Shown piece after piece: positions 1 through 54,504 of a stretch of DNA of 54,504 nt. Each line of letters opens with the position of its first letter. The stretch's first letter is position 1. The notes beneath the pieces are model-generated. The model was not told where the DNA came from and did not search any database. It saw nothing but the letters and a program-made list of their open reading frames with translations. Source of the stretch: Prorocentrum cordatum. Its lineage: Eukaryota. The position numbers were made by a program, and so were the translations under genes. Where the stretch lies: the NCBI GenBank assembly GCA_963575745.1, contig CAUYUJ010000232.1, positions 62,001 through 116,504 on the forward strand, written 5' to 3'.

Positions 1-16485: not shown

Positions 16486-19400
16486 GAAGGTTATACTCAA
16501 AAGCGATGGAGAAGAGGCAATCACGGCGCTGGCCAACAGGATTAAAGCGTCGTGTGACCTCGACATGGGCGTTGAAGTCAGTCCTGTAGGCGACTCAAAG
16601 GCCAACGGTGAAATTGAGAGAGCAGTTAGAACGGTGCAAGGGCAAGTCAGGACATTAAAGAGCGCCTTGGATGCCAATTACAAGACCGAGTTCAGTGAAA
16701 GTCATACGATTATACCATGGCTGGTAAGCTATGCGTCTTCTCTGATTAACAAATTCACGATAGATACGGATGGAAAGACAGCCCATGAGAGATGTAGGGG
16801 GGGAAAGTTTAACAAGCAAATTCCTGAGTTCGGTGAATGTATCATGTGCTTAAAGACGCCTGCACACAAGGGCCGTGGAAAGCTTGAGATGAGATGGGAA
16901 AGTGGAGTGTTTTTGGGAATCAGCGAGAAGAGTCAGGAGCTCATCATTGGGACACCGAACGGAGCGATCAAGGCGCACGAGTTTAAACGAAAAGGAAGTG
17001 AAGCGGAAAGATGGAATAGCAACGAGATCACCGAGATGAAGGGGTTACCTTGGCAGCCTGACCCCAGCACGGCGGGAATGGAGTTACAGTCTAGAATTAT
17101 GGCACCCATGGACTTACCAGAGCAAGAGTTAACGGCGCCTGAGACGAAGCCGCTGATTGCGCGAGGAATAGCCGTAAAGAAGCACGAATCTCTAAAAATG
17201 GGACCGACGCCGGGATGTTACGGGTGTAAATGCCTAGTTAGAGGCGACAAAGAGCACAAACCACATAATGCTGATTGCAGGGCTCGCGTTATCGAGTGGT
17301 TAAAAAGACAAGAAAGTGCAAACGTGCAGGCAAGGTTAGCATCGGCCCAACTGAGACTCGAAGGTAAAAGCCGTGCGTCGGAAAGTCAAGATCAGGAGTC
17401 AGAAAGTCAAGCGAAGAGACTGAGACCCAACGTGCCACCTCCACCGGGCGCCAAAGTTGAGGATGCAAAAGATGAGTGGGTGATAAAAGGAAACAAAGTT
17501 ATATGTCAACACATACGACCAAGAAGAGAGTTAGCCTTTCCCACCAATGGTGGATGCCCTGTCGATTGGGATAAACTTAAACCCAGGAGATTTACCCATG
17601 CCATTCTAAACGACAGCGGTGAAATACGTGAGCATGAAGATGCTTGGTACGGCAAAGAGGGAGATGACCAAACATGGGCAATGGGAAACCCCTTTAACGG
17701 TTATTGGACCGGGTGGACCGAGTTCGAAATTGAAGATGAAGAAATGAAGGACCCACCAAGTGAACCGATCAAACGAAAAGCAGATAGTGACCACGATGAA
17801 GAATATCAACAGGCAACTCAGCATCGCCAACTTAACCCGGAACAAGATGAGGAAATGTCACAAGTAAACGATGTCAGACTGGGACTCAACATGATGGGAT
17901 TTGACTCTGAGCTGGATGAGTGGTTGATGAGCGGGGAGTTGGACGTCGTGCATCAGTTAAACGAAGTAAGGAGGGCCGCCAAGCTTCACGGCGCAAATCA
18001 ACATGAAACTCAGGCACACGCAACCGAGGCATATTCGCCAGTGAGGGTTACAGGCATGGCAGAGAAAATAGGATTGATACCTGGGTTAGCAATGGACTTA
18101 ACCACGTGCGACCAACATGGTAACCCATGGGACTTTAACGTGCCAGCCATGCGAGCGAAAGCAAAAAAGATAATCAAATCCAAATCAGCCCTGTTACTAG
18201 TGGTGAGTCCCATGTGCGCAGCCTTCAGCAGGCTCCAGACGTTTAACTTTAAAAGATTAGGCGCCGACCGAGTAAAACAAATGTTGGATTACGGGATCAA
18301 GCACTTAACATTTGCGATGGAGCTTTGCGAAATTCAACGGCGAAATGGGTTATACTTTCTATTTGAACATCCCGCGGGTGCGACCAGTTGGAGTACTTCA
18401 ACAGTGCAGCGGTTGCTCAGACACAAAGATGTTAAAGTTTACAATGGAGACTTATGCTGTTACGATTTGAAGCAGATAGTCAAAGGTGAGGAGATGTTCA
18501 TTAAAAAACCAACCAAGTTCATGACAAACAGCCCGGCCATAGGTCGTGAGTTAAGTTGGAGATGCAAAGGGCAACACCGACACATGGAGTTAACTGGTGG
18601 CGGAAGAACTCACCGATCAGAAGTTTATCCAGACAAATTGTGCCGAGCGATATTGAAGGGGCTTGTGGAACAAATGAAGATTGACGGACGTCAAGGAGGC
18701 ACATTTAAAGAGGAGGAAACGACAAACATGGAAGTTGATGAAGAGGGGCAAAGTGAAATTCAGATAAACGAAACTAACTGGGCATGTGACCATGCGGACC
18801 AAAACAGAGAGCACAAGCACCAGTTAACATGGACGAGAAAAGACTATGGAACCAAAAGATTGATGCTGCCAGGATCAAGTGGACCACAATGGAGCTCATG
18901 TATTAGGAGACTTACCGTTGACTTGGATACGGGGGAAGTTATCGAGGACAGGCCCGTGAACGAGATCACGGGCAGTGAAAGGAGGAGAATGTTCAAGAAG
19001 GGACCGGTTAACATTTCTACCACCTTTACGTATGAAGCTGTTGGCGAGACTGCCCCACACAAATGGAAGTGCAGTGCATGTGAACATGAGGGCTGGCTCA
19101 AGACGCCCAGTACCTGTGCAGCGTGTGAGAAGGTTGGCACAGTTAAACCTCTCCCCATGAATATGATTAACGTCGTTCACAAGGAAAATGGAGAGATAAC
19201 CCAAGCATGGGGCGATGTTACAGGAAACGAACTCAATCCTAAACTAACAGTGAAAGCGTGCCAGGAAGAAATGGAGCAATTTAGAGAGCACAGGGTTTAC
19301 GAGAAAGTGAAAGAAGAAGTGTGCTGGCAAGTCACGGGGAAAGCACCCATTGGAACCAGATGGATAGATATTAACAAAGGAGATGAGTTAAGCCCTGACC

Positions 19401-20212
19401 ACAGGTCAAGGCTAGCGGCCCAACAAGTTAAATACAATTCCAAAGAAAATAATATATTTGCGGCTACGCCTCCACTGGAAGCACAGAAACTACTCTTCTC
19501 AATGGCGGTTACCGAAGGAGTGGGATTCAAGAAAGGCGAGCGCGAGAAAGGATTAAAGCTGGTATTCGTTGACACTAAACGAGCTTACTTTTACGCTCCT
19601 GCAGAGAAAGACATATTTATCAGGCTACCGGGCGAGGATTACGAGCCGGGCATGTGTGGAAAGTTACTGAAGTCAATGTATGGAACAAGAGATGCGGCAA
19701 GCAACTGGGAAGACTGTTACATGGACTTTGCCATTGAAGTTGGGTTCAAGAGTGGAGTTGCGTCGCCGTGCGTGTTTAAGCACGAGACCCGAGCCCTATG
19801 GTTAACGGTTCATGGGGATGACTTTACGCTACTAGGGGGTGACCATGATCTCGATTGGTTTGAAAATACAATAAAGGAGGAGTTTGAGGTAAAAGTGAGA
19901 GGACGACTTGGACCGGGGCAGGAGGACATGAAGGCAATCAGGATTCTTAACAGGATTGTGGAGTGGACTGAGGAAGGATTGAGATATGAGGCTGATCAAA
20001 GGCATGCGGAGATAATTGTGAAAGAGCTTGAGCTTGAGGGAGTAAAAGTGAGGACTGAGGTACCAGGTGAGCGCATTCCAGTTGAAGAGGGAGATGAGGT
20101 AGAACTTTCGCCCAACATGACTAAGCGATATCAGGCATTAACGGCTAGAGCAAATTATATATTTAGCTCAAGACAGATCGGACATACAGTATTCAGTAAA
20201 GGAACTTGCTAG
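16463..20212 (+). CDS. pol: Pol: integrase core, DNMT-like domain, reverse transcriptase
   Basis: IN LKSDGE, SKANGEIERAV. RT APIGTRWID, RSRLAA, VFVDTKRAY, KSMYGTRDAASNW, TVHGDDF (copia type). A 4-bp ATAT duplication near 20160 breaks the frame before RNase H. Confidence 0.95.
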   Translation: MIGFTRYKKVILKSDGEEAITALANRIKASCDLDMGVEVSPVGDSKANGEIERAVRTVQGQVRTLKSALDANYKTEFSESHTIIPWLVSYASSLINKFTIDTDGKTAHERCRGGKFNKQIPEFGECIMCLKTPAHKGRGKLEMRWESGVFLGISEKSQELIIGTPNGAIKAHEFKRKGSEAERWNSNEITEMKGLPWQPDPSTAGMELQSRIMAPMDLPEQELTAPETKPLIARGIAVKKHESLKMGPTPGCYGCKCLVRGDKEHKPHNADCRARVIEWLKRQESANVQARLASAQLRLEGKSRASESQDQESESQAKRLRPNVPPPPGAKVEDAKDEWVIKGNKVICQHIRPRRELAFPTNGGCPVDWDKLKPRRFTHAILNDSGEIREHEDAWYGKEGDDQTWAMGNPFNGYWTGWTEFEIEDEEMKDPPSEPIKRKADSDHDEEYQQATQHRQLNPEQDEEMSQVNDVRLGLNMMGFDSELDEWLMSGELDVVHQLNEVRRAAKLHGANQHETQAHATEAYSPVRVTGMAEKIGLIPGLAMDLTTCDQHGNPWDFNVPAMRAKAKKIIKSKSALLLVVSPMCAAFSRLQTFNFKRLGADRVKQMLDYGIKHLTFAMELCEIQRRNGLYFLFEHPAGATSWSTSTVQRLLRHKDVKVYNGDLCCYDLKQIVKGEEMFIKKPTKFMTNSPAIGRELSWRCKGQHRHMELTGGGRTHRSEVYPDKLCRAILKGLVEQMKIDGRQGGTFKEEETTNMEVDEEGQSEIQINETNWACDHADQNREHKHQLTWTRKDYGTKRLMLPGSSGPQWSSCIRRLTVDLDTGEVIEDRPVNEITGSERRRMFKKGPVNISTTFTYEAVGETAPHKWKCSACEHEGWLKTPSTCAACEKVGTVKPLPMNMINVVHKENGEITQAWGDVTGNELNPKLTVKACQEEMEQFREHRVYEKVKEEVCWQVTGKAPIGTRWIDINKGDELSPDHRSRLAAQQVKYNSKENNIFAATPPLEAQKLLFSMAVTEGVGFKKGEREKGLKLVFVDTKRAYFYAPAEKDIFIRLPGEDYEPGMCGKLLKSMYGTRDAASNWEDCYMDFAIEVGFKSGVASPCVFKHETRALWLTVHGDDFTLLGGDHDLDWFENTIKEEFEVKVRGRLGPGQEDMKAIRILNRIVEWTEEGLRYEADQRHAEIIVKELELEGVKVRTEVPGERIPVEEGDEVELSPNMTKRYQALTARANYIFSSRQIGHTVFSKGTC
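18017..18670 (+). other. C5 cytosine methyltransferase-like domain within Pol
   Basis: EAYSPVRV (motif I position), VVSPMCAAFS (IV), FLFEHP (VI), KKPTKF (VIII), EVYPDKLCRAI (X), in C5-MTase order and spacing. Confidence 0.75.
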
Positions 20213-20216
20213 GACC

Positions 20217-20822
20217 ATGTCAAAGCCAACTATGGTTTCATGGAAAGGCCTAGTCAAGCTAGGAAAGTATTTGAAGTATCACAGCAGAAGCAGTTCTGTG
20301 TATCAGTATCAAGAACAGCCCCGAGAGTTGACGATTTGGACGGACACAGATTACGCAGGATGTAAACGAACTAGGAAGTCTACGAGTGGAGGAGTAGTGA
20401 TGTGGGGTAAACACCTCATAAAATCTTGGAGCACAACTCAAAGTGTAATTGCATTATCGTCAGGGGAAGCAGAATATTACGGGCTTGTGAAAGGAGGATC
20501 AGTCGGTCTAGGACTTCAGGCCGTGTTGAGGGATTTTAATTTGGAAGTTGAGATCACCTTGAAAAGTGATGCCACGGCTGCAATTGCAATTGCGAGCAGA
20601 CGAGGTTTAGGAAAAGTGAGACGCATTGAAGTATGTCAACTGTGGCTGCAGCAGAAGGTAAAGGAGGGAGTAATTCGAATTGTGAAAGTAGGCACACATG
20701 AGAACGCAGCAGATGCATTAACCAAGTATGTCAGTCGTGAGAGCATGAGCACACACCTACTAAACACAAACCAATGTACACTAACAGGTCGGCATAGCCT
20801 TGCGCCGGCCACCGAATGTTGA
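20217..20822 (+). CDS. Pol C-terminus: copia RNase H (frameshifted off RT)
   Basis: WTDTDYAGC..TRKSTSGG, LSSGEAEYYG, KSDATAA, ENAADALTK. Confidence 0.92.
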   Translation: MSKPTMVSWKGLVKLGKYLKYHSRSSSVYQYQEQPRELTIWTDTDYAGCKRTRKSTSGGVVMWGKHLIKSWSTTQSVIALSSGEAEYYGLVKGGSVGLGLQAVLRDFNLEVEITLKSDATAAIAIASRRGLGKVRRIEVCQLWLQQKVKEGVIRIVKVGTHENAADALTKYVSRESMSTHLLNTNQCTLTGRHSLAPATEC

Positions 20823-21022
20823 CATCCGCAGCTCATTTCTGTCAAGCAAGCAGTCTCGATTAAGGCTTCCTCCATCCTTTACCTCTTTCCCTCGAGCGTG
20901 AACGAAAGCGTGGCGGACAACCAAGTCAAGCGATCAACGGCGCTGCGGTCGACCAGAGCCCGCCTGGGGCAGGACCGGTTACACGTGAGAACCTCAATTG
21001 CCGTGTCGACGATATCGTCAAC

Positions 21023-21967
21023 GTGGCTCATGCGTATACCATGACCCTCACCAACATGGCCATTGACTTTCACGGGGCCTATGACAAGCACGTTGACGAG
21101 ATGCAGAGGGTTGCCGATGACATGGCGCGGAGGATCGTTGACTTAACACAGCAGAACACCGCGTTGGTTCACGCCAATGACGACGTCAACGAAAATCTCA
21201 AGAGGGCGCAGGACGAGGTTAACACCCTTGTGGCAACGGTTACAGAGTTGAACATCAAGAATCGCGACTCGGAGGTTAACACGGCGGAGAATGCGACCAA
21301 GTGCAGGCGCATTAACGAAAATATCGGTTGCCTCTTGAATACCGCCAGGCGCCTTACCGAGAACATCACGCCTCTGCAGGGCTTCGAAGGTAAACGTGAT
21401 GCGGCACTACGTATGCTAGTGGGAGTCACCGAGAGGCTTGAGGGTTTGCAGAGGTTCTTGGATGACCCGATCAACTCCTCGGTTACCATTATCCCGCAGG
21501 TGCCGCCGCCGTTGCCTGAGTTGCCCCCGACGGCAGCACCCGCCACGGCGCCGCCCGTTGCCGTCGCCGCGGCAGTCGGGCCCATGGCCACGGGCGCGCC
21601 CCCAGTGCAGCAGGTTAACGTGGCTCCATCAGGCAAAGCTCCCCCGACTCAGGACCTGGCCGACGCAACCACTAAAGCCGGGGGGAGTCGACGGTCCGTG
21701 TCGCCGAACAAGATCCGACCGTCAACGTTGAGCCGGCAGGGCGGTGAAGAGCCACAGCCTGTTTACAAGCGGGCGCCGAAGGCCATGCATGAGCGTGAAC
21801 GGGAGCTGGAAGAATTGATGCAGATAGGCATGAAGATGGACGAGGATCGAACGGTTGGTGGTCAACGTGATGAGGTACCAAAGGATCCTGCCCCCGCCGT
21901 AAACGTGAGGCCGGCCAAGCCGCCCCCTTCCGGGGCTCGGCGAGTCCAGAGCGGCAAGCAGCGTTAG
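21023..21967 (+). CDS. Extra ORF part 1: coiled-coil plus Pro/Ala-rich protein (first ATG 21041)
   Basis: 314-aa ORF between RNase H and the 3' LTR, with a heptad-like helical N-half and GC3-rich codons; appears to continue into 21972 via a +1 shift near 21929. Confidence 0.7.
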   Translation: MAHAYTMTLTNMAIDFHGAYDKHVDEMQRVADDMARRIVDLTQQNTALVHANDDVNENLKRAQDEVNTLVATVTELNIKNRDSEVNTAENATKCRRINENIGCLLNTARRLTENITPLQGFEGKRDAALRMLVGVTERLEGLQRFLDDPINSSVTIIPQVPPPLPELPPTAAPATAPPVAVAAAVGPMATGAPPVQQVNVAPSGKAPPTQDLADATTKAGGSRRSVSPNKIRPSTLSRQGGEEPQPVYKRAPKAMHERERELEELMQIGMKMDEDRTVGGQRDEVPKDPAPAVNVRPAKPPPSGARRVQSGKQR

Positions 21968-21971
21968 CGGC

Positions 21972-23174
21972 ATGAAGCCCCCGCCTCCAGAGCCCAAGAG
22001 GTTACCGGTCCAGCACGTCCCGCCACCGCAGCCTCAAGTCGTTAACCGCGCGAATGATCAGCTTGCGGGATACTCCAGGACCGTCGCCAAGGCGGTGTAC
22101 CGCCCGCTGTACCACGTCAACGGTCGCATGCCCATGCTGAACGACAGGAGCGACGACTACGACGTTAACTATCGGGCGGAACCTGACCCCAGGGAAGTGG
22201 TAGCCTTAACGATGAAGACACGTGACAACTGGCGCAGGTTTGAGGGTAACTTCGTCGGGCACGTGGCGACGGCAGGGTTAAGGACCCCTGGCGGCAGGTC
22301 TATTCAGGGCAACACAGGGCGGGAGCTTAACGATTGCGATGACGTGTTCGTTGACATCTTTGGCCAACATGCTTACGGTTTCATCGGCTATGCCGTGTTG
22401 AAAGGTCCGAGCAGCTGGAGATCTCAATTAACGGAGAAAGAGTTGACCAAGCATGATGAATGGGTTGACGCGGTTGGGCACGTACAGTCCCTATTTGACG
22501 ATGAGTACGTGCCACCACTCCACGTTGACGAGCTTCACCCATCGTGGTTTGAGCTCCACAGTTGCCCGGACACGCAGGTGTACGTCAACAAGGTGCCGGA
22601 GATGAACGAGAAGCAGCTTAATGGTCTCCTCTTAACGTGGGCAGGAATGCTGCCCCACGGCAACCCCACCGTGATCTCCGTTAAGCACCTGGTGGAGGAC
22701 GCCCGTGGGCCGCACGGTTGCATCTCGACTGGAGTTACCGTGATTCGCTTTGCGACGCCCGATCTCGCCAAGCTTTACTGCCGTTACATGAACGGGCTCC
22801 AGGTGCATTACCGTAACTACTTCATCGACGACCTCGAGGTCAGGAGCACCGAGGAGTTAAAGGGCAGTATCAACAAGCCTCCAGTCTACTGGCACCAGAC
22901 CATCTTGGACGTTGCCCTTAACGATCAGGGATCCATGAGGGCACTTTACCGTGATAATTGGCCTGCCGATCATGTCACCGAGCGTAAAAGCGATCACCGT
23001 GAGAAGCTTTGCTGGTTTGGCTGGTTACCGTGCGACGACTTCCCCAACTGGCTTACCGATCCGGCCTGGACTGTGAACCCGTTTACCGGCGCTGCGGTCG
23101 AAGAGCACCTCCGTAACAATCCAGGCGGTGGGCCTCTACTGGAGGGCCATCGGCACCTGCCACAACATCGTTGA
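21972..23174 (+). CDS. Extra ORF part 2: unknown protein with RRM-like domain (22572-22845)
   Basis: 400-aa complex ORF: QVYVNKVP (RNP2-like), NEKQLNGLL, VISVKHL, STGVTVIRF (RNP1-like), ATPDLAKLYCRYMNGLQV. Confidence 0.7.
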   Translation: MKPPPPEPKRLPVQHVPPPQPQVVNRANDQLAGYSRTVAKAVYRPLYHVNGRMPMLNDRSDDYDVNYRAEPDPREVVALTMKTRDNWRRFEGNFVGHVATAGLRTPGGRSIQGNTGRELNDCDDVFVDIFGQHAYGFIGYAVLKGPSSWRSQLTEKELTKHDEWVDAVGHVQSLFDDEYVPPLHVDELHPSWFELHSCPDTQVYVNKVPEMNEKQLNGLLLTWAGMLPHGNPTVISVKHLVEDARGPHGCISTGVTVIRFATPDLAKLYCRYMNGLQVHYRNYFIDDLEVRSTEELKGSINKPPVYWHQTILDVALNDQGSMRALYRDNWPADHVTERKSDHREKLCWFGWLPCDDFPNWLTDPAWTVNPFTGAAVEEHLRNNPGGGPLLEGHRHLPQHR

Positions 23175-23376
23175 CGGCTCCATTAAGAGCTACGATGAGG
23201 GGTGCTGGCTTGACGACGATGAGCGCATTAACGCGTACCTGGACACCGACTACTACAGCCCGATGCAGGCCCTTAACAGGGTGTCGTCCTACACCGCAGC
23301 CAGCGTGGGACATCGCGGGTTACCGAGGTCGAGGGGTTCACGAGCCCCGTCGGCGAGGCGCCCGCGCCGTTCGTGA
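23128..23376 (+). pseudogene. Extra ORF part 3: probable true C-terminus after a +1 shift near 23118
   Basis: The GC3-rich codon pattern moves to this frame (GLYWRAIGTCHNIVDG...); ends in an Arg/Ser-rich tail. Confidence 0.55.
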
Positions 23377-23774
23377 AAGACGGCAGGCAGTCAGCATGCT
23401 GCAGTTTACGCTCTTCCTCATCTCCCCTCTTAACTTGGCTTAACGATCGAGTGGCGGTAGCTTGTTGAGCTGAGTTTGTTTGCGTGCGCATCTCTTGTTG
23501 TTACCGCAGGTATTGGCGAATAAAAAGCGAAAGCAATCACAATCATCCAAATGCTAACCTGCTGTGTAAACTTTAGATGCTTCGTTTGAACTTGTGACAG
23601 TAAAAGCGTTTACTCGAGCTCAGGTTCCATGTGTGAGAAACTTGGTGCTCGTAAGCGCAGTCACGAGACATTTCGAATTCAGCAATATGATGATTTGCGT
23701 GCAACGTTTTGCATAGTTTAACCTGTTTTTGCGTTTGTAGACACCTCCCCGTCAGCCTATGCGGACTAGCGTCC

Positions 23775-23782
23775 GAGGGGGG
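23775..23782 (+). promoter_or_regulatory. Polypurine tract
   Basis: GAGGGGGG abutting the 3' LTR. Confidence 0.85.
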
Positions 23783-23957
23783 TGTTAACATGTAAGCGTT
23801 CAGGTGACTGGGGAGGGAAGGTGACCCTGTTACCTTTGGCTCAAGTGTTTAACGGCTGAAGCCACCGAGACTCGCTTCGCCGTGCGGGAGTAAAAAGGTG
23901 ACCGATCGTCATCGCTGTCACTGGGCTCCCGTGCAGAACCCTCCTCGGGGTTTTGCA
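23783..23957 (+). repeat. 3' LTR
   Basis: Second copy of the 175-bp repeat, preceded by a purine tract. Confidence 0.97.
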
Positions 23958-24240
23958 GGAGAAGGAGGAGGAGGAGGAGGAGGAGGAGGAGGAGGAGAGG
24001 AGGAGAGGAGAGGAGGGAGGAGGAGGAGAGGGGAGGAGGAGGAGGGAGGAGGAGGAGGAAGGAGGAGGCGGAGGAGGAGGAGGAGGAGGGAGGAGGAGGA
24101 GGAGGAGGAGGAGGAGGAGGAGGAGGACGAGGACGAGGAGGACGAGGACGAGGAGGACGAGGACGAGGAGGTCGAGTAGGAGGAGGAGAGATGATCGGGC
24201 AGGGGAGGGATCAGACGGGAGAGTGGAGATGAGAGAGAGA

Positions 24241-24318
<78 letters not shown>

Positions 24319-24349
24319 AAGAGAAGAGAGAGAGAGAGAGAGAGAGAGA
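23958..24349. repeat. (GGA)n and (GA)n
   Basis: Direct inspection. Confidence 0.95.
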
Positions 24350-24878
24350 CAGGATGTGGTAAAAGCCGTTGTGATCGTTGGCTGTTTGGGCTCATGCCTT
24401 TATTCTTTCACGTTTTGTATTTACTATGTCATCCTCATTATCATTTCTTTTTCGCCTCCTCGCATCGTTGCCGTGGCGCGGTCCAAGGTGGATATCGAGG
24501 AGCCCGACCTCTACATCCCGGCACCACCCCCAGCGTCGTCAGAGGAGGACGAGGAGGGGGGGAGGATAATGGGCGAGGGAGAGGAGGAGGATGAGACGGG
24601 ACGGGGCGAAAGAGAAAAGGGAGGAGGATGAGGAGGGCGGGGGGGGGGAGGATGGGGAGGAGGAGAAGGAGGTGGAGCATGAGCGCAAAGGCAACGGGGG
24701 GAACGCAAAAGAAGGTGTGGGGGGGAGTAGGAGGAGTAGGAGGACGAGCAAGAGGACGAGGAGGAGGGGTGGGAGGATCCATCATCAAAGGCCTGAAGCA
24801 ATAGGAATGCCATCGAGCAGCCCCCTATCCTTTCGCCACAGAGGGCACTCCCGCCGCTGCAGGACGACCCGCCTTCAA

Positions 24879-25993
24879 CATGAAGGGATCGGCTCGGTTC
24901 GGTTCGGTCCGGTTCTGCAGCCGGGTCGGTTTTCTTTGGCCGGTTCGGTTTGGCATCGGTCCGGTTTCGGCCGGTTCGGCTTGGGCCTGCCGCCGGTTCG
25001 GTTCGGTTCCGGTTTTCGCGCGGTTGGGTCCGACCGGTTCGGTTCGGTTCGAGTGGCCGCTCCGGTTCGGTTCGGCCCGACTGGTCAGGTGCGACGTTGG
25101 GCGCCCCGTCTGCGTAAGCGACGACCCAGTTTGAAAAAAAGGGAGGGAGGATGAGGGGAGGAGGAGGAGGAGGAGGAGGAGGAGGACGAGGAGGAGGACG
25201 AGGAGGAGGAGGAGGAGGAGGAGGCGGAGGAGGGAGGAGGAGGACGACGAGGAGGAGAGGAGGAGGAGGAGGACGACGAGGAGGAGGAAGGAGGAGGAGG
25301 AGGAGGAACGTGGAGGCGTGGAGGCGCGAGGCCCTCCAGCGACGTGCCCCGAGGGGGGTCGCAGCCCCGAGGGGGGTCGCAGCCCCGAGGGGGGTCGCAG
25401 CCCCGAGGGGGGTCGCAGCCCCGAGGGGGGTCGCACCCGCGAGGGGGGTCGCAGCCCCGAGGGGGGTCGCACCCGCGAGGGGGGTCGCAGCCCCGAGGGG
25501 GGTCGCACCCGCGAGGGGGGTCGCACCCCCGAGGGGGGTCGCACCGAGGGGGGTCGCACCCGCGAGGGGGGTCGCAGCCCTGAAGGGGGTCCTGGGTCCT
25601 GGGGTCCTGGGGTCCCGGGGGTCCTTGGGTCCTTGGGTCCTTGGGTCCTGGGGTCCCGGGGATCTACGGGGGTCCTGGGGTCATGGGGGTCATCGGGGTC
25701 GTGGGAATCTTCGGGAGGTTCTGGGGTCATCGGGGTCCAGGAGTCCTGGGGGTCATCGGGGTCCTGGGGTCCGGACCGGGGGGGAAAGGGGTTCGGTTCG
25801 GTTCCCGTCGGTTCGGTTCAGGGGCCGCCCGGTTCCGGTTTGGTTCCGGTTCTGGTTCGATTCGGTTCTCGCCATTTCGGTTCTGAATGAATTCGGTTCG
25901 GTCCGGTTCGGTTTTCTACGTTCCTGGTTTTGGACCGCCTCGGTCCGGTTCGGTCACGGTTCTCGGTTCTCGGTTCGGTGCGGTCCCTTCATG
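24879..25993. mobile_element. Non-autonomous TIR DNA transposon (hAT-like), 6-bp TSD
   Basis: TIR CATGAAGGGA / TCCCTTCATG; CTTCAA at 24873-24878 and 25994-25999; subterminal (GGTTC)n arrays. Confidence 0.8.
25347..25580. repeat. 18-bp minisatellite CCCCGAGGGGGGTCGCAG
   Basis: About 13 tandem copies inside the TIR element. Confidence 0.95.
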
Positions 25994-26570
25994 CTTCAAT
26001 GGAGCACCAAGCCCCCCTTCTGAAGAAAGTCCACCGGGGGCCCGTGCAAGCCCCAGAGGGGAGGCACGCGCAGGAGCAGCAGCGGGCGGGCCATTCTCTT
26101 TTACACCCCCCTTCGGCGCACGATCCCTGCCACTGAACAGCGGAGCAAACGCACGCGCCCGCGACCTCGCGCAGCGGTGCCCATCACCGCCCACGCTCGC
26201 ATGAAGACGCCGCGCGCTCGCCGCTCCGTGCCTCCCGCACGGAGTCCCTCCCGTCCACAGCGTGGGCATGGGGTGTGAGCGCACGTGGGGCCCAGAGGCC
26301 CCCCCACAGGCTTGTGAAGCCAGGTGGCCCACGTGCATCAGCTTCCCCGTGCCCATCCCTGCAGGACGGGGCGGCCCGGGGCGGACGGGACCCCAGCGTG
26401 CTACTGCCATGCCGCTGTTGCTGACCGTGCAGCGCCACTTCGAACAGGTCCAAGCTGAGGCGCGCTCGAGGTTTAGGTCTCTGCCGCTTTGCCCGAAGAT
26501 GTCGATGACGAGGGCGGAAGAGGAGAAGGAGAAGGAGGAGGAGGAGGAGGAGGAGGAGGAGGCGGAGCAC

Positions 26571-28290
26571 CAGTGTAAAACCAAAACCCATCAACGATGT
26601 TGAAATTAACCATTCCTCCAAACTCCTTCTTCATACGCCCCTACCAGGGTTCATGTCCACTGAGGGGAGTACCCCGTTGGAAGGCCGCCGTTGGAGGATC
26701 GTGAAGCGTGCCAAAATACCATTCTCGGGACCCCAGCGCCACGAATCAACCTGACCGTTGCGTCTTGGCGATCAGGAACCGTGCCAGAGCGCCATTCCTG
26801 GGGCTTCAACGCCGCGAATCAAGGCACCTGTGACGCCCTGACAGTCCCGAGTCGCCCCCACACGCAAGTTCTGGTACGTTGACGACCACTGGAGCCCGTG
26901 AAACATGCGCATATGCTTAAAACGAATATGCGGGGCGCTGAGGGGAGCGCCACATTTTAAAACGGAGCGCGCTCACTCCGTGAAATTCTAGACGCTTCGC
27001 GTATCCCCACCAGCCCGTCCAGAAACGACGCCCAGGCGAGTAGAGGGTCGTCCTGAGGGGCTTTTCGGCGTCTTGGGTGCCTCGGGGGGGCCTCTGTGGG
27101 CCGTTCGGGATCCTCTTTGGGGCCTCCTGGGGGCCTCTTGGGGCCTCTTGGGGCCATCTTGGGGCCTTTGGGGGCCTCCTGGGCGCTTCTTGGGGCCATC
27201 TTTGCCCCCTCAGAAGGCCAAAATGGGGCCCAAACCATAGTAAAAAGGCCTCTGGGAGCACCTTGGGTGCCTCTGGGGGGGGGGATCTGTCAAAGAAAGC
27301 GGAAGCACTAATTAGCGTCGCTCCTGGAAATCCTATAAAATCGCCTCCTGAACCGCTCTTGGAAGGCTCTTGGAGCGCTCTTGAGCGCTCTTTGCGCCGT
27401 CTTCGGGCTTTCTTGGGCCCTTCTTGGAGCTATCTTGAGCCATCTTGGAGCTATCTTGACGCCTCGGGTGGGCATCGGAAGCGAAAGCGCGAGAACGCCA
27501 AAAACATTGATTTTCCCTAGGGTTTTGAAACATTTTGGCTTCTTGGGGGCATCCGAGGGGAGCTCTAGTGGACACTTAGAGCCGTCTTGGGGCGGTCTTG
27601 GAGCGTCTTGGAGCATCTTCGGAACCATCTTGAGGCATCTTGCGCTATCTTGAACCATCTTGGAGGCGATCTTGGGCTCCCTGAGGCCCTCTTGGAGTCG
27701 TCTTGGCTCATCTTGGACGCTCCAACGCGTCGCGCCCCCCCCTGTCCAGGTCAGTGGGGAGGGGGTGGGGGGAGGGGTAAGCCCCTCCCCGAAGGGGAAG
27801 AAGGAGGGGTGGAAGAAGAAACGCTCTAAACCACCGACGCCCAGAGGGCTGGTGGGATTCTTGTTTTTTTAGACGAGCGTGCGCGGTGCTAAGGCGAGCG
27901 CCACCGTTTGAATACCGCCCGCCCTAAATATGAACAAGTCTGGCAATTTTTTGAGACGAGTGTGCGCGGAGCCGAGGCGAGAGCCACATTTTGAAAAGGA
28001 ACCGCCCTCAATCCGTGCAGTTCTTGTGCACTTGTAAGACGAGTGAGTGTGCGTGGCGCTAAAGCGAGAGCCACATGTTGGAAACCACCCGCCTGCAAAT
28101 TTTCAGCGCGAATGTGCGCGGGGCTCAGGCGAGAGCCTTTTGTTGGAAGCCACCCGCTCTCCTTCTGTGAACTTGTTGCCAATTTCTCAGCTTCAGGATC
28201 GTGACTTGCAAAGAAGTCTCAGGCGAAACGCCCAGCCCGCCCTTCCGACTGGCCTCGGGGTGCGACAGGGAGGAATTGATTATGAGGAAA
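26571..28290. repeat. Dispersed repeat with internal ~80-bp subrepeats (copy 1, split by a Helitron2-like insert)
   Basis: Begins AGTGTAAA.CCAA.ACCCATCAACGATGTTG and ends GGGGTGCGACAGGGAGG, like 36368-37060. Confidence 0.8.
26985..27859 (-). mobile_element. Non-autonomous Helitron2-like element, family A copy 1
   Basis: Asymmetric IRs (CCCACCAGCCC 27006-27016 / GGGCTGGTGGG 27846-27856), ACGC-TTC-GCGT hairpin 26992-27002; interrupts a satellite unit. Confidence 0.65.
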
Positions 28291-28712
28291 TGGAATGGAG
28301 GAGGGTGAATCATCTTTTTGGTTGAAGCCACGCTCGTCTGGAGGTCTGCAGGGGCTTAGGCTGATGGCTGACGGAAGAGGAGGATGAGGAGGACGGACGA
28401 AGGCGCAGGGAATGAGGAGTTGGACGACTGGGGGCGCCGAGGTGATGTCGTTCACCACGTACATTCTAGTCTACGGCGTGCAGCGGGGGATCATGAGCGA
28501 TTTCAAGCCAGAGGCGAGGATTTCCTCCCCCAGCCTCTCCCCCTCCACCGTCCTCCGCCTCCCACTCCCGCTCGCTATCCCCCTCCCCGTCTCCCGACAA
28601 CATGATGCAGAAGACCTCGTGAACTGGCAGAGTAAACGATGCCGAGTGATGGCCCAACGAGCGTCCGCATGGCGGAATGCTTCCCGTGTAGGCCCCCCCC
28701 CTCTTTCGATTA

Positions 28713-28883
28713 GACGTAAGAGTGACCTTTCGCCAGAGTGACCTTTGGTGCGAGCACAGATGGGCCCCCAGATGGCTGAAAACGAAGCAGGAGCAGCGGC
28801 TTGCGCGCCCAGGTTTTGCCCCCCCGCGGCCCCCGAAAAGCCGCGCACCAAAGGTCACTCTTACCCAGGGTCACTCTTGCGTG
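28713..28883. mobile_element. MITE with TA TSD (Tc1/mariner-like)
   Basis: ~40-bp imperfect TIRs, each with two AGAGTGACC copies; TA at 28711-28712 and 28884-28885. Confidence 0.75.
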
Positions 28884-30394
28884 TAGCCGACTCTTAAGCG
28901 CTGGACATATCAGGTTGTGCATTGGCACCTCGGAGTCACCCGCAACCATGGCACCCAGCACAAGCGCTCTTCGATTACTCCGGCGCACTCGGCGACCCGC
29001 CGAGTCCCCACCCGACGACTCTGCCGGGCGACGCCACTGCGATGCCAACGACCTCGCCTGGACCGCGTACAGTAGGGGCGTTGACCTAAGGAACCCTAGA
29101 TATGGAACGAGGCCCCTATTTTCCATAAGTTGAACTTCGATTTCGTATCGAAAACCTAAGGAAAATCCAAGGCCAGCTGCGAAACAATTAAGGAACACGG
29201 AGCCCCTCCCCAACGAAAAGGGTTCCTTCTTCAGGGCCCCGATTGTACGCCGCAGATCATCCAGAACAATGGCGCTCGCTTCTGCGCGTCCTCTCCAAGT
29301 TCCGAGCGCTACTGCCCCACGCGCCCCGCCCCGAGACGGCCTCGTTATCTTGACCGCACCGCAGATCCTTCTCTCACTCCATCCTTCTCTCTCTCTCTCT
29401 CTGTCTCTCTCTCTCTCTCTTTCTCTCTCCCGGCTGTCTCATTCTCTCGCTTCTTCCCTTCTTCCTCGCCCCTTCCCTCCATGCTCCTGTCCCTTCCTCT
29501 CTCCCTCGCTCCCTCCGTGTTCCTCTCCTCCTTCCCCTCCTTCCGAGGTTTTGTCCTCGTCGTTCTCCTTTGCGCTCACGCTGCTGGTGCTGGAGGCCGG
29601 CTCCTACCTCCCCTGGCGGCGAGCGAGCGCGGCGCTCCGCGGGAGTTCAGTGGCTCTGGTGAGAGGCGGGGTGAGACGGGGGGAGGGGGGGGATGATGAG
29701 GATGGGGAGGACGAGGAGGTTGAAGAGGAGGAGGAGAGGGAATGAGAGGTAGGAGGAGCGAGAGGAGCATGGTCATGATGCGGCCGTCGCTGGGGAGAAG
29801 AGTGGAGACAATGTTTTTTTTCTGGGTAAACGCATTTATTCTCTCGGGACTCGAACAACTGATTCCCCACATCCTAAGTGGGGTTCTTGTTTTCTCTGAA
29901 CACCCCGCGCAGGAACAGGAAGCCACCTACATCATCATACAGCTGCTTCTGATTGGTCTGGTCGTTGCAGTGGAGTGTACCGCAACCGCTGCGGCTCCAG
30001 TTTAGTTTGAGCGGCTCCATGCAAGATCTCGCCCACGCCCTCGGAGAAGCGGCGCGATGCGGAGCTCGGGCCTTGGGGGCCTCCATGGTGGCGAGGGCGG
30101 CTGCGCCGAGCTGCGGGGCGTGCGCGCCCCAGCTCACCTGGCCCTGCCATCCCCCGCGCGGTGCGCCTGCGCGGGCGCGGGCGGCCAGGTGCTTGGGCCG
30201 TCGTGCGGCGGCCTGGCGTTGGCCTGCGCCGCAGCTGCTCTGGTGACGGGGTCCGCGTGCGGCCCGCTCGGGGGGCTGCTGCTGGCGCGGCGCCCGGCAT
30301 CGCCTCCCGCGCCATCCGGGGAACCCGACTTCGAGGAGAAGGCACGAGCCCAAGTGAGGGCCGTTCGTGATCGCAAGTCCGCTGGGCTCCGAAT

Positions 30395-31690
30395 ATGGCC
30401 CTTCCAATGCAGTGGTGTTTCACAAGATATCGTGTGGGCGGAGCTGTCGTCTGGCACGAGAGGCTGATCGTTCTCCGTGGGCCAGGCGCGTCGCAATGTG
30501 TCATCGCGCCCGACGGGGACAGGTACGACGAGACGGCGGTGCCCGACGTGGACGTGGCGGGCATCACCATGCTGTGTGGCCAGGGCGAGCGTCCTCCTGG
30601 GCTGCGCGTGTGTGGCTTCAGGGCGCTGCCGGCCGCGGCGGACGTGCGGTCTGGCGTCGCGGAGGCGTCGGCGCTACACGGGCTGCCGAGGCCGCCATCG
30701 CCCGCCAGCGTGCCCGCCGCCATCGGCAACGCGGGGGGTCTCCCCGCTGGGCCGGTGCTGCTGCCCGACCCCGCGCCCGCGGCCCTCGGGCCGCCCGGAG
30801 CGCCTGCCGCCCCCGTTGGGGCGCCCGCGGCGGCCGCTTGCGCGCCAGGGTTGGTCGCTGGCCTTGCGCCCGCGGGTGGTGGAGGCGCGGTCGCCCTCAC
30901 TGGCCTGGGGGCGGCGCTTGGCGGTGCCGCGCCCCCTGCCGCACCCGCGGTCGGCCTGCCAGCGCTGCTCGCCCCGCCGCTGCCAGCTGCAGCGGCGCCT
31001 GCCGCCCTTGCCGCGCCCGCCGCGGCGCCCGCGGCGCCGCCGCCCGTGGTGGCCGCCGCTGGAGGCGCGCTGGCGCCTGCCGCTGGAGCCGCTGCTGGGG
31101 CGCCTGCGGCGAGCGCCGACCTCGGGGTCAACCCGATCACGATCGACATCAAGGGTGGTCGCTGGAGGGAGTTCCGCGACGGCACGAACCTCCACGCGAG
31201 CACCAGCTGGAGGGACTGGCCAGTGCGGGGGCCACGCACGGCGGCGTGGGCATGCGCCCACATCCAGCGGCAGGCTGGCTCCCCGTCAGCGTGGCGCACC
31301 GAGTGGATGACTGAGTGGCGGATGTTGGAGGACGATCCGATCACCAGGGAACGCGCGCTCCTCTGTCGCATCCTGGAACTGGTGGTGTGCTACGACCAGG
31401 TGAACGTGGGCGAGCTAGCGCGCCTGGAGATGACAACGACACGCCTCCAGCTTTGGAGGGGAAGGTCGTGGAACTCGCCTTCCGCCAGGAAGGCAACGAC
31501 CAGATGGGCAAGGACAAGGGCCAGGTGCTCGACGACAGGGTGGAAAACGACCTGTTCTTGGGCGCGCAGGAGAGCAGAGGCAGCGCGTGTGTCTGCCGGC
31601 TTTTGAGCACTTGGATTGCGGATGAGTTGAAGTCCGAGGCCACGGTAGCCAAGGGGCGCAGGAAAGCCTGCGAGGAGCGGGCGTCGCGCC
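30395..31690 (+). pseudogene. DIRS-like gag/ORF1
   Basis: Ala/Pro linker then WPVRGPRT...CRILELVVCYDQVN; continues after a frameshift as LFLG..RG..CV..L..WIADELKSEATVAKGRRKACEER. Confidence 0.6.
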
Positions 31691-31777
31691 AGTGGCCCTG
31701 CGCGCGCCTCAACCCTGGGGCAGGCCCCTCTTGCGAGGCTGCAGGGTATCGCGGGCCTGGAGCTGCTCAGCTTCGCG

Positions 31778-33910
31778 ATGGCGTTCGGCCACCTTGGGCG
31801 CCGGCGCGACATCTCTCCACTCCCTCGGCTTGCAGTCGACGTTTCGCGAGAGTTTTGTGTTTCTCGACGGTCTCGTCAGCGTTGTGATCGCGGGGCGGCT
31901 TGGAGGCGCTGGGCCAGCGAGTGCATGGGCAGTCTCAACGAGTTGAATGGCCAGCGCTATGATCTTCGCGTGGTGTCGGCGCCCGATGGAGCAGACAACC
32001 TGCCTCGGGAGTTCGCCCTCTCGCATATTGCCGAGGCATTTCGATCTTTTCCGTGGCTTGCCGATTTGGCAGTCGGCAGCGCTGCCGCGGAAGCCGTTTT
32101 GGAGGAGCTGCTCCGCAGCGCTCCTTGGCACTGTGATGGCGGTGCCACGGTTTGGCCCTGCGCCAAGGGCCTCGCGCCCTGGCCTGCTGCGGGGGCGGTT
32201 CCGACACCTTTGGATCAGATCTTCAGTCGGGCCTCCCGTGACAGGCTGGGGTCATGGAGGGCGAGTGCGCTGGTCTCCGAGTCTTTGGCAGTCGCCAGGC
32301 GGGGGGGAGGGCGGGGCTGGTCGAGCCCTGCGTCGGTCCTCTTCTTTTGGGCTGCCCCGGCCGCTACGCCGACTTCCTATGTCGGCTCGGGGCGGCGGGC
32401 GTGCTGCGGTTAAACCTCGGGGTGGTGTTCGACAGACGTATTGCCGATCTTTCATTCGTCGGGCCGGCTGGCGCGAAGCTGCCGACCAGCGCCGCGTGGG
32501 CTAACCTGGAGATCAGCTCCGACGTCGTCGGCCACTAGGCGCCAGCCGGCATCCAGTGCGCCTTCTGCCGCGCGAGGCTTCCAGAAGATTTTGTTCAGGC
32601 CTTCGCCCTGCCGTGTGCCGCGAATCGCGTGCTTCGCATAGGTAGCCCTCCACTGAATATCGATGTCGTTCCCGAGATTTTGGTGATGCCAGTGGGGGTG
32701 GAACTGGGCGTTGCGTTTATTTCGGGATGCTCTCACCAATATCATGTCGCGGGAGTCGCTTCATCGTGGGCGTGGCGCCTTCCTTGGAGCTGCAGCCCCC
32801 GTCGGATTGGGCTGCAGCGGCCCGTGGTCGCAGGCTCGAAGGAGATTTCCGACCGCGAGCTGCTGTCCATCTCAGGAGCGATCGCTCGTCACCGCTTTCC
32901 TGTGCATGAGGTGCAGGGCGCTCGCGTTTCCGTGATATTTACCGGTCTCGGGTTCTGCGGAGTTAAATGGAGCCATGAGAGTGCCATGCTCTCGTCTTGT
33001 CAGGCTTCGGTCGTGTATTCGATCTGTGCTCGGCCGTGGCAAGATGTCTCCCCGTTCCCTGTCTACGCTTGTTGGCCATATCGCATGGGCGATGCTCAGT
33101 CGGAGAGAAGCCCATATCAATGATGTCTGCGACATTCGCTTTTGCTCGTGGGAGGTCTTCGGAGCCGACGAGGTGAGGTTGTGGTAAGGGGTCCTTTTGG
33201 CTCCGCTGGGTCCAGTCTACGCTGCCGCTGCGGGCCTTGTCTTGGCGGCCCCGTTGGGCTGGCGCCGTCGCGGCGTCGGACTCTTCGGGATGCGGCGTCG
33301 GGGTCTGTCGTCGTCGCCTTCTTCCACGTGTCGTCGCTACCATAGGGCGTTTCGCCGCAAAAGGTGAGGTGCAAGTTCGCCGACGCTATCGCGGCCCGTC
33401 GGCATGCTCTAGGGGAACCCCTTCAGGGGTCCGAAGGGCCTCCTCATGTGGATCTTCAGGATCTTGTATTTAGGTGGATCTTGGTGAACCTGAGGGACAT
33501 GGTGATCTTGGAGGCTTCGCTGATGGCGCCGACTTCGTGAGCTCGCTGGCCGGAAACGCGGAGCCCCGCAGCTTCTCAGAGGTGCCCGACGAGATCTTCG
33601 ACGGCGTGTCCTGGAAGGTGGCGCGCTCTAGCAGGGTCTACATGCGAGGGGAAACATTTAGGAGTCTGAGGGGGATGCCATGGAGTTCGCGCTTCGCCAC
33701 CTGCTCAGGACAGGGTCTCTTCAGGGCCATCGTCTCCTCCCTCTCGTGGACAATTTGGCTCTAGCTCTCAGCGCGGGCAAGGGCCGTGGGCGCTCGGCCA
33801 ACCTCCCCAGGCCCTTGCTGCGCGTCGCCTCGCTGCTGCTAGCGACGGGCTGCCGCGCCTATGCGAGGTGGATCCCGTCGGAGCTCAACCCTCGGATGCC
33901 CCCTCGTGCC
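31778..33910 (+). pseudogene. DIRS-like RT/RNase H remnants
   Basis: VVFDRRIAD, GIQCAF..RLP, VMPVG (LPMG-like); RNase H ALRHLL...LVDNLAL..SAGKGR...RWIPSELNP(S)DAPS; many stops and frameshifts. Confidence 0.7.
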
Positions 33911-34090
33911 AAGGCTTCTTCGCGGGGCCGTTTTGGGAAGGCGCTCGCAGTGGCTCGGGCCGCCAGCCTGGCGTCGTCCCAGACTGGCCTGACGGTGTGC
34001 GGCCCGAAGCGGAAGCCTCCGCGCGCCTTCGTGCTGGCTCGGCAGAGGCTGCTGCCCTGGGCGCCGCTGTCGGCGCTGCGCGCAGGTCAT

Positions 34091-34470
34091 TTGAGCTTCC
34101 TGGAGTCGGCCGCCCTGACGGACGCCGCGGCGAAGCGCTGCGCGGCCCGCGCCCGCGGGCTCGCGAGCTGGCGCCAGTGGTGCGGTCTGTCGTGGAGCAC
34201 GTCCCAGGAGCTAGACGTGATCTTGACGGCCTTCCTGGTGCACCTGGCCCTAGACGGCTTCGACGCCGCGACGGACCGCGTTGCCGTGGCGGCGGTTCGC
34301 CACCTGTCGCCGGCGTTGGGGCCGCCGCGGGCGGCGCTGCCGAGGGCCTGCAAGGCGCTGGGTGGATGGGAGAAGCTGGGGCCGCCGTGCGTGCGGCTGC
34401 CGATCCCGCGGCGTGCGCTGATGGCGATCATCGGCGTGGTGCTGTCGGTGGGCCAGATCGCGTTCGCGCT
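34091..34470 (+). pseudogene. Tyrosine recombinase N-terminal (core-binding) fragment
   Basis: LSFLE...ELDVILTAFLVHL..DG...LPRACKALGGWEKLGP..RLPIP; homologous to the start of the YR at 44826. Confidence 0.6.
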
Positions 34471-35899
34471 CGAGGGCGCAGCCCTGCGAACGTCCTTCCC
34501 GCGGGAGATGCCTGCGATCGTGGCCTCGTCGTCTCGTGGGCCACGCCATTCTATGTCATGCTACGCGTTGATTTTCTACACCATGCTATGCCATGTAATG
34601 CTATGCCATGTTGCGACATCCGATTGTGCGAATAGAGAGGAGATCCACGCCCTGGCAGGGGATGGGAGGGAGGGGGTAGGACGTCAGACATGACGCGAGC
34701 GCACCTACCTTGTCCTCCTCCTCCTCCTGTTCCTCCTCCTCCTCCTCTCCCTCCTCCTCCTCCTCCTCCTCCTCCTCCTCCTCCTCCTCCTCCTCCTCCT
34801 CCCCTCCCTCGTCCTCCTCCTCCTCATCCTCCTCCTCCTCTTCCTCTTCCTGTTCCTGTTCCTCCTCTTTTTCTTCTTCCTGGTTTAGTGCGAGGGGTGG
34901 TGGTGGTGGTGGTGGTGGTGGTGGGGTGGTGGGGGGAGGAAGTAGAAGGAGAAGAGATGGTGGAATAGTGGGTAATGGGGCAAAGTGCGTGGGGTTGTGG
35001 TGGGATGGTGATGGGAGACGGAGAGGGGTGGGGGGAGGACTGACTGACGGCGAGAATGCACGGGAACAGGGGAAGGGAGGGGAGACGAGGACAGCGGGAG
35101 AAGGGATGTTGGGGAGGGGAGGGGAGGGAATGTGAGCGAAGGACAGGGGAAATGGGAAGGGGGAGTACTAGGGTAACGGCAATGGGAGGAGGGAGGGAGA
35201 GGACATGCGATGGATGGAGAAGGTGAGGGAGGGCAGGGCAGGGGGCAGCATATGGGAAGACGGACGTGGGATGGAGGGTTGGGAGGGAGGATGTCTCAAG
35301 TCGGGGGCTGCCAACCATCCAACTACACCAGTCGTGGCAGGGCTAATCCCCGAATCGTCGGTGTTGGCGCTACCAGATCCTTCCCCTCCTCCTCCCCCTC
35401 CTCCTCCTCCTCCTGTTCCTCCTGTTCCTCCTCCTCCTCCTCCTCCTCCTCCTCCTCCTCCTCCTCCTCTCCTCCCTCCTACGTTGGCGCCCTGGCGGGG
35501 TAATCATTGTCGCGGGTAACCACCGCGAGAGAGTTAGAGGCAGAAACACCAGGACACGCCAGCGCAGAGCGTAGGGACGAGTTCGTTCTAGGACGCCTTT
35601 TTATCAATAGATCCGCATCATCTCCCCCTGGAGCTCTCAGGACACTCCGTGGTAGATCCCCCCAGGAGACCGGCAAATTACAATAGAACGGCCGAAGGAC
35701 TGCCAGATCCCTCCCCCCTCCCGCTCCGCCTTTTTGGGCCAGGCGGCGGGCTCCAAGTGCCAAGCTTATAGCGGTCGGTCCCCCCCCCCTTCCTTCTCCT
35801 GAGCGATGAGCGTGCCTGCTGACGCGAGGTCGCCCTGGCCAAAGGCGGCTTCTACCTCGCAGGCGCTTGGACCGCCCCCCTCGCGCCTCCAGCCCCGAA

Positions 35900-36365
35900 G
35901 GTGGAGGAGGAGAAGGAGGATGATGATGAGGAGGAGGATGAGGAGGAGGAGGAGGAGGAGGAGGAGGAGGAGGAGGAGGAGGAGGATGAGGAGGAGGAGA
36001 GGAGGAGGAGGAGGAGGAGGAGGAGGAGGAGGAGGAGGAGGAGGAGGAGGAGGAGGAGGAGGAGGAGGAGGAGGAGGAGGAGGAGGAGGAGGAGGAGGAG
36101 GAGGGAGGAGGAGGAGGAGGAAGATAAGGAGTAGGAGTAGGAGTAGGAGTAGGAGTTAGGAGTAGTGAGTAGGAGGAGGAGGAGGAGGAGGAGGAGGAGG
36201 AGGAGGAGGAGGAGGAGGAGGAGGAGCAGGAGGAGGAGGAGGAGGAGGAGGAGGAGAAGGGGCAGGCGGGGCAGCATGAGGAGGAGAGGGGGGAGGATGT
36301 GGAGGAGGAGAGGGGGGAGGATGTGGAGGAGGAGTAGGAGGAGGATGAGGAGGAGGAGGAGGAGG
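35900..36365. repeat. (GGA)n
   Basis: Direct inspection. Confidence 0.95.
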
Positions 36366-36367
36366 AC

Positions 36368-37060
36368 TAGTGTAAACCCAAGACCCATCAACGATGTTGC
36401 TATAAACCCTCCCTCCAAGTTTCCTCTTCATACTTTCCTACACGGATTCATTTTCACTGAGGGAGATGCCCTCGTGGAAGACAACCGTTGGAAAATCCGG
36501 AATTGTTTCAGAACGCCATTTTTGGGGCTCCAACGCGGCGAATCACCGTTATTGTGCGTCTTGATGATCCTGAACCGTGCTGGAACACCATTCCTGAGAC
36601 TTCAACACCGCGAATCAACGTGATTGTTGCGCCTTACGTTCCGACATAGTGCCAACACATTGTTGTTGGGGCGTTAACCATGAGAATCCTTGAAACTGCT
36701 GCAAACTCTTAAGGCGAATTTGCGCGGTGCTACGGGGAGAGCAACATTTGAAAAGGAACCGCTTTCCATCCGTGAAGATCTCGCACACTTTCGAAACGAA
36801 TATGCGCGGCGCCAAGGCGAGAGCCAATGTTTAAAAGGAGCCGCCCTCCATCCGTGAAATTCTTGCGAACTTTTGGAGCGAATGTGCGCGGCGCTAAGGC
36901 GAGAGCCACATTTTGAAAACAGACCGCCTTCCATCCGTGAAACTGTCGCAAATTCTTAGCTTCAGGATCATGAGTTGTGTGAGAAAGTCTCATGCGAAAC
37001 GCCCGGCCCGCCCTTTCGACCAGCTTCGGGGTGCGACAGGGAGGGGTTATCTATCATGAA
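36368..37060. repeat. Dispersed repeat copy 2 (partial third copy ~44099-44420)
   Basis: Collinear similarity to 26571-28290; subrepeat TGCGCGGCGCTAAGGCGAGAGCCACATTTTGAAA. Confidence 0.8.
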
Positions 37061-37393
37061 AAGGAAATGAGGAGGAGGAAGAGCAGGAGGAGGATCGGAT
37101 CGGATTGGGTCGGAAGTCCTCGCGAGGGCCCCACCAGGGAGCCACAGCCGGGGGCGTGCAGCAGTATTCGAGCAACTGCAGGCCACGTGCCCGCCAAGGC
37201 GGGCGAAACGGATCAGGGAGCACAGGTGAAGCTCACCCAGTCCAAACAAATAGGGCCTATTGAAGGCCGTCGGCACGACAAGCCGAAGCAGAAGACGAGA
37301 ACCACCACCTAAAGCCCATTCCTGGAAGCGGACCTCCCCCTCGAGTCCAGCAAGGCGCCCCTGTACCCTGAGCGCGCCTGCCCGGTGTATCCG

Positions 37394-37424
<31 letters not shown>

Positions 37425-54504: not shown

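What the first reader, a model, noticed from the sequence alone, without database searches (positions are those of the whole stretch)
21023..23376. Copia element carries an extra coiled-coil + RRM gene between Pol and the 3' LTR
Seen: 2.3 kb of sense coding sequence inside the LTRs, in three pieces that join into one ~777-aa ORF (ATG 21041 to TGA 23376) if one base is removed near 21929 (CCTT) and one near 23118 (ACAA). It reads as an N-terminal coiled coil, a Pro/Ala linker, a globular region, and a segment at 22572-22845 with RRM-like order (QVYVNKVP / NEKQLNGLL / VISVKHL / STGVTVIRF / PDLAKLYCRYMNG / LEVR), then a basic RS tail. I see no signal peptide or transmembrane helix, so it is not a typical env. 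Known: extra ORFs in this position occur in Sireviruses (env-like); coiled coil + RRM is the layout of LINE-1 ORF1p. Inference: an element-encoded oligomeric RNA-binding accessory protein (chaperone, splicing/export regulator or anti-silencing factor). I do not recognise this in copia elements. It shares the element's GTTA(A)C bias, so it is a long-term resident, not a fresh capture.
Basis: partly seen in the sequence, partly recalled or inferred. Interest (0 to 1): 0.85.

Follow-up and report, generated by a model that had tools for sequence, protein, structure and literature searches.

The report
Copia retrotransposon's conserved RRM accessory gene
A family of copia-type jumping genes from marine plankton carries a conserved third gene for a coiled-coil protein with an RNA-recognition-motif fold, an accessory gene I found no description of for such elements; the copy in this window is a broken one.

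Summary
Window 13189-23957 is a young Ty1/copia-type element: 175-bp LTRs with 1 mismatch, a PBS and a PPT. Between the pol stop (20822) and the PPT lies a sense ORF3.

This copy is decayed. Sibling contigs from four public runs differ in length at 20929/30, 21928 and 23137. The real start aligns to 20910.

Intact relatives are 841-876 aa. A profile search found 95 representative proteins. A diverged intact element (L001; pol 60% identical, ORF3 31%) carries the gene at the same place.

The layout is a heptad-rich N-terminus, a Pro-rich linker, a compact ~445-aa C-terminal unit and an Arg/Ser-rich tail. There is no signal peptide or membrane helix. An AlphaFold2 model (pTM 0.82) shows a beta-alpha-beta-beta-alpha-beta core. 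All 50 listed VIA-align rows and every Foldseek row I read are RRMs, though scores are modest. A family profile hits PDB RRMs at E=0.005. Among full-length copies, the RRM, C-flank and tail vary 4-5 times less than the rest.

It is an element-encoded accessory protein, most likely RNA-binding. That function, its oligomeric state and its expression are inferred. I rate it a new variant of LTR-element additional ORFs.

Pol also holds a DNMT-like domain.

The parts
13189..13363 (+). 5' LTR (175 bp, TG...CA)
   Evidence: Direct repeat with 23783-23957, 1 mismatch in 175. It is flanked by (GGA)n.
13364..13376 (+). Primer binding site (TGGTAGCGGAGCG)
   Evidence: Lies directly after the LTR and is identical in L001. 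The likeness to the initiator tRNA-Met 3' end is recalled, not tested.
13385..15994 (+). gag-protease ORF1, with an in-frame stop at 14831-14833 in this copy
   Evidence: ORFs 13370-14833 and 14834-15994 share one frame. A CCHC knuckle sits at the junction (E 0.034; in L001 ORF1 E 1.7e-9). L001 has one continuous 857-aa ORF1.
15949..20822 (+). pol (integrase, DNMT-like insert, RVT_2 reverse transcriptase, RNase H), with frame breaks at 16455 and 20156 in this copy
   Evidence: RVT_2 E 7.5e-12. It is 60% identical to the L001 pol over 1268 columns. Sibling contigs lack 1 nt at 16455 (most) and 4 nt at 20156 (part).
18000..18710 (+). DNMT-like domain inside pol (approximate limits)
20823..20909 (+). 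pol-ORF3 spacer with a pyrimidine tract and AG (20866-20896)
   Evidence: A CTCCATCC core, a surrounding pyrimidine-rich run and an AG shortly before the start are shared with L001, 13-15 nt upstream of the ORF3 start. Reading it as a splice acceptor is inference.
20910..23376 (+). ORF3, decayed copy: start position reads GTG; frame breaks at 20929/30, 21928 and 23137; stop at 23374-23376
   Evidence: Intact relatives are P0003 (841 aa), P0004 (863), P0005 (854) and P0010 (876).
20975..21466 (+). ORF3 heptad-rich (coiled-coil type) N-terminal region
   Evidence: 71 heptad-positive windows against a shuffle mean of 17; 0 of 300 shuffles reach 71. Only coiled-coil-type weak hits appear in Pfam and PDB.
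21467..22049 (+). ORF3 Pro/Ala-rich linker (holds the 21928 break)
   Evidence: Pro 21% and Ala 13% in P0003 residues 201-395. Length varies in frame among relatives.
22050..22565 (+). ORF3 N-flank of the C-terminal globular unit
   Evidence: Part of the one compact model (pTM 0.82). No known fold was assigned; this part was barely tested.
22566..22850 (+). ORF3 RRM-type domain
   Evidence: Beta-alpha-beta-beta-alpha-beta at model residues 170-251. All 50 listed VIA rows and every Foldseek row I read are RRMs. The PDB profile gives E 0.0048 for an hnRNP M RRM.
22851..23310 (+). ORF3 C-flank (Trp/Cys-rich; holds the 23137 gap)
   Evidence: pLDDT is 88-95 at model residues about 330-410. 4 of 135 sites vary in the P0005 cluster.
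23311..23373 (+). ORF3 Arg/Ser-rich basic tail
   Evidence: Net charge is +6 in the last 41 aa of P0003. The tail is Arg/Ser-rich in P0010, P0011 and P0043 too. 0 of 39 sites vary in the P0005 cluster.
23775..23782 (+). Polypurine tract (GAGGGGGG)
   Evidence: Lies directly before the 3' LTR. L001 has GAGAGGGGG at the same place.
23783..23957 (+). 3' LTR

Best explanation
ORF3 is a genuine, long-resident third gene of a lineage of Ty1/copia-type LTR retrotransposons found in marine plankton. The window holds a recently inserted but broken copy.

When intact, the protein has four parts: a heptad-rich N-terminal region of about 200 aa, a variable Pro-rich linker of about 190 aa, a compact C-terminal unit of about 445 aa built around a non-canonical RRM, and a short Arg/Ser-rich basic tail. 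It has no signal peptide or membrane anchor.

Shown:
- the anatomy;
- conservation at the same position in two diverged element lineages;
- intact ORFs in many copies;
- stronger constraint on the RRM, C-flank and tail.

Inferred:
- The protein self-associates through the N-terminus.
- It binds RNA through the RRM unit and basic tail.
- It acts on the element's own transcript (RNP assembly or chaperoning, or control of export or splicing). This resembles in layout what L1 ORF1p does for LINEs, and in logic what Rev-type factors do for complex retroviruses.
- It is translated from its own start codon, probably on a spliced subgenomic mRNA that uses the pyrimidine-tract/AG site 13-15 nt upstream of the start.
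For: Element anatomy:
- LTRs, PBS and PPT are present, with PR-IN-RT-RH order and RVT_2.

Family:
- P0001-P0005 are 59-78% identical to the window pieces.
- 95 representatives match at E<=1e-3, 50 at <=1e-10 and 13 at <=1e-30.

Same position in a diverged intact element:
- L001 has ORF1 857 aa, ORF2 1614 aa with RVT_2, and ORF3 885 aa in the open frame, with the same PBS and the same pol end APATEC*.
- Pol is 60% identical and the ORF3 C-terminal part 31%.

Siblings:
- All 30 bins of 13000-24100 are covered in each of 4 runs from 4 studies.
- Contigs bridge pol into ORF3 (X5 record 31, 20806-21294), ORF3 into the 3' UTR, and the 3' UTR into the LTR (X3 records 22-24).
- The window's frame breaks are absent from most or part of the sibling contigs.

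Selection:
- Full-length members number 2 of 3, 3 of 5, 4 of 8 and 11 of 11 in four clusters.
- The four 854-aa members of the P0005 cluster differ at 89 sites with no stop and no length change.
- 7 of 279 sites vary in RRM + C-flank + tail, against 82 of 575 elsewhere.

RRM:
- The model has mean pLDDT 77.7 and pTM 0.82, with strands and helices in RRM order at residues 170-251.
- Every Foldseek row I read is an RRM or an RRM-bearing chain, with TM up to 0.72 normalised to the target.
- VIA wide gives 50 of 50 rows as RRM proteins.
- A 17-sequence family profile gives 15 RRM proteins among 16 PDB hits up to E=10, best 0.0048, in register from beta2 to beta4.

N-terminus and membrane features:
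- Heptads exceed shuffles in the window, P0003 and P0072 (0, 0 and 3 of 300 shuffles reach the observed count). They are weaker in P0010 (20 of 300).
- The maximum 19-residue hydropathy is 0.77-1.56; in seven of the eight proteins scanned it lies inside the RRM, and in P0072, which ends before the RRM, it lies in the N-terminal region.

Own start:
- Intact relatives begin MGD at the position aligned to 20910.
- The L001 ATG aligns there.
- Both elements have a pyrimidine tract and an AG just upstream.
- The frame relation to pol differs between lineages: in frame behind one TGA in the window lineage, +1 in L001. This argues against a conserved recoding mechanism.

Shared oligonucleotide bias:
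- GT[CT]A[AC] exceeds synonymous shuffles in all three L001 ORFs (0 of 200 each).
- In the window it does so in gag and pol (0 of 200) and in ORF3 piece 1 (1 of 200), but not in piece 2 (21 of 200).
Against: - RNA binding is not shown.
- RNP1 positions 3 and 5 are Val/Thr/Ala in the window lineage and are aromatic only in some distant members.
- Pfam RRM_1 is reached by no window piece. It appears in only 1 of 84 family members, at E 0.023, which is below threshold.
- The flanks of the RRM have no assigned fold, so they could carry the real activity.
- ORF3 differs in composition from pol: GC3 0.69-0.80 against 0.49 in the window, and 0.71 against 0.52 in L001.
- ORF3 diverges about twice as fast as pol. 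That also fits a host-interacting protein.
- The splice-acceptor reading rests on two sequences and on no RNA data.
- dN/dS was not computed, because no sibling DNA could be fetched.
Confidence: 0.5

Rival explanations
1. ORF3 is an element gene, but its RRM is a protein-interaction module. The protein works on host factors, for example as a suppressor of silencing or a hijacker of a host pathway, rather than on the element's RNA.
For: - The RNP1 aromatic positions are non-canonical.
- The RRM is wrapped by conserved flanks into one compact unit (pTM 0.82).
- ORF3 evolves about twice as fast as pol (31% against 60% identity).
- In the P0010 cluster, 11 of 18 variable sites lie in the N-terminal region. 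This pattern can accompany host-element conflict.
- GC3 is closer to the GC-rich host flanks than pol is.
Against: - The RNP2 aromatic residue and the RNP1 Arg/Lys-Phe/Tyr pair are largely kept.
- A conserved Arg/Ser-rich tail is typical of RNA-binding proteins.
- No partner or interaction motif was identified.
Confidence: 0.25
2. ORF3 is made as a C-terminal extension of Pol, by readthrough of the pol TGA or a +1 shift. It is a further Pol domain, not a separate protein.
For: - In the window lineage, ORF3's frame is the pol frame, behind a single TGA and an 87-nt spacer that is open (ORF 20823-21044).
- In L001, ORF3's frame is open for 89 nt back into pol.
- The peptide after the stop begins HPQ in both.
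Against: - The frame relation differs between the two lineages, 0 against +1.
- Gene calls of P0003, P0004 and P0005 start at a Met aligned to 20910.
- The spacer is conserved as nucleotides (pyrimidine tract plus AG) rather than as protein beyond HPQ.
Confidence: 0.1
3. ORF3 is a transduced host gene carried as a passenger, with no role for the element.
For: - GC3 is higher than in gag-pol.
- No known retroelement family matches it.
- Some distant relatives (P0011, P0043, P0089) are of unknown context and might be host genes.
Against: - The gene is kept at the same place in elements whose pol is only 60% identical.
- Intact ORFs occur in many copies, with domain-specific constraint.
- It shares the element-wide, strand-specific oligonucleotide bias that the host flanks lack.
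- Summed contig cover over ORF3 is comparable to that over gag-pol in all four runs. The tool warns that this is not a copy number.
Confidence: 0.07
4. ORF3 is an env-like gene for cell-to-cell or extracellular transfer, as proposed for Sirevirus and Athila-type additional ORFs.
For: - It has the same position and sense as env-like ORFs, between pol and the 3' LTR (PMC7264820, passages read).
- It has heptad repeats.
Against: - The N-terminus is not hydrophobic.
- No 19-residue window reaches membrane-helix hydropathy in 8 proteins scanned (maximum 1.56, inside the RRM).
- The core fold is an RRM.
Confidence: 0.03

Closest known systems
LINE-1 ORF1p (coiled coil, RRM, C-terminal domain; the RNA-binding protein of non-LTR retrotransposons)
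   Same: It is an element-encoded protein without a membrane anchor. An N-terminal coiled-coil-type region is followed by an RRM-type domain that lacks full RNP consensus. The N-terminal part varies faster than the RRM part. The abstract of PMC5940361, seen only in the listing, describes L1ORF1p as trimerising through a coiled coil, with a rapidly evolving N-terminal portion.
   Different: - No sequence match to any L1 ORF1 family was found.
- It is the last ORF of an LTR element that already has Gag with a CCHC knuckle, not the first ORF of a LINE.
- It has a 190-aa Pro-rich linker and large flanks around the RRM.
- It is about 850 aa; the size of L1 ORF1p, about 340 aa, is recalled and not checked.
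- Its oligomeric state is unknown.
Sense additional ORFs between pol and the 3' LTR of LTR retrotransposons (env-like ORFs of Sirevirus, Athila, Bagy2 and others)
   Same: It has the same position and orientation and is present in most copies of a family. Expression from a spliced message is documented for some of these (PMC7264820, passages read).
   Different: Env-like ORFs are defined by membrane-protein features. ORF3 has none and has an RRM core instead. The review holds 0 occurrences of 'rna binding' and 'coiled'.
SR-type splicing factors and retroviral Rev-type factors (RNA-binding module plus Arg-rich segment; Rev also oligomerises)
   Same: An RRM is followed by a short Arg/Ser-rich basic tail. 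A separate self-association-type region is present. The gene sits 3' of pol. These likenesses rest on general knowledge, not on a call.
   Different: The tail is only about 20-40 aa with few RS dipeptides. There is no sequence relation. Any role in nuclear export or splicing is untested.
Retrotransposons that captured cytosine methyltransferases (SymbioLINE-Dnmt, SymbioDIRS-Dnmt3, KnitGypsy-Dnmt3)
   Same: The pol of this element family holds a DNMT-fold domain between integrase and RT. This is another case of a retroelement carrying extra host-type domains.
   Different: Those elements are LINE, DIRS and Gypsy. The 2018 paper states that Symbiodinium Copia lack a DNMT domain (PMC5890265, passages read). 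A 2025 paper mentions DNMT3 in 'LTR Copia and DIRS' elements (PMC12344493, passage read). In the passages I read, none of these papers mentions an RRM ORF.

Membership tests
Ty1/copia (Pseudoviridae-type) LTR retrotransposon | LTRs with TG...CA ends, a PBS next to the 5' LTR and a PPT next to the 3' LTR | tested here: met
   the same features are present in L001.
Ty1/copia (Pseudoviridae-type) LTR retrotransposon | Domain order PR-IN-RT-RNase H, with an RVT_2-type reverse transcriptase | tested here: met
   RVT_2 E 7.5e-12 in the window and 5.9e-17 in L001. The integrase zinc-finger and core motifs lie upstream of RT.
RRM (RNA recognition motif) superfamily | Beta1-alpha1-beta2-beta3-alpha2-beta4 fold | tested here: met
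   Model residues 170-251, with pLDDT blocks of about 77-95 there. All 50 listed VIA rows and every Foldseek row I read are RRMs, at modest scores.
RRM (RNA recognition motif) superfamily | Significant sequence match to an RRM profile | tested here: inconclusive
   Pfam RRM_1 appears only in 1 of 84 members, at E 0.023, and in none of the window pieces. The family profile against PDB gives E 0.0048 for an hnRNP M RRM, and 15 of 16 hits are RRM proteins.
RRM (RNA recognition motif) superfamily | Canonical RNP1/RNP2 aromatic residues (consensus recalled) | tested here: not met
   RNP2 is VYVNKV, with the aromatic residue kept. RNP1 is TGVTVIRF in the window lineage, with positions 3 and 5 not aromatic. 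Some distant members have Phe at position 5.
LINE-1 ORF1p family | Sequence membership in L1 ORF1 Pfam families | tested here: not met
   No such family appears for the window pieces. None is among the 25 of 34 families shown for 84 members.
LINE-1 ORF1p family | First ORF of a non-LTR element | tested here: not met
   It is the third ORF of an LTR element.
LINE-1 ORF1p family | Trimeric coiled coil | not testable with these tools
   Heptads are present. The oligomeric state needs an experiment.
Env-like additional ORF (Sirevirus/Athila type) | Signal peptide and/or transmembrane anchor | tested here: not met
   Maximum 19-residue Kyte-Doolittle value is 0.77-1.56 in 8 proteins. N-terminal 20-residue means are -0.81 to 0.22.
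SR protein | RRM followed by an extended RS-dipeptide domain | tested here: inconclusive
   The tail is short and Arg/Ser-rich, with net charge +6 in 41 aa, but has few RS repeats.
C5 cytosine DNA methyltransferase (for the pol insert) | DNMT catalytic-domain fold | tested here: met
   [not shown]
C5 cytosine DNA methyltransferase (for the pol insert) | Catalytic Pro-Cys (motif IV), Glu of motif VI, and SAM-binding motif I (motifs recalled) | tested here: inconclusive
   GSP(P/M)C.AF(S/C) and (F/H)EHP are invariant or nearly so in 6 sequences. No FxGxG-type motif I was seen by eye. Pfam and PDB sequence searches were blank.

The most novel reading that the evidence does not exclude
An LTR retrotransposon lineage has independently evolved the counterpart of LINE ORF1p or retroviral Rev. 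This would be a self-associating RRM protein that marks the element's own genomic RNA by reading a short, strand-specific motif (GUYAM: GUUAA/GUUAC in the window lineage, GUCAA/GUCAC in L001). The motif is sown through all three ORFs beyond what codon usage gives. Protein and motif would co-evolve between lineages. Together with the DNMT-like Pol domain, this would make the family a 'complex' copia element with its own RNA-level and DNA-level regulators.
Probability: 0.15. Interest if true: 0.85.

Novelty: new variant of a known kind. Interest (0 to 1): 0.62.

Why it matters
Additional ORFs of LTR retrotransposons are known, but their functions are mostly obscure. The sense ones are usually filed as env-like.

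This case differs. It is a well-conserved, clearly non-env third gene with a recognisable RNA-binding-type fold, in an abundant element family of marine plankton. It gives a concrete, testable case of an LTR element encoding its own post-transcriptional factor.

It would also be a convergence with LINE ORF1p. It comes with testable handles: a candidate RNA motif, a candidate splice acceptor, and intact natural copies. It also shows that copia elements of protists can be as gene-rich as complex retroviruses.

Tried and rejected
- **Whole genome:** none is held for this window, so no genome-wide copy census or dN/dS was possible.
- **Other copies in the window:** none found by blastn or tblastn.
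- **Public contig collections:** the JGI metagenome scan with family alignment A4 found no relative. IMG/VR viral contigs gave none. Phage records gave none.
- **Sequencing runs:** no RNA holder was listed, so nothing can be said on expression.
- **Complex prediction:** three copies of the N-terminal 200 aa gave no verdict (score 0.01, controls not run). This is not evidence either way.
- **Full-length PDB profile (A3):** only weak coiled-coil-type rows came back, best SNAP25 fusion at E 0.013. I read these as compositional.
- **BFVD:** only weak giant-virus RRM rows, E>=0.13.
- **ESM Atlas:** two calls, with all scores under 0.9. RRM-family clusters appear among the leads only.
- **Rfam on 13000-24100:** 0 matches.
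- **3' UTRs of the window and L001:** no conserved block apart from the PPT and LTR start.
- **Host identity:** 12 long flank ORFs gave no Pfam family, and no tRNA was found. I left the host unnamed.
- **Earlier scan notes:** nothing was found.
- **5' splice donor:** the leader between the PBS and the gag ATG is only about 8 nt in the window and longer in L001. It shares GGTT in both. This is too little to call a donor.
- **First idea about the pol motif:** I first thought the SPMC...FEHP motif meant the DNMT-bearing Symbiodinium elements. The 2018 paper puts those DNMTs in LINE and DIRS elements, not Copia.
- **Literature:** five searches and passages of four papers gave no description of an RRM-bearing additional ORF in an LTR retrotransposon. 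Supplements were not opened.


Full report
**The element**

Window 13189-13363 and 23783-23957 are 175-bp direct repeats that begin TG and end CA, with one mismatch between them. The first is followed by TGGTAGCGGAGCG, a primer-binding site; its likeness to the initiator tRNA-Met end is recalled, not tested. The second is preceded by GAGGGGGG.

Between the repeats lie three coding units:
- a gag-protease ORF with a CCHC knuckle;
- a pol with integrase motifs upstream of an RVT_2 reverse transcriptase (E 7.5e-12) and an RNase H part;
- the region in question.

This is a Ty1/copia-type LTR retrotransposon. It sits in a (GGA)n microsatellite within GC-rich (about 0.63) host DNA. There is no second copy in the window, and no whole genome is held.

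**The observation**

From the pol stop (20820-20822) to 23376, the sense strand is coding in frames 20864-21967, 21909-23174 and 23077-23376.

Protein searches found relatives in which these pieces are one continuous protein:
- P0001 (444 aa, 64% identical) and P0002 (273 aa, 78%) run across the second break.
- P0003 (841 aa), P0004 (863 aa) and P0005 (854 aa), 59-60% identical over 94-98% of the middle piece, run across everything.

The alignment shows that the family starts MGD...ING, aligned to window 20910, where this copy reads GTG.

**Sibling copies**

One search for public runs gave ten holders in seven studies, none on record as RNA. Contigs of four runs from four studies were laid on 13000-24100 at 85% likeness or more. 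All 30 bins were covered in every run, with 759, 2530, 1009 and 1074 contigs laid. The element is therefore a multi-copy family in those samples.

Relative to the sibling contigs, the window differs as follows:

| Place | Difference in the window | Seen in |
|---|---|---|
| 16455 (pol) | one extra base | most contigs |
| 20156 (pol) | four extra bases | part of the contigs |
| 20929/20930 (ORF3) | four bases fewer | X1, X2, X5; not X3 |
| 21928 (ORF3) | one extra base | all four runs |
| 23137 (ORF3) | a missing stretch; loose ends in all four runs | all four runs |

- The loose ends at 23137 read on into the codons that the protein relatives have there.
- Contigs bridge the pol stop into ORF3 (X5 record 31, 20806-21294), the ORF3 end into the 3' UTR (X3 record 22), and the UTR into the LTR (X3 records 23, 24).

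The window copy is thus a young insertion of an already damaged or quickly decayed copy. The family keeps the frame open at these places.

**Breadth and position**

A profile of the family against 1.84 billion representatives gave 95 proteins at E<=1e-3, 50 at <=1e-10 and 13 at <=1e-30. Most are fragments from short contigs.

One diverged full-length member, P0010 (876 aa), belongs to a cluster of 11 distinct sequences. All are 876 aa, and most lie on contigs of about 10.4-11.3 kb. One such contig could be fetched as L001, 10523 nt. It is an intact element with these features:
- the same LTR start (TGTTAA...) and the same PBS, with a PPT;
- ORF1 of 857 aa with zf-CCHC at E 1.7e-9;
- ORF2 of 1614 aa in the -1 frame, with RVT_2 at E 5.9e-17;
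- ORF3 directly after pol.

L001 also sits in a (GGA)n run. Pol is 60% identical to the window's pol. The ORF3 C-terminal 450 aa are only 31% identical, and the N-terminal parts do not align. ORF3 is therefore old in this element lineage, sits at a fixed position, and evolves about twice as fast as pol.

**Constraint**

Full-length members make up 2 of 3, 3 of 5, 4 of 8 and 11 of 11 of four 90%-identity clusters. The rest lie on contigs of 515-2960 nt.

The four 854-aa members of the P0005 cluster differ at 89 sites without any stop or length change. The variable sites are spread as follows:

| Region | Variable sites |
|---|---|
| Heptad region | 26 of 200 |
| Linker | 34 of 210 |
| N-flank | 22 of 165 |
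| RRM | 3 of 105 |
| C-flank | 4 of 135 |
| Tail | 0 of 39 |

In the P0010 cluster, 11 of 18 variable sites lie in the N-terminal region. Length differences among P0003, P0004 and P0005 are in frame and lie in the Pro-rich linker.

I could not compute dN/dS, because no sibling DNA could be fetched.

**Anatomy of the protein**

- **N-terminus.** In the window's own translation, 71 windows of 28 residues have 75% or more hydrophobic a/d positions. The mean in 300 shuffles is 17, and none reaches 71. P0003 and P0072 behave alike (0 and 3 of 300), and P0010 more weakly (20 of 300). Pfam and PDB give only sub-threshold coiled-coil-type rows there.
- **Linker.** It has 21% Pro and 13% Ala.
- **Membrane features.** No 19-residue window reaches membrane-helix hydropathy in eight family proteins, and the N-termini are not hydrophobic.
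- **Tail.** The last 41 residues carry net charge +6 and are Arg/Ser-rich. Distant members have tails of the same character.

**The RRM**

- The window piece alone gave only E 0.13 to hnRNP M RRMs.
- A 17-sequence alignment of the segment gave 16 PDB hits up to E=10. Fifteen of them are RRM proteins (hnRNP M E 0.0048, CELF1, HuR, Sxl, PABP, Hsh49/SF3B4), aligned in register from beta2 through RNP1 and alpha2 to beta4.
- AlphaFold2 on P0001 with an 84-sequence alignment gave mean pLDDT 77.7 and pTM 0.82. Strands and helices lie in RRM order at residues 170-251.
- Foldseek against the PDB found nothing at E<=1e-3. Every row I read is an RRM or a chain that holds one (best 1.5e-2; TM up to 0.72 normalised to the target).
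- RNP2 keeps its aromatic residue. RNP1 positions 3 and 5 are not aromatic in the window lineage.

I conclude that the fold is of the RRM type and non-canonical. RNA binding is likely but not shown. The flanks pack with the RRM into one unit. They have no assigned fold, and the tools warn that they were barely tested.

**Expression**

Pol ends APATEC* in both elements. The following spacer of about 88 nt shares a CTCCATCC core inside a pyrimidine-rich run, and an AG follows the run in each. This lies 13-15 nt before the aligned start: GTG in this copy, and ATG in L001 at P0010 residue 51. It looks like a 3' splice site.

A spliced subgenomic mRNA, as for retroviral env and for some plant elements (PMC7264820, passages read), is my preferred reading. 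It is inference from two sequences.

In the window lineage, ORF3 is in frame with pol behind a single TGA. In L001 it is +1. The difference argues against a conserved recoding route, but it keeps a Pol-fusion rival alive.

**Shared signature**

- TTAAC is 5.4-fold enriched in gag-pol and 10.8-fold in ORF3. GTTAC outnumbers its complement 20 to 2 in gag-pol. The host flanks have almost none.
- Against synonymous-codon shuffles, GT[CT]A[AC] is in excess in all three L001 ORFs (0 of 200 each), with 148 on the plus strand against 39 on the minus strand.
- In the window it is in excess in gag and pol (0 of 200) and in ORF3 piece 1 (1 of 200). It is not in excess in piece 2 (21 of 200), protease or RNase H.
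- L001 prefers GTCAA/GTCAC where the window prefers GTTAA/GTTAC.
- ORF3 has higher GC3 than pol in both lineages.

The bias supports long residence. Its cause is unexplained. That it is the protein's RNA target is my boldest reading.

**Comparison with what is known**

- **L1 ORF1p.** The gross layout of a coiled-coil-type region followed by an RRM recalls L1 ORF1p. ORF3 is not a member: there is no sequence match, it is the third ORF of an LTR element with its own Gag, and it is far larger.
- **Env-like additional ORFs.** The position is theirs, but the defining membrane features were tested and are absent.
- **SR proteins and Rev.** An RRM plus an Arg/Ser tail recalls SR proteins, and a 3' accessory gene with an oligomerisation region recalls Rev. 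Both are analogies only.
- **Literature.** Five searches and the passages read gave no description of such a gene in an LTR retrotransposon. All RRM hits concerned non-LTR ORF1 proteins.

**Also found**

The roughly 700-aa stretch of pol between integrase and RT is conserved in L001 and in four further RVT_2 polyproteins. Its core folds like a C5 cytosine methyltransferase:
- Foldseek gives 13 hits at E<=1e-3, all DNMTs.
- These come from a moderate model built from six sequences.

**Verdict**

The finding stands as a real, conserved, non-env third gene with an RRM-type core in a copia lineage. The window's copy is dead. The function is inferred.

Noticed in passing
[not shown]
   Followed up: partly
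window 13120-13188 and 23958-24210; L001 1-39: Both the window copy and the diverged intact element L001 are inserted in (GGA)n microsatellite. The five bases on either side in the window are GGAGG and GGAGA. This may reflect a target preference for GGA repeats; it rests on two of two copies seen.
   Followed up: no
window 13364-23782; L001 190-10399: There is an element-wide, strand-specific excess of GT[CT]A[AC] pentamers beyond synonymous-codon shuffles. L001 has 148 on the plus strand against 39 on the minus strand, with 0 of 200 shuffles reaching the count in each ORF. The favoured middle base shifts between lineages: GTTA in the window, GTCA in L001. The host flanks have few. The cause is unknown.
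   Followed up: partly
window 14831-14833: An in-frame stop lies between the gag part and the protease part of ORF1 in this copy. L001 has one continuous 857-aa ORF1. It is probably one more private defect. The sibling letters at this place were not among the rows shown.
   Followed up: no
window about 19064-19145 (pol, between the DNMT-like part and RT): A CxxC...CxxC segment (KWKCSACEHEGWLKTPSTCAACEKVG) is conserved in L001. It looks like a zinc ribbon. It is absent from the more distant polyproteins P0125-P0128.
   Followed up: no
window 20845 joined to 13359 (run X2): One contig path (depth 40, against several hundred nearby) joins the sequence just after the pol stop to the last bases of an LTR followed by the PBS, with seven other letters between (table 5c). 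It could be a variant lacking ORF3, a tandem arrangement or an assembly-graph artefact.
   Followed up: no
P0010 cluster (L001 ORF3), residues 51-280: Among 11 near-identical full-length ORF3 proteins, 11 of 18 variable sites fall in the N-terminal heptad region. This echoes the fast-evolving coiled coil described for L1 ORF1p (abstract in the listing).
   Followed up: partly
window 7001-9000 and 10400-13200: Long low-GC tracts (0.36-0.44) with strong G-over-C skew (GC skew 0.43-0.84) made of trinucleotide repeats such as (TAG)n flank the element on the left. The host region is very rich in microsatellites. Twelve long flank ORFs had no Pfam family.
   Followed up: no
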